Shown piece after piece: positions 1-64,000 of a DNA stretch of 64,000 nt; the first letter of the stretch is position 1, and the number at the start of each line of letters is the position of its first letter. The notes under the pieces were generated by a model. That model was not told the origin of the DNA. It was given only the letters and a program-made list of their open reading frames with translations, and searched no databases. The position numbers were made by a program, and so were the translations under genes. Source of the stretch: Verrucomicrobiota bacterium (lineage in GTDB: Bacteria > Chlamydiota > Chlamydiia > Chlamydiales > JAEYWL01); assembly GCA_023428915.1 (NCBI GenBank), contig JAEYWL010000111.1, positions 2,769-66,768 of the forward strand. The letters are read 5' to 3'.

Positions 1-620
1 GTGGAAAACCCATGCTTTTCAAGATCTGCTGGAGATCCGATAATGCCGTCGAGCAAGCCAAAATCCATTGCTTCTTCCGGTGTCATCCATGTATCGCGGT
101 CAATGGCGCGATCGATGGTTTCAAAATCTTTACCGGTAGCCTCAACGTAAATTTTAACGAGGCCATGGCGTGTTTTTAGCATCTCTTTAGCTTGGATTTC
201 AAGGTCTGTCGCTTGCCCTTTGATTACACCGCCGATATGGGGTTGGTGGATCATGATACGGCTGTTAGGCGTTGCAAAGCGTTTGCCTTTACCCGCGCAC
301 AGGCTTAAAATGGACCCCATTGAAGCGGCTAAACCTGTAATTAGAGTAGTTACCGGGGATGTGATCATATTGACTTGATCCCAAATAGCAAAGCCTGAAT
401 CTACAGAGCCGCCAGGGCTATTGATAATTAAGAGGATAGGCTTGCCCGGATCTAGCATTTCCAGATACCAGAGTTTGCGAATGACATCATTGGCAGAGTC
501 ATTGTCGATGGCATCGGAAATAAATAATCTTCTCATTTCCAACAGGGCGTTATCAATTTTATCATCCAACTTGGATGCCTGGGGCTTGGCATTATCCTGT
601 TGCGGCTGTTTTGGCGGCAT
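1..620 (-). CDS. clpP: ATP-dependent Clp protease proteolytic subunit ClpP (C-terminus cut by window edge)
   Basis: Reverse-strand translation from the ATG at complement 618-620 reads [10 protein letters not shown]...[21 protein letters not shown]...[11 protein letters not shown]...RIMIHQP...[18 protein letters not shown]. The frame stays open to position 1. It is absent from the ORF track because no stop lies in the window. Catalytic Ser (AASMG) and His (MIHQP) motifs are present. Confidence 0.9.
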
Positions 621-643
621 AGTCACTCCATTGTTAAAAAACT

Positions 644-2161
644 TTAGATTTTGGCCATCTGCGACATTGACTGTTCTTGCACGGGATCGATTTCAATTTC
701 CGGATATAGCGGAAAATGTGCAAGCAATTCAGCAATGGTTTGCTTAGCTCGTTCCATAGCAGCTAAATCAGTAGTTGTCAAACTTTTACTTAGCTGTCCT
801 GTTTTAGGGGCTATAGCGGGCTTGCTATGCGAGAGTATGTCGATAATGGCTTTAGCAATCTGCTTCATTTCTTCAACCCCCATTCCCAAAGTTGTAGTGG
901 CAGGGGTGCCAATGCGAATGCCTGAAGTATACCAGGGGCCGTTTTTGTCAAAAGGGATGGCATTGCGGTTAACAGTAAGGGCGGCTTCCCGCAGGGCAAT
1001 TTCTGCCTGCCGGCCAGTGAGGCCGAATGGGGAGACATCTAAAATCATTAAGTGATTGTCTGTGCCGCCTGTCAGAACTTTAGCGCCCAGGTGCATAAAC
1101 TCTTCAGCCAAGGCTTTTGCATTTTGCACGATTCTTTGGGCGTAATCTTGGAAAGCCAAAGTATTAGCTTCCTTAAAGGCGACAGCCTTTGCTGCTAAAA
1201 CATGCGGCAGGGGACCCCCTAATACCAGAGGACAGCCTTTATTGACTATTTCTGCAAACTCCTGTTTGCACATCACAAGCCCCCCTCGCGGCCCTCTAAG
1301 GGTTTTATGGGTGGTAGAAGTCACAATATGGGCATGGGGAATCGGGTCGAAATCTCCGCGGAAGACTTTTCCCGCAACAAGCCCTGCAAAGTGGGCCATA
1401 TCAACCATAAAGACTGCCCCGGCCTTATCGGCAATTTCGCGCATTATTGCGAAATTAATTAGGCGAGGATAGGCGGAGAAACCGGCTAGCAGGATGGTTG
1501 GTTTTTCACGCAGGGCAATAGCTTCAATTGATTTGTAGTCTAATAAACCTGTATTGGGATCCACATCGTAAGAGACAGCTTGCATCATTTTTGATGAGAT
1601 ATTGTGGCGATAACCATGTGTAAGATGCCCTCCAGAGTTTAGCGAAAGGCCCAGCACTTTTTGATTGAGCAATAGCTGCCGGACTTCTTCATATTCAGCT
1701 GGAGTAAGTTCGTCGATAGTTTTTTTGCCGAACTTCTCTACTTGCGGATTCTGGATGCGGTTGACTAGGATTGACCAAAACGCGACCAAGTTGGCATCTG
1801 CGCCTGAGTGTGGTTGTACGTAGGCATGCTCGCAATTAAAAATTTGCTTTAATTGCTGGATGCACTCCTCTTCCACTGTATCTATGTTGTCGCAACCTGC
1901 ATAAAAGCGGTGATGGGCATAGCCTTCAGCATACTTATCTGTGAGCAAGTTGCCCATGGCTAATTGAGTGGCTACCGAGCAAAAATTTTCCGAAGCGATT
2001 AATTTAAGATGGGAGCGTTGATCTTTTAGCTCTTGAATAATGCTTTGAGCTATAACAGGCGATACTTTTTCAACCTGATCCAGAGAGGCCAGGTACGCGA
2101 TGGTCTCTGTTTTTTGTAATTCTAACGGTGTTTTGGAGAGGTATTTACGTAAACGCTGCAT
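644..2161 (-). CDS. glyA: serine hydroxymethyltransferase
   Basis: 505-aa ORF with SHMT hallmarks: LIASENF, HLTHGY, and [14 protein letters not shown] (the PLP-lysine motif). It lies next to clpP, as I recall for Chlamydiaceae. Confidence 0.95.
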
Positions 2162-2253
2162 GTATCTTAAACCTTAGGTAGGAAATTTTATTACCTGAAT
2201 TGTGATCGATTTGTGGAAAAAAGGCAAAGAAAACAAGATAATAGGCAAAGTAA

Positions 2254-2279
2254 GAGTTAGGCGCTTAAGCGCCTAACTC
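2254..2279 (-). terminator. perfect palindrome downstream of the 138-aa ORF (putative terminator hairpin)
   Basis: gagttaggcgcttaagcgcctaactc is self-complementary. It lies 27 bp past the stop of the minus-strand ORF 2306-2722. It shares the AGCGCCTAACTC motif with the repeat at 4141-4262. Confidence 0.45.
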
Positions 2280-2305
2280 AGACTTTTATGCACATCTTTT
2301 TTCGG

Positions 2306-2722
2306 CTAGCCAAAAAAAGGGGTGTATTGAATGGAGGTGCCGTAAGTCAAAAAATGGTTTTCGCCTTGTTCATAGTGCTGGTCGTTAATAAGCGTCTTAA
2401 ATTCGCACTGTGTAAAGGGGGCATCAGTTTCCCAAACCCATTCATCTCTGCCGATATTCTTTAGGGGAATGCCGCGATCCCAACTTAAGTTAGCGCCTTT
2501 GCCTCTAATATACAGGCTATTATGGAAGCCGACGTCGTATTTAATAGTGATGCGCGTTTTGCCGCGTTTTGAAGATTGTGCTTCTTTTTTTTCAGAAGAT
2601 TTGGCGTCTTCTTGAACCTCGCTTGCTTTAAGCGAATTTTTCTTTGAATTACTTGAGCTAAAAGAAGTTTCTTGCTTATTTGGTTGAAATTCTTTTGTTA
2701 AGCTAGCAGTTTTTTTATTCAT
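2306..2722 (-). CDS. hypothetical protein with a possible C-terminal carbohydrate-binding beta-sandwich (CBM20-like, tentative)
   Basis: 138-aa ORF with a Lys/Ser/Glu-rich N-terminal half. The C-terminal segment ITIKYDVGFHNSLYIRGKGANLSWDRG...DEWVWET...EFKTLINDQHYEQGENH has the spacing of starch/glycogen-binding modules. This is a pattern match only. Confidence 0.5.
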   Translation of the reverse strand: MNKKTASLTKEFQPNKQETSFSSSNSKKNSLKASEVQEDAKSSEKKEAQSSKRGKTRITIKYDVGFHNSLYIRGKGANLSWDRGIPLKNIGRDEWVWETDAPFTQCEFKTLINDQHYEQGENHFLTYGTSIQYTPFFG

Positions 2723-2959
2723 AGCAAGATTCTCCTTTAAGAGTTTGTGAGCACCCTTCTAAAGGGTACTGCTATATTTATTCTCATCTTCTAGAATCTA
2801 TGTCAATAAAAAACTTTGATTGTCACGGAGAATAAGTCTCTTATTTTTACTTGTCTATTTTAGTTTTTTAAGGTAAATTGTTTCTATTACATGAACTAGA
2901 GCCAAATTGCATCCTCAATTACTGAGGCAGCAAGAGAAGGATAACTTAAGGAATAGCAA

Positions 2960-3730
2960 ATGCAACAAAATCTCGTTCCTATTTTGGAGATTCAAGAGCT
3001 AGACATGAAGCTGATTCGTTTGATGCGTCTAAAAAAAGAGCGTCAAAGGGAGCTGGATAATCTGAATCGCATTAAATCGGACCTGCAAAACCAGCAAGCA
3101 ATCAAAGAGAATGAGATTTTCGAATTAAAGAAAAATATTCGCATGGCTGAGAATGAACTAAAAGAAGTTCAAGAAAAAATTAAACAGCTCGAATCCCGTC
3201 AAAATTCCATAAAGAAAGTTGAAGAGTTCAATGCCCTTTCTCATGAAATCGCCGCTGCAGAAAAAGATAAGCACGCCAAAGAACAGCGCTTAAGCGATAT
3301 GTACGACCGCCAAACTGCTGAAGAAGATCTCCTCAAGGCGTTGAAAAAGACATTAGAGCAAACCAATGAAGATAGCCATACTCTGGAAAATGAAATCATA
3401 GAAAGCATTCGCCAAATTAATGCTGAAGGCCGTGAGTTAGAAACAGAGCGCAATCAGTTAGTGCAAAATGCCGATCCTGAGGTCTTCAAGATTTATGAAA
3501 GGCTCCTGCGCAATAAAAAAGACCGCGTGGTAGTACCTATTGAAAACCGCGCCTGCAGCGGCTGCCATATCGTACTTACAGCTCAAGATGAAAACCTCGT
3601 CCGCAAAGGTGAAAGGCTAATTTTTTGCGAACACTGCTCGCGCATCCATTACTGGCAAGAAAGTGCAGCTTTAGAAGGTACTCCTGCAGCTACAAGACAG
3701 CGCAGACGTAGAGGCAGCGCTAAAGCTTAG
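2960..3730 (+). CDS. coiled-coil plus C4 zinc-ribbon protein (COG1579; CT398/HP0958-like)
   Basis: 256-aa ORF with a long heptad-like coiled coil (LKKNIRMAENELKEVQEKIKQLESRQ...). It ends in a CSGCHIVL...CEHCSRI zinc ribbon. Size and architecture match chlamydial CT398. Confidence 0.8.
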   Translation: MQQNLVPILEIQELDMKLIRLMRLKKERQRELDNLNRIKSDLQNQQAIKENEIFELKKNIRMAENELKEVQEKIKQLESRQNSIKKVEEFNALSHEIAAAEKDKHAKEQRLSDMYDRQTAEEDLLKALKKTLEQTNEDSHTLENEIIESIRQINAEGRELETERNQLVQNADPEVFKIYERLLRNKKDRVVVPIENRACSGCHIVLTAQDENLVRKGERLIFCEHCSRIHYWQESAALEGTPAATRQRRRRGSAKA

Positions 3731-3734
3731 GGTT

Positions 3735-4099
3735 TGGGAGGAGAGGTAGTCGCTGCCGCTTGTAAAAGCGGGAGAGGAAAGTCTGGACTTCATAGAAGAG
3801 GATACCAGCGAAAGGCTGGGGGCCGTAAGGCTACGGAAAGTGTAACAGAAAGCAATCCGCTAGCAGGCATTGCCTGCTAGGTAGGCTGAAACGCTAGCTT
3901 ATGGAGCTAGCCGCATCTGGAGCAATCCAGAGCGCTGACAAACCCTATCCGAAGCAAGACCGAATAGAGCGTTATCCTGTGCTTCGCAGAGTTCTAAAGG
4001 TGTCGCTTAAGGTTCCTGGCGACAGGAGCCGTAGAGGAATGACTGCCATCTTTTAAGAGTTTCTTAAGAGCATACAGAATCCGGCTTACAATCCTCCCA
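3735..4099 (+). ncRNA. rnpB: RNase P RNA, bacterial type A (ends approximate)
   Basis: Contains the conserved gagaggaaagtctggact (GAGGAAAGUCnGGnC) motif, gtaacagaaagcaa, and the 3' motif acagaatccggcttac. The terminal P1 pairing is tgggagga (3735-) with tcctccca (-4099). The region is non-coding in all frames. Confidence 0.85.
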
Positions 4100-4140
4100 T
4101 TTTTTTCCAATGCTCGATTTTTAGAAGTATTGTTTATCCT

Positions 4141-4262
4141 AATAGAAAATGGACCTTAACGACGCCATGGACCTTATGGACTTAATGGACATTAATGACA
4201 AGTGATTGGCGCTTAGTCTATTAAGTCTATAAGGTCCATTGTCCATTTTAGCGCCTAACTCG
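4141..4262. repeat. palindromic intergenic repeat, family B (GGACCTTAACGACGCC core)
   Basis: Imperfect long palindrome: aaaatggaccttaacgacgccatggaccttatggacttaat...attaagtctataaggtccattgtccatttt. It ends in agcgcctaactcgactt. The core recurs at 10941-11010 and 32441-32562. Confidence 0.7.
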
Positions 4263-4293
4263 ACTTCGGAATCTTTCTTAGAGATGCCTGATG

Positions 4294-5022
4294 CTATCTC
4301 CAGGAGTTGGTGACAGCTTCGAAAAATTCGCGGCGCAATTCCACATCTTTTTCAAAAGCTCCTCGCAGATTATTGGTCGTAGTCTTGCTTTCTTGGTCGT
4401 GTACGCCTCTGGCGTGAACACAAAAGTGAGTAGCTGTCATTGAAACGGCAACATCTTCAATATCCATTAAATGCATCAGACAGTCAGCTATTTGGGCGGT
4501 TAGACGTTCTTGCAGCTGGGGTCTTTGCGCATAGTAGCGCACAATTCTAGACACCTTGGACAAACCAATTAATTTACCCGCAGGTTTATAGGCCACAAAA
4601 GCCTTCCCTTGCATAGGGACAAAATGGTGTTCACAGAAACTAATAAAGCTTACAGACACAAAAACCATGCTAGAACGGCGATGCGCCATTTCCTGGTCAT
4701 TGACAATACTAATGGCGGGGAAGTTTTTGGGTTGAAGTCCTGAAAATACTTCCTTTACATACATCTTTGCGACGCGGTGGGGAGTGTGGGCTATGGATTC
4801 ATCGCTTAAATCCAAACCAAGCGTTTTCATGATCTCACGAAAATGTTGTTCTATAATGGCTATTTTTTCTTCATCGTTTAATTCCAGGAGAAGGTCTGTG
4901 GTCGGATTGGGAAAATGGGTGCGGATGAGTTCTTCTGAGACAGCCATATAGTGAGAACCCGGAACTGGAGGTTCAGCACTGAAATTCTTTTGTTTTTTCT
5001 TCATAAGTTCCTCTTTACTCAT
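4294..5022 (-). CDS. folE: GTP cyclohydrolase I
   Basis: 242-aa ORF with CEHHFVPMQGKAFVAYKPAGKLIGLSKVSRIVRYYAQRPQLQERLT, typical of FolE. Confidence 0.9.
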   Translation of the reverse strand: MSKEELMKKKQKNFSAEPPVPGSHYMAVSEELIRTHFPNPTTDLLLELNDEEKIAIIEQHFREIMKTLGLDLSDESIAHTPHRVAKMYVKEVFSGLQPKNFPAISIVNDQEMAHRRSSMVFVSVSFISFCEHHFVPMQGKAFVAYKPAGKLIGLSKVSRIVRYYAQRPQLQERLTAQIADCLMHLMDIEDVAVSMTATHFCVHARGVHDQESKTTTNNLRGAFEKDVELRREFFEAVTNSWR

Positions 5023-5116
5023 AATTTAGTAAAATCTCAACCCTTAATAATAAATAGTTTGTTTAACTTTGTCAAATTTCTAAATTGTATTTATTCGAGG
5101 GTTAATTAATTTTAAT

Positions 5117-5890
5117 TTAAGTTTTTATTGAATTGTAATTCCTAATCGAAGCAGCCGCGATTGCAAAAGCATTGGACACATTTAATGAATTTTTTCGGCC
5201 ATAGAGGGGGATTTCTATGCATGCATCAACCATAGCCAATAATTCTCGAGAGCAACCATATTCCTCATTCCCAACAGCTAAAGTAAAAATTGGCGGAAAA
5301 GAAAAATCGGCAAGCGGAGTTGCCTGCTCTGAAGTTTCCAATGCAATTACAGGGCGGGGCAGTTCATCAAGGGAGCGTACTTGCTGGCAGGCAACCCAAT
5401 GCGCAGAGTTCATCGCAGTGGCAGTTACTTGCTTATTGGTGATAAAGGGCGTGTTTTTAGAAAAATAAATTGTGCCCAAGGCAAAAGCTTCAACGGTTCT
5501 AATGATGCTGCCAACATTGTGTGCAGAGCGCAAATTGTCTAAATACACAGAGACAGGAAGACAGCTCGGATGATAATCGATGCGATCTCCTTGCCTAATG
5601 TTGGGTAAAAAATTTGGTTCGCGCACGTGTATTCCAGCATTTTGTAAATGATAGTGGTATAAATCAGCGAGCGATTCCCCCGAACAGTTTTTTAAAGGGG
5701 GAAGAGAAAGCCAGCTTGCTAGCTCATTATACTCCTCTTCCAACACTGCTGTTGAGGCGTCATCCCGTTTAGCTAAGTAGAGCCGCCTGGCTAGATCGGC
5801 AAGTATTTTTTGCTGCTGTTCTTTGCCAAGCGCTTGATATTTTGGTTTGTTAAACCTACGCATTCGCCTGTTTAGTTTCGAGATAAGCAC
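5117..5890 (-). CDS. SpoU/TrmH-family RNA 2'-O-methyltransferase
   Basis: All three SpoU motifs are present: HNVGSIIRTVEAFA, LAVGNEEYGCS, and IEIPLYGRKNSLNVSNAFAIAA. The start is uncertain because the 5' end overlaps the upstream ABC-F gene. Confidence 0.75.
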   Translation of the reverse strand: MLISKLNRRMRRFNKPKYQALGKEQQQKILADLARRLYLAKRDDASTAVLEEEYNELASWLSLPPLKNCSGESLADLYHYHLQNAGIHVREPNFLPNIRQGDRIDYHPSCLPVSVYLDNLRSAHNVGSIIRTVEAFALGTIYFSKNTPFITNKQVTATAMNSAHWVACQQVRSLDELPRPVIALETSEQATPLADFSFPPIFTLAVGNEEYGCSRELLAMVDACIEIPLYGRKNSLNVSNAFAIAAASIRNYNSIKT

Positions 5891-7445
5891 TTAAGTTGCC
5901 GTCATAAATTCGGATGCCATCTTCTTCAAAGGCGATGATTTTATTCGTAGATTTTTCAATCAAATCGCGGTCATGGCTGGCAACAATTACAGTCCCCTTA
6001 TATTCTTCAAGAGCCCAAGCGAGAGCTGAAACTGCTTCGAGGTCAAGGTGGTTGTTAGGCTCATCCAATATAATGACATTATGCTCGACTAATGTCATGC
6101 CGCCCAAAATGAGGCGCGCTGTTTCACCGCCCGATAGCATGGAGACCTTTTTAAAGGCATCGTCTCCGGCAAATAACATTTTACCCAGGACGCTGCGAAT
6201 TTCCTGGTCATAAATGCCTGAGCGGCGCGCTTTTAGCCACTCAAATGCGGTTAAGGAAGAGTTCTTGTCTACAATTTCTGCATGATTTTGGGGAAAATAA
6301 GAAATCTGCACCATATGCCCCAACTCCACTTTACCAGAGTCTGGTGCGTGCGCTTGGGCGAATAATTTCAACAATGTTGATTTGCCTCGTCCGTTAGCCC
6401 CAATCACTCCAATCTTTTCACCGCGCTCCACCTCCAGGCTAAAATCACGGATTACTTCTAAGCCATCATAGCCTTTAGAAACCTCTTGTACTTTGAGAAC
6501 AATTTTGCCAGGCTGTTTTTCGGTGGGAATAAAGCGGATATACGGGCGCTGGATATTCGATTTTTTCAATTCCTGCGGCTGTAATTTTTGAATTTCGCGC
6601 ATGCGGGATTGCACCTGGCTGGCACGCGTACCGGCACCAAAACGGGCTACAAATTCGCGCAGCTGCGCAATTTTTTTTTCTTTAGATTTGGCTTCTCTTT
6701 CTGCCTGATCGCGTACGGAGGTTTTAGCGACAATCATCTCGTCATAGTTGCCGGGGTAGATGATAATGGTGTCATAGTCGATATCGGCAATGTGCGTGGT
6801 GACAGAGTTTAAAAAGTGCCTGTCGTGGCTAATGACAATTAATACCCCTTTATAATTGTGCAGGAAAGTCTCAAGCCAGCCGATCGATTCTAAATCTAGG
6901 TGGTTGGTCGGTTCGTCCAATAGCAGCGCTTGAGGATCGCCAAAGAGTGCCTGGCAAAGCAGTACCCGGAACTGCATATCAGTAGGGATGGTGCTCATTT
7001 TTTGCTGGAAATACTCACCTTTGACTCCCATGCCATGCAGCAATAGCTCAGCATTAGCGTCGGCAGAGTAGCCGTCTTCTTCAGCCACGATTCCCTCTAA
7101 TTCCCCGAGGCGCATACCGACTTCGTCTGTCATTTCCATATCGTAAAGCTTGTCGCGCTCTTTCATGGCATCCCATAGGCGCTTATTGCCCATAATGACT
7201 ACATCCAGAACAAGGTCGTCGTGGTAATCTTCAATATTCTGCCTTAAAATACCGACGCGGTCAGGCAGCGTCACATTTCCGCTAGTGGCTTCTTCCAAGC
7301 CCATAATAATTTTCAAAAGGGTCGATTTACCTGCACCATTTGGGCCGGTTAAACCGTAGCGATTTCCTGCATTGAATGTGACGGAAACGCTTTCAAAGAG
7401 AATACGACTGCCGAAACTTTTGGAAATTTGGGAAAGTGTGATCAT
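5856..7445 (-). CDS. ABC-F family ATPase (two ABC cassettes, no TM domain)
   Basis: 529 aa with two Walker A motifs (GPNGAGKST, GANGRGKST), an LSGGE signature and two LLLDEPTNHLD/ILDEPNNHLD Walker B motifs. A charged linker joins the cassettes. Confidence 0.9.
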   Translation of the reverse strand: MITLSQISKSFGSRILFESVSVTFNAGNRYGLTGPNGAGKSTLLKIIMGLEEATSGNVTLPDRVGILRQNIEDYHDDLVLDVVIMGNKRLWDAMKERDKLYDMEMTDEVGMRLGELEGIVAEEDGYSADANAELLLHGMGVKGEYFQQKMSTIPTDMQFRVLLCQALFGDPQALLLDEPTNHLDLESIGWLETFLHNYKGVLIVISHDRHFLNSVTTHIADIDYDTIIIYPGNYDEMIVAKTSVRDQAEREAKSKEKKIAQLREFVARFGAGTRASQVQSRMREIQKLQPQELKKSNIQRPYIRFIPTEKQPGKIVLKVQEVSKGYDGLEVIRDFSLEVERGEKIGVIGANGRGKSTLLKLFAQAHAPDSGKVELGHMVQISYFPQNHAEIVDKNSSLTAFEWLKARRSGIYDQEIRSVLGKMLFAGDDAFKKVSMLSGGETARLILGGMTLVEHNVIILDEPNNHLDLEAVSALAWALEEYKGTVIVASHDRDLIEKSTNKIIAFEEDGIRIYDGNLSAYLETKQANA

Positions 7446-7503
7446 AATTTATTTTTTGCGTAAAAAGGGTTAAATAGGAGATCTAATAATAATCTCTTCA
7501 GCC

Positions 7504-8427
7504 TTAATGTGAAAGGGAATTTATTGCACGGGGGTGGGTGCGGTCATAGACCTCTTTTTTAAGCTTGGGAGAGACTTGGGTGTAAATGGTCGTTGTTATT
7601 GGAGTGCTGTGTCCTAAAAGGACTTGAATAGTCTTTAAATCCATGCCATTTTCTAACCAGTGTGTGGCTATAGTGTGGCGAATGGTATGCGGGGTAATTT
7701 TACCGGACAGGCCGGCCGTCCGCAGATATTTGGCAAAATTGCGATCTACGGAGCGGGGTGAAAGGCGCGTGCCTTCCCGGTTGAGAAATACCGCGTGTTT
7801 ATCCAGTTCTGGCTCGTGTCCATCGCAGCGTAGATGCCGTTCAAGATGCGAGAGGTATTGCTTAATCCATTCTGCGGCATTTTGGGTGATCGGAATTACC
7901 CGTTCTTTTTTGCCTTTGCCTTTTATTCTGATAAGGAGGCCTGTCAAATCTATGTCTTCCCGATTTAAGTTGACCAGCTCGCTAACACGTAGGCCGGAGC
8001 TATAAAATAGCTCCATGATCGTGCGGTCGCGGAAACCTAAATAACACCCCAGATCGGGAGCGGCAAGCAGCTCTTTTACTTGTTCATAGGTCAGGCAGGA
8101 AGGCAGCGTTTTTTCCAATTTGGGGGTTTCCAGCTCATCAGCCGGATTATGTTCAAGGATTTTTTGCCGGTGGGCCCAGCGGAAAAAAGTCCGCAGAGTG
8201 GCCAGACGGCGTGCAATGGAGCGTTTTTGACTGCCTTTTTTAGCTTGCTCCGCGACAAAAGCGCGTAAATGGTATTTGTCGACAAGTTTTAGGTCTGCAA
8301 GGTGCTTTTCTTCTAGAAATGCTAAAAATCGGGCAAGGTCCAAACCGTAATTGCGGATAGTGTGCTCCGACGCCTGCTTCACAGCATGCAAATAGAGACT
8401 GAATTGTTCAATTAGTTGCGAAATCAT
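7504..8427 (-). CDS. tyrosine site-specific recombinase, XerC/XerD family
   Basis: 307 aa with an N-terminal SAM-like domain. The C-terminal HTIRHTIATHWLENGMDLKTIQVLLGHSTPITTTIYTQV carries the R-H-R-Y catalytic pattern. Confidence 0.9.
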   Translation of the reverse strand: MISQLIEQFSLYLHAVKQASEHTIRNYGLDLARFLAFLEEKHLADLKLVDKYHLRAFVAEQAKKGSQKRSIARRLATLRTFFRWAHRQKILEHNPADELETPKLEKTLPSCLTYEQVKELLAAPDLGCYLGFRDRTIMELFYSSGLRVSELVNLNREDIDLTGLLIRIKGKGKKERVIPITQNAAEWIKQYLSHLERHLRCDGHEPELDKHAVFLNREGTRLSPRSVDRNFAKYLRTAGLSGKITPHTIRHTIATHWLENGMDLKTIQVLLGHSTPITTTIYTQVSPKLKKEVYDRTHPRAINSLSH

Positions 8428-8453
8428 GGCCTTTTAGATTTATAAGCGTCTCC

Positions 8454-9203
8454 TTAGTACAGCACTTTTTCTAAAAAAAGTCCATGAGCAGGTGCTGCTT
8501 GAGCTGCCAAACGGCGGTCTTGCGAAGCAAAAATAGCTCTAATTTCGCTTGGCGTAGTTTTTCCTGAGGCTGCATGCAGCAGCGTGCCTACCATATTACG
8601 GACCATCTTGTATAAAAATCCGTCGCCCTCAAATACCAGCCGCACTCCTCCAGGCTGTTCGATGATGTCTAAGCGATAGATCGTGCGGATGGAGTCCCGT
8701 GCAGCTACGCCCTCATGAGCCGAGTTGGCAAAGGCTTTAAAATCATGTGTGCCGACAAATTCTGCAGCCGCTTCTTTTAAGGCCGCGAGTGAAATTTTGA
8801 AAGGGACGCGGTAGGCATATAGCCGTTTAAAAGGAGACATTACTTGGTCGAGCCAAAGATGGTAGTGGTAAACTTTTCCGACGGCACTATAGCGTGCATG
8901 AAAGCCTGCTGGAGCCGGCTCGATCTGCAGTATCCGTATATCTGATGGCAGCAGGGCATTGGCTGAACGCAGAAATGAATAAGGGGTTATTGGAGCTTCG
9001 CAATGGAAATGCGCCGCTTGTCCATGGGCATGCACTCCCGCATCGGTGCGGCCAGAACCTATGACCTTAACTGGTTCGCGTAAAAACACCTTAAGGGTTG
9101 TTTCCAAGGTTTCTTGGACAGACGGACCATTCGGCTGCACTTGCCAGCCGTTATACAGTGTGCCGTCATAGGCAATCAGGATTTTGTAAATTGGCACACT
9201 CAT
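8454..9203 (-). CDS. truA: tRNA pseudouridine(38-40) synthase
   Basis: 249 aa with YDGTLYNGWQVQPN and GSGRTDAGVHAHGQ (catalytic Asp motif). Confidence 0.9.
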   Translation of the reverse strand: MSVPIYKILIAYDGTLYNGWQVQPNGPSVQETLETTLKVFLREPVKVIGSGRTDAGVHAHGQAAHFHCEAPITPYSFLRSANALLPSDIRILQIEPAPAGFHARYSAVGKVYHYHLWLDQVMSPFKRLYAYRVPFKISLAALKEAAAEFVGTHDFKAFANSAHEGVAARDSIRTIYRLDIIEQPGGVRLVFEGDGFLYKMVRNMVGTLLHAASGKTTPSEIRAIFASQDRRLAAQAAPAHGLFLEKVLY

Positions 9204-9904
9204 AAGACTATTTTTTGAGGCAGCAGCAGTTCGGCAATGTGCAGATCTTCAGGGGTTGTGATTTTTAAATTAGCATAAGAGCCCGAAACCATTTTTGCTG
9301 GGATTTGCAGCAGTTCCACTAATGAAAGGTCGTCTGTAACTGCAGCATTAAGTTCTTTAGCCTTGGCAAAGCCTTTTTTCAATAATTCTATTCGAACTGC
9401 TTGAGGCGTCTGCACCTCCCAAAAGCGGGAGCGGTCGGGGGTGTTGAGAATGGTGCCGTCGGCAGCAGTCTCTTTGATAGTAAATTTCAAGGGCATGCCT
9501 GCCGCTGCGGCGCCTGCTTTGTGTGCATGCAAAAGCACATTTTCTACTATCTTCTTGGTAATTAAGGGACGCGCTGCGTCATGTACACAGACTAGTTCTA
9601 TTTCCTTTGAAATTTTTTGCAGGCCATTAAATACGGAGTCCTGGCGCTGCTCTCCGGGCTCTGCAAAATGCAGCCGGCAAGTGGAATTTATGGCAGCTTC
9701 AAGAAATAGAGGGCGGTATTCTTCCCTGCAGACTACTACCAGTTCCTGGATCGGCAGCTGGCAAAATACTTCAAAGCTCCAGAGCGCGACAGGTTTTCCC
9801 CGTAAAGGCAAATATTGTTTCGGCATACTGCTGCCCATTCTACTGCCTACGCCGCCGGCTAAAAGGATTACCGCAGTGGTTGGAAAAGGATGGAGCATAT
9901 TCAC
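9200..9904 (-). CDS. ispD: 2-C-methyl-D-erythritol 4-phosphate cytidylyltransferase
   Basis: 234 aa with AVILLAGGVGSRMGSSMPKQYLPL and VHDAARP. There are 4-nt overlaps with both neighbours, suggesting an operon. Confidence 0.9.
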   Translation of the reverse strand: MNMLHPFPTTAVILLAGGVGSRMGSSMPKQYLPLRGKPVALWSFEVFCQLPIQELVVVCREEYRPLFLEAAINSTCRLHFAEPGEQRQDSVFNGLQKISKEIELVCVHDAARPLITKKIVENVLLHAHKAGAAAAGMPLKFTIKETAADGTILNTPDRSRFWEVQTPQAVRIELLKKGFAKAKELNAAVTDDLSLVELLQIPAKMVSGSYANLKITTPEDLHIAELLLPQKIVL

Positions 9905-10914
9905 CTCCTTAATGTTAGTTGCAATGTTTCAGGAATTGAAAACCAGCGAAAGGCAAAAGAGGCGCCAAGGCCGCGGTTGATATAGACAGACTTTTTGTCA
10001 TAATTGTAGAGGCCGCTTACGAATTGCTTTTGTTCCGAGGCTAAAAAAGCATCGCGAATAATAGGTAAATTCACTTGGGCCCCATGCGTATGTCCACACA
10101 ATACCACTTCTCCAGGATAATTATGGAGAAGGGGGAGGGCATCGGGATTATGCAGTAAGATGACTCCGGGATAGGCTTTATTGTAGTTGGCAAAAGCGGC
10201 AGCCGGATCTGTCTTGTTTAACATGTATTCACCCAGCCCGCAGATATTTAAGAAGGTGTCTTTAATGGGAATAGTGACAGTTTCGTTGTGCAGCAAACGG
10301 AATGGGGACTCGCTTAGCAGCTCCACCAGTTCTTTGTGAAGAGGAATCTTGGCAATCTCTGGTGAAAATGTGCCTGTAGGGTTGTTGTTTTTAAATAACC
10401 GTTTTAAGCCCTTTACCAAAGCAGGCTGAGGGTTTCTGCTGGGTACATACTCGCCCGCAGCGTTTATGCCTACCATAGAAGCGTAGTCATGGTTGCCAAG
10501 CACTGCAAAACAGCCATATGGTGCTGAAAATTCCTTAAGAAAAGCCAGCAGCCGCTCTTTTTCCCAAATAGTAGACTCAGAGATAAAATCGCCGCAAAAT
10601 AAAATGAGGTCCGGAGCAAACAGGCGGGCTTGCCTGATTGCTTTAGCGAGTTGCTTTGGGTGGCTGTTTTTGCCAAAATGCAAATCGCTTATTTGAAAAA
10701 TTTTTATTCCATCCAGGCTTTCGGGCAATTCAGGAATCTTGAGAGTCAATGAGGTGTGATGCAATAGGCGGGGTTCGATATAACGCGGCCAAATCCCCAC
10801 TACGCTTACAAGACACCAAAGATCCCAAAGTGTGTGGATGATTTTATGTTGCATAGAGGTAGCTGCTTGGAGTGTAAAAGAGGAAAGCATAGCATAGTTA
10901 TGAGATAATTGCAA
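9901..10914 (-). CDS. calcineurin-like metallophosphoesterase (membrane-anchored, YkuE-like); start uncertain
   Basis: Motifs ISDLHFG, FCGDFI, LGNHD and CGHTHG are present, with a hydrophobic N-terminal segment. The ORF-track start is TTG, and internal ATGs are alternative starts. Confidence 0.8.
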   Translation of the reverse strand: MQLSHNYAMLSSFTLQAATSMQHKIIHTLWDLWCLVSVVGIWPRYIEPRLLHHTSLTLKIPELPESLDGIKIFQISDLHFGKNSHPKQLAKAIRQARLFAPDLILFCGDFISESTIWEKERLLAFLKEFSAPYGCFAVLGNHDYASMVGINAAGEYVPSRNPQPALVKGLKRLFKNNNPTGTFSPEIAKIPLHKELVELLSESPFRLLHNETVTIPIKDTFLNICGLGEYMLNKTDPAAAFANYNKAYPGVILLHNPDALPLLHNYPGEVVLCGHTHGAQVNLPIIRDAFLASEQKQFVSGLYNYDKKSVYINRGLGASFAFRWFSIPETLQLTLRR

Positions 10915-10940
10915 AAGTGTGAATCATGCGCTTTAATGAA

Positions 10941-11010
10941 TTAAGCGCCAATTATTTGTCGTTAAGGTCCTTGGCGTCGTTAAGGTCCATTTGTCCATTT
11001 AAGCGCCAAA
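10941..11010. repeat. intergenic repeat, family B copy (opposite orientation)
   Basis: ttaagcgcca...gtcgttaaggtccttggcgtcgttaaggtccatttgtccatttaagcgcca. It holds a tandem gtcgttaaggtcc unit bounded by a direct ttaagcgcca repeat. It is the reverse complement of the core at 4148-4170. Confidence 0.7.
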
Positions 11011-11072
11011 AATGAATTGGGGAAAAAGAAGAAAAGAGCGACGCAAGAAAACCCTTACGTCGCTAGCGGTGA

Positions 11073-11360
11073 CTATTTGTGGCTTGCGAGCTTGGGTTCT
11101 TCCAAGTGTTTAGAAATTTTGCTTGTCATTTTGAACATATCGATTGGCTGAGGGGATCCAAATACCTTAGCTAATTTTGGGTCCGGATTAATATTGCGTT
11201 TATTATTTGGATCTTGAAGTTTGTGTTTTTTAATGTAGTCCCATAATTTTTTCATCACTTCTGTACGAGGAATGGCTTCTCTGCCAATAACTTCTGCAAG
11301 TGCTTCACTTGGCTGCACTGGCTTCATAAAAGCGGAATTTTTTTGATTTTTCGTCGACAT
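11073..11360 (-). CDS. SWIB/MDM2 domain protein
   Basis: 95 aa with LAEVIGREAIPRTEVMKKLWDYIKKHKLQDPNNKRNINPDPKLAKVFG, a typical SWIB domain. This eukaryote-like domain is characteristic of Chlamydiae. Confidence 0.85.
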   Translation of the reverse strand: MSTKNQKNSAFMKPVQPSEALAEVIGREAIPRTEVMKKLWDYIKKHKLQDPNNKRNINPDPKLAKVFGSPQPIDMFKMTSKISKHLEEPKLASHK

Positions 11361-11639
11361 GATGTCTCCTTATGTAATGTACGTTAAACAAAATATTTTA
11401 AACGTCGAGAGAGGTCTCTCACGTTTGTTTACTTAATAGGGTCTTTTATCGGTGAAACGATTTTCAAGTCAAAACAATTTCACGCGAATAGGGTAAGTTT
11501 TTAATGTAAGCTTTTGTGGTTTAGATTGTTAAATTAAAATATTTTTTATACATCCCAGTAATGCTCGTTATCTCCCTACTTGCAAATTAGCAATAGATTT
11601 GGCAACTTGAATACAAGAGTTAATAAGCCAAGAGAGTGT

Positions 11640-13877
11640 ATGCCAGCTAATGTAAAAAATGAAAGAGTTAAAACAATGGAGACTTTTGAAGTTGCAGCCC
11701 TGCTTGAGCAGGCAGGCAAGCTTGCAGGGCTGATCGCTCATTTACAGGCTGTAGATAATCTGGAAAAGCGTTTACAGCTATTATTAGACTGGCCTGAAAC
11801 GGCAGCATTTTTAAATGAAAATACCCTTTTTAGATCTGTATTGCCCCGTTTTTCCTTAGGGCAGCAAGCGGCATTGCTGGCAGTCGCTGCAATTGGAGAA
11901 GGGAAAATTGTATTTAATAAACTCAATCATTCAGAAGAAGCTTTGGCGAAGCTGCGCAGCATTGCTGAGCAACTGCAGGAGATAGAAGCATTTTACCATG
12001 CTATCGGCGGAGTTATTGGCTACCATAAGGAAATGCTATTGCTTATAGCTGCCCAACTAAAAGGGGAATCATCGACCAGCGGCTGCCGCTTTATTAAACC
12101 TCATGGCTTTCATCTTTTTCAAGAAAATGATGAGGTTAGGGAAAGCCTGCTAAGAGGGATTAAGGAGCTAGGGGAACTTTGTGAAATCTATCCTGTAGGA
12201 GGGGCTGGAGACCGCCTTAATTTAAAAGAAGGGCAAGAGGCCTTGCCGGCAGCTTGCCTGCAGTTTACAGGAAGGACCTTGCTGGAGCTGCTATTACGCG
12301 ATTTACAGGGAAGGGAGTATCTGCACTATAAACTCTTTGGAAAGCAAGTTGCCACGCCCATAGCGATGATGACCTCTCATGAAAAAAATAATCACCGGCA
12401 TATTCAAACGATTTGCGAGCAAAAACAATGGTTCGGCAGAGGCAGAGAAGCTTTTTTTTTCTTTATACAACCTTTAGCTCCTGTCATTACTAAAGAGGGG
12501 CATTGGTCTTTAAAAGAACCCCTTAAGTTGACTTTAAAACCGACAGGACATGGTGTTCTTTGGAAACTGGCAGCAGACTCAGGCGCGTTTGACTGGCTGG
12601 AAAAACAGGGAAGAAAAAAAGCTGTAGTACGCCAAATCAATAATCCCTTGGCAGGTACAGATACAACTTTACTGGCCTTTGCAGGTTATGGGCAGCGGTA
12701 TGATAAAGCTTTTGGTTTTGCATCCTGTCCCCGTTTTTTAAATGCCAGCGAAGGAATGGATGTTTTGTGCGAAAAAATGCTGTCTGAGAGCCTTTATGAA
12801 TACAGCCTTACAAATGTTGAGTACACTGAGTTTGTTAAATATGGGATCAAAGATGAACCAGAAGAGCCAGGTTCCCAATATTCAGCCTTTCCCTGCAACA
12901 CAAATATTTTATTTGCTGACCTGCAAGCTATGCGCAAGGCAGTGCAGCAATGCGTCATTCCAGGCATGCTCTGCAATTTAAAATCCAAAGCCAATTTTAT
13001 TGATGAAGAAGGAAAAGCTCGCGAGGTGCCGGCCGGCAGGCTTGAATCCACGATGCAAAACATTGCCGATTACATTGTCGATAGCCGGGATCACCGCATA
13101 CAGGAGCAGGAGCAGGAAGCTTTGAGCAGCTATCTCACTTTTAATGAAAGGCGCAAAACTATTTCAGTAACCAAGAAGAGTTATGTCCCAGGAGAAGATC
13201 CGACAGATACACCTGAATGGTGTTTTTGGGATCTTCTAGCCAACCAGCAAGAACTTTTGTCCCGCTATTGCGGGATGCAAATCCCTGAAAATAGAAAATT
13301 TGAAGAATATCTTGCCAAAGGCCCTGCATTTATTTTCCTCTACCACCCAGCTTTAGGCCCCCTGTACTCTATTATAGGTCAAAAAATCAAAAGAGGCAAA
13401 ATCGAGCAGGGTTCTGAGTGGCAATTGGAGATAGCGGAATTCGCCTGCGAGAATTTGCATTTGGAAGGCAGCTTATTAATTACTGCTTCAGAGGTAATGG
13501 GAGAAAAAGGGATAAACCAAAAGCTGCATTACAGCAACTCTGCAGGCAAATGCGAACTTTACAATGTACACGTACAAAATGAGGGCATAGACTGCGAGGC
13601 AAAAAATATTTATTGGAAAAACCAGATTGTCCGTAAAGAATGTTTGCGAATTGAAATCCAAGGCAATGGGGAATTCTATGCTAAAGACGTTAGCTTCCGG
13701 GGTAATATTGCCATAACAGTACCTGCAGGGCAAAGGATGGCGGCTTCCATGAAAGATGGCAGAGTGGTGTATACAATGAGCGCAATAGACAAGCCTACCT
13801 GGCATTGGCAATATGAGCTGAAGGAAAATAATAAAATAGAGATCAGGCCTTGCCAACAGCCAGCTGACAAGCTATAA
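11640..13877 (+). CDS. UDP-sugar pyrophosphorylase (UDPGP) family protein with a long C-terminal extension
   Basis: IYPVGGAGDRLNL (nucleotide-binding loop), MMTSHEKN, KPTGHGVLW and RQINNPLAG are present. The ORF track begins at TTG 11580. The first ATG is at 11640, and another (METFEV) is at 11676. Confidence 0.7.
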   Translation: MPANVKNERVKTMETFEVAALLEQAGKLAGLIAHLQAVDNLEKRLQLLLDWPETAAFLNENTLFRSVLPRFSLGQQAALLAVAAIGEGKIVFNKLNHSEEALAKLRSIAEQLQEIEAFYHAIGGVIGYHKEMLLLIAAQLKGESSTSGCRFIKPHGFHLFQENDEVRESLLRGIKELGELCEIYPVGGAGDRLNLKEGQEALPAACLQFTGRTLLELLLRDLQGREYLHYKLFGKQVATPIAMMTSHEKNNHRHIQTICEQKQWFGRGREAFFFFIQPLAPVITKEGHWSLKEPLKLTLKPTGHGVLWKLAADSGAFDWLEKQGRKKAVVRQINNPLAGTDTTLLAFAGYGQRYDKAFGFASCPRFLNASEGMDVLCEKMLSESLYEYSLTNVEYTEFVKYGIKDEPEEPGSQYSAFPCNTNILFADLQAMRKAVQQCVIPGMLCNLKSKANFIDEEGKAREVPAGRLESTMQNIADYIVDSRDHRIQEQEQEALSSYLTFNERRKTISVTKKSYVPGEDPTDTPEWCFWDLLANQQELLSRYCGMQIPENRKFEEYLAKGPAFIFLYHPALGPLYSIIGQKIKRGKIEQGSEWQLEIAEFACENLHLEGSLLITASEVMGEKGINQKLHYSNSAGKCELYNVHVQNEGIDCEAKNIYWKNQIVRKECLRIEIQGNGEFYAKDVSFRGNIAITVPAGQRMAASMKDGRVVYTMSAIDKPTWHWQYELKENNKIEIRPCQQPADKL

Positions 13878-13903
13878 TCAAATATTCACCGAAAAGGAAG
13901 ATT

Positions 13904-15002
13904 ATGACTCAAGAATTGTCCATGCGTTTAAAAGAAATCGATAACCGCATCCTTCACATGTGGAGGTATCTTTGACTTGGCTTCGAAAGAAGCCAGGGTA
14001 AAAGAACTCGAATCCCAAATGGAAGCAGACAGCTTTTGGGATGACAATCAAGCTGCGCAGAAAATTATCGACGAGTGCAACAAATTAAAAGCCTGGACAG
14101 TTCCCTGCCACGAATTGTACAAACGATTTTATGACGTTAAAGAGCTCTTTCCGGATGCCTTGGAAAGCGGCGACGAGGCTCTCATCAATGAGCTTGTCCA
14201 AGAACTTGACAGGGTGGAAAGCGATCTCGGTGAACTTGAAGTGCGCCGCATGCTTTCCGGGGAGCTGGATAGTAAAAATTGTTATTTAAGCATCAACTCC
14301 GGAGCCGGCGGGACCGAGGCTTGCGATTGGGCTGATATGCTCTTTCGCATGTACCAACGTTGGGCTGTCAAGCGGGGCTGGAAAATAGAAATCGTAGATT
14401 TATTGGAAGGAGATGTGGCAGGCATCAAAAATGCCACCATAAAAATTATAGGCTCTTTTGCTTACGGCTATGCCAAGGCTGAGAAGGGGGTGCACCGGCT
14501 GGTCAGAATTTCTCCTTTTGACAGTAATGCTAAAAGGCATACTAGCTTTGCGTCAGTCGATGTGAGCCCCGAAATCGAAGATGATATCCAGATCGAAATC
14601 CGTCCTGAAGACGTACGCATCGATACCTATCGCTCTTCCGGAGCCGGCGGGCAGCACGTTAACAAAACGGACTCGGCGGTACGCCTAACCCACTTGCCAA
14701 CCGGTATTGTAGTCTCCTGTCAAAATCAACGCAGCCAGCTGCAAAACAAAGAATCTTGCTTTAAAATGCTGCGTTCAAAATTATACGAAATCGAAGTGAC
14801 AGAAAGGGAAAATGCTTTAAGGGCTATAGGCGGAGAGAAGAAAGAGATTGCTTGGGGCAGCCAAATCCGCAATTATGTGTTTCAACCCTACACCTTAGTC
14901 AAGGATACACGCACCAAAGCTGAATCAGGTAATATACAAGCCGTTATGGATGGCGATATCGATATTTTCATTAATGCTTATCTTAAGGAGTATGGAGGAT
15001 GA
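13904..15002 (+). CDS. prfB: peptide chain release factor 2, made by a programmed +1 frameshift at 13973
   Basis: Frame 0 from ATG 13904 reads MTQELSMRLKEIDNRILHMWRYL, then TGA at 13973-13975. The +1 frame continues DLASKEARVKELE... and carries the SPF and GGQ motifs (RISPFDS, SSGAGGQHVNKT). The classic shift site is gg-agg-tat-ctt-tga-c. Confidence 0.92.
13964..13976 (+). other. RF2 autoregulatory +1 recoding site (SD-like AGG, then TAT CTT TGA C)
   Basis: The sequence aggtatctttgac matches the conserved bacterial prfB shift cassette. CUU is the slippery codon and it is followed by an in-frame UGA-C. Confidence 0.9.
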
Positions 15003-15514
15003 GCGAACTGCCGCAGCCGGATGAAATTCCCGGTTTAGAAGTGCGATTCACTGAAGAAAGCGATGATAAGTATCTGCAGCAGTGGCTAATGGATCCCTCG
15101 CTCGGCAAAGCTTTTCCCATGTACGATGTGGCAGAAGTCACCGATGCCGTTTCCCGTTGGATTAGTTTCGCCCGTTTCAAATGCAGCTTGACAGTGACAA
15201 TGTATGGCGTACCCTGCGGTTTAGCTACGCTTTATTTACAGCCCTATCGCAAATTGGCGCACCAGACTGAATTTGGCATTATCATTAGCAATGAATTTCG
15301 CGGCAAAGGTGTCGGCGGTTTTTTAATGACATCCTTGATGCGTTTAGCAAAAGAGCAGTTCCGCATCGAGTTGATTCATTTGCAGGTGCATGCCGAAAAT
15401 CCCGCCATTAAGTTTTACCAAAGGTATGGTTTTCGAGAATTTGGGCGGCAGAACTGCTGGATGAAAGAAGATGGCTCTTTTATCGGCCGCGTCTTCATGG
15501 AGCGCTTCCTCTAA
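14999..15514 (+). CDS. GNAT family N-acetyltransferase
   Basis: 171 aa with an acetyl-CoA motif FRGKGVGGFLMTSLMRLAK and AIKFYQRYGF. The ATGA overlap with the prfB stop suggests translational coupling. Confidence 0.75.
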   Translation: MSELPQPDEIPGLEVRFTEESDDKYLQQWLMDPSLGKAFPMYDVAEVTDAVSRWISFARFKCSLTVTMYGVPCGLATLYLQPYRKLAHQTEFGIIISNEFRGKGVGGFLMTSLMRLAKEQFRIELIHLQVHAENPAIKFYQRYGFREFGRQNCWMKEDGSFIGRVFMERFL

Positions 15515-15554
15515 AGAAAGATTCCGTACAAAGGTAGCAAGTCGGTTTTAATTT
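15510..15554. repeat. degenerate half-copy of repeat family A
   Basis: aaggtagcaagtcggttttaatt matches the right terminus of the family A elements (ggtagcaag[tc]cgggttttaatt). It sits directly at the GNAT stop codon. Confidence 0.45.
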
Positions 15555-15628
15555 AAGCTTTATTTATTTCTTTCTTCCGGTTATCATCTCTCCATAAATT
15601 TTCATTTTTATTACCTATTTCATTGTGT

Positions 15629-16294
15629 ATGGCGCAAGATCCTTTACAACAGTTATATGAAATTGCTGCTGATGTTAATCTAAAGATTAAGATTAATGAC
15701 AACTGCTCGACGATGTTGAGCGTGCGTTGGGAACCTGATCATACGCGGGTCTCACTGCATAGAATGTTTTTGCAGGCGCCTAAAAACGTAATGGAAGAGC
15801 TTGCCTGTTATATCAAGCAAAAGGGCAAGGTAGGTCCTGAGGTTAAAGCTTTTATAGAGTCTAACCTTTCTGAGCTAGACTACTCAAGCCAACTTAACCC
15901 TAAGAAACTGCAAGTAGCTGGAACCGTGTATAACTTGCGTGAGATTTATGACAATCTCAATAGCGAGTACTTTAATGAAGAGGTCGACCTATTTATTACC
16001 TGGTTTGGCAAGCCTGGGTTTAAACCTAAAACCAAGCTGACTTTTGGTTTGTATCAAGATCCGCTAAAGTTGATTAAAATCAATCGATTATTGGATAGTA
16101 TACTTATTCCTGATTATTTCATATCATTTGTGGTCTATCATGAAATGCTTCATAAAGTGTGCCGCAGTTTTGTAGATGAACGTGGAATAAACCACTCTCA
16201 TACACCTGAATTTAGAGAGCGGGAACGGGAGTTTAAGCATTACGATTTAAGCCAAGAGTGGATTGAAAATAATAAAATGAGACTATTTGCATAA
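15629..16294 (+). CDS. SprT-like / DUF45-type zinc metallopeptidase-fold protein
   Basis: The HExxH motif sits in FVVYHEMLHKVC, followed by HTPEFRERE. ATG 15629 is preferred over the ORF-track TTG at 15623. Confidence 0.55.
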   Translation: MAQDPLQQLYEIAADVNLKIKINDNCSTMLSVRWEPDHTRVSLHRMFLQAPKNVMEELACYIKQKGKVGPEVKAFIESNLSELDYSSQLNPKKLQVAGTVYNLREIYDNLNSEYFNEEVDLFITWFGKPGFKPKTKLTFGLYQDPLKLIKINRLLDSILIPDYFISFVVYHEMLHKVCRSFVDERGINHSHTPEFREREREFKHYDLSQEWIENNKMRLFA

Positions 16295-16360
16295 GACAGT
16301 GTTCGCAAAACTTAAAATGGTAATTGAAAGTTTGTGAACCCTTTCTAAAAGGGGAGTGTT

Positions 16361-17089
16361 ATGGCAGGCCATAGTAAATGGGCAAATATCAAGCATCGCA
16401 AAGGCAAAGCAGATGCTAAGAAAGGTAAAATTTTTTCCCGCATTGCTAAAGAGATAATTAGCGCCGTTAAAGTCGGTGGAGCTGATGCAAAAAGCAATCC
16501 CCGCCTGCGCCTCGTACTGCAAAAAGCCAAAGCCGCCAATGTTCCCAATGACGTGGTGGATCGCAATATCAAAAAAGGTTTGAGCGACGACCAGTCTGAT
16601 TATATTGAAATGACCTATGAGCTATATGGGCATGGCGGTGTCGGACTGCTGGTCGACATTATGACTGATAACCGCAATCGCATAAGTTCGGAGATGAATA
16701 TTGCCACTAATAAGCGCGGCGGCCGTGTAGCTACTCCGGGGGCTGTGTCTTTTAATTTTGATAAAAAAGGGATTATTCAGATAGCCGGAAGCAAAGGCAG
16801 TGAAGAAGATGTTTTTCTGGCAGCTACAGATGCCGGGGCTGAGGAGTTCGAAGCTACAGACGAGATGTATATCATTACAACAGACCCTGCTGAAATGCTT
16901 GCCATTAAAGATAAATTAACTGAAGCAGGCTTTGAGGCTGACGAAGCCGAACTGGATATGCTTCCAAAAGTTTATGTCGACTGCGATTCAGAAACAGCCA
17001 AAGCTAATTTAGCTTTGGTAGAGTGGCTGGAAGCTTTAGACGATGTAGATGCAGTGTATCATAATATGAAAATGCCCGATGAGGGATAA
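16361..17089 (+). CDS. yebC: YebC/PmpR family DNA-binding transcriptional regulator
   Basis: MAGHSKWANIKHRKGKADAKKGKIFSRIAKEI is the family-defining N-terminus. Length is 242 aa. Confidence 0.9.
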   Translation: MAGHSKWANIKHRKGKADAKKGKIFSRIAKEIISAVKVGGADAKSNPRLRLVLQKAKAANVPNDVVDRNIKKGLSDDQSDYIEMTYELYGHGGVGLLVDIMTDNRNRISSEMNIATNKRGGRVATPGAVSFNFDKKGIIQIAGSKGSEEDVFLAATDAGAEEFEATDEMYIITTDPAEMLAIKDKLTEAGFEADEAELDMLPKVYVDCDSETAKANLALVEWLEALDDVDAVYHNMKMPDEG

Positions 17090-18458
17090 TTCTTATAATT
17101 GCCTGGCTGTAGCTCATCCTGCGATCAGTCGGGAGTTTTTTCTCCTGATTGCAGGTCTTTATGCCGACCAGCCCGGCACCATTATCTTATATTCCGGAAA
17201 TACCTCAGATGCTGCCGCTTCTTCTTATTTAGGTATTGGGCTCTTAGAGGCCTATACGCTTCAGAGAGAAAAAATTACCCATCAAACACCTTTAGGTAAG
17301 CATGTACTTGAAAGAGAGGGTAATCCCTGGCAGTTTTTGGACTCTCATTTATCTTTAGATGGCAGTAATACTCCAGGCTGGTTTGGCTATTTCTCTTACG
17401 AAATGGGAGGCTGCAGCGATCGGGATAAAGAACTCAAGCTGCCTATCCCGGCGCACCCTTTATGCTATTTTCAACGTTGCAGGGTGGTTTTAGAGGTCAA
17501 TCATTTGACCAATCAGGGAATTATCTATTATCAAATGGAGGAAGCAGAGGCCGTGGAAGCTCTGTTGCAAGCTCTTAATTCTAAGATGGCAGCTGCCCGG
17601 GCTAAACCCCAGCCTAATATTTGCTTTGAATCTTGCAGCGACACACCTGAAGGGTTTATAGCCAAAATCAAGCAGGCTAAAGAGCATATTGCAAATGGGG
17701 AAATTTACCAGGTTAATCTCTCACAGGAATTTCTCTTTAAAGGCAAAGTAGATGCCTTCTCATTATTTTTAGAAATTGTGCAAGAAAATCCAGCCCCTTT
17801 TTCCGCCTTTTTAAATACTGCTCATGGCTGCATCATCTCTTCTTCCCCTGAGCGCTTTATAAGCGCCAAGGCAGGCCGTCTGCAAACGCGGCCGATTAAA
17901 GGCACTGCTCCACGTGCAGCTGACGCGGTTATGGATCATGCCCATAAACAAACCTTGCTGCAATCTTCCAAAGAGCGGGCAGAACTGGCCATGATCACTG
18001 ATTTAATGCGCAATGATCTTGGAAGGGTCTCGAAAGCGGGTACAGTCCGCGTGATTGAAGCCGCCCGCTGTGAAGCCTATACCAATGTATTTCATTTGCT
18101 TTCAATAGTTGAAGGGGAAGCCAGGGAAGAACTATCTCCTCTGCAGATAATAAGGGAATGCTTTCCAGGCGGTTCTATTACCGGCTGCCCCAAGCTGCGG
18201 GCCATGGAGATCATAGCTGCTTTAGAGCAGCGGCCGCGCTATATCTATACCGGAGCCATAGGCCATATTCGCAATTCCGGCGATTTCGATTTCAATATTG
18301 CCATCCGCACCTTGTTTACAGCAGGAGAATATTTACGTGTCTCTTTAGGCAGCGGCATTGTATACGATTCCGATCCTGAAAAGGAATATGAAGAGACCTT
18401 GCACAAGGGGCAAACCATTTTTCGCAAACTAGGCAGTTATGCGCATTGTATACCTTAA
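17079..18458 (+). CDS. pabB: aminodeoxychorismate synthase component I (chorismate-binding enzyme)
   Basis: GEIYQVNLSQEF, SSSPERF, RPIKGTAPR, MITDLMRNDLGRV and FPGGSITGCPKLRAMEII are present. The PabB call (rather than TrpE) rests on the overlapping downstream class IV aminotransferase-fold gene. Confidence 0.8.
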   Translation: MRDNSYNCLAVAHPAISREFFLLIAGLYADQPGTIILYSGNTSDAAASSYLGIGLLEAYTLQREKITHQTPLGKHVLEREGNPWQFLDSHLSLDGSNTPGWFGYFSYEMGGCSDRDKELKLPIPAHPLCYFQRCRVVLEVNHLTNQGIIYYQMEEAEAVEALLQALNSKMAAARAKPQPNICFESCSDTPEGFIAKIKQAKEHIANGEIYQVNLSQEFLFKGKVDAFSLFLEIVQENPAPFSAFLNTAHGCIISSSPERFISAKAGRLQTRPIKGTAPRAADAVMDHAHKQTLLQSSKERAELAMITDLMRNDLGRVSKAGTVRVIEAARCEAYTNVFHLLSIVEGEAREELSPLQIIRECFPGGSITGCPKLRAMEIIAALEQRPRYIYTGAIGHIRNSGDFDFNIAIRTLFTAGEYLRVSLGSGIVYDSDPEKEYEETLHKGQTIFRKLGSYAHCIP

Positions 18459-19272
18459 TGGCCAGTATGTGGAAGAGCAGAATGCGGCTATTCCCATCAG
18501 CGATCGCGGATTTCTTTATGGTGATGGGGTTTTCACTACAGTTCTAGTGGAAAATGGCAATATCTGCCATTTAGACCTGCATTTAGAAAGGCTGTGCCAA
18601 AGCTGCAGGAAATTGCAAATTCGCCCCCCAAAGTTGACGGAAAATACTTTTCGGCAGCTGCTTGTTTTAAACAACGCCCATGCGGGTTCTTGGCGCCTTA
18701 AAATTGTGCTTTCTGGAGGGGCTGAAGCAAGCCTTGGTTTGCCAATGAGGGATTGCGGCACCGTGCTGGCGACAATAGCTCCTTTTCTGCGCAATAACAG
18801 GCCGTTAGCTGTTGCTGTTTATCCTGATCCCCTTCAAGGCATATTTGCTATGCATAAAACACTTTCTTATCTCGAGCGTTTGCAGATTAAGGAGTGGGCC
18901 GTGCAAAGCCGTGTTGACGATGCTATAACCAGGGATTCCAATCAATATCTTCTAGAACTTGCCTTTGCCAATCTTATTTGGCAGGTAAACGGCACATGGC
19001 ATACTCCGGAAACAAGCCTGCCCATACTAAAGGGAGTGGCCTTGCAAGTACTGCTTGACCATTGGGAAAAAAGTAAAACTGCTTTTAAACAAGTCTCAGC
19101 TAAGCTTGAAGATATTCCAATTCATGCCAATCTGTATGCAGTAAATGCCTTGCAGGGGGCAGTACCCATTATGAGCATTGATAACATGCATTTTCCTGTC
19201 AATCTGCAATTGGCCGAGGCTGTTAATAGTTTGGTAGGATTTTCTGCAGATAAACTACGAGAAAGGCTTTAA
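18439..19272 (+). CDS. pabC: aminodeoxychorismate lyase / class IV aminotransferase-fold protein
   Basis: 277 aa with RGFLYGDGVFTT near the N-terminus. A 20-nt overlap with pabB suggests coupling. Confidence 0.7.
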   Translation: MRIVYLNGQYVEEQNAAIPISDRGFLYGDGVFTTVLVENGNICHLDLHLERLCQSCRKLQIRPPKLTENTFRQLLVLNNAHAGSWRLKIVLSGGAEASLGLPMRDCGTVLATIAPFLRNNRPLAVAVYPDPLQGIFAMHKTLSYLERLQIKEWAVQSRVDDAITRDSNQYLLELAFANLIWQVNGTWHTPETSLPILKGVALQVLLDHWEKSKTAFKQVSAKLEDIPIHANLYAVNALQGAVPIMSIDNMHFPVNLQLAEAVNSLVGFSADKLRERL

Positions 19273-19276
19273 AGCT

Positions 19277-19363
19277 TTAAACCCGACTTGCTACCTTCTA
19301 ACCCATGATTGGCCACGGATTAGGGTGCAATCATGGGTTAGAAGGCAGCAAGTCGGGTTTTAA
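19277..19363. repeat. palindromic MITE-like repeat, family A (TTAAACCCGACTTGCTACC termini)
   Basis: ttaaacccgacttgctaccttctaacccatgatt...aatcatgggttagaaggcagcaagtcgggttttaa is a near-perfect hairpin with arms of about 35 bp. It fills the gap between the convergent stops at 19272 and 19368. Confidence 0.85.
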
Positions 19364-19367
19364 TTAA

Positions 19368-20345
19368 CTAGGCCTTGCTGTCAATCTTAAATTTAGCCTG
19401 ATATTTTTTGCAGGGCTTGGGTGTTTTTTCAGTAGGAAGAAATTTTGGCTGATAAACAGTTATTTTAGATCTTCCTCTTCCTTTTGCTGCAGGCGGATTT
19501 GTTCCAACTAGCGGCTTTACTGCTTGAGCAGGCGACTCAACCGTTGCGGGTTGAGGCAGTGCCATACGGCATAAAAACACTGGAATTAACGGAACAAATG
19601 CATAACCCGGCGGAGGAGCTGGCATTTGTAGTTGAGGCGTTGAGGTCGCTGTTTGAGACAACACATGAAGGGGCAGGGCAGGCATGCTGTTTTGATTGCT
19701 GATTGCCGGGGGCGGCGCCACATTTACAGATGCAGAGGGCGTTGTAGACTTTTCATGGTATTCAGAAGGCACATTGGCTGGCATAGATGCTATTGCTCTA
19801 AACTTAGAAGAAGCAAGTTGAGTTGTTAAGGATGCTGTTCGAGGTCTTCCCTTTTTCTTTTTTATTTCTGCAGTTGATTGAACGCTTGCTTTAGGTTTTT
19901 TCTCAATAAGTTTTTTTGGAGCGGGCCTAAGATTTGAAGCAGATGCTTTTACTGTTTTACTGATAGGCTGTTTACTTGCTGGAGTAATTGGCAGTGTTTT
20001 GACTATTGCAGTTTTCCTATGGCTTATTTTTTTTGGAGTAGAGGGCACTGCAGATGTTAAATTATGGATAGGCAAGTTTTTATTGATAAGAGGAGATAAG
20101 GGCCAGGCATTATTTGAAAAAGCTTTTTGCTCCACTTCAAAGCCAGGTATTGCGCGTTGCAGCGTTATGGAGGCTGTAGCAATCTGTTCGATTTTGCCAA
20201 CATTTCCTATGAGATCAGATTCGCTTAAGTTAGGGGTTGTTAAAAGATTAAGTGCTTCTTTATCTGTGAGCTCTGTCTCTTTTAATCCTAGATAAACAGA
20301 TTTATATAAATCTTCAATATTTAGTTTGCTATTAAAATTAACCAT
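19368..20345 (-). CDS. hypothetical Pro/Ser/Thr/Lys-rich disordered protein with AT-hook-like motifs
   Basis: 325 aa of low-complexity sequence. It contains KKKKGRPRTAS (GRP core) and AAKGRGRSK. There is an AT-rich upstream region at 20346-20470. Confidence 0.6.
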   Translation of the reverse strand: MVNFNSKLNIEDLYKSVYLGLKETELTDKEALNLLTTPNLSESDLIGNVGKIEQIATASITLQRAIPGFEVEQKAFSNNAWPLSPLINKNLPIHNLTSAVPSTPKKISHRKTAIVKTLPITPASKQPISKTVKASASNLRPAPKKLIEKKPKASVQSTAEIKKKKGRPRTASLTTQLASSKFRAIASMPANVPSEYHEKSTTPSASVNVAPPPAISNQNSMPALPLHVLSQTATSTPQLQMPAPPPGYAFVPLIPVFLCRMALPQPATVESPAQAVKPLVGTNPPAAKGRGRSKITVYQPKFLPTEKTPKPCKKYQAKFKIDSKA

Positions 20346-20541
20346 GTAAAAACCTTTATAATTTAAACAGCTATTTTATATTATTTGTAAATAATAGTAA
20401 ATTTAAATGCTTAATTAATTTATTGTTTGTATGTTTTTTTAGTTAATGATGAGTTGCGGCAAATAAAGGCAATGAGTTGAAAAATATTTGCATATTTTGC
20501 GATCAAAAATAAGCGCACCTCTTTTCAAGGTGCGCGAGCCG

Positions 20542-20709
20542 TTAAAACCCAAGTTGCGCCCCTAAATCACGCTTGAACAGGCCTGCACTTGCCAATTGAA
20601 ACGCTAAGCCCCTCGGCCAAGTCACGGCTTGGCTCTTCGGGACTTATCCTTTCACTTGTCAAGTTTGGCAATGTTCAAGCGTAATTTAGGGGCGCAACTT
20701 GGGTTTAAA
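20542..20709. repeat. palindromic repeat, family A variant (TTAAAACCCAAGTTGCGCCCCTAAAT termini)
   Basis: ttaaaacccaagttgcgcccctaaatcacgcttgaac...gttcaagcgtaatttaggggcgcaacttgggtttaaaa is an imperfect palindrome of about 168 bp. It lies between the stop of the 1138-aa ORF and the promoter region of the 325-aa ORF. Confidence 0.8.
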
Positions 20710-20757
20710 AATAAAGAGCCATGCCATTTTTTCACGGCTTCGAAATATTGTCGATGA

Positions 20758-23700
20758 TTATGAGATTACACAATCTCCAGCAGCTTGTTGGGCTTTATGG
20801 ATTCCTAATAATTTCTTAACTAATTTAGGGGATGTTGCCATCTCAAATACTTGTTTGCCCAGGTCTTGTTCTGCAGGTGCATCCAGCATCTCCAAGTCAC
20901 CGTTAGCTACAGCCTTTTGAAGGGGATTAAGGTCTGTTGATTTCTGCACAATACGGCAGTATATTTCAGCAGTTTTTTGCATTGTCTCTGGAAGTATGCT
21001 TTCAAGGTTGTCGCCATGGATTTTAGCAAGGGCGTCTTGCAGCTCTGCAATGGCACCTTGTACAGCCTCTTGTGCATATTCTTTATCCTTCAAATCTGTG
21101 AACTCTTTTTCTAGTTCTTCTGAATCCCTGGCAGCTTCAGAAGATGGCGGTAATCTGCCAAACAGGAAATCATGGCCGCCGACAGCGAATATGCTTTCTA
21201 AATTATCTCTTAAAGGCAGATCTGCACTTGCCAAGGCATGTAAAAGTCCATGCAAACAAAGGTGTTTAAATTTCGTATAAGTTTCTTTCTGCTCAGGTCT
21301 GGCAAGGGAATGTTTTTCAGCTGATTTTTCCAAGAACTCCAAGAGATAGCCGATGACCCATTCAGCGGGTTTGTTGTGTTCCTCTCTTAGCTGCATGACT
21401 TTTGGCAGCCTTTGCAAAAATAGAGCATTCCAAATATCCCGATATACCATTTTTTCTTTGTCAGATATATTGAAGGCATCCATGAGTTCATTAAGCGTTT
21501 CTTTGAGCTGTTCTTTTCTTTTTACGATTAGAGTCGTGTTATCTTCTGAAGATAATCTAGTTGCGGCAGAGCTTGCTTGATTTGTAAAAGAAGTAGGCAA
21601 ATCCCCTTTAAGAAATTCCTCCAGGGTTGATTTATATAGCTCCTTTGCTAAATCTTCTATGTGTGGTTTGGCATTGCGTAGTTTTAGTTGCGCTACGTCT
21701 AAGCAGCTTTGACTAAATTTATTGAAGTTTTGCAAGTTTAATTCACCAAAAAACAAATTTCTGTGGGTTGCATTATGGTACTCTTCAGCCATTAGTAAAC
21801 TTTCAGGGTCGTTATACAATTTCGCAACTGTTTGGATGAGCAAACCCATTAAATCCAAGCTAGCGGCAATTTGTTTAGGATCTGCAAGGCTATCAGGCAC
21901 TCTTGCCGCTGTGCTTTCTTGAATTAGATGAGGGATAATCTCGTGGCAGAGTATGGCAATGGCTTCTTTGCACTGTTCTTTACTTATAAGTGCGGAAGGT
22001 AAATTGGTTCGTGTTCTTACTGCAAACAGCATCTCGGCAATTTGGGTAAGCTCTTCTTCGCTAAGCCGGTAATTACTGTCTATAGCGACTTTCCCAATAT
22101 CTTCAAAAAGTAATTTTAGGCTTGGAAATAAAAGGGGAGTGTTGACTTCTTGCTGCAAGAGTTTGATGCTATTTTTTATAAATTTTACGTGTTTTGGATT
22201 TTCCGATGACAAATGAAGCAGAAAACTTTCTAACTCTTTAAAAATGTTGCCTAAAAACTCCGGAGAATCTTCAACTGCATTTCTTGCTTGATCTATTTGG
22301 GCGAACATTTGGGCAAGGGTATTGCTGGCGTAATAGACAAGAAAAGGTATGCTTAAAAATAGATTAGGATTAATAAGCATAGATTTGTGATCTTTAAAAT
22401 CATTATACGCGGCTTCTAAGCGTGCTTGATCGGCTGCAGGGATTTGATCCAGTTTAACGGGAGACACAAAAGGTTTGTGATTAGAAGCGATAAGAACCGG
22501 CAATATTTCCTGTTGTAAAAACTTGTCTAAACCGGGCGCCTTTACTTTAAAGGCAAGTCGGCAACATAAGGCCAAATTAGTTAAGGCTCTAGCAAAATTT
22601 ACCAAAGATGGCGCTGTTAGTTCTGGTATATCGTTTAGAGCGACTTGGAGTAAAGTTGGTTGGTTGGCTTGAATTCGGTTAAGTTCGTAGGCATTGAATT
22701 GATGAAGATCTTCTAAACATATATCAATAAAGGCAGCTATGCTGTCACTTGGAAGCATTGTGCCTTCGAGGATTAAGCCAGCAAATTGTTGGGATAAAGT
22801 ATGCAAAGTCCTTAATTTTTCAGGATTTGCTTGAAGCTGTTGCACTGCATGAGCCATGTGGCTTGTGAGTACCCAATGGGATAAATCGATACCTTTTTCT
22901 TCTAAGAAAGAAGAAATAGCCGTAGTTAACTCCTGAAAATCTTTTTCGTGAGTTACCCAGGCTTGGAGAAATATTGGTGAAGTCTGTGCGAAAATTTTTA
23001 AATTAGTTTGAGGTTCTGCGGGCCAAGCAATTACTCGTATCTCATTTCTTAGAGCCTCCACAAAAGGCTGCTCTCCAACTTTTCGTTCCAGTGCATCCAA
23101 CATAATTATAGCAAGCTTAGGAAGATGCGGCCAAATGGCAGCAGAAGTCTCTTGATCAATTAAATGGGAGATAAAGTTTAAAGAGTTAATGCAAGAATCA
23201 AAGCTAAATTGATCTGGATGATTTATAAGATTTATAATAGATTGTATCGAATAGTTTTGATTACTTGCTATGGCCGCTTGTTCATTCCTTTTTACTGTGA
23301 GCAATTTTTCGCAAAGTGGAGCGAGTTCTTCGGCTAGTTGTTGGATTGTAACTTCATCATTTAGAATTTCAGCAATAAACTTGAACTTATTTTTTTCTGG
23401 CTCTGTAGTGGTTTCGACTCCTTGCATATGCACACAAGCTTGCCCGCCAATTCGCAATAGCTTTTGTAAATTTTCAGGAGATATTTTTAGCTCTCTATTT
23501 GCTTGATAATCCAATAGCAATTGAAGCAAGGGTAATCCAATTTCTGCCGCACTCTTACAAATAGCATCATTGGAAAGAGCGTTTGCTGCAAGATTCAAGT
23601 ATTGCGTTATACTCGAAGAAAATTCTTCATTATTATTAGCAAAATATTGGCACACAGGCTGGGCAATGACTGCGAGTTTTTGCATAGTTTCCTGCGAAAT

Positions 23701-24174
23701 CTCAAGCGGCAGGCCCATTCGATAGCGGCAATAATTTTCTACAAGTGTTGGAGTAATGTCTTCTAATGCCTTTTTCCGTGCAGGATTTTCATTGATAACT
23801 GCGAAGAGATTCGCGACATGTGAGGGAAGTTTCTCCGGAAAATAATACACAGCTGCTTTTACCAGGAGTTTCAAACCCATATTTTTAGTGAATACACAAG
23901 CTCGTACACAAGTTCGAGCAGTATTACTCGTCAGCTCTGGTAAATTTGTCATTATGGCAGGCAACTCAGCGGCAAGTAATAGGCTTGAAGTGATATTTCC
24001 TTGAGTACTGCATAAGAATTGCAAGAGAGCAATGTTTTTAATTGCCGCAGGAAGCGGGCTGGTGTTAAAGAATGTGTGTATAGTAGAAACGCCTTGAACG
24101 ACTGCATTGGTTGTGCGGTTCATTTGTTGCCAAATTGCATTGCCTATTCCTTGGGATTGACCTGTCTGTTCCAT
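20758..24174 (-). CDS. large orphan protein, paralog 1 of a tandem triplet
   Basis: 1138-aa uninterrupted ORF. It is homologous along its length to the ORFs at 24410-27181 and 27560-29656. Examples are LVENYCRYRMGLPLE and LKLLFEDIGKVAIDSNYRLSEEELTQI. I recognise no known domain. Confidence 0.75.
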   Translation of the reverse strand: MEQTGQSQGIGNAIWQQMNRTTNAVVQGVSTIHTFFNTSPLPAAIKNIALLQFLCSTQGNITSSLLLAAELPAIMTNLPELTSNTARTCVRACVFTKNMGLKLLVKAAVYYFPEKLPSHVANLFAVINENPARKKALEDITPTLVENYCRYRMGLPLEISQETMQKLAVIAQPVCQYFANNNEEFSSSITQYLNLAANALSNDAICKSAAEIGLPLLQLLLDYQANRELKISPENLQKLLRIGGQACVHMQGVETTTEPEKNKFKFIAEILNDEVTIQQLAEELAPLCEKLLTVKRNEQAAIASNQNYSIQSIINLINHPDQFSFDSCINSLNFISHLIDQETSAAIWPHLPKLAIIMLDALERKVGEQPFVEALRNEIRVIAWPAEPQTNLKIFAQTSPIFLQAWVTHEKDFQELTTAISSFLEEKGIDLSHWVLTSHMAHAVQQLQANPEKLRTLHTLSQQFAGLILEGTMLPSDSIAAFIDICLEDLHQFNAYELNRIQANQPTLLQVALNDIPELTAPSLVNFARALTNLALCCRLAFKVKAPGLDKFLQQEILPVLIASNHKPFVSPVKLDQIPAADQARLEAAYNDFKDHKSMLINPNLFLSIPFLVYYASNTLAQMFAQIDQARNAVEDSPEFLGNIFKELESFLLHLSSENPKHVKFIKNSIKLLQQEVNTPLLFPSLKLLFEDIGKVAIDSNYRLSEEELTQIAEMLFAVRTRTNLPSALISKEQCKEAIAILCHEIIPHLIQESTAARVPDSLADPKQIAASLDLMGLLIQTVAKLYNDPESLLMAEEYHNATHRNLFFGELNLQNFNKFSQSCLDVAQLKLRNAKPHIEDLAKELYKSTLEEFLKGDLPTSFTNQASSAATRLSSEDNTTLIVKRKEQLKETLNELMDAFNISDKEKMVYRDIWNALFLQRLPKVMQLREEHNKPAEWVIGYLLEFLEKSAEKHSLARPEQKETYTKFKHLCLHGLLHALASADLPLRDNLESIFAVGGHDFLFGRLPPSSEAARDSEELEKEFTDLKDKEYAQEAVQGAIAELQDALAKIHGDNLESILPETMQKTAEIYCRIVQKSTDLNPLQKAVANGDLEMLDAPAEQDLGKQVFEMATSPKLVKKLLGIHKAQQAAGDCVIS

Positions 24175-24355
24175 AGTACCTCTATTATTACAAATATGAA
24201 ATAATATTTATTATGCGTATTGATTTGATAGTAATTTTTAAGTATTAAGATATTAAATATAGTTTGTTTAGATTAGATAAAGGAGTTGAATTTTTAGAAA
24301 GCTATTTTATTTAAAATTAGCTTTAAGCGTATTTGGGGTTTGTTTTAAAAAGAAG

Positions 24356-24385
24356 TTTACTAGCTGCATATATGCAGCTAGTAAA
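24356..24385 (-). terminator. perfect 30-nt palindrome downstream of paralog 2 (putative terminator)
   Basis: tttactagctgcatatatgcagctagtaaa lies 25 bp beyond the stop of the ORF at 24410-27181. It is followed on the minus strand by the AT-rich upstream region of paralog 1. Confidence 0.55.
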
Positions 24386-24409
24386 TAAGGGCAGCTAGCC
24401 AAGCGTGTT

Positions 24410-27181
24410 TCACGCCTGCAATTGGTGCTGCCTCTGCAACCGTTGCAGCAGGCTGGTTTGATTTTCTTCATTTGCAAGATACTCATCTACCTTTTGAGCA
24501 AATGTTGAAGGGTTTATTAGAGCCAAATCTTTATCGAGCACTGCAGCTTGCAGCGGGTTTAAAGGAGACTGGATTATGATGCGTTTATAAGTTTCGATTA
24601 TCTTTTGTTTTGTTTCAGGGGAAGGGTTGCTGAATTCATCTTCTAAATTAGCTTCGGGGGACTTGCTATTGACAAATTCCCTTAAGAGTTCTTTTAGAAT
24701 GCTATCCAGTATTTTCTCCATTCTTGGTTTTGTTTGGGCAATCCTTATCTTGGCAATTTTTACACAATTACCTATAAACTCTTCTAAGCTCTCACTATTT
24801 AGCTCATCAAAGCTTAGGTTGGCTTGTGTCTCGCTATAACATTCCTCAAATGCAATATAGCCCTTTACATCCCCGCGTAATTTTGAAAATACCTGCCCGG
24901 CAAATCCTATTAGATGAAGGGCAGCTCTTATTTGTTCCCGATCGGTTATTTGCAAGGCGGCTTTTCCTTTAACAGCTTCATTAATATGATGAGGAATGAC
25001 TTGATGGCAGAAAACAGCCACATCTTGCTTGAACTGCTCTTCGGTAATCAATAAGTCTGGTAACCCCAGCCTTCTTCTAGTACCTAAAAAGGCATTAACA
25101 ATTTGATTGAGTTCTTCATCACTAAAGCGGAATGCATTATCAAGCGCAATTTTACCAATTCCCTCTAAAAGAACTTTTAGGCCGGGGAGCAAAAGCGGTT
25201 CTGAGACTTCTAGCTGCAAGAGCTTAAGGCTGTTTTTAACTAAATTGACAAATCGGGGGGCATGTTTTTTATCAGCTGGTAGCAAAGCAGTTTCAATATT
25301 CTTGAAGATGTTGTTTAAGGACGCCATGGCAGCGCCTTCCATATCATTTCTTGCCTGGGCGAGCATATCTATAATTTGCGTAAAAGCGGAGCTCCCATAA
25401 TGCACAAAAAAAGCTGTGCCGGCAAAAATATTTGGGAAAGAAATTCCGGTGTAATCAATAAGCCTGTACCACTCATCAAAGTATTCATCAAAAAAGTTAT
25501 CTCCTTTTTTATTCCATATCTCAGTAAATGATAGTTTGGAAATGGCGGCTAATTCACTTAGTGAATATTTTGAGTCAAACGGCTGATAATTAGCTGCAAG
25601 GAAAAAGGGGGCAATTTGTTGTTCTAGGTATGCTTCCCATTCAGGACTGCTTTCACTAAAAGCTTGTTGAAAGCCAAAGGCACTTTTAGCTAACCAATTA
25701 TTGCTATCTGCTCCAAGATTTGTCACAGCGCCTGCCTGTGCGGCTTCAGCTTCCTGCATAAAAAAGTCATGCATCTCACTAAAGATAGCACTTAGCAAAG
25801 CGGGAATACTTCCGACTGGAGGGAGTGCGCCATTTTGCCTGAATGCTGTAAAATGCTGGAATGAGGTAAGAAGCTTCTCTGCTCTCTGTGGATCTTGGCG
25901 CAGTTTTTTTACCTCTTCTTTCCAAGCTCGCATAATGACATCTTGGGAGAGATTTACTTCCGCTTCATCTAAGTAATTTTCAAGAGCCTCGCAAAATTGA
26001 AAATAATTTTCTTTGCTATTGACCATGACTTGTTGATAAGCAGGGGCATAACGAGCAAACAGATCCAGCCAAGTTTGGAATAAAAAGAGATTTTGAGGTT
26101 CTTGCGGCCAGGAGTTGTTCTTAAAATCATCTCTAAGAGCTTGTACGTATGCCAGAGAGCCCAGCATACGCTCAAGTATGTCAAGGTTTATGTCAAAAAT
26201 TCTCGGTATGTGCGGCCATAGCGCCTTAGAAAGTTTCTCATAGGTTAAAAGTGTGGCTAATGAGCAAGGAAGTCCCTGTCCAAAAATCTTACTTTCAAGA
26301 GATGCGGCTTGAACGCCCTCTCTGATTATCGGAAGGGCACATTCAGTTAGGGCGGCAAGTTCTATGGTTAGCTGTTGCATAGTGCCTTCATTTTCAAGAA
26401 CCTTAGCGCATAATTTAAGCCAATTTTTAGTTCCGGGCTTAATTGTTTCAATATCCTGAGCATGCTGGCAAGCAATTATTCCTGCTTGCAGTATATGCTG
26501 CATAATTACGGGAGAAATTTTCAACGGTTTGTCAGTTTGAAAATCGCAAACAAGCTGGAGCAGCGGCGCGGCTATCTTGCTCAATTCCTCCCTGAGGCTG
26601 TCGCTGGAGAGTAGGTCGGCTATGAGTTGATATTTCTCTTTATCCTCTGGTTTTTTGCATTTTGCAGCAATATGCCGGGCATATGATTGTAAAATCTCCA
26701 AAAATTTGCTTGCTGTTTCCGGCGGCATATCAATGGGCAAACCTAAACGGTAGCGGCCATAATTTTCCACCAGCTTTGGAGAAATTTCAGCGAATAGCTT
26801 GCTTAATGCAGGATTCTGCGCAATAAAATCATGAAGATCTGTCACATAGTGATGGAATCGATTTGGGAAAAAATATAATACAGATTTAAAAGTCAGCTTA
26901 AGAGCCATATTTTTAGTATATACACAGGTCTGAACAGCGCCGGTTGCGAGCTTCTCCACCGGGAGCATAATCGTTTGAATAAAGCTCGAAGCTGCGGTCC
27001 CTTGCGCCGGGCGCAAAGACTGGGCCGCATTTTTAATTGTGCCTAATAAAGGGATAGCGGGAATATATTGCTGCAGGTTAACTACACTTGTACCTAGGCG
27101 TAATGCACCCTGCTGCGCTCCGTGCGCCGCTTGGCTTAAATGCTGCCAAAAAGTTGTTCCTACTCCATGTGAACGTTCCAT
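24410..27181 (-). CDS. large orphan protein, paralog 2 of a tandem triplet
   Basis: 923-aa ORF. Shared blocks with paralog 1 include TCVYTKNMALKL, LVENYGRYRLGLPID, PLLQLVCDFQTDKPLKISP, LWPHIPRI and LKVLLEGIGKIALDNAFRFSDEELNQI. Confidence 0.75.
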   Translation of the reverse strand: MERSHGVGTTFWQHLSQAAHGAQQGALRLGTSVVNLQQYIPAIPLLGTIKNAAQSLRPAQGTAASSFIQTIMLPVEKLATGAVQTCVYTKNMALKLTFKSVLYFFPNRFHHYVTDLHDFIAQNPALSKLFAEISPKLVENYGRYRLGLPIDMPPETASKFLEILQSYARHIAAKCKKPEDKEKYQLIADLLSSDSLREELSKIAAPLLQLVCDFQTDKPLKISPVIMQHILQAGIIACQHAQDIETIKPGTKNWLKLCAKVLENEGTMQQLTIELAALTECALPIIREGVQAASLESKIFGQGLPCSLATLLTYEKLSKALWPHIPRIFDINLDILERMLGSLAYVQALRDDFKNNSWPQEPQNLFLFQTWLDLFARYAPAYQQVMVNSKENYFQFCEALENYLDEAEVNLSQDVIMRAWKEEVKKLRQDPQRAEKLLTSFQHFTAFRQNGALPPVGSIPALLSAIFSEMHDFFMQEAEAAQAGAVTNLGADSNNWLAKSAFGFQQAFSESSPEWEAYLEQQIAPFFLAANYQPFDSKYSLSELAAISKLSFTEIWNKKGDNFFDEYFDEWYRLIDYTGISFPNIFAGTAFFVHYGSSAFTQIIDMLAQARNDMEGAAMASLNNIFKNIETALLPADKKHAPRFVNLVKNSLKLLQLEVSEPLLLPGLKVLLEGIGKIALDNAFRFSDEELNQIVNAFLGTRRRLGLPDLLITEEQFKQDVAVFCHQVIPHHINEAVKGKAALQITDREQIRAALHLIGFAGQVFSKLRGDVKGYIAFEECYSETQANLSFDELNSESLEEFIGNCVKIAKIRIAQTKPRMEKILDSILKELLREFVNSKSPEANLEDEFSNPSPETKQKIIETYKRIIIQSPLNPLQAAVLDKDLALINPSTFAQKVDEYLANEENQTSLLQRLQRQHQLQA

Positions 27182-27215
27182 TCTATACTCCTATTTATAT
27201 TAATATTATGAATTC

Positions 27216-27262
27216 TTAAAGCCCAGCTTGCCGCTTACATGCAGGTAACAAGCCGGATTTAA
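27216..27262. repeat. degenerate mini-hairpin related to repeat family A
   Basis: ttaaagcccagcttgccgcttacatgcaggtaacaagccggatttaa resembles family A termini joined directly. It lies about 35 bp upstream of the paralog 2 start. Confidence 0.4.
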
Positions 27263-27440
27263 TCCACGAAGCGGATTGTAAAGAGCGATTATTTAGATTA
27301 TGCAAAGATGACCGAAGACGGATTGCTGCCAAAATCCCAGTTTATTTTGTCAGCCTTTGGTCTCGATTTGTTTATATGATTTTGTGCCGGGCCTTGCGGC
27401 CCGACCCATACAGACCTTAACCTTAAGGTTTTCGCGGAGT

Positions 27441-27540
27441 TTAAACCCGGCTTGCTACCTTATAATAAGTCATATTCGAAAGTTTTTTCTTTCTAAGAGC
27501 TCGAATCTGACTCTTAGAAGGTAGCAAGCCGGGTTTTAAT
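27441..27540. repeat. palindromic MITE-like repeat, family A (about 100-bp form)
   Basis: ttaaacccggcttgctaccttataataagtcatattcgaaagttttttctttctaagagctcgaatctgactcttagaaggtagcaagccgggttttaat. The same unit occurs at 47181-47360 with an insertion, and at 57250-57344 inverted and degenerate. Confidence 0.85.
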
Positions 27541-27559
27541 TACAGGCAGCTGCGATATT

Positions 27560-29656
27560 TTACAATGCTTCAGCGGCGGATAGCTTGTTTTTAAATTCTT
27601 TGAAAGTAGTGCTTAAGAAAACAAGAAACTGTTGGTGTTTTGGATCTGTAATAGCAGTTTCTTGGTTTCTTAGAACTTTAATTAATTCCCCTAAGGGAAA
27701 GTTGTTGCAGAAAATGTTGACAAACTCGTGATACTGCTCCTCTGTATAGCTTTCAGCTGTAATCTCTAATTTTTTTCTAACTTGTAAAAAAGTGTCTGTG
27801 AATTGCTTAATCTGCATTTCAGTAAAACGGTGTTTAGAATTTAATGCCCTTATCGCTATGCCTTCAAAAAGTAGCTTCAGGCTTGGGAGAATATCGGGGG
27901 TGTGCGTAAATTCTTTAAGAAATTTGCAGCTATTTTTGACTAGCGTATCTGAAGATTTTTCAGATCCTGCTAAACAGGCTTCAAGGAAATCGATGCTTTT
28001 ATCAAGCAGATGCACCTCTTCTTCTACTTGATTTTGCTTGTTTTCAAGAAGAGCAATGGCATCATTGATAGAAGGTTCTGCATAATCCTGTTCTTCTTCT
28101 TTGGAGTTTTGCGAAGATACACTCTTTTGGATGACGGTGCTTAAAAATGTGCAAACCGTGTAAACGGTCATAAGTTCTATTTGTGTTACAGTCATAGGAA
28201 TTATTTCCGCCTGTTCTGACACAAACTCTCTTTGTCTTTCTACATCTGCTTTGTAAGTGCTTTCCCATACTCGAGGAATATGTTTTAACTTAAATTTAAA
28301 ATCAAACCTATAGGTAGACTTATAGGAATTTATTAAATATGTGAACAGGATATTAAAAAAGAGATTGTATTTTTTGGGTATACTTTCCGAAGCTTCTTGC
28401 ATGGCCTGTTTCAATACGATTATAGTGTCACTTGTTGCAGCGTTATCGCGTAAAATATCCAAAGGAAGCTTTTGCAAAACAAACTTTTCAAGAAGTGATA
28501 AAGTAGCTTTTTGGAGAACAGCAAATTCAACGTCTTTTTCCTCAATCCAGTTCGCTTCAATGCTTCCTAAAAGAGCGGCAGACTGCGCTGCTGATTCGGG
28601 GTATTTTTGATAGAGGATCAACTCTACTAAAAAAGCATAAAGAACGTCAGGCAGCTTGGTAATACCTTGCTCATTTAAATAGTTAAACAAGGCATCGGCA
28701 AATGCTGTGAAGGCTTCAGAATCTTTTTGAATGGCTTTGGCAATGATCAAAGAAAAGTGGTTTGGCCATAATAAAGGATCGGTTGGCTCTTTGCATTCTC
28801 TGGCGCTTTCATTTACTTTATCGATGAAGGTTAGAGCGGGGAAGCGCTCTTTAGCCCAATTAAATACCAGGGGCATTAATTCAGGGAGATATTTGGAAAG
28901 AAGTTTGGCGCTTTGCTGCGCGGCTTGGATCTGTCCTATTGTGGGATGGGGTATTTCAAAAGAAAAGCCATTTTCCCTTTTCTGGGCTGCCACATATTCT
29001 TTATAGAGTACAATCAGTTCTCCTAAAAGGGGGCAAATGGCGGGAGTTAATTGCTCCAGGAGTTTTTCTTCAGAATGAATAATTGCAATAAGCTGCCACA
29101 TCCCGCGCTGGGCTGCACTAAGCCCCTGACTTTCTAATTGACGCTGCGCCACTTTATAGAGCAATTGCAGGAATCGTTTAGCAAATTCAGGTTGGACTTC
29201 TAAAGGCATTCCTACTTTGCTGCGGCAATAATAGCTAATGAAAGGTGCATCGAGTTCGCGCAAGAGGTTGAGCTGTTCCTCTTCAGTAAAGGATGAAAAA
29301 AACTGCTGCGCTTGCTCTTCAGATAGATAGTCTGGCAACAGTGTCCGGGCAAACTTTAAGGTAAAGTCATTAGTGCGGTTGCAGGTTTGCGCAACGATGT
29401 GCTTACAGCTGCCGACAATTACAGGCACGGCGCGCAAAACAATAGGAGCAACAGTTCTTTCACATTTTTGGTAGACAGTTTGCACAAATGGAATTTGGGC
29501 TACCCGAATGACTAAAGGGTTTTGTGTGATGGTTCTAAAAGTGATATCTACAATAGTTTTACCTATGCCAAGCGTTTTTGCAGTAGTGTTGTGCCAGAAG
29601 CTGCCTGCCTGTTGCCAACGCGAGACACTTTTTTGTGAATCGTTGCCTGTTTCCAT
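27560..29656 (-). CDS. large orphan protein, paralog 3 of a tandem triplet (the most divergent)
   Basis: The ORF-track version is 726 aa from 29740. I prefer the start at M29 (METGNDSQKS, complement of 29654-29656) by analogy with MEQTGQSQ and MERSHGVG. Shared blocks are ISYYCRSKVGMPLEV and LPSLKLLFEGIAIRALNSKHRFTEMQIKQF. Confidence 0.7.
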   Translation of the reverse strand: METGNDSQKSVSRWQQAGSFWHNTTAKTLGIGKTIVDITFRTITQNPLVIRVAQIPFVQTVYQKCERTVAPIVLRAVPVIVGSCKHIVAQTCNRTNDFTLKFARTLLPDYLSEEQAQQFFSSFTEEEQLNLLRELDAPFISYYCRSKVGMPLEVQPEFAKRFLQLLYKVAQRQLESQGLSAAQRGMWQLIAIIHSEEKLLEQLTPAICPLLGELIVLYKEYVAAQKRENGFSFEIPHPTIGQIQAAQQSAKLLSKYLPELMPLVFNWAKERFPALTFIDKVNESARECKEPTDPLLWPNHFSLIIAKAIQKDSEAFTAFADALFNYLNEQGITKLPDVLYAFLVELILYQKYPESAAQSAALLGSIEANWIEEKDVEFAVLQKATLSLLEKFVLQKLPLDILRDNAATSDTIIVLKQAMQEASESIPKKYNLFFNILFTYLINSYKSTYRFDFKFKLKHIPRVWESTYKADVERQREFVSEQAEIIPMTVTQIELMTVYTVCTFLSTVIQKSVSSQNSKEEEQDYAEPSINDAIALLENKQNQVEEEVHLLDKSIDFLEACLAGSEKSSDTLVKNSCKFLKEFTHTPDILPSLKLLFEGIAIRALNSKHRFTEMQIKQFTDTFLQVRKKLEITAESYTEEQYHEFVNIFCNNFPLGELIKVLRNQETAITDPKHQQFLVFLSTTFKEFKNKLSAAEAL

Positions 29657-29730
29657 GCATTTTCTCCAATTATTATTATGATATTTCCTAAAGATTAGAT
29701 TGCTAAATGCGATAGTACTGAATGGGATGA

Positions 29731-30846
29731 TTACAGACAATGTTTGTAGAATTGTTCGTACTGAGGCACGACGACATCTGCGCAGAACTTGCTTTGAGCT
29801 ATATTTTGGGCAGCTGCGCTCATGGAAGCATAACGGGCCGGGGAAGCGAGGAGTTCGATGGCTTTATCCGCCATGGCAGCAACATCGCCTACCGGGGAGA
29901 GATAGCCGGAAACGCCATCTTCTACAACTTCCGGCAAACCGCCAGTGTGCGTAGCGATGACGGGTACGCCGTAAGCCATGGCTTCCAGGGCCGATAAGCC
30001 AAAGCTTTCCTGTTCGCTGGGAAGCAGAAAAAGATCGCCGCTAGCGATATAGCTGTCGATTTCCCGTATTTTTCCTAAGAAAACTACCTCTTTTTCTAAG
30101 CCCAGGTCGTGTACAAGAGTAATGATTTCTTGCAAGCCTTTGCCATGCCCAAGCAGTAAGAGTTTGCTTGGAATAGCTTTATGCACTTTTGCAAAAACTT
30201 TGATGACATCCGGAACTCGTTTGACAAAACGAAAATTCGAGGAATGCACCAGCAATTTTTCTCCGGGATTAGCAAAACGGCAGTGAAATGGCTTTTTACC
30301 AGCTAAATCTTTTTTGGGTTTAAAGAAATTGGGGATTACCGTAATGGCTTTTTGCAAATGAAAGTGGTTGAGGGTTTCTTGTTTTAAGCTTTGCGAAACT
30401 GCGGTGAGGGCATCGCTATGTTCCATGCTAAATTTAACAATATCACTATAGCCAGGATCTTTACCCACAAGGGTAATATCGGTGCCATGCAGAGTGGTTA
30501 CAACTTGAGGGCAGTGCGCGGCCAGCAGCTGCTTAGCAAGATAAGCACTGGCTGCATGGGGGATGGCATAATGTACGTGGAGGATATCAAGGGAATGCTC
30601 TTTGGCAACTTGGGCAATTTTAACGGCCAAAGTCAGGGCATAGTCCGGATATTCAAAGAGATCATACTGATTAATGCCCACTTCGTGAAAGAAGATATTG
30701 CTTCTTTCGATCTGAAGCCTAAAAGGCACTTCATAGGCAATAAAATGCACTTCATACCCGCGTTCGGCAAGCTCATGGCCTAATTCTGTCGCCACAACGC
30801 CGCTTCCGCCAAGAGTGGGGTAGCAGACAATGCCTATTCTTATCAT
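29731..30846 (-). CDS. bshA: GT4 glycosyltransferase closely resembling BshA (N-acetyl-alpha-D-glucosaminyl L-malate synthase)
   Basis: 371 aa. MIRIGIVCYPTLGGSGVVATELGHELAERGYEVHFIAYEVPFRL, HEVGINQYDLFEYPDYALTLAVKIA, HYAIPHAASAYLAKQ, TTLHGTDIT and ESFGLSALEAMAYGVPVIATHTGGLPEVV run parallel to Bacillus BshA as I recall it. Confidence 0.75.
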   Translation of the reverse strand: MIRIGIVCYPTLGGSGVVATELGHELAERGYEVHFIAYEVPFRLQIERSNIFFHEVGINQYDLFEYPDYALTLAVKIAQVAKEHSLDILHVHYAIPHAASAYLAKQLLAAHCPQVVTTLHGTDITLVGKDPGYSDIVKFSMEHSDALTAVSQSLKQETLNHFHLQKAITVIPNFFKPKKDLAGKKPFHCRFANPGEKLLVHSSNFRFVKRVPDVIKVFAKVHKAIPSKLLLLGHGKGLQEIITLVHDLGLEKEVVFLGKIREIDSYIASGDLFLLPSEQESFGLSALEAMAYGVPVIATHTGGLPEVVEDGVSGYLSPVGDVAAMADKAIELLASPARYASMSAAAQNIAQSKFCADVVVPQYEQFYKHCL

Positions 30847-30849
30847 GCC

Positions 30850-32187
30850 TTACGCTTCTATGTTGCGGCGCACCATGTCCACTTGCCGCCTGAAGAGGTC
30901 ATCGGAAGATAGCTTTAACTCGATATTTTTGCAGGCATGCAAAATGGTGGAATGGGTTTTGCCGAAAAAAGCTCCGATAGTGGTTAAGGAGTCTTTTACG
31001 AGTTCTTTGGCCAAGTACATAGCCACTTGCCTGGCGAGCGCCACTTCTTTGGTGCGGCCTGTGCCTTTAAGATCCGTGATGCGAATTTGGAAAGTAGCGG
31101 CGACGCTTTTTAAGATATGTTCGACTGTAATCTTATGGCGCGGCGTGTGCTGCAGCATTTCTCTCAACAACCTGCTGGCCAACTCCTCGGTAATATCTAA
31201 GTTTAGCATCCGGCAATGTGCGCTTAAGCGATTGATAGCGCCTTCCAATTGTCTCACATTATTTTGAATGTGTTCAGCAATAAAAAAAGCGACATTTTGC
31301 GGAATATGCAGGCCTTTCAGCTCAGCTTTATGCTGCAGGATGGCAACACGCGTTTCTAATTCGGGCATTCCCATGTGGGCCACTAACCCCCACTCCATGC
31401 GGGCGATCATCCGTTCGGATAGTTTTAGTTGGGAAGGGGGTTTATCGCTTGTGATGACGATCTGTTTGCCTTGATTGATAAGAGTCTCAAACGTGTTGCA
31501 GAATTCTTCTTCAAAGTTTAGCCGGTTTTGCAGGAATTGGATATCGTCGACGAGGAGGACGTCGATATCGGAACGGTAAAAGCGCTTCATCCGATCGACA
31601 GATTTTTTGCGCAGATTGTCGACCAGGTCGTTAATGAAGCTTTCAGTAGTGATGCATTGAATGCGCAGTTTTTTATGGTTTTCCCGGACGTAATGGCCAA
31701 TGCTGTGCAGAAGGTGGGTTTTACCGAGGCCGACACCGCCATGAATAAATAAAGGATTATAGGATTTTCCAGGCAGACGGGCCACGCCGATGGCTGCAGA
31801 TTTAACAAACTGGTTGCTGCCGCCTTCAATAAAAGTTTCAAAGCGGTAGTTATTATTTAATTTGCATTCAGGGTTGTCTTCTTCTACATCGGCTAAAATA
31901 GGCTTTGGCGTTTCGAAGGCGGTTTTTTTGGCTTGTTTGGCAATTTCAAAACGGATAGCGGGTTCCCCATCCATTGCAACCGGCAGAAAATTCGCTAATT
32001 CTTTTTTGTAATTAGCAAGCAAGTAGTCCTGAACAAAAATATTGGGGATTTCCAGAGTGATTTCTTCATCGTTTGCCTCCAATACCTGAATGTGGGCAAA
32101 CCAATTTTCAAACGCGGTTGCAGAACAACGGGCTTTTACAAATAGCAAGAATTGTTCCCATGCTTCCCGTGTATCAATTGCTAGCAT
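30850..32187 (-). CDS. dnaA: chromosomal replication initiator protein DnaA
   Basis: 445 aa with an AAA+ core ([25 protein letters not shown]). The C-terminal DNA-binding domain reads [41 protein letters not shown]. Confidence 0.95.
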
Positions 32188-32440
32188 AGAAGAGATCCTT
32201 TGGTTTTAAGTTATGGGCCAGGTAAAAATATAAAGATAAAGTTGTGAACAACCTTTCCACAATGTACTCTGGGGGCTTTTCGAACGATGAATCTAACATG
32301 TGAAGCCTTAGCCTGCAACAAAAAACTCGTGAAAATTGCGAAGCTGAATTCTAAATCCTTGAGACTCAAAATAACGTGCGATGAAAAAAAAAGACTTTTT
32401 AGTGCGTGAGTCATTTGAGTTTATTTGATTGTAGTGATTA

Positions 32441-32562
32441 TTTATCCCAATAGAAAGAGACCTTAACTGCGCCAGGGGTATTAGAGACTTAAGTAACTGT
32501 GATTTAGTCTCTTAAGTTCCTAATGCCCCTGGCGCCGTTAAGGTCTCTTTTATTGGGATAAA
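32441..32562. repeat. 122-bp palindromic repeat, family B variant
   Basis: tttatcccaatagaaagagaccttaactgcgccaggggtattagagacttaag...cttaagttcctaatgcccctggcgccgttaaggtctcttttattgggataaa. The arms are near-perfect inverted copies and share the gaccttaac-gcgcc core. Confidence 0.8.
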
Positions 32563-32570
32563 CTATGCTT

Positions 32571-34397
32571 TTAGATCAGGCAGTTGGGAGAAACATACTG
32601 CAGGCAGCTAAAGGCATCGCGCATTTTGACGATGCGCACATTTTGCGGCTCTATATAGGTATTGCTGAAGGAGCAGCGCACTTTGAAATTATCAAGATTA
32701 ATGTATAAGCCTGTATCTCCGGGAAGAATTACAGAGTTGTACCCTTGTTTTGCCGAATTTTGGGCGTATTCCCGGCGCATTTTACGGATAATCTCCACCC
32801 TGTTGTCGCCTTCGTTGCCATTGAATTCCATGCAAACGAGAAACTTAGGAGTAATTTCCTCAAGCAAAGTATAGGAGCCGTAATAGCCTAAAGTATCTGC
32901 ATTATATTGCTGCTTGGACCAGTCCTGGGAAGCCGTTTGTTCAATACCGGCGAGGAGAAGATCGCACTTGCCAAGTCTTGAAGCAAGTAAAGGGGACCAG
33001 GGCGCACCGGAAACGTAGCCAATGCGAATGGCCTCTTGATTATGCCTGCCTGCTTTTTGAGTCTTTAGTTCGAAGCAAATGCCATAAGAAGCAGAATAGG
33101 GATCTGATTTGCCTGTTTCTTTCAGCCCTTTTGACCAGGCAGGGAAATAATAAAGATTTATATCTTCATTTATTGAGGTCTTTTCCACATCTGGAGAGTC
33201 TTGGAAAAGGTCCAGGCAATGAATTGTATTGCGTTCCTGTTTGAAATTAGGCTTCAAAAAGCGCGCGGTATTTTGATGCGCTTTTTGGTTTAGGTAATAA
33301 TTGATGATATGCAAATCGGCTTCGCCTTGATTCAACTGATAATTTAGGCTGTAAATAGCTTGCAAATCTGTATAGCACTCTGGGTTTTCCTTGGTCACAA
33401 TCACATAATCTATGTCGTAAAGAGATAGGCTTTGCTTGTGTAATTTTTCTAAAAACCCTTTACCTGGGTTTACAGCAATCCCTTTATTGGCCCATCGGAG
33501 GTAAAAACCGCCTGTGGTCTTTTTCAATTGCTGAAATTCAAGGAGTTTTGGCAGGGCTGTTTCGTAGCTGGAGTACCTGTCAGAGAGAGAAGATGGAGTA
33601 TCCCAGCCATTGAGTATGACTAAAAAATCCTCTTGAAGGACGCGGTTCTTGCGTGCTTTTTCGCGGTATTCTATGACCCAGTCGCGTTGGCTATTTTGAA
33701 AGCGTTGAATGCGGTCCTCGATGGAATGGTCGCGGTTTGGCGCATCATATTTGGGTGTGTCATATTTAGGGGCTGCTGATGAGTGTGGGTGTTCTTCTTT
33801 TTTCCATGAATTGCTTGTTTCAAAAATAGAGTTTTCTTGGCAGGGTTTTTGCTCGTTGCAGCAAGTATCTTGCCATGCTTCATATTCAGCAGTTGCATCT
33901 GCTTGCGGTATGTTGGCTAGAGGATCGAATTGATCTTGATTTGGCTCCCATGGCGAAGTCAGGCGGTCAAATCCTGACGGCTGGGTTTTTTCCATATAAA
34001 TATCACTGGAACCTGTTTTCTCGCCGTTTTGAGTAAGCAGGCTTTTATAAATTTGCTGAGTGGCATTGTCTTCAGGTTGCAGCCTTAAAGCTTTTTTGGC
34101 AAAAAAGAGCGCTTTAGGGGTATTGCCCATTTTATGGGAGACATATGCCGAAGCCCTGTAGCAGAAAAAATGAAAGTCGGGCAATTCATGGGCCTTCAGA
34201 TAGTATTTTAATGCTTGTTCATATTGGCCTGCATAAAAAGCCTTCTCGCCTTTTAAAAAGTTTTCATAAGAGGGATTTTCTCTTTGCAGAATTAAAAACT
34301 CTTCTATCAGCTTTAAGGGCTGATCATTAGAAGGTTCTGTAGAAGTCAGCTCCTTTATGCGAGCTAAATAATCTGAATAGACTGCTTGTTGCGTCAT
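32571..34397 (-). CDS. TPR-repeat protein with an uncharacterised C-terminal domain
   Basis: 608 aa with N-terminal TPR-like repeats (AFYAGQYEQALKYYLKAHELPDF..., ALFFAKKALRLQPEDN). The C-terminal half (GFYLRWANKGIAVNPGKGFL...DYVIVTKENPECYTD) loosely recalls a metallo-beta-lactamase fold without the HxHxDH motif. That last point is very tentative. Confidence 0.65.
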   Translation of the reverse strand: MTQQAVYSDYLARIKELTSTEPSNDQPLKLIEEFLILQRENPSYENFLKGEKAFYAGQYEQALKYYLKAHELPDFHFFCYRASAYVSHKMGNTPKALFFAKKALRLQPEDNATQQIYKSLLTQNGEKTGSSDIYMEKTQPSGFDRLTSPWEPNQDQFDPLANIPQADATAEYEAWQDTCCNEQKPCQENSIFETSNSWKKEEHPHSSAAPKYDTPKYDAPNRDHSIEDRIQRFQNSQRDWVIEYREKARKNRVLQEDFLVILNGWDTPSSLSDRYSSYETALPKLLEFQQLKKTTGGFYLRWANKGIAVNPGKGFLEKLHKQSLSLYDIDYVIVTKENPECYTDLQAIYSLNYQLNQGEADLHIINYYLNQKAHQNTARFLKPNFKQERNTIHCLDLFQDSPDVEKTSINEDINLYYFPAWSKGLKETGKSDPYSASYGICFELKTQKAGRHNQEAIRIGYVSGAPWSPLLASRLGKCDLLLAGIEQTASQDWSKQQYNADTLGYYGSYTLLEEITPKFLVCMEFNGNEGDNRVEIIRKMRREYAQNSAKQGYNSVILPGDTGLYINLDNFKVRCSFSNTYIEPQNVRIVKMRDAFSCLQYVSPNCLI

Positions 34398-34540
34398 AAT
34401 GACCCCTATATTTAATGTATTTCGTTCAACATAGCGTATTGGGATTTGCTAATCAATCTTAAGAAAGACAAAGTTTTTTTCTTTTCACGGTAAGCCCTAA
34501 CAGGTTATAGTCATTGGACAAATTAAAAGCTGAGAGTTCT

Positions 34541-35401
34541 ATGTTTGATAAACCTGGTAAACTACTAATTGGTGCGCATTGTTCGGCAGCCGGCGGAGTG
34601 CATAATGCTCTCTATGAAGGACAGTCAATAGGAGCCACTACCATTCAATTATTTACCGCCAATCAGAAAAGGTGGCAGACTAAGCCATTGACTGCTGAAG
34701 CTGTTGAATTATGGAATCGCGCGCTTATCGAAACCGGTATTACGCAAATAATGAGCCATGACAGTTATCTCATTAATATGGGAGCTCCTGATGAGGCCAA
34801 TTTAGAGAAGAGCCGTACCGCATTTCGCGAGGAATTGATCCGCTGCCAGCAGCTAGAAATTTCTTATCTTAATTTTCACCCGGGAGCGGCGCTCAAGGAA
34901 AGCGTAGAAGCTTGTTTAGATAAGATAGTTGAGAGTTTGCTGTTATTGGAAGATCTGGCCGATAAAGGGCCGACCCGTTTGTTATTGGAAAATACAGCAG
35001 GTCAAGGATCCGCTGTGGGCTGGCGCTTTGAAGAGTTGGCTTATATTATTAATAGAGTTGAAAAAAAGATTCCTATTGGCGTGTGTATTGATACTTGCCA
35101 CACTTTTGCTGCAGGTTACGATATTCGCACTGCAGAAGGCTGGAACGATACCTTGAACCAATTTGACAAGATTATCGGTTTAAAACATTTATATACCTTT
35201 CATGTGAACGATTCGCTAAAATCCTTTGCTTCGCGTGTAGATCGGCATGCCTCATTAGGTAAAGGTGTAATGGGCATAGAGTGTTTTAAGGTACTCCAGC
35301 AAGATCCCCGGACGCGGAATTTGCCCAAGTATTTAGAGACCCCGGAAGGACCGGTTGTGTGGAAAGAGGAAATTGCTTTATTACGGCAGTTAGCAGAGTA
35401 A
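34541..35401 (+). CDS. nfo: endonuclease IV (deoxyribonuclease IV)
   Basis: [50 protein letters not shown] and HVNDS metal-ligand motifs are present. ATG 34541 is preferred to TTG 34514. Confidence 0.9.
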
Positions 35402-35412
35402 ACGGAGAAAAT

Positions 35413-36813
35413 ATGCGCACAAAAATTAAACAAATTAAGCAGACAGCAAAAGAAAGTCAAAAGATAGGGAGCGAAGTCACTGTTAAAGGCTGGGTCAAAA
35501 CCGTTCGCTCCCAGAAAACATTTACTTTCATAGAAGTGAATGACGGTTCAACTTTTAGCAATATCCAAGTGGTTTTAAATGCAGATTTACCAAATTACAC
35601 AGATATGCTGGCGAAACTCACTACCGGTGCTGCAGTTGCGGCAACCGGGACTTTGGTTGAAAGCCCCGGTAAAAATCAGGATGTAGAAATTCACGCCGTG
35701 CAACTCGAACTTATTGGCACCTGCGATCCGGAGACCTATCCTTTGCAAAAGAAGCGGCACTCTTTTGAATTCCTGCGTTCGATTGCCCACTTGCGTCCGC
35801 GCACTAACACAATTGGTGCGGTCACTCGTGTGAGAAATGCTTTAGCTTTTGCCACCCACCTGTTTTTTCAAGAGAGGGGCTTCATTTATCTGCACACGCC
35901 TATTATCACAGCCTCTGATTGCGAGGGAGCAGGAAAGATGTTTCAGGTGACTACGCTTGATCAAACAGCTCTTCCCAAAACTCCGGAAGGTAAAATAGAC
36001 TATAGCCAGGACTTCTTTGGCAAGCCGGCTTACTTGACAGTGTCAGGTCAGTTAAATGGCGAGATATATGCCTGCGCGCTATCTGATATTTATACTTTTG
36101 GACCGACGTTCCGTGCGGAAAATTCCAACACTTCCCGCCACTTGGCTGAGTTTTGGATGATAGAACCAGAAATGGCTTTTGCTGACATTACAGACAATAT
36201 GGATACAGCCGAAGCTTATCTGAAATATGTCTTAAAGTATGTGTTGGACAATTGTGAAGAAGATATGAAATTTTTCGAACAGTTTGTCTCCAATGGCATT
36301 ATCGAGCGTTTAGAGCACGTCGTTAATACTCCGTTTGAACGCGCCAGCTATACTTATGCAGTGCGGATTTTAGAGAAGGCCAATAAGCCTTTTGAATTTC
36401 CTGTAAGCTGGGGATCGGATCTGCAATCTGAACATGAGCGTTACTTAGCAGAAGAATTTTTCGCGAAACCAGTGATCATTACGGATTATCCCAAGCAAAT
36501 TAAAGCTTTCTATATGCGTGAGAATCAAGACGGCAAAACTGTGGCAGCTATGGATGTGCTCGTGCCCAAGATTGGCGAAATTATCGGCGGAAGCCAAAGG
36601 GAAGAACGTTTAGATAGGCTGGAAGCAAAGCTTGAAGAAAACAATCTGCATAAAGAAGATTACTGGTGGTATTTAGAACTGCGCAAATATGGTTCTGTAC
36701 CTCATGCTGGTTTTGGAGCAGGTTTTGAGCGTTTAATACAGTTTGCTACCGGCATGGAAAATATACGCGATGTGATTCCGTTCCCCAGATTTCCTGGAAA
36801 AGCCGATTTTTAA
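35413..36813 (+). CDS. asnS: asparagine--tRNA ligase
   Basis: An N-terminal OB fold ([23 protein letters not shown]) is followed by class II motifs [21 protein letters not shown] and [12 protein letters not shown] 35413 is preceded by ggag, whereas the ORF-track start overlaps nfo. Confidence 0.93.
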
Positions 36814-36825
36814 CGAAGCCGAAAA

Positions 36826-38085
36826 ATGACTGTAGTTTGCAATCCAGAGAATAGATACGGCAATTATTTTGCCGAAACCCACACAATTGCCAAGGCCAGT
36901 GCCGATCCAGAAGAACTTTTTGACCGTTCTAAAGGCACTGTATTCTTTCTGCCTAGCGACACTGACAGCAAAGTTCATACCGTGCTGAATGCCTGGATCG
37001 TTGAAAATATCTATGAGCCAGGCGATGTGCTGCTTTTTGGAGGAAGGGAGCGAAGCATCCCTATCAATGAAGAACTGAAAGAGAGTACAGTCTGGCGCTA
37101 TAAGACGCTATTGCAGTATCTTTCGCATCCCTTTGAGACGATAGATTTTTGGGATTCCGATAGCGGCATAATGATGAGTTGTGATAATCGCCTTATCCCG
37201 GCTACTGCTTTCTTAATTACCCGCAAGCTAATGGAGTCGCGCTGCGAGGCTGAGGATTGGGCCAAAGATATGCGTTTGCTGGTCGATACCTTATCTTTAA
37301 TAGTTAAATCCCCAAAGCTTTCTAAAAACCCCATAATGGCCGCTGCACAAGTTTGGAAGGGACTGTTTAATGTCCGCACGAGGCAAATAGCCAAGCTTGA
37401 AAAAGAATTAAAACAGCTGCCCTTCGAAGCCTATCAGAAAAAAGAACGTGCCGGAGTAAGCCACGCCATTATTCAAATATTGTTCCCCCTTTACCTTAAA
37501 GAAATGAGGGCCACACTGACCGGGGATGGTTTTATGGTCCGGCAAAGCCAATGCGGCGCAGCAATTAAAACCAATCTAACTGCCAATAACCGTGTATTTG
37601 TAAGCCTCAGCAAAGCCAATGTTCTTGAAGGCTCGCTGGCAGCCCTTGGCCTTCATGCAGGAAATGATTATTACAAAGCTGTCAGACATCTTTTTGCTGG
37701 ATTGCGCGGCATAAACTATGTTGTGTTTGAACCAAAAGATGATCCTGCGCTTGCTGACGAAATTGCCGATCAGCTGGAAGCCCGGCGGCACGGGTTATTC
37801 TTAACACAAGCGCTTCGCATAGGCCATTTCATTGCCTATATTTTTAAAACTATTGGCCGCGCAGTTATATATCCTGTTGTGTGCAGTGCAGCCTGGATGC
37901 AGCGCAAATGGCAATACTATACATTTAAAAGCCTGCAGCTGAGTCAAAACTATCTTGAGCGTGAATCCCTCAAAAAAGACTTTTTTGATATCATGACCGG
38001 CCTAGAGTTCTACCTAAGAAGAGCCTCAGAGCCAGACTGTAATCTTCTGGCTTCTCTCCGGCAGACCACTAGACTTCTTGTGTAA
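36826..38085 (+). CDS. hypothetical protein (no recognisable domain; hydrophobic segment near the C-terminus)
   Basis: 419-aa uninterrupted ORF 12 nt after the asnS stop. The segment LFLTQALRIGHFIAYIFKTIGRAVIYPVVCSAAWM looks membrane-associated. Confidence 0.6.
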   Translation: MTVVCNPENRYGNYFAETHTIAKASADPEELFDRSKGTVFFLPSDTDSKVHTVLNAWIVENIYEPGDVLLFGGRERSIPINEELKESTVWRYKTLLQYLSHPFETIDFWDSDSGIMMSCDNRLIPATAFLITRKLMESRCEAEDWAKDMRLLVDTLSLIVKSPKLSKNPIMAAAQVWKGLFNVRTRQIAKLEKELKQLPFEAYQKKERAGVSHAIIQILFPLYLKEMRATLTGDGFMVRQSQCGAAIKTNLTANNRVFVSLSKANVLEGSLAALGLHAGNDYYKAVRHLFAGLRGINYVVFEPKDDPALADEIADQLEARRHGLFLTQALRIGHFIAYIFKTIGRAVIYPVVCSAAWMQRKWQYYTFKSLQLSQNYLERESLKKDFFDIMTGLEFYLRRASEPDCNLLASLRQTTRLLV

Positions 38086-38140
38086 TTACATTTGCTTGCC
38101 AAAATTGCCTTTTGGCATCTTTATGAAGGGGCTTTGTTTG

Positions 38141-39160
38141 TTAGCTGGCGGCGATGCCTTGTCCGCAGAGGAGCAGGCCTTTCTTTTCAGAGCGCTGGTT
38201 AAAGAGCGTGAAATGCTTGCCGGTGGCATGGGCTATTAATGATTCAGCTTCCAGCAGATAGTTTTCTAACTGCTTGCGGCGGAATTGCAGGGTGCGGTTA
38301 ATCTGGTCGATGTTTAGGAGGGTTATGCCCTTTATTTTTCCAAGCGAGGGATCGACATTTCGTGGGACGGAAAGGTCGACAACCAATTTTGGGGTAAAGG
38401 ATAAAGGAAGATCTTTTTTCTTGATCAGGTGTTCCTGGGCTTTAGTGCCGAGGATGATCCAGTCGTAGTTTACCCATTCAGGCAATTTGTGCCAGGGAAG
38501 TATATGCACGCCCTCTACAGTTTTTGCTTCAATAGGCGTGCGGTTGCAAAGGGTTAACTCCCCTAAAGAATGCAAACGGGAGGAGCGCAGTAACTTGTAA
38601 TTGATTTCCGATCCGCCTATGAACAGGATATTTGCAGGGGAGCGCTTGAAAAAATGCGTGCCGATTGTAAAAACTGCATCCTTTAGTTCCGGTATGCCGC
38701 GATTGACTTGCAGCTTGTCCCTAACTTGTTTGCCGATACGCAGACATTTTTGAAACAAGTAATGAAGGTCGGCTGGCAGAGTCTGAAATCGAAGGACGGA
38801 ATCATAAGCATTTTTGACCTGTCCTTGAATTTCTGTTTCTCCCACAATAGCGCTGTCGAGACCCGCCGTGACGCGGGCTAAGTGGTTGAAGCAGTCCTGA
38901 AGGAAATAGGAATAAAGTTTATGGTCAAACTCCTGATCCACTTCCTGACGGAGAATTTGAAGAAGGTAGCTATGGGTGGCAGTTAAGTCTTCAGAGGAAA
39001 AATAGATCTCTGTGCGGTTGCATGTAGAAAGCAAAATGAAAGCGTGTTCACCATGCAGGGAATGCCCGGGACTGAACCTCCTGGAGCAGGCTTTGGCTAA
39101 AAGCTCTCGCAATCTTAAATCTGCCAACTTATGGTTTATTCCCAGAACCCCAATGCGCAT
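38141..39160 (-). CDS. hemA: glutamyl-tRNA reductase (short form)
   Basis: MRIGVLGINHKLADLRLRE...LLSTCNRTEIYF (catalytic Cys motif) and GETEIQGQVK are present. Length is 339 aa. Confidence 0.88.
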   Translation of the reverse strand: MRIGVLGINHKLADLRLRELLAKACSRRFSPGHSLHGEHAFILLSTCNRTEIYFSSEDLTATHSYLLQILRQEVDQEFDHKLYSYFLQDCFNHLARVTAGLDSAIVGETEIQGQVKNAYDSVLRFQTLPADLHYLFQKCLRIGKQVRDKLQVNRGIPELKDAVFTIGTHFFKRSPANILFIGGSEINYKLLRSSRLHSLGELTLCNRTPIEAKTVEGVHILPWHKLPEWVNYDWIILGTKAQEHLIKKKDLPLSFTPKLVVDLSVPRNVDPSLGKIKGITLLNIDQINRTLQFRRKQLENYLLEAESLIAHATGKHFTLFNQRSEKKGLLLCGQGIAAS

Positions 39161-39213
39161 TATCTCTCCTGTAAAAAAGAAACTATATAATCGATAGGGT
39201 AATTACCGTCCAG

Positions 39214-40227
39214 TTAGTAACCGAGTTCCCGCAGCAATTTTTTAAGGGAAGAGCCTTCTAACCATTCCGGATTTGTATCGGAGTCGTAAGAAAACCCGTC
39301 GACAACTCTTTTAGCAAGCTTTTTGGTGTTTTGCAGGTGTTTGGAAATTTCTTGATCGGAGTAGCGTGGTAAAAGGGTAAAGCCGTCAGGATTTTCAAGG
39401 GCATAACGCGATTCATCACTGCTAACCAAAAGTTCATGCAGTTTTTCCCCTTCCCTAATGCCGGTGATTTCAATAGGAATTTTGGGAGCCATTGCTTTGG
39501 CGATGTCGATGACTTTTACACTGGGAATTTTTGGTACGAAAATCTCCCGCCCTTCCATTTCATGCAGCTTAAGCAATACAAAATCCACAGCCTGATCCAG
39601 GGTAATCCAAAAGCGGGTCATGCGTTCATCTGTGACAGGTAAACTCGAAGCGCCTTCCTGGATCATTTTTTTCCAGTGGGGGAGCAAGCTGCCCCGGCTG
39701 CCTAGTACATTGCCATAGCGCACAACAGATAGAAGGGGTTTGCCTTTTGCGCCAACGTAAGAGTCTCCTGCTATGAACAATTTGTCAGAGCATAACTTAG
39801 TGGCCCCATAGAGATTAATAGGATTTACGGACTTGTCAGTTGAAAGGGCTATTACGCGCTCTACCTCCCGCTCAATCGCATTTTCTATAATGTTCATTGC
39901 GCCGATGATATTAGTTTTGATAAATTCTGAAGGATTGTATTCAGCAGCCGGCACTTGTTTTAGGGCAGCGGCGTGAATAACCACTTGCACGCCTCTAAAT
40001 GCTCGTGCCAGGCGTTGACTGTCCCTTACATCTCCTAAAAAATAGCGAATGTTGGGATGGTCGAAGATAGGGTCTGAATTGCGCATTTCCCATTGCTTCC
40101 ATTCATCCCGGCTAAAGATAATGACTTTGGCGCACAAGTGATCCAATAGCAGCTTTCTTGCTGCCGCCCTGCCAAAGCTGCCTGTACCGCCAGTGATTAG
40201 AACGGTCTTATTCTTAAGAGAAAACAT
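39214..40227 (-). CDS. UDP-N-acetylglucosamine 4,6-dehydratase-like SDR (PseB/CapD/FlaA1 family)
   Basis: NKTVLITGGTGSFG (Rossmann loop), IIFSRDEWKQ, AAALKQVP and STDKSVNPINLYGATK (YxxxK) are present. Length is 337 aa. Confidence 0.85.
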   Translation of the reverse strand: MFSLKNKTVLITGGTGSFGRAAARKLLLDHLCAKVIIFSRDEWKQWEMRNSDPIFDHPNIRYFLGDVRDSQRLARAFRGVQVVIHAAALKQVPAAEYNPSEFIKTNIIGAMNIIENAIEREVERVIALSTDKSVNPINLYGATKLCSDKLFIAGDSYVGAKGKPLLSVVRYGNVLGSRGSLLPHWKKMIQEGASSLPVTDERMTRFWITLDQAVDFVLLKLHEMEGREIFVPKIPSVKVIDIAKAMAPKIPIEITGIREGEKLHELLVSSDESRYALENPDGFTLLPRYSDQEISKHLQNTKKLAKRVVDGFSYDSDTNPEWLEGSSLKKLLRELGY

Positions 40228-40389
40228 TAATTAGCTACCTAGTTAGTATTAGTGAAATTTCTTTCTCTTAGACCACGATTGCTTTCTTTGATACTCGAAT
40301 GGGAGATTCTTTGCTAGATTTTGATGCTGTATAAGTGCTAATGTAATAAACTTCTTGCAGATTTTTTCACTTACAGTTGGAAGAGATTT

Positions 40390-42237
40390 ATGACGAAACA
40401 ATACGATGAAACCACGATCAAAACATTAGATGCCCTGGCTCATATCCGCTTGCGTTCCGGGATGTACATTGGACGTTTAGGAGACGGTACCCACCCTGAC
40501 GACGGAATTTACATAATGCTTAAGGAAGTCATTGATAATAGCGTCGATGAATTTATCATGAAAAATGGGAGCCGTATTGCCGTCAATGTTGATTTTGCTT
40601 CCGGCCTTGCTACGATAAGGGATTATGGCCGGGGGATTCCTCTGGGAAAAGTGATCGATTGCGTAAGCCAAATCAATACGGGTGCTAAATACAACGATGA
40701 TGTATTTCAGTTTTCAGTAGGACTGAACGGTGTCGGCACCAAAGCAGTCAATGCGCTTTCCAGTCATTTTTTAGTGCGCAGCTATCGGGAAGGGCAGTTT
40801 GTTGAAGCCGCTTTTCAGAGGGGGAAGTTGATCAGCGAAACTAAGGGGGCTTCAAATGAAAAGAGCGGCACTTACATCGAGTTTGTTCCCGATCAGGAAA
40901 TCTTTAAAAAATACCACTTCGAAGATGCATTTATCAAAAAAAGGATCTGGAACTACGCCTATTTAAATACAGGTTTGACTTTTGAGTATAATGGCGAAAA
41001 GATTTTCTCAGAAAATGGCTTGCTGGATTTGTTAAATGCCGAGGTGACTGATGAGCGGCTATATGAACCGCTGCACTATCGCGGAAAGCAGTTAGAATTT
41101 GCCTTCCTGCACACGCAAAGTTATGGCGAAAGCTACTTTTCATTTGTCAATGGACAATACACTTCAGATGGGGGCACCCATCTTTCTGCTTTCCGTGAGG
41201 GGATTTTAAAAGGCGTCAATGAATATGCCAAGAAAAATTTCCAAGGTGTAGATGTTCGCGAGGGCATGCTAGGCACTGTTTTGATAAAGGTCAAAGATCC
41301 GATTTTTGAATCGCAGACTAAAAATAAATTGGGCAATAGCGACATTCGGGGGCCGATAGTACAAGAAGTCAAAGATGCCGTCATAGACTTGCTCTATAAA
41401 AATCAACCGGTTGCTAACCGCATTATTGAGAGGATTGCCTTTAACGAAAAACTGCGCAAAGAGCTATCGGCAGTAAAGAAAGAGGCTAAAGAGAAGCAAA
41501 AGAAAATCTCCTTTCAAATCCCTAAATTGCGCGACTCCAAATACCATTACAATGACCAGTCAAAGTATGCTGAAGAGACAATGATTTTTTTGACCGAGGG
41601 AGATTCTGCAAGTGCTTCAATAGTTGCGTCGCGCAACCCTATGACGCAGGCCGTATTTTCTTTAAGGGGCAAGCCGCTAAACGTTTATGGCATGAAACTG
41701 GATCAGCTCTATAAAAATGAAGAGATGTTCAATTTAATGAATGCCCTTAACATCGAAGACGATATTGAAAACCTGCGCTATAATAAGGTCATTTTGGCGA
41801 CCGATGCCGACGTGGACGGCATGCATATCCGCAATTTGCTCATCACTTTTTTCTTAAACTATTTCGAAGGGCTGGTTTTGAATGGCCACCTCTATATTTT
41901 AGAGACACCCCTGTTTAAGGTCCGCAATAAGGAAAAGACTATTTATTGCTATAATGAAGAGGAGCGGGACCGGGCAGTCAAGCAATTGAAAAAAGGGGTA
42001 GAAATCACCCGCTTCAAAGGGCTTGGAGAAATTTCTGCCCATGAGTTTAAGCAGTTTATTAATGAAAATATAAAGCTGACGGAAGTGCGGATTAATGCTT
42101 TCTCGGATATTCGCTCAACGTTGGAATTTTACATGGGCAAAAACACGCCTGACCGCAAGCAATTTATCATGCAAAATCTAGTGAATGAAGAAACTGAGAT
42201 GGAAGAATTAGCTTCCGCGACCGCAACTGTGGAGTAA
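40390..42237 (+). CDS. parE: type IIA topoisomerase subunit B (topoisomerase IV ParE / chlamydial GyrB_2 type)
   Basis: 615 aa with HIRLRSGMYIG, LKEVIDNSVDE (GHKL ATPase), GLNGVG, and the TOPRIM motifs LTEGDSA and ATDADVDGMHI. Confidence 0.9.
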   Translation: MTKQYDETTIKTLDALAHIRLRSGMYIGRLGDGTHPDDGIYIMLKEVIDNSVDEFIMKNGSRIAVNVDFASGLATIRDYGRGIPLGKVIDCVSQINTGAKYNDDVFQFSVGLNGVGTKAVNALSSHFLVRSYREGQFVEAAFQRGKLISETKGASNEKSGTYIEFVPDQEIFKKYHFEDAFIKKRIWNYAYLNTGLTFEYNGEKIFSENGLLDLLNAEVTDERLYEPLHYRGKQLEFAFLHTQSYGESYFSFVNGQYTSDGGTHLSAFREGILKGVNEYAKKNFQGVDVREGMLGTVLIKVKDPIFESQTKNKLGNSDIRGPIVQEVKDAVIDLLYKNQPVANRIIERIAFNEKLRKELSAVKKEAKEKQKKISFQIPKLRDSKYHYNDQSKYAEETMIFLTEGDSASASIVASRNPMTQAVFSLRGKPLNVYGMKLDQLYKNEEMFNLMNALNIEDDIENLRYNKVILATDADVDGMHIRNLLITFFLNYFEGLVLNGHLYILETPLFKVRNKEKTIYCYNEEERDRAVKQLKKGVEITRFKGLGEISAHEFKQFINENIKLTEVRINAFSDIRSTLEFYMGKNTPDRKQFIMQNLVNEETEMEELASATATVE

Positions 42238-42242
42238 TTGGC

Positions 42243-44192
42243 ATGGATGATATTAAGCAGTTAATGCAGCACCACTTTATTAAGTATGCCTCCTATGTAA
42301 TTTTAGACCGGGCCATTCCCCATGTAAAAGATGGCCTGAAGCCAGTGCAGCGGCGCATTTTACATACCCTCTGGCGCATGCATGACGGTAAATTGCATAA
42401 AGTGGCCAATGTGGCGGGCCAAACCATGGCTTTTCACCCGCATGGCGATGCCGCTATCACCGATGCTTTGGTGGCAATGGCCAATAAAGGGTACCTTCTG
42501 GATACCCAAGGGAATTTTGGCAACTTATTGACTGGAGATCCGGCGGCGGCAGCCCGTTACATTGAGACACGGCTTTCACCTTTAGCCACGGAAACAATGT
42601 TCAATACAGACCTTACTTCATTGCTGCCCTCCTATGATGGCCGCAATCAAGAGCCGCTGTATTTGCCGGCTAAATTGCCTGTATTATTGCTGCAAGGGGC
42701 TGATGGCATTGCAGTAGGTATGTCGACCCATACCTTTCCGCATAATTTTGTAGAGGTGATTGAAGCCGAAATCGCCATATTAGAAGGAAGGGAATTCCAA
42801 ATTCTTCCCGACTTCCCTACCGGCGGCATTATGGATGCCTCGCAGTACGATAAGGGACGCGGTAAAGTAAAATTGCGCGCTAAAGTTGAAGTAAAGGACC
42901 CTAAAACTGTCGTCATCACCCAAATCTGCCATGGCACCACTACAGACTCTTTGATCCGCTCCATTGACGAAGCTGCTAAGCGGGGCAAAATAAAAATCGA
43001 TGCGATCAGCGATTACACCGCCCAGAAAGTGGAAATTGAGATTAAGCTGCCGCGCGGACAATATGCTGAAGACTTAATTGACGCCTTGTATGCTTATACA
43101 GATTGCGAGGTCACCCTCCATTCCCAAATTGTGGTCATTAAAGATAATTTGCCTTGGGAAACAGATGTCGATCAACTTTTGCATTACCATGTAGGCGAGC
43201 TAAAAAGTTATTTACAGCGAGAGCTTGAGATTGAACGCGACAAATTGCTGGAAAAGATCTTTGAAAAGAGTTTAGAGAGGATTTTTATCGAAAACAGGCT
43301 GTATAAAAAAATAGAAAATGTTGCCGTTTACGATAAAATCCACGAAACAATTGCCGCGAGCCTTGAACCATTCCATGCCGAAATCTCGCGCATTCCCACT
43401 GAAGAAGACCGGGAACGTTTGCTCAATATTCCTATCAGGCGCATTTCCCTTTATGACCTCGATAAAAACAAACAGGAAGTGGTCTCCTATCGCAATTCGC
43501 TGGAGCAGATTGAAAAAGATCTCAAGCATATCGTCAGGTTTACGGTGCACTACCTGAAGGATCTTTTGAAGAAATTTAGTTCCGACTACCCTCGCAGAAC
43601 TGAAATTCAGGCGATCCAGGAGATCGACAGGCGGGCCATCGCGACTAAAAACCTAAAGGTGGGTTTTGACCCTAAAACTGGTTATGTGGGCACTAAGGTT
43701 GCAAGCGAGCAGGCTTTTGAGTGCACCAATTACGATAAGATACTGCTCATGTATCAAAACGGGACCTACTCGGTCATCAATATCCCCGAAAAGCAGTATG
43801 TCAATCATGAAGAAAACAAGGTCATTTTTGTGGGTATTGCCGATAAAAAAACGACTTTCTCAGTTGCCTATCGCGACCCTAAAACTAAATTGTGCTACGC
43901 CAAACGCTTTGTGGTCAGCCAGTTTATTTTGGATAAGCCTTACCGCTATTTTGACGAGGGAATGGAGTTGCAGTATTTGACCAGCCAGCCTTCCGTGTCC
44001 TTGCAATTGCTCTATTACCCTAAAGCTAAGCAGAAAAGTTCGGAAATGGTGTTTAATTTCGATCAGGTATTAGTGAAAGGAGTGTCGGCCAAAGGAATTC
44101 GGATGGCTAACCGCGAAGTTAAAAAGGTGCAGCTTCCTAAAGGCGAAGTGTCAAATCCTCAACTAGACCTATTTTCAGGGGCGAAACCATAG
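42243..44192 (+). CDS. parC: type IIA topoisomerase subunit A (ParC / GyrA_2 type)
   Basis: 649 aa with RAIPHVKDGLKPVQRRIL, HPHGD and AARYIETRL (active-site Tyr region). It lies immediately downstream of the B subunit. Confidence 0.88.
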   Translation: MDDIKQLMQHHFIKYASYVILDRAIPHVKDGLKPVQRRILHTLWRMHDGKLHKVANVAGQTMAFHPHGDAAITDALVAMANKGYLLDTQGNFGNLLTGDPAAAARYIETRLSPLATETMFNTDLTSLLPSYDGRNQEPLYLPAKLPVLLLQGADGIAVGMSTHTFPHNFVEVIEAEIAILEGREFQILPDFPTGGIMDASQYDKGRGKVKLRAKVEVKDPKTVVITQICHGTTTDSLIRSIDEAAKRGKIKIDAISDYTAQKVEIEIKLPRGQYAEDLIDALYAYTDCEVTLHSQIVVIKDNLPWETDVDQLLHYHVGELKSYLQRELEIERDKLLEKIFEKSLERIFIENRLYKKIENVAVYDKIHETIAASLEPFHAEISRIPTEEDRERLLNIPIRRISLYDLDKNKQEVVSYRNSLEQIEKDLKHIVRFTVHYLKDLLKKFSSDYPRRTEIQAIQEIDRRAIATKNLKVGFDPKTGYVGTKVASEQAFECTNYDKILLMYQNGTYSVINIPEKQYVNHEENKVIFVGIADKKTTFSVAYRDPKTKLCYAKRFVVSQFILDKPYRYFDEGMELQYLTSQPSVSLQLLYYPKAKQKSSEMVFNFDQVLVKGVSAKGIRMANREVKKVQLPKGEVSNPQLDLFSGAKP

Positions 44193-44196
44193 TATT

Positions 44197-44667
44197 ATGG
44201 AAGAACTGCAAGCTGCTAAGCAATGGGCGGCCAGGCGCCTCGCTATGAAAAGTTACCGCTCTGAGGAGTTGCGTGCCAAAATGCTGGCCAAATTTCCTGA
44301 AGAGGTGGTTGAACTGGTCATTGCGCAATTTACACAATTTGGCTATTTAAACGACGAAGAGTGGCTTAAATCGCAAATTAGGCAGCAGAAAAGCAGGAAC
44401 AAAGGAGTCAAGGCCATCTTGTTTTATTTGCTGGGCAAGGGAATTGCGCGCGAGGCAGCTGAAAAGGCGCTTCAGCAAGAGGTATCCGAAGAGGAGCAAG
44501 AAGTAGCCTTAGGGCAATGGATTCATAAAAAGTCCAGGCAATATGACCCTAAGGATCGAAAAGCTCGAGACAAACTGATAGCGTCTTTATTGCGCAAAGG
44601 TTTTTCTTATGAAATGATAAAGAAAAAAATCCAAATTATTGAATATCAGTCCTCATTTGAAGAATAA
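44197..44667 (+). CDS. recX: RecX family regulatory protein
   Basis: 156 aa of repeated three-helix units: AARRLAMKSYRSEELRAKM..., VIAQFTQFGYLNDEEW, and LLRKGFSYEMIKK. Confidence 0.7.
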   Translation: MEELQAAKQWAARRLAMKSYRSEELRAKMLAKFPEEVVELVIAQFTQFGYLNDEEWLKSQIRQQKSRNKGVKAILFYLLGKGIAREAAEKALQQEVSEEEQEVALGQWIHKKSRQYDPKDRKARDKLIASLLRKGFSYEMIKKKIQIIEYQSSFEE

Positions 44668-44718
44668 TTACAGTATTTGTTATAATAATTAAAAGAGAAC
44701 TGTTATTAAGGTATTATT

Positions 44719-44970
44719 ATGGCAGATGCAACCCCTCCCGTTTCCAATCAATCTGAAATCACCCCCGCTACAGACGTTACCGGTAAAACAGGTCCTGCTG
44801 CTACAAACGAAGAAGTTTCAGCAGCCACTTCTTTTGCCAATGTAAATCAATTAAAAGAACAAGCACCGACAGTATGGAAAGCGATGATGGAATCCTATGC
44901 CTGGCATATCTGCAATGAATCCAGAAAGCATCAAAAGCGCATAAAACAAATTCTTAGGGATAAAGGGTAA
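44719..44970 (+). CDS. hypothetical small protein (83 aa)
   Basis: The ORF has a good context (aaggtattattATG). It has a polar, disordered N-terminus and a basic C-terminus. No domain is recognised. Confidence 0.45.
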   Translation: MADATPPVSNQSEITPATDVTGKTGPAATNEEVSAATSFANVNQLKEQAPTVWKAMMESYAWHICNESRKHQKRIKQILRDKG

Positions 44971-44971
44971 T

Positions 44972-45265
44972 ATGGATCTCACTCAGGCTGAACTTTTTTT
45001 AGGTATCCAAATCGATCCTCTTCTTGAAACCGCTCTTGAGAAACTCGATCCAAAAATTGTGGCTATTTATATCAATGCTGATCCTGAGCACTTAAAAAAA
45101 CTTGAATTTGCCGATAAGCAATATATTGGCAAAAGCCTCGGTGAAATGGCCGATTCGGCCGCTGTCTTGCTGATGGCCACCCATATAGTCAGCGTTATTA
45201 AAAAGCTTATGCCTGATTATCATCTCGATATTGACTCCTTGGTAATTATCCCAATTCCTCATTAA
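44972..45265 (+). CDS. hypothetical small acidic protein (97 aa)
   Basis: It starts 1 nt after the stop of the preceding ORF (taaTATG), so the two are tightly coupled. No domain is recognised. Confidence 0.45.
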   Translation: MDLTQAELFLGIQIDPLLETALEKLDPKIVAIYINADPEHLKKLEFADKQYIGKSLGEMADSAAVLLMATHIVSVIKKLMPDYHLDIDSLVIIPIPH

Positions 45266-45283
45266 TCCTATTTCGGCAGCTCT

Positions 45284-46216
45284 ATGATCCCTGACGACAA
45301 TTTCACTATCCAGATTACAGCTGATGAAGCCCGCGAGCGCATAGATAAGGTTTTAGCCAATCGCTACAAAGGTCAATATTCCCGTTCTTATTTCCAACTG
45401 CTGTTGGAAGAAGGCTTAATTGTAGCTGACGGCAAACCATTAAAAAAGCGGGATAAGTTATGCGCAGGCAGTGAAATAGAGGTTAATTTCACCTGTACCC
45501 AAGAACTCGATGTCTCCCCAGAAAATATTCCCTTGTCAGTAGTTTATGAAGATAACGACATTTTACTCGTAAATAAGCCGGCAGGCATGGTCGTGCATCC
45601 TGCAGCCGGAAATTGGCATGGCACGTTTGTAAATGCGCTATTGTATTACTGCAAGCAATGGCAGAAGGACTTAAATGCGGGCGATGTGCGTCCGGGCATT
45701 GTACACCGCTTAGATAAAGATACAAGCGGCTTGTTATTGGCGGCCAAAAACAGGGTTGCGCAACAGCGCCTGATTGAACTATTTGCGCAAAGAAAAATTA
45801 AAAAAGAATATTTAGCCCTCTGTTTAGGCAACCCTGGATCCGGAATTCTTTCAGCCCCTATTGGAAGGCATCGTACTGAACGTAAAATGATGGCCGTACA
45901 AGAGGGCGGGCGGCAGGCTTTAACCCGCTACACTACCTTGGCTAAAACAGGCCAATTAAGCGTAGTGCGCGCCTTTCCGGAGACAGGAAGAACCCATCAA
46001 ATTCGGGTGCACTTGAAGCATTTAAATGCTCCTATACTGGGTGATGATCTTTATGGCAGTTCTGCGGCAAACCGCAAATACAAAGCATTCCGGCAAATGC
46101 TCCATGCTGAAAAATTGCAGTTCCGCCACCCGGCAACCGGGGAGGAATTGGAATTTTCCGCCCCTTTGCCTGAAGATTTTCGGCGCCTCTGTATTTCCAA
46201 TAATTTAAATTTTTAG
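45284..46216 (+). CDS. rluD: 23S rRNA pseudouridine synthase, RluA/RluD family
   Basis: An S4-like N-terminus is followed by the catalytic [12 protein letters not shown] motif and GRTHQIRVH. Confidence 0.9.
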
Positions 46217-46223
46217 CGAGTGT

Positions 46224-46667
46224 ATGCGAGCGGTTATTCAAAGAGTCGCACAAGCCAGCGTTGCAGTTGAGCAAAAAATTTGCGGACAAATTTCCCATGG
46301 GTTGCTCATACTGCTCGGCATCCATAAAGAAGATCAACCAGCTCATACTGTGTGGCTGGTTAATAAATTAGTGCATTTACGCATTTTTGCTGATGAACAA
46401 GGCAAAATGAATAAATCGCTTCTTGAAGTAAGAGGACAAATACTGGTCATTAGCCAATTCACTCTTTATGGAAATTGCGCCGAGGGGCGGCGTCCGGATT
46501 TTTTTGCGGCAGCCCCCCCTGAGCAAGCCATTCCCCTATATGAAAAATTTGTTAAAGAGCTGCGTCAGCAGATTGCAGTTGTGGAGACAGGCATTTTTGG
46601 GGCAAAGATGTCAGTTTCCCTTATAAATGATGGACCTGTTACCTTGGTAATTGATAGTAAAAAATGA
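46224..46667 (+). CDS. dtd: D-aminoacyl-tRNA deacylase
   Basis: MRAVIQRV..., SQFTLYG, GRRPDF and a NDGPVT C-terminal motif are present. Length is 147 aa. Confidence 0.92.
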
Positions 46668-46807
46668 TTTTAAACAGATGTTTATTTCTTGAGCATTATT
46701 AAAGCATCGGCTACCCTACGAAATTACAGGGGAGCAGGTCATATGCCAGGGCATTTCCTAATAAAGCTAAGCAAAAATCGAAATTTCCACATCTAAGAAG
46801 GTCGAAT

Positions 46808-47065
46808 ATGAAGGAATTTGTAGCGTATATTGTAAAAAATTTGGTTGATCATCCTGATAAAGTAAAAATTAACGAAATAGGCGGAACGCAAACATTGATC
46901 ATTGAATTATCTGTTGAAAAATCTGATATCGGCAAGATCATAGGGAAAAAGGGTAAGACTATCAATGCAATCCGCACCTTATTGATGTCTGTGGCAAGCC
47001 GCAATGGTATTCGCGTTAACCTGGAAATCATCGAAGAGGGCGGCGGACACGTTGTTGAAGAATAA
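46808..47065 (+). CDS. KH-domain RNA-binding protein (UPF0109/YlqC-like)
   Basis: 85 aa with the IGKIIGKKGKTINAIRTL GxxG loop. Confidence 0.85.
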   Translation: MKEFVAYIVKNLVDHPDKVKINEIGGTQTLIIELSVEKSDIGKIIGKKGKTINAIRTLLMSVASRNGIRVNLEIIEEGGGHVVEE

Positions 47066-47180
47066 CATCCGCATATCGAATTCTGAGCTGGGCCTGCATT
47101 CACGGTCCAGCTTGTTTCTAAAAAATTCTCAATTAGCGAGATCTTCTTTTAAAGGGAGTCAAGTGTTTTGATTGGGAGTC

Positions 47181-47360
47181 TTAAAACCCGACTTGCTACC
47201 TTATAATAAGTTATATTCGAAAGTTTTTTCTCTCTAAGAGCTCGCAAAAATCAGTGGGCCATATTATTAATATGACCCACTGATTTTCAAGGCTTCGTGC
47301 GAGCTCTTAGAGGAAAAGGACTCGAATCTGACTCTTAGAAGGTAGCAAGTTGGGTTTAAA
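47181..47360. repeat. family A repeat carrying a nested palindromic insertion (composite, about 180 bp)
   Basis: The termini and flanks are identical or near-identical to 27441-27540. After ctaagagctcg comes an extra segment of about 80 bp that is itself a hairpin (aaaatcagtgggccatattattaatatgacccactgatttt). It lies 18 bp from tRNA-Arg. Confidence 0.85.
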
Positions 47361-47377
47361 TGAAAACGGAATGAAAA

Positions 47378-47450
47378 CGGACTGAGTAGGATTCGAACCT
47401 ACGACCACCCGCTTAGAAGGCGGGTGCTCTATCCACTGAGCTATCAGTCC
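47378..47450 (-). tRNA. tRNA-Arg (anticodon TCT)
   Basis: The reverse complement is ggactgatagctcagtggatagagcacccgccttctaagcgggtggtcgtaggttcgaatcctactcagtccg. It folds as a cloverleaf with acceptor ggactga/tcagtcc, anticodon stem cccgc/gcggg with loop cttctaa, and a T-arm containing ggttcgaatcc. Confidence 0.9.
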
Positions 47451-47590
47451 ATTAGGAAAAGGGCTATATTAGCTATCCTGTTGCAAATTTACAAGCGAAA
47501 AATGGACTTTCCTGAAATTCGTAAGAAAATCGAATTCTGTTGAATTCATGGCCATAGCAGGGTATGCTATTCTCCTAATAGTGAGTGGAA

Positions 47591-48115
47591 ATGGCAGAAC
47601 AGGTATATCTTGGTTTAGGCGGTAATATTGGAGATACAGAGGCTGTCATTCGTGCTGTAGTCAAAGATATTGCAGCCTTAACAGGGACTTCGCGAACCAT
47701 ACTGTCCCGCCTGTACTGCACTACTCCAGTTGAAGTAGTGGATGCCGAGCAGCCCTTCGTCAATGCCGCTTGCTTAATAGAAACGAATACCGCACTTGGC
47801 AATCTTATATCGCAGCTGCAAGCTATCGAGCAAAAATATGGCAAAGCGGAAAAGCCGAAACAGTCCTCGCGTATTATCGACATCGACATTCTCTTCTACG
47901 GAAAATTTCAGGGAGTAGTGGATACCGTTGTTATTCCTCATCCACGTTGGCAAGAGCGTCTGTTTGTACTGCAGCCGCTTTTTGATTTAACGGAAAGCAT
48001 TGCCATGCAGGGCGAGTTAATCAACCTCGCACCTCTACTCGAAGAGTTTACAAATCTACATAATGAAATCGTAATTCCTATCACGGAGAGCAATTATGAA
48101 ACATGTATCTGTTAA
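47591..48115 (+). CDS. folK: 2-amino-4-hydroxy-6-hydroxymethyldihydropterin pyrophosphokinase (HPPK)
   Basis: VYLGLGGNIGD, QPFVNAACLIET, RIIDIDILFYG and IPHPRWQERLFVLQPL are present. ATG 47591 is preferred to GTG 47585. Confidence 0.85.
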   Translation: MAEQVYLGLGGNIGDTEAVIRAVVKDIAALTGTSRTILSRLYCTTPVEVVDAEQPFVNAACLIETNTALGNLISQLQAIEQKYGKAEKPKQSSRIIDIDILFYGKFQGVVDTVVIPHPRWQERLFVLQPLFDLTESIAMQGELINLAPLLEEFTNLHNEIVIPITESNYETCIC

Positions 48116-48914
48116 AGACTTTCAAATTGGCAAGGGCCAACCTTTAACCATCATTTGCGGCCCCTGTGTCATCGAAAGCGAAGGGCATTGCTTGCGCTCC
48201 GCTGAAGCCATAAAAGAAATTTTACAGCCATATCCAGTTAACTTTATCTTCAAATCCAGCTACGATAAAGCTAATAGAAGCGCGCACCATTCGTTTAGAG
48301 GGCCTGGTTTAGAAGAAGGACTCCGCATCCTGCAAAGAGTGCAAAATGAATTGGGACTTCCTGTTGTGACTGATGTACATTCTACGGAAGAAGCTACTGC
48401 TGCCGGCGAAGTGTGTGAAGCCATCCAAATCCCTGCCTTTTTGTGCCGCCAAACCGACTTAATTACGGCTGCCGCAAAAACCAAAGCTACCATTCAGGTT
48501 AAAAAAGGACAGTTTATGGCCCCCTGGGATATGAAAAATGTCGTTGATAAAATTGAAGCCCAAGGTAACCACAATATCCTGTTAATTGACCGGGGCACTT
48601 CGTTTGGTTACAACAACCTGGTCAGTGATATGCGCTGCATCCCCATTATGCAAAAATTTGGCTATCCTGTGTGCTTTGATGCTACACACTCTGTACAGCT
48701 GCCAGGCGGGCAGGGGACAACCTCAGGGGGAGAAAGTTGCTATGTGCCAGTGCTAGCTAAAGCCGCTTTGGCGGCAGGGGTAAATGCTCTGTATTTAGAA
48801 GCGCACGATACTCCAAGATTAGCCAAAAGCGACAGCACTACGCAGATTAGTTTTGAAGAATTAAAGGTATTGCTCCCTATTTTTGTTAAGCTGTATGACA
48901 TCGTAAATGAGTAA
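48096..48914 (+). CDS. kdsA: 3-deoxy-8-phosphooctulonate synthase
   Basis: 272 aa with FKSSYDKANRSS-type FKSSYDKANRSAHHSFRG, QIPAFLCRQTDL and FDATHSVQLPGG. Confidence 0.93.
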   Translation: MKHVSVKDFQIGKGQPLTIICGPCVIESEGHCLRSAEAIKEILQPYPVNFIFKSSYDKANRSAHHSFRGPGLEEGLRILQRVQNELGLPVVTDVHSTEEATAAGEVCEAIQIPAFLCRQTDLITAAAKTKATIQVKKGQFMAPWDMKNVVDKIEAQGNHNILLIDRGTSFGYNNLVSDMRCIPIMQKFGYPVCFDATHSVQLPGGQGTTSGGESCYVPVLAKAALAAGVNALYLEAHDTPRLAKSDSTTQISFEELKVLLPIFVKLYDIVNE

Positions 48915-48920
48915 CAGCTA

Positions 48921-64000: not shown

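Follow-up and report, generated by a model that had tools for sequence, protein, structure and literature searches.

A tandem array of orphan, predicted all-α proteins next to dnaA–bshA in an uncultured Parachlamydiaceae genome: a candidate family of host-interaction proteins

Directly downstream of dnaA–bshA in the 64 000-nt stretch of chlamydial DNA analyzed here (the window), three large minus-strand genes, A, B and C, follow one another among housekeeping genes and resemble no described family. The locus raises the question of whether these genes form one functional family and, if so, what their products might do. The original prediction, made from the window's sequence, took them for old tandem duplicates and suggested that they encode type III secreted proteins. 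The coordinates (Table 1) agree with genes called independently in three assemblies (ENA, NCBI and Logan), all of which yield products of 698, 923 and 1138 aa; in ENA the contig is ERZ27268836 k141_212878. The ORF of gene C spans 27560–29740 and would encode 726 aa from a TTG start; initiation at the ATG of position 29656, preceded by a GGAG at a distance of 9 nt, would give 698 aa. The array is bordered by bshA and by an ORF of 325 aa rich in P, S, T and K (orf325), which was considered as a fourth family member and rejected. The source genome is that of an uncultured member of the Parachlamydiaceae, in keeping with the chlamydial origin proposed earlier, and its DnaA is at most 74% identical to that of any GTDB species representative. 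Gene sizes had been described as stepping down along the array; read as the genes are transcribed, from C through B to A, they grow instead.

Table 1. Features of the array and its flanks (positions in the window)
Feature	Position	Strand	Description
Gene A	20758–24174	minus	1138 aa, largest family member; GC3 0.33
Gene B	24410–27181	minus	923 aa, paralog of A
Gene C	27560–29656	minus	698 aa from ATG 29656, most divergent paralog
bshA	29731–30846	minus	Context; TIGR03999, 500 bits; conserved anchor, rate control
dnaA	30850–32187	minus	Context; TIGR00362, 468 bits; conserved anchor, rate control
C-terminal block of B	24773–25426	minus	Conserved; residues 586–803
C-terminal block of A	21706–22350	minus	Equivalent of the block of B
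C-terminal block of C	27563–28126	minus	Equivalent of the block of B
Palindrome 3′ of gene C	27440–27539		Dispersed, REP/MITE-like, just 3′ of the gene; long hairpin, −51.5 kcal/mol, z = −8.0
Hairpin 3′ of gene B	24356–24385	minus	13-bp hairpin + U-tract, intrinsic terminator-like; z = −4.2
Hairpin 3′ of gene A	20513–20535	minus	9-bp GC-rich hairpin + U-tract, intrinsic terminator-like
Upstream block of A, CTTTATCTAATCTAAACAA	24264–24282	minus	Conserved; ∼110 nt 5′ of the ATG of A
Upstream block of B, CTTTGCATAATCTAAATAA	27289–27307	minus	Conserved; 5′ of gene B, same block as that of A

The three proteins are true paralogs, as had been noticed by eye. In pairwise BLASTP, A and B shared 33% identity over 884 aa (E = 1e-139), and C matched A with E = 4e-14 and B with E = 5e-15 through colinear HSPs covering ∼200 aa at the N-terminus, the central part and the C-terminal block. 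This last block is the best conserved segment over all three proteins and includes KNS.K.L...P..LP.LK.L.E.I and R....EEQ, and a terminal motif, PET.QK..E.Y.RI.Q...LNPLQ.AV, is common to A and B. Relative to B, A carries an insertion of ∼190 aa at roughly residues 865–1050. The motifs quoted in the original prediction were recovered, except that A reads ACVFTKNM rather than TCVFTKNM. Between paralogs, pN was 0.43–0.54 against a saturated pS of 0.77, which bears out the proposed old age of the duplications and makes the paralog dN/dS uninformative. An internal duplication of N- and C-terminal domains, hinted at by a recurring R.R.GLP...E motif, was rejected with an hhalign probability of 0.5% and no self-BLAST HSPs.

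We then searched for relatives outside the array. Neither Pfam nor NCBIfam offered a family for any of the proteins, with only sub-threshold noise in the Pfam hmmscan at E ≤ 0.1; the anti-phage defence families of PADLOC and the phage protein families of PHROGs gave 0 families each, and no sequence or profile match was obtained in the PDB. Nor did the three proteins show any eukaryote-like domain or motif. When 1.84 billion representative proteins were searched exhaustively with phmmer, the paralogs' own clusters came back and nothing else; the three matches stand for three clusters and not three proteins because the representative set merges relatives of more than 50% identity. Homologs were likewise absent from 80 Parachlamydiales dnaA loci (tblastn, and hmmsearch and phmmer with --max), from GTDB genomes and JGI metagenomes in pattern scans, and from plasmids in tblastn. 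A word-indexed search with A or with a three-sequence profile recovered the query alone and missed the paralogs, and was thus insensitive for long queries; with C, unlike the other queries, it recovered one ortholog in a sister genome. The family was therefore found in two related genomes only, and the claim that it belongs to no described family held, with neither a match to a housekeeping family nor conservation beyond the lineage detected.

No window of 19 residues reached a Kyte-Doolittle mean of 1.6 in A, B or C, the maxima being 1.34–1.54, so that neither a transmembrane helix nor the h-region of a signal peptide was detected, as anticipated. The helix-favouring composition noted earlier was reflected in the AlphaFold2 models, in which DSSP assigned helices only, at low to moderate model confidence. 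Full-length B was modelled as all-α with a mean pLDDT of 47.6, and its C-terminal block as a bundle of ∼10 helices (pLDDT 68, pTM 0.68). For this bundle, Foldseek gave no match with E < 1 in the PDB and BFVD, leaving it unmatched among solved or viral predicted structures. The top Foldseek matches of full-length B were solenoids (Ctr9, nucleoporins, importins and CAND1), but these were non-significant (E ≥ 0.028) and, at a best E of 0.028 and a TM-score of ∼0.1 for a model of pLDDT 47.6, were discarded as meaningless. A, B and C are predicted to be large, soluble, all-α proteins.

The sister genome, MAG GCA_048222815.1, allowed the rate of evolution to be measured against the flanking genes. 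Its DnaA and BshA are 99 and 95% identical to those of the window, and its ortholog of C (C′; P0007, 713 aa) is 73–75% identical to C. Divergence at fourfold sites was equal for dnaA (0.30), bshA (0.34) and C/C′ (0.31), whereas dN was 0.006, 0.027 and 0.133, respectively; at equal silent divergence, protein C thus evolves at 22 times the rate of dnaA and 5 times that of bshA. The pairwise dN/dS calculation that had been proposed, uninformative between the saturated paralogs, gave 0.22 over the 697 codons of C/C′ compared with 0.01 for dnaA, a value that shows relaxed or mixed constraint and does not demonstrate positive selection. The genes are under coding constraint, with ORFs unbroken in two genomes and three assemblies and with the start, Shine-Dalgarno sequence and reading frame conserved between C and C′.

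The content of the array also differs between the two genomes. On the sister contig (L083), C′ is followed by an A-like gene (A′) with 52–55% identity to A and 37% to B, and no B-like gene was found at the corresponding position. Since the fourfold-site divergence between A′ and A was 0.57 ± 0.05, ∼2.7 times that of the flanking genes, A′ is an out-paralog, and this silent-site excess indicates turnover of the array by birth and death. Serial duplication with stepwise shrinkage, as originally proposed, was therefore correct in its age but too simple, there being at least four old lineages (A, A′, B and C) with differential retention. Fast protein evolution combined with differing array content is the signature that would be expected of host-interaction genes, as judged from this one comparison between the two genomes that carry the family.

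The three genes are apparently transcribed as separate units, each having a 5′ region and a 3′ hairpin to itself. The spacers measure 235, 378 and 412 nt, and the palindromic repeats that had been reported in them turned out to be of different kinds: the C–B spacer does contain a dispersed element, which probably marks the end of the gene C transcript, plus a half-site at 27244, but the hairpin of the B–A spacer is a different, terminator-like one. The dispersed palindrome is absent from L083. The spacer past A has, in addition to its hairpin, an inverted repeat with 71-nt arms. The 5′ region was part of the duplication unit, as the upstream block of A recurs 5′ of B and, in L083, 5′ of A′. 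No chaperone-size ORF was found in the spacers, whose length leaves no room for such a gene, and no type III secretion (T3S) chaperone-like gene lies beside the array.

The N-termini are polar and poor in Leu: the first 25 residues contain 48–60% S/T/N/Q/G, 0–1 Leu and 1–2 acidic residues, a composition compatible with a T3S signal, though not specific to one. M1, E2, W and Q are invariant across the paralogs, and the module ME...S......WQQ has persisted among them despite saturated silent sites. As T3S signals are usually not sequence-conserved, this conserved N-terminus may have a different function. Among the traits of T3S effectors, solubility without a Sec signal, lineage restriction and accelerated evolution were all found here, the latter two being typical but not defining, while an adjacent dedicated chaperone gene, frequent but not obligatory, was not. 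Environmental chlamydiae are rich in fast-evolving orphan genes, many of which need not encode effectors.

Weighing these results, we consider the most likely explanation, at about even chance, to be that A, B and C represent a new lineage-restricted family of secreted host-interaction (effector) proteins, probably type III substrates. They would be functional members of a rapidly diversifying family confined to this lineage of uncultured Parachlamydiaceae, shaped by birth and death through old duplications and differential retention of paralogs between sister genomes, with fast amino-acid change under overall purifying selection. Export would proceed without a Sec signal, probably via the type III system known to be common to chlamydiae. 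The conserved N-terminal third may provide export, chaperone or anchoring functions, and contact with host targets may fall to the rapidly evolving middle and to the C-terminal helical bundle, which is conserved. The low GC3 of A, B and C (0.33–0.38) counts in favour of this explanation, as does the precedent of the PEX/NEX families described below. Only tentatively do we propose the more specific version, in which an undescribed effector family with a new all-α fold would be exported by the T3S system through its unusually conserved N-terminal module and would be engaged with a protist host in an arms race, the signs of which, in that version, are a central region that evolves fast and a set of paralogs that turns over between sister species.

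The alternative that survives best, possible but rather unlikely in our estimation, is that these are lineage-specific proteins kept inside the bacterium, for example as helical scaffolds or as regulators of the developmental cycle or envelope, and that their fast evolution reflects weak constraint together with drift in a small population inside host cells. The missing chaperone neighbour, a dN/dS of 0.22 that does not demonstrate positive selection and the embedding of the array among housekeeping genes by dnaA are all consistent with such a role, as is a weak match at an offset of ∼30–40 residues in the profile self-comparison (E ∼2e-5, probability ∼75%), of the kind seen in generic helical-repeat scaffolds. 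Drift alone, however, leaves unexplained both the 22- and 5-fold rates of C over dnaA and bshA at equal silent divergence and the differing paralog content of the sister arrays. Internal scaffolds are, moreover, normally conserved across a family or order, and none was found in the 80 relatives.

Horizontal acquisition from a host, giant virus or other symbiont, followed by local duplication, concerns the origin of the array and would be compatible with an effector role; we regard it as improbable. It is suggested by a block of lower GC and GC3 at ∼19368–29656, which includes orf325 (GC3 of 0.29–0.38 in the block and 0.33–0.38 in A, B and C, compared with 0.43–0.51 in the neighbouring housekeeping genes and elsewhere), and by the lack of a conserved gene order downstream of dnaA among relatives. 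Native genes that are young or weakly expressed, however, typically have low GC3 as well, and the duplications are ancient. Neither the 1.84 billion representative proteins nor the plasmids, metagenomes and viral predicted structures yielded a donor-like homolog, and no integrase genes or tRNA-flanked island borders were found around the array.

An identity as Inc proteins or as surface proteins, for instance Pmp-type autotransporters or adhesins, is suggested by the tandem paralog arrays that Inc and Pmp genes form in chlamydiae, but is very unlikely and effectively refuted by hydropathy and secondary structure: the proteins lack the bilobed hydrophobic domain of ∼40–60 residues that marks Inc proteins, and any hydrophobic stretch at all (maximum 1.54), and, in contrast to Pmp proteins, they have no signal peptide, an all-helical prediction rather than a β-helix or C-terminal β-barrel and no Pfam autotransporter match. 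Decaying or non-functional duplicates, or long ORFs arising by chance, would accord with the orphan status, low GC3 and unequal copy sizes but are hardly credible, given that chance cannot keep ORFs of 698–1138 codons in DNA of ∼40% GC, that paralog pN is far below the saturated pS and that the orthologs retain a dN/dS of 0.22 with conserved start, Shine-Dalgarno sequence and frame.

Environmental chlamydiae have many hypothetical genes, few of which can be prioritized as host-interaction candidates, and three known systems help to place this one. HEAT/ARM-like scaffolds share the all-α prediction, large size and weak self-similarity at a ∼30–40-residue offset, but A, B and C matched no HEAT, ARM or TPR profile in the Pfam scan. 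Tandem families of the Chlamydiaceae, for example the DUF582 group (CT619–CT621/CT711–CT712), comprise soluble T3S substrates without transmembrane domains that are likewise phylum-restricted, large and mostly α-helical, with a conserved C-terminal domain and a variable remainder. The present family is limited to a single genus-level lineage, and no sequence relationship was apparent in the Pfam hmmscan, which should contain DUF582. A parallel from the same bacterial family is that with the PEX/NEX families of Protochlamydia and Neochlamydia (Domman et al. 2014), tested members of which have functional T3S signals in a Shigella assay and which also form tandem arrays in Parachlamydiaceae with birth-and-death evolution and interspecies clustering of paralogs (PMC4209131). 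Copy content varying between close relatives, overall purifying selection and the lack of a Sec signal are further features in common. PEX/NEX proteins differ in carrying F-box, BTB-box or LRR domains, none of which was detected in A, B or C at Pfam E ≤ 0.1, and in numbering tens to more than 100 copies, compared with three here and the A′ lineage in the sister genome. As birth-and-death effector arrays are thus already documented in Parachlamydiaceae, the general concepts are unchanged; the array brings an internal rate control in dnaA and bshA together with a paralog difference between sister genomes, which makes it a well-justified candidate effector family without a known domain.

Genes A, B and C, three minus-strand paralogs (the 'trio'), are co-directional with dnaA (TIGR00362, 468 bits) and bshA (TIGR03999, 500 bits; cut-off 274) directly upstream, and are followed by the P/S/T/K-rich ORF orf325 and then by housekeeping genes. 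Gene calling in three independent assemblies (ENA, NCBI and Logan) gave the same 698-, 923- and 1138-aa products, and the GC3 of the trio was 0.33-0.38 versus 0.43-0.51 in neighbouring core genes. At residues 278-279 of protein C (window ~28820-28825), the window and P0004 read FIDKV and P0003 reads FMEKV, two conservative substitutions between two assemblies of the organism, unlike A and B, which are identical across assemblies; this difference is a strain-level polymorphism within the sample set.

Coordinates of the trio, its surroundings and other features in the window
Feature	Position	Strand	Description
Gene A	20758-24174	-	ORF, 1138 aa
Gene B	24410-27181	-	ORF, 923 aa
Gene C	27560-29740 from TTG	-	698 aa from ATG 29656; GGAG 9 nt upstream of ATG
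bshA	29731-30846	-	full-length BshA equivalog (bacillithiol biosynthesis glycosyltransferase)
19-nt upstream block CTTT..(C/A)(T/A)AATCTAAA(C/T)AA	24264-24282, 27289-27307; L083 ~5333-5351	- in window	5' of A, B and A'
orf325	19368-20345	-	325 aa, GC3 0.29, P/S/T/K-rich, disordered-looking
Inverted repeat	20542-20709		71-nt arms, 82% complementary, 26-nt loop; spacer between A and orf325
REP/MITE-like palindrome, core TTTAAACCCGRCTTGCTRCC	15533-15552, 19276-19363, 27244-27263, 27440-27539, 47181-47360, 57322-57341
ORF, 602 aa	48921-50729	+	no Pfam match at E<=1e-5
ORF, 485 aa	57342-58799	-	no Pfam match at E<=1e-5; GC3 0.28
ORF, 419 aa	36826-38085	+	no Pfam match at E<=1e-5
ORF, 223 aa	15623-16294	+	no Pfam match at E<=1e-5
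RNase P RNA class A	3734-4104	+	247 bits; ordinary housekeeping RNA
tRNA-Arg(TCT)	47377-47451	-	ordinary housekeeping RNA

The paralogy claimed in the original prediction was borne out by pairwise matches, and the motifs that it quoted are present in the trio. A and B share 33% identity across 884 residues (E=1e-139), while C matches A (E=4e-14) and B (E=5e-15) in colinear segments at the N-terminus (~200 residues), in the middle and in a C-terminal block that is well conserved. A carries an insertion of ~190 residues relative to B, and a terminal PET.QK...LNPLQ motif is common to A and B and absent from C. No internal duplication was detected in the family proteins.

Among the 535 relatives recovered in a DnaA scan, the best 80 were all Chlamydiota, mostly Parachlamydiaceae, as the earlier chlamydial assignment had it, with identities of at most 74%, indicating an uncultured Parachlamydiaceae from a genus outside the searched GTDB species representatives. 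None of A, B and C matched Pfam or NCBIfam at threshold, and PADLOC, PHROGs and PDB sequences gave zero matches. An exhaustive phmmer search with B against 1.84 billion representative proteins recovered only B, A and C, a result that stands for three clusters since the library merges relatives more than 50% identical. The family profile found nothing in GTDB genomes, no member was found in JGI metagenomes or plasmids, and the 20-kb regions around dnaA in 80 related chlamydiae yielded no homolog to tblastn, hmmsearch or phmmer; synteny downstream of dnaA was not conserved there. The trio is thus orphan, as predicted, and a new protein family; orphan families are common in environmental chlamydiae. 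The window also places a full-length BshA in a Parachlamydiaceae. Six relatives keep bshA near dnaA (L022, L024, L042, L051, L063 and L075; BshA identity 59-63%), there in the opposite (convergent) orientation.

A search with C led to P0007 (C', 713 aa) on L083, a 6.7-kb contig of the sister-genome NCBI MAG GCA_048222815.1 with the order dnaA, bshA (also co-directional with dnaA there), C' and then a gene, A', of which only the first 435 codons precede the contig end. Identities to the window were 99% for DnaA, 95% for BshA and 73-75% for C' (to C), with A' 52-55% identical to A and 37% to B; no B-like gene lies within the contig, which ends inside A'. The fourfold-degenerate sites of conserved codons served as an internal clock; their divergence was 0.30 for dnaA (dN 0.006, dN/dS 0.01), 0.34 for bshA (dN 0.027, dN/dS 0.055) and 0.31 for C/C' (dN 0.133, dN/dS 0.22). 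C and C' are therefore true orthologs that split when the neighbouring genes did, and protein C has changed at ~22 times the rate of DnaA and ~5 times that of BshA. Within C, the N-terminal ~240 codons were the most constrained (dN 0.03-0.07) and residues ~270-560 the fastest (dN 0.16-0.31).

For A/A', fourfold-site divergence was 0.57 +/- 0.05 (dN 0.33, dN/dS 0.22), compared with 0.67 for B/A' and 0.71 for A/B. The silent divergence between A' and A clearly exceeds that of the flanking genes, so A' predates the species split and is an out-paralog of A. The family therefore comprises no fewer than four old lineages (A, A', B and C), retained differentially in the sister genomes. The family evolves by birth and death with interspecies clustering, not by concerted evolution. 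Between paralogs, pN of 0.43-0.54 under saturated pS (0.76-0.77), together with the dN/dS of C/C', an ortholog comparison with one sister genome, points to purifying selection on protein sequence; pseudogene status is contradicted by the data.

Stable hairpins lie 3' of all three trio genes: a 9-bp GC stem with a U-tract 3' of A, a 13-bp stem with a U-tract 3' of B and, 3' of C, a long REP-type palindrome. The 19-nt block common to the upstream regions of A, B and A', ~105-115 nt before the start codon, is possibly a shared promoter or operator duplicated along with the genes. Given the hairpins and this block, A, B and C look like separate transcription units whose 5' regions were co-duplicated.

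The TTTAAACCCGRCTTGCTRCC core of the dispersed REP/MITE-like palindrome has nine matches in the window versus 0.03 expected by chance. All copies are intergenic, mostly shortly after the 3' end of a gene or next to tRNA-Arg, and where two are paired they fold into a long hairpin, as 3' of C (27430-27560: -51.5 kcal/mol, z=-8). L083 lacks the element, which makes the insertion sites polymorphic. The inverted repeat before orf325 may be a larger member of this family, since the sequence at its outer ends (TTTAAACCCAAGTTGCGCCCC) is similar to the REP core.

orf325 shares the low-GC block of the trio, is unrelated to the family and had no family match. A role in DNA binding or as a nucleomodulin-type effector is possible in view of its two AT-hook-like motifs (KKKKGRPRT and AKGRGRSK). 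None of the four other unassigned ORFs matched the trio profile; the very low GC3 of the 485-aa ORF resembles that of the trio and orf325.

The trio proteins are acidic, with net charges from -11 to -34, and no hydrophobic segment was found in any of them, which leaves no TM helix, Inc-type bilobed domain or signal peptide; an Inc or Pmp identity is contradicted by the data. Their polar, Leu-poor N-termini are unusually conserved between paralogs, with M1, E2, W and Q invariant. AlphaFold2 predicted only helices; the full-length model of B was poor (pLDDT 47.6, with only residues ~112-290 at 60-85), and the conserved C-terminal block modelled alone was moderate (pLDDT 68, pTM 0.68, ~ten helices).

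Large, soluble, helical proteins without a Sec signal, confined to a single lineage within an obligately intracellular phylum, encoded in a tandem array of variable content between sister genomes, evolving at a strongly accelerated rate under net purifying selection and with GC3 below that of neighbouring core genes together give the profile expected of host-interaction proteins in chlamydiae. The effector role originally proposed is strengthened by the rate and turnover evidence, and the trio proteins are candidate effectors; their secretion, putatively type III, is inferred from such features. No T3S chaperone gene is adjacent to the array. The main rival, a lineage-specific helical scaffold or regulator that is not secreted and evolves under weak constraint, seems to us less likely, yet plausible. 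The accelerated evolution of this family is read against a clean internal control, and the trio is well suited to a secretion assay and structural work. Their closest documented analogue is PEX/NEX, the expanded effector families of Protochlamydia and Neochlamydia, whose tested members proved to carry working T3S signals when assayed in Shigella (PMC4209131) and which, like the trio, are arranged in tandem and evolve by birth and death, but which carry F-box, BTB or LRR domains that the trio lacks.
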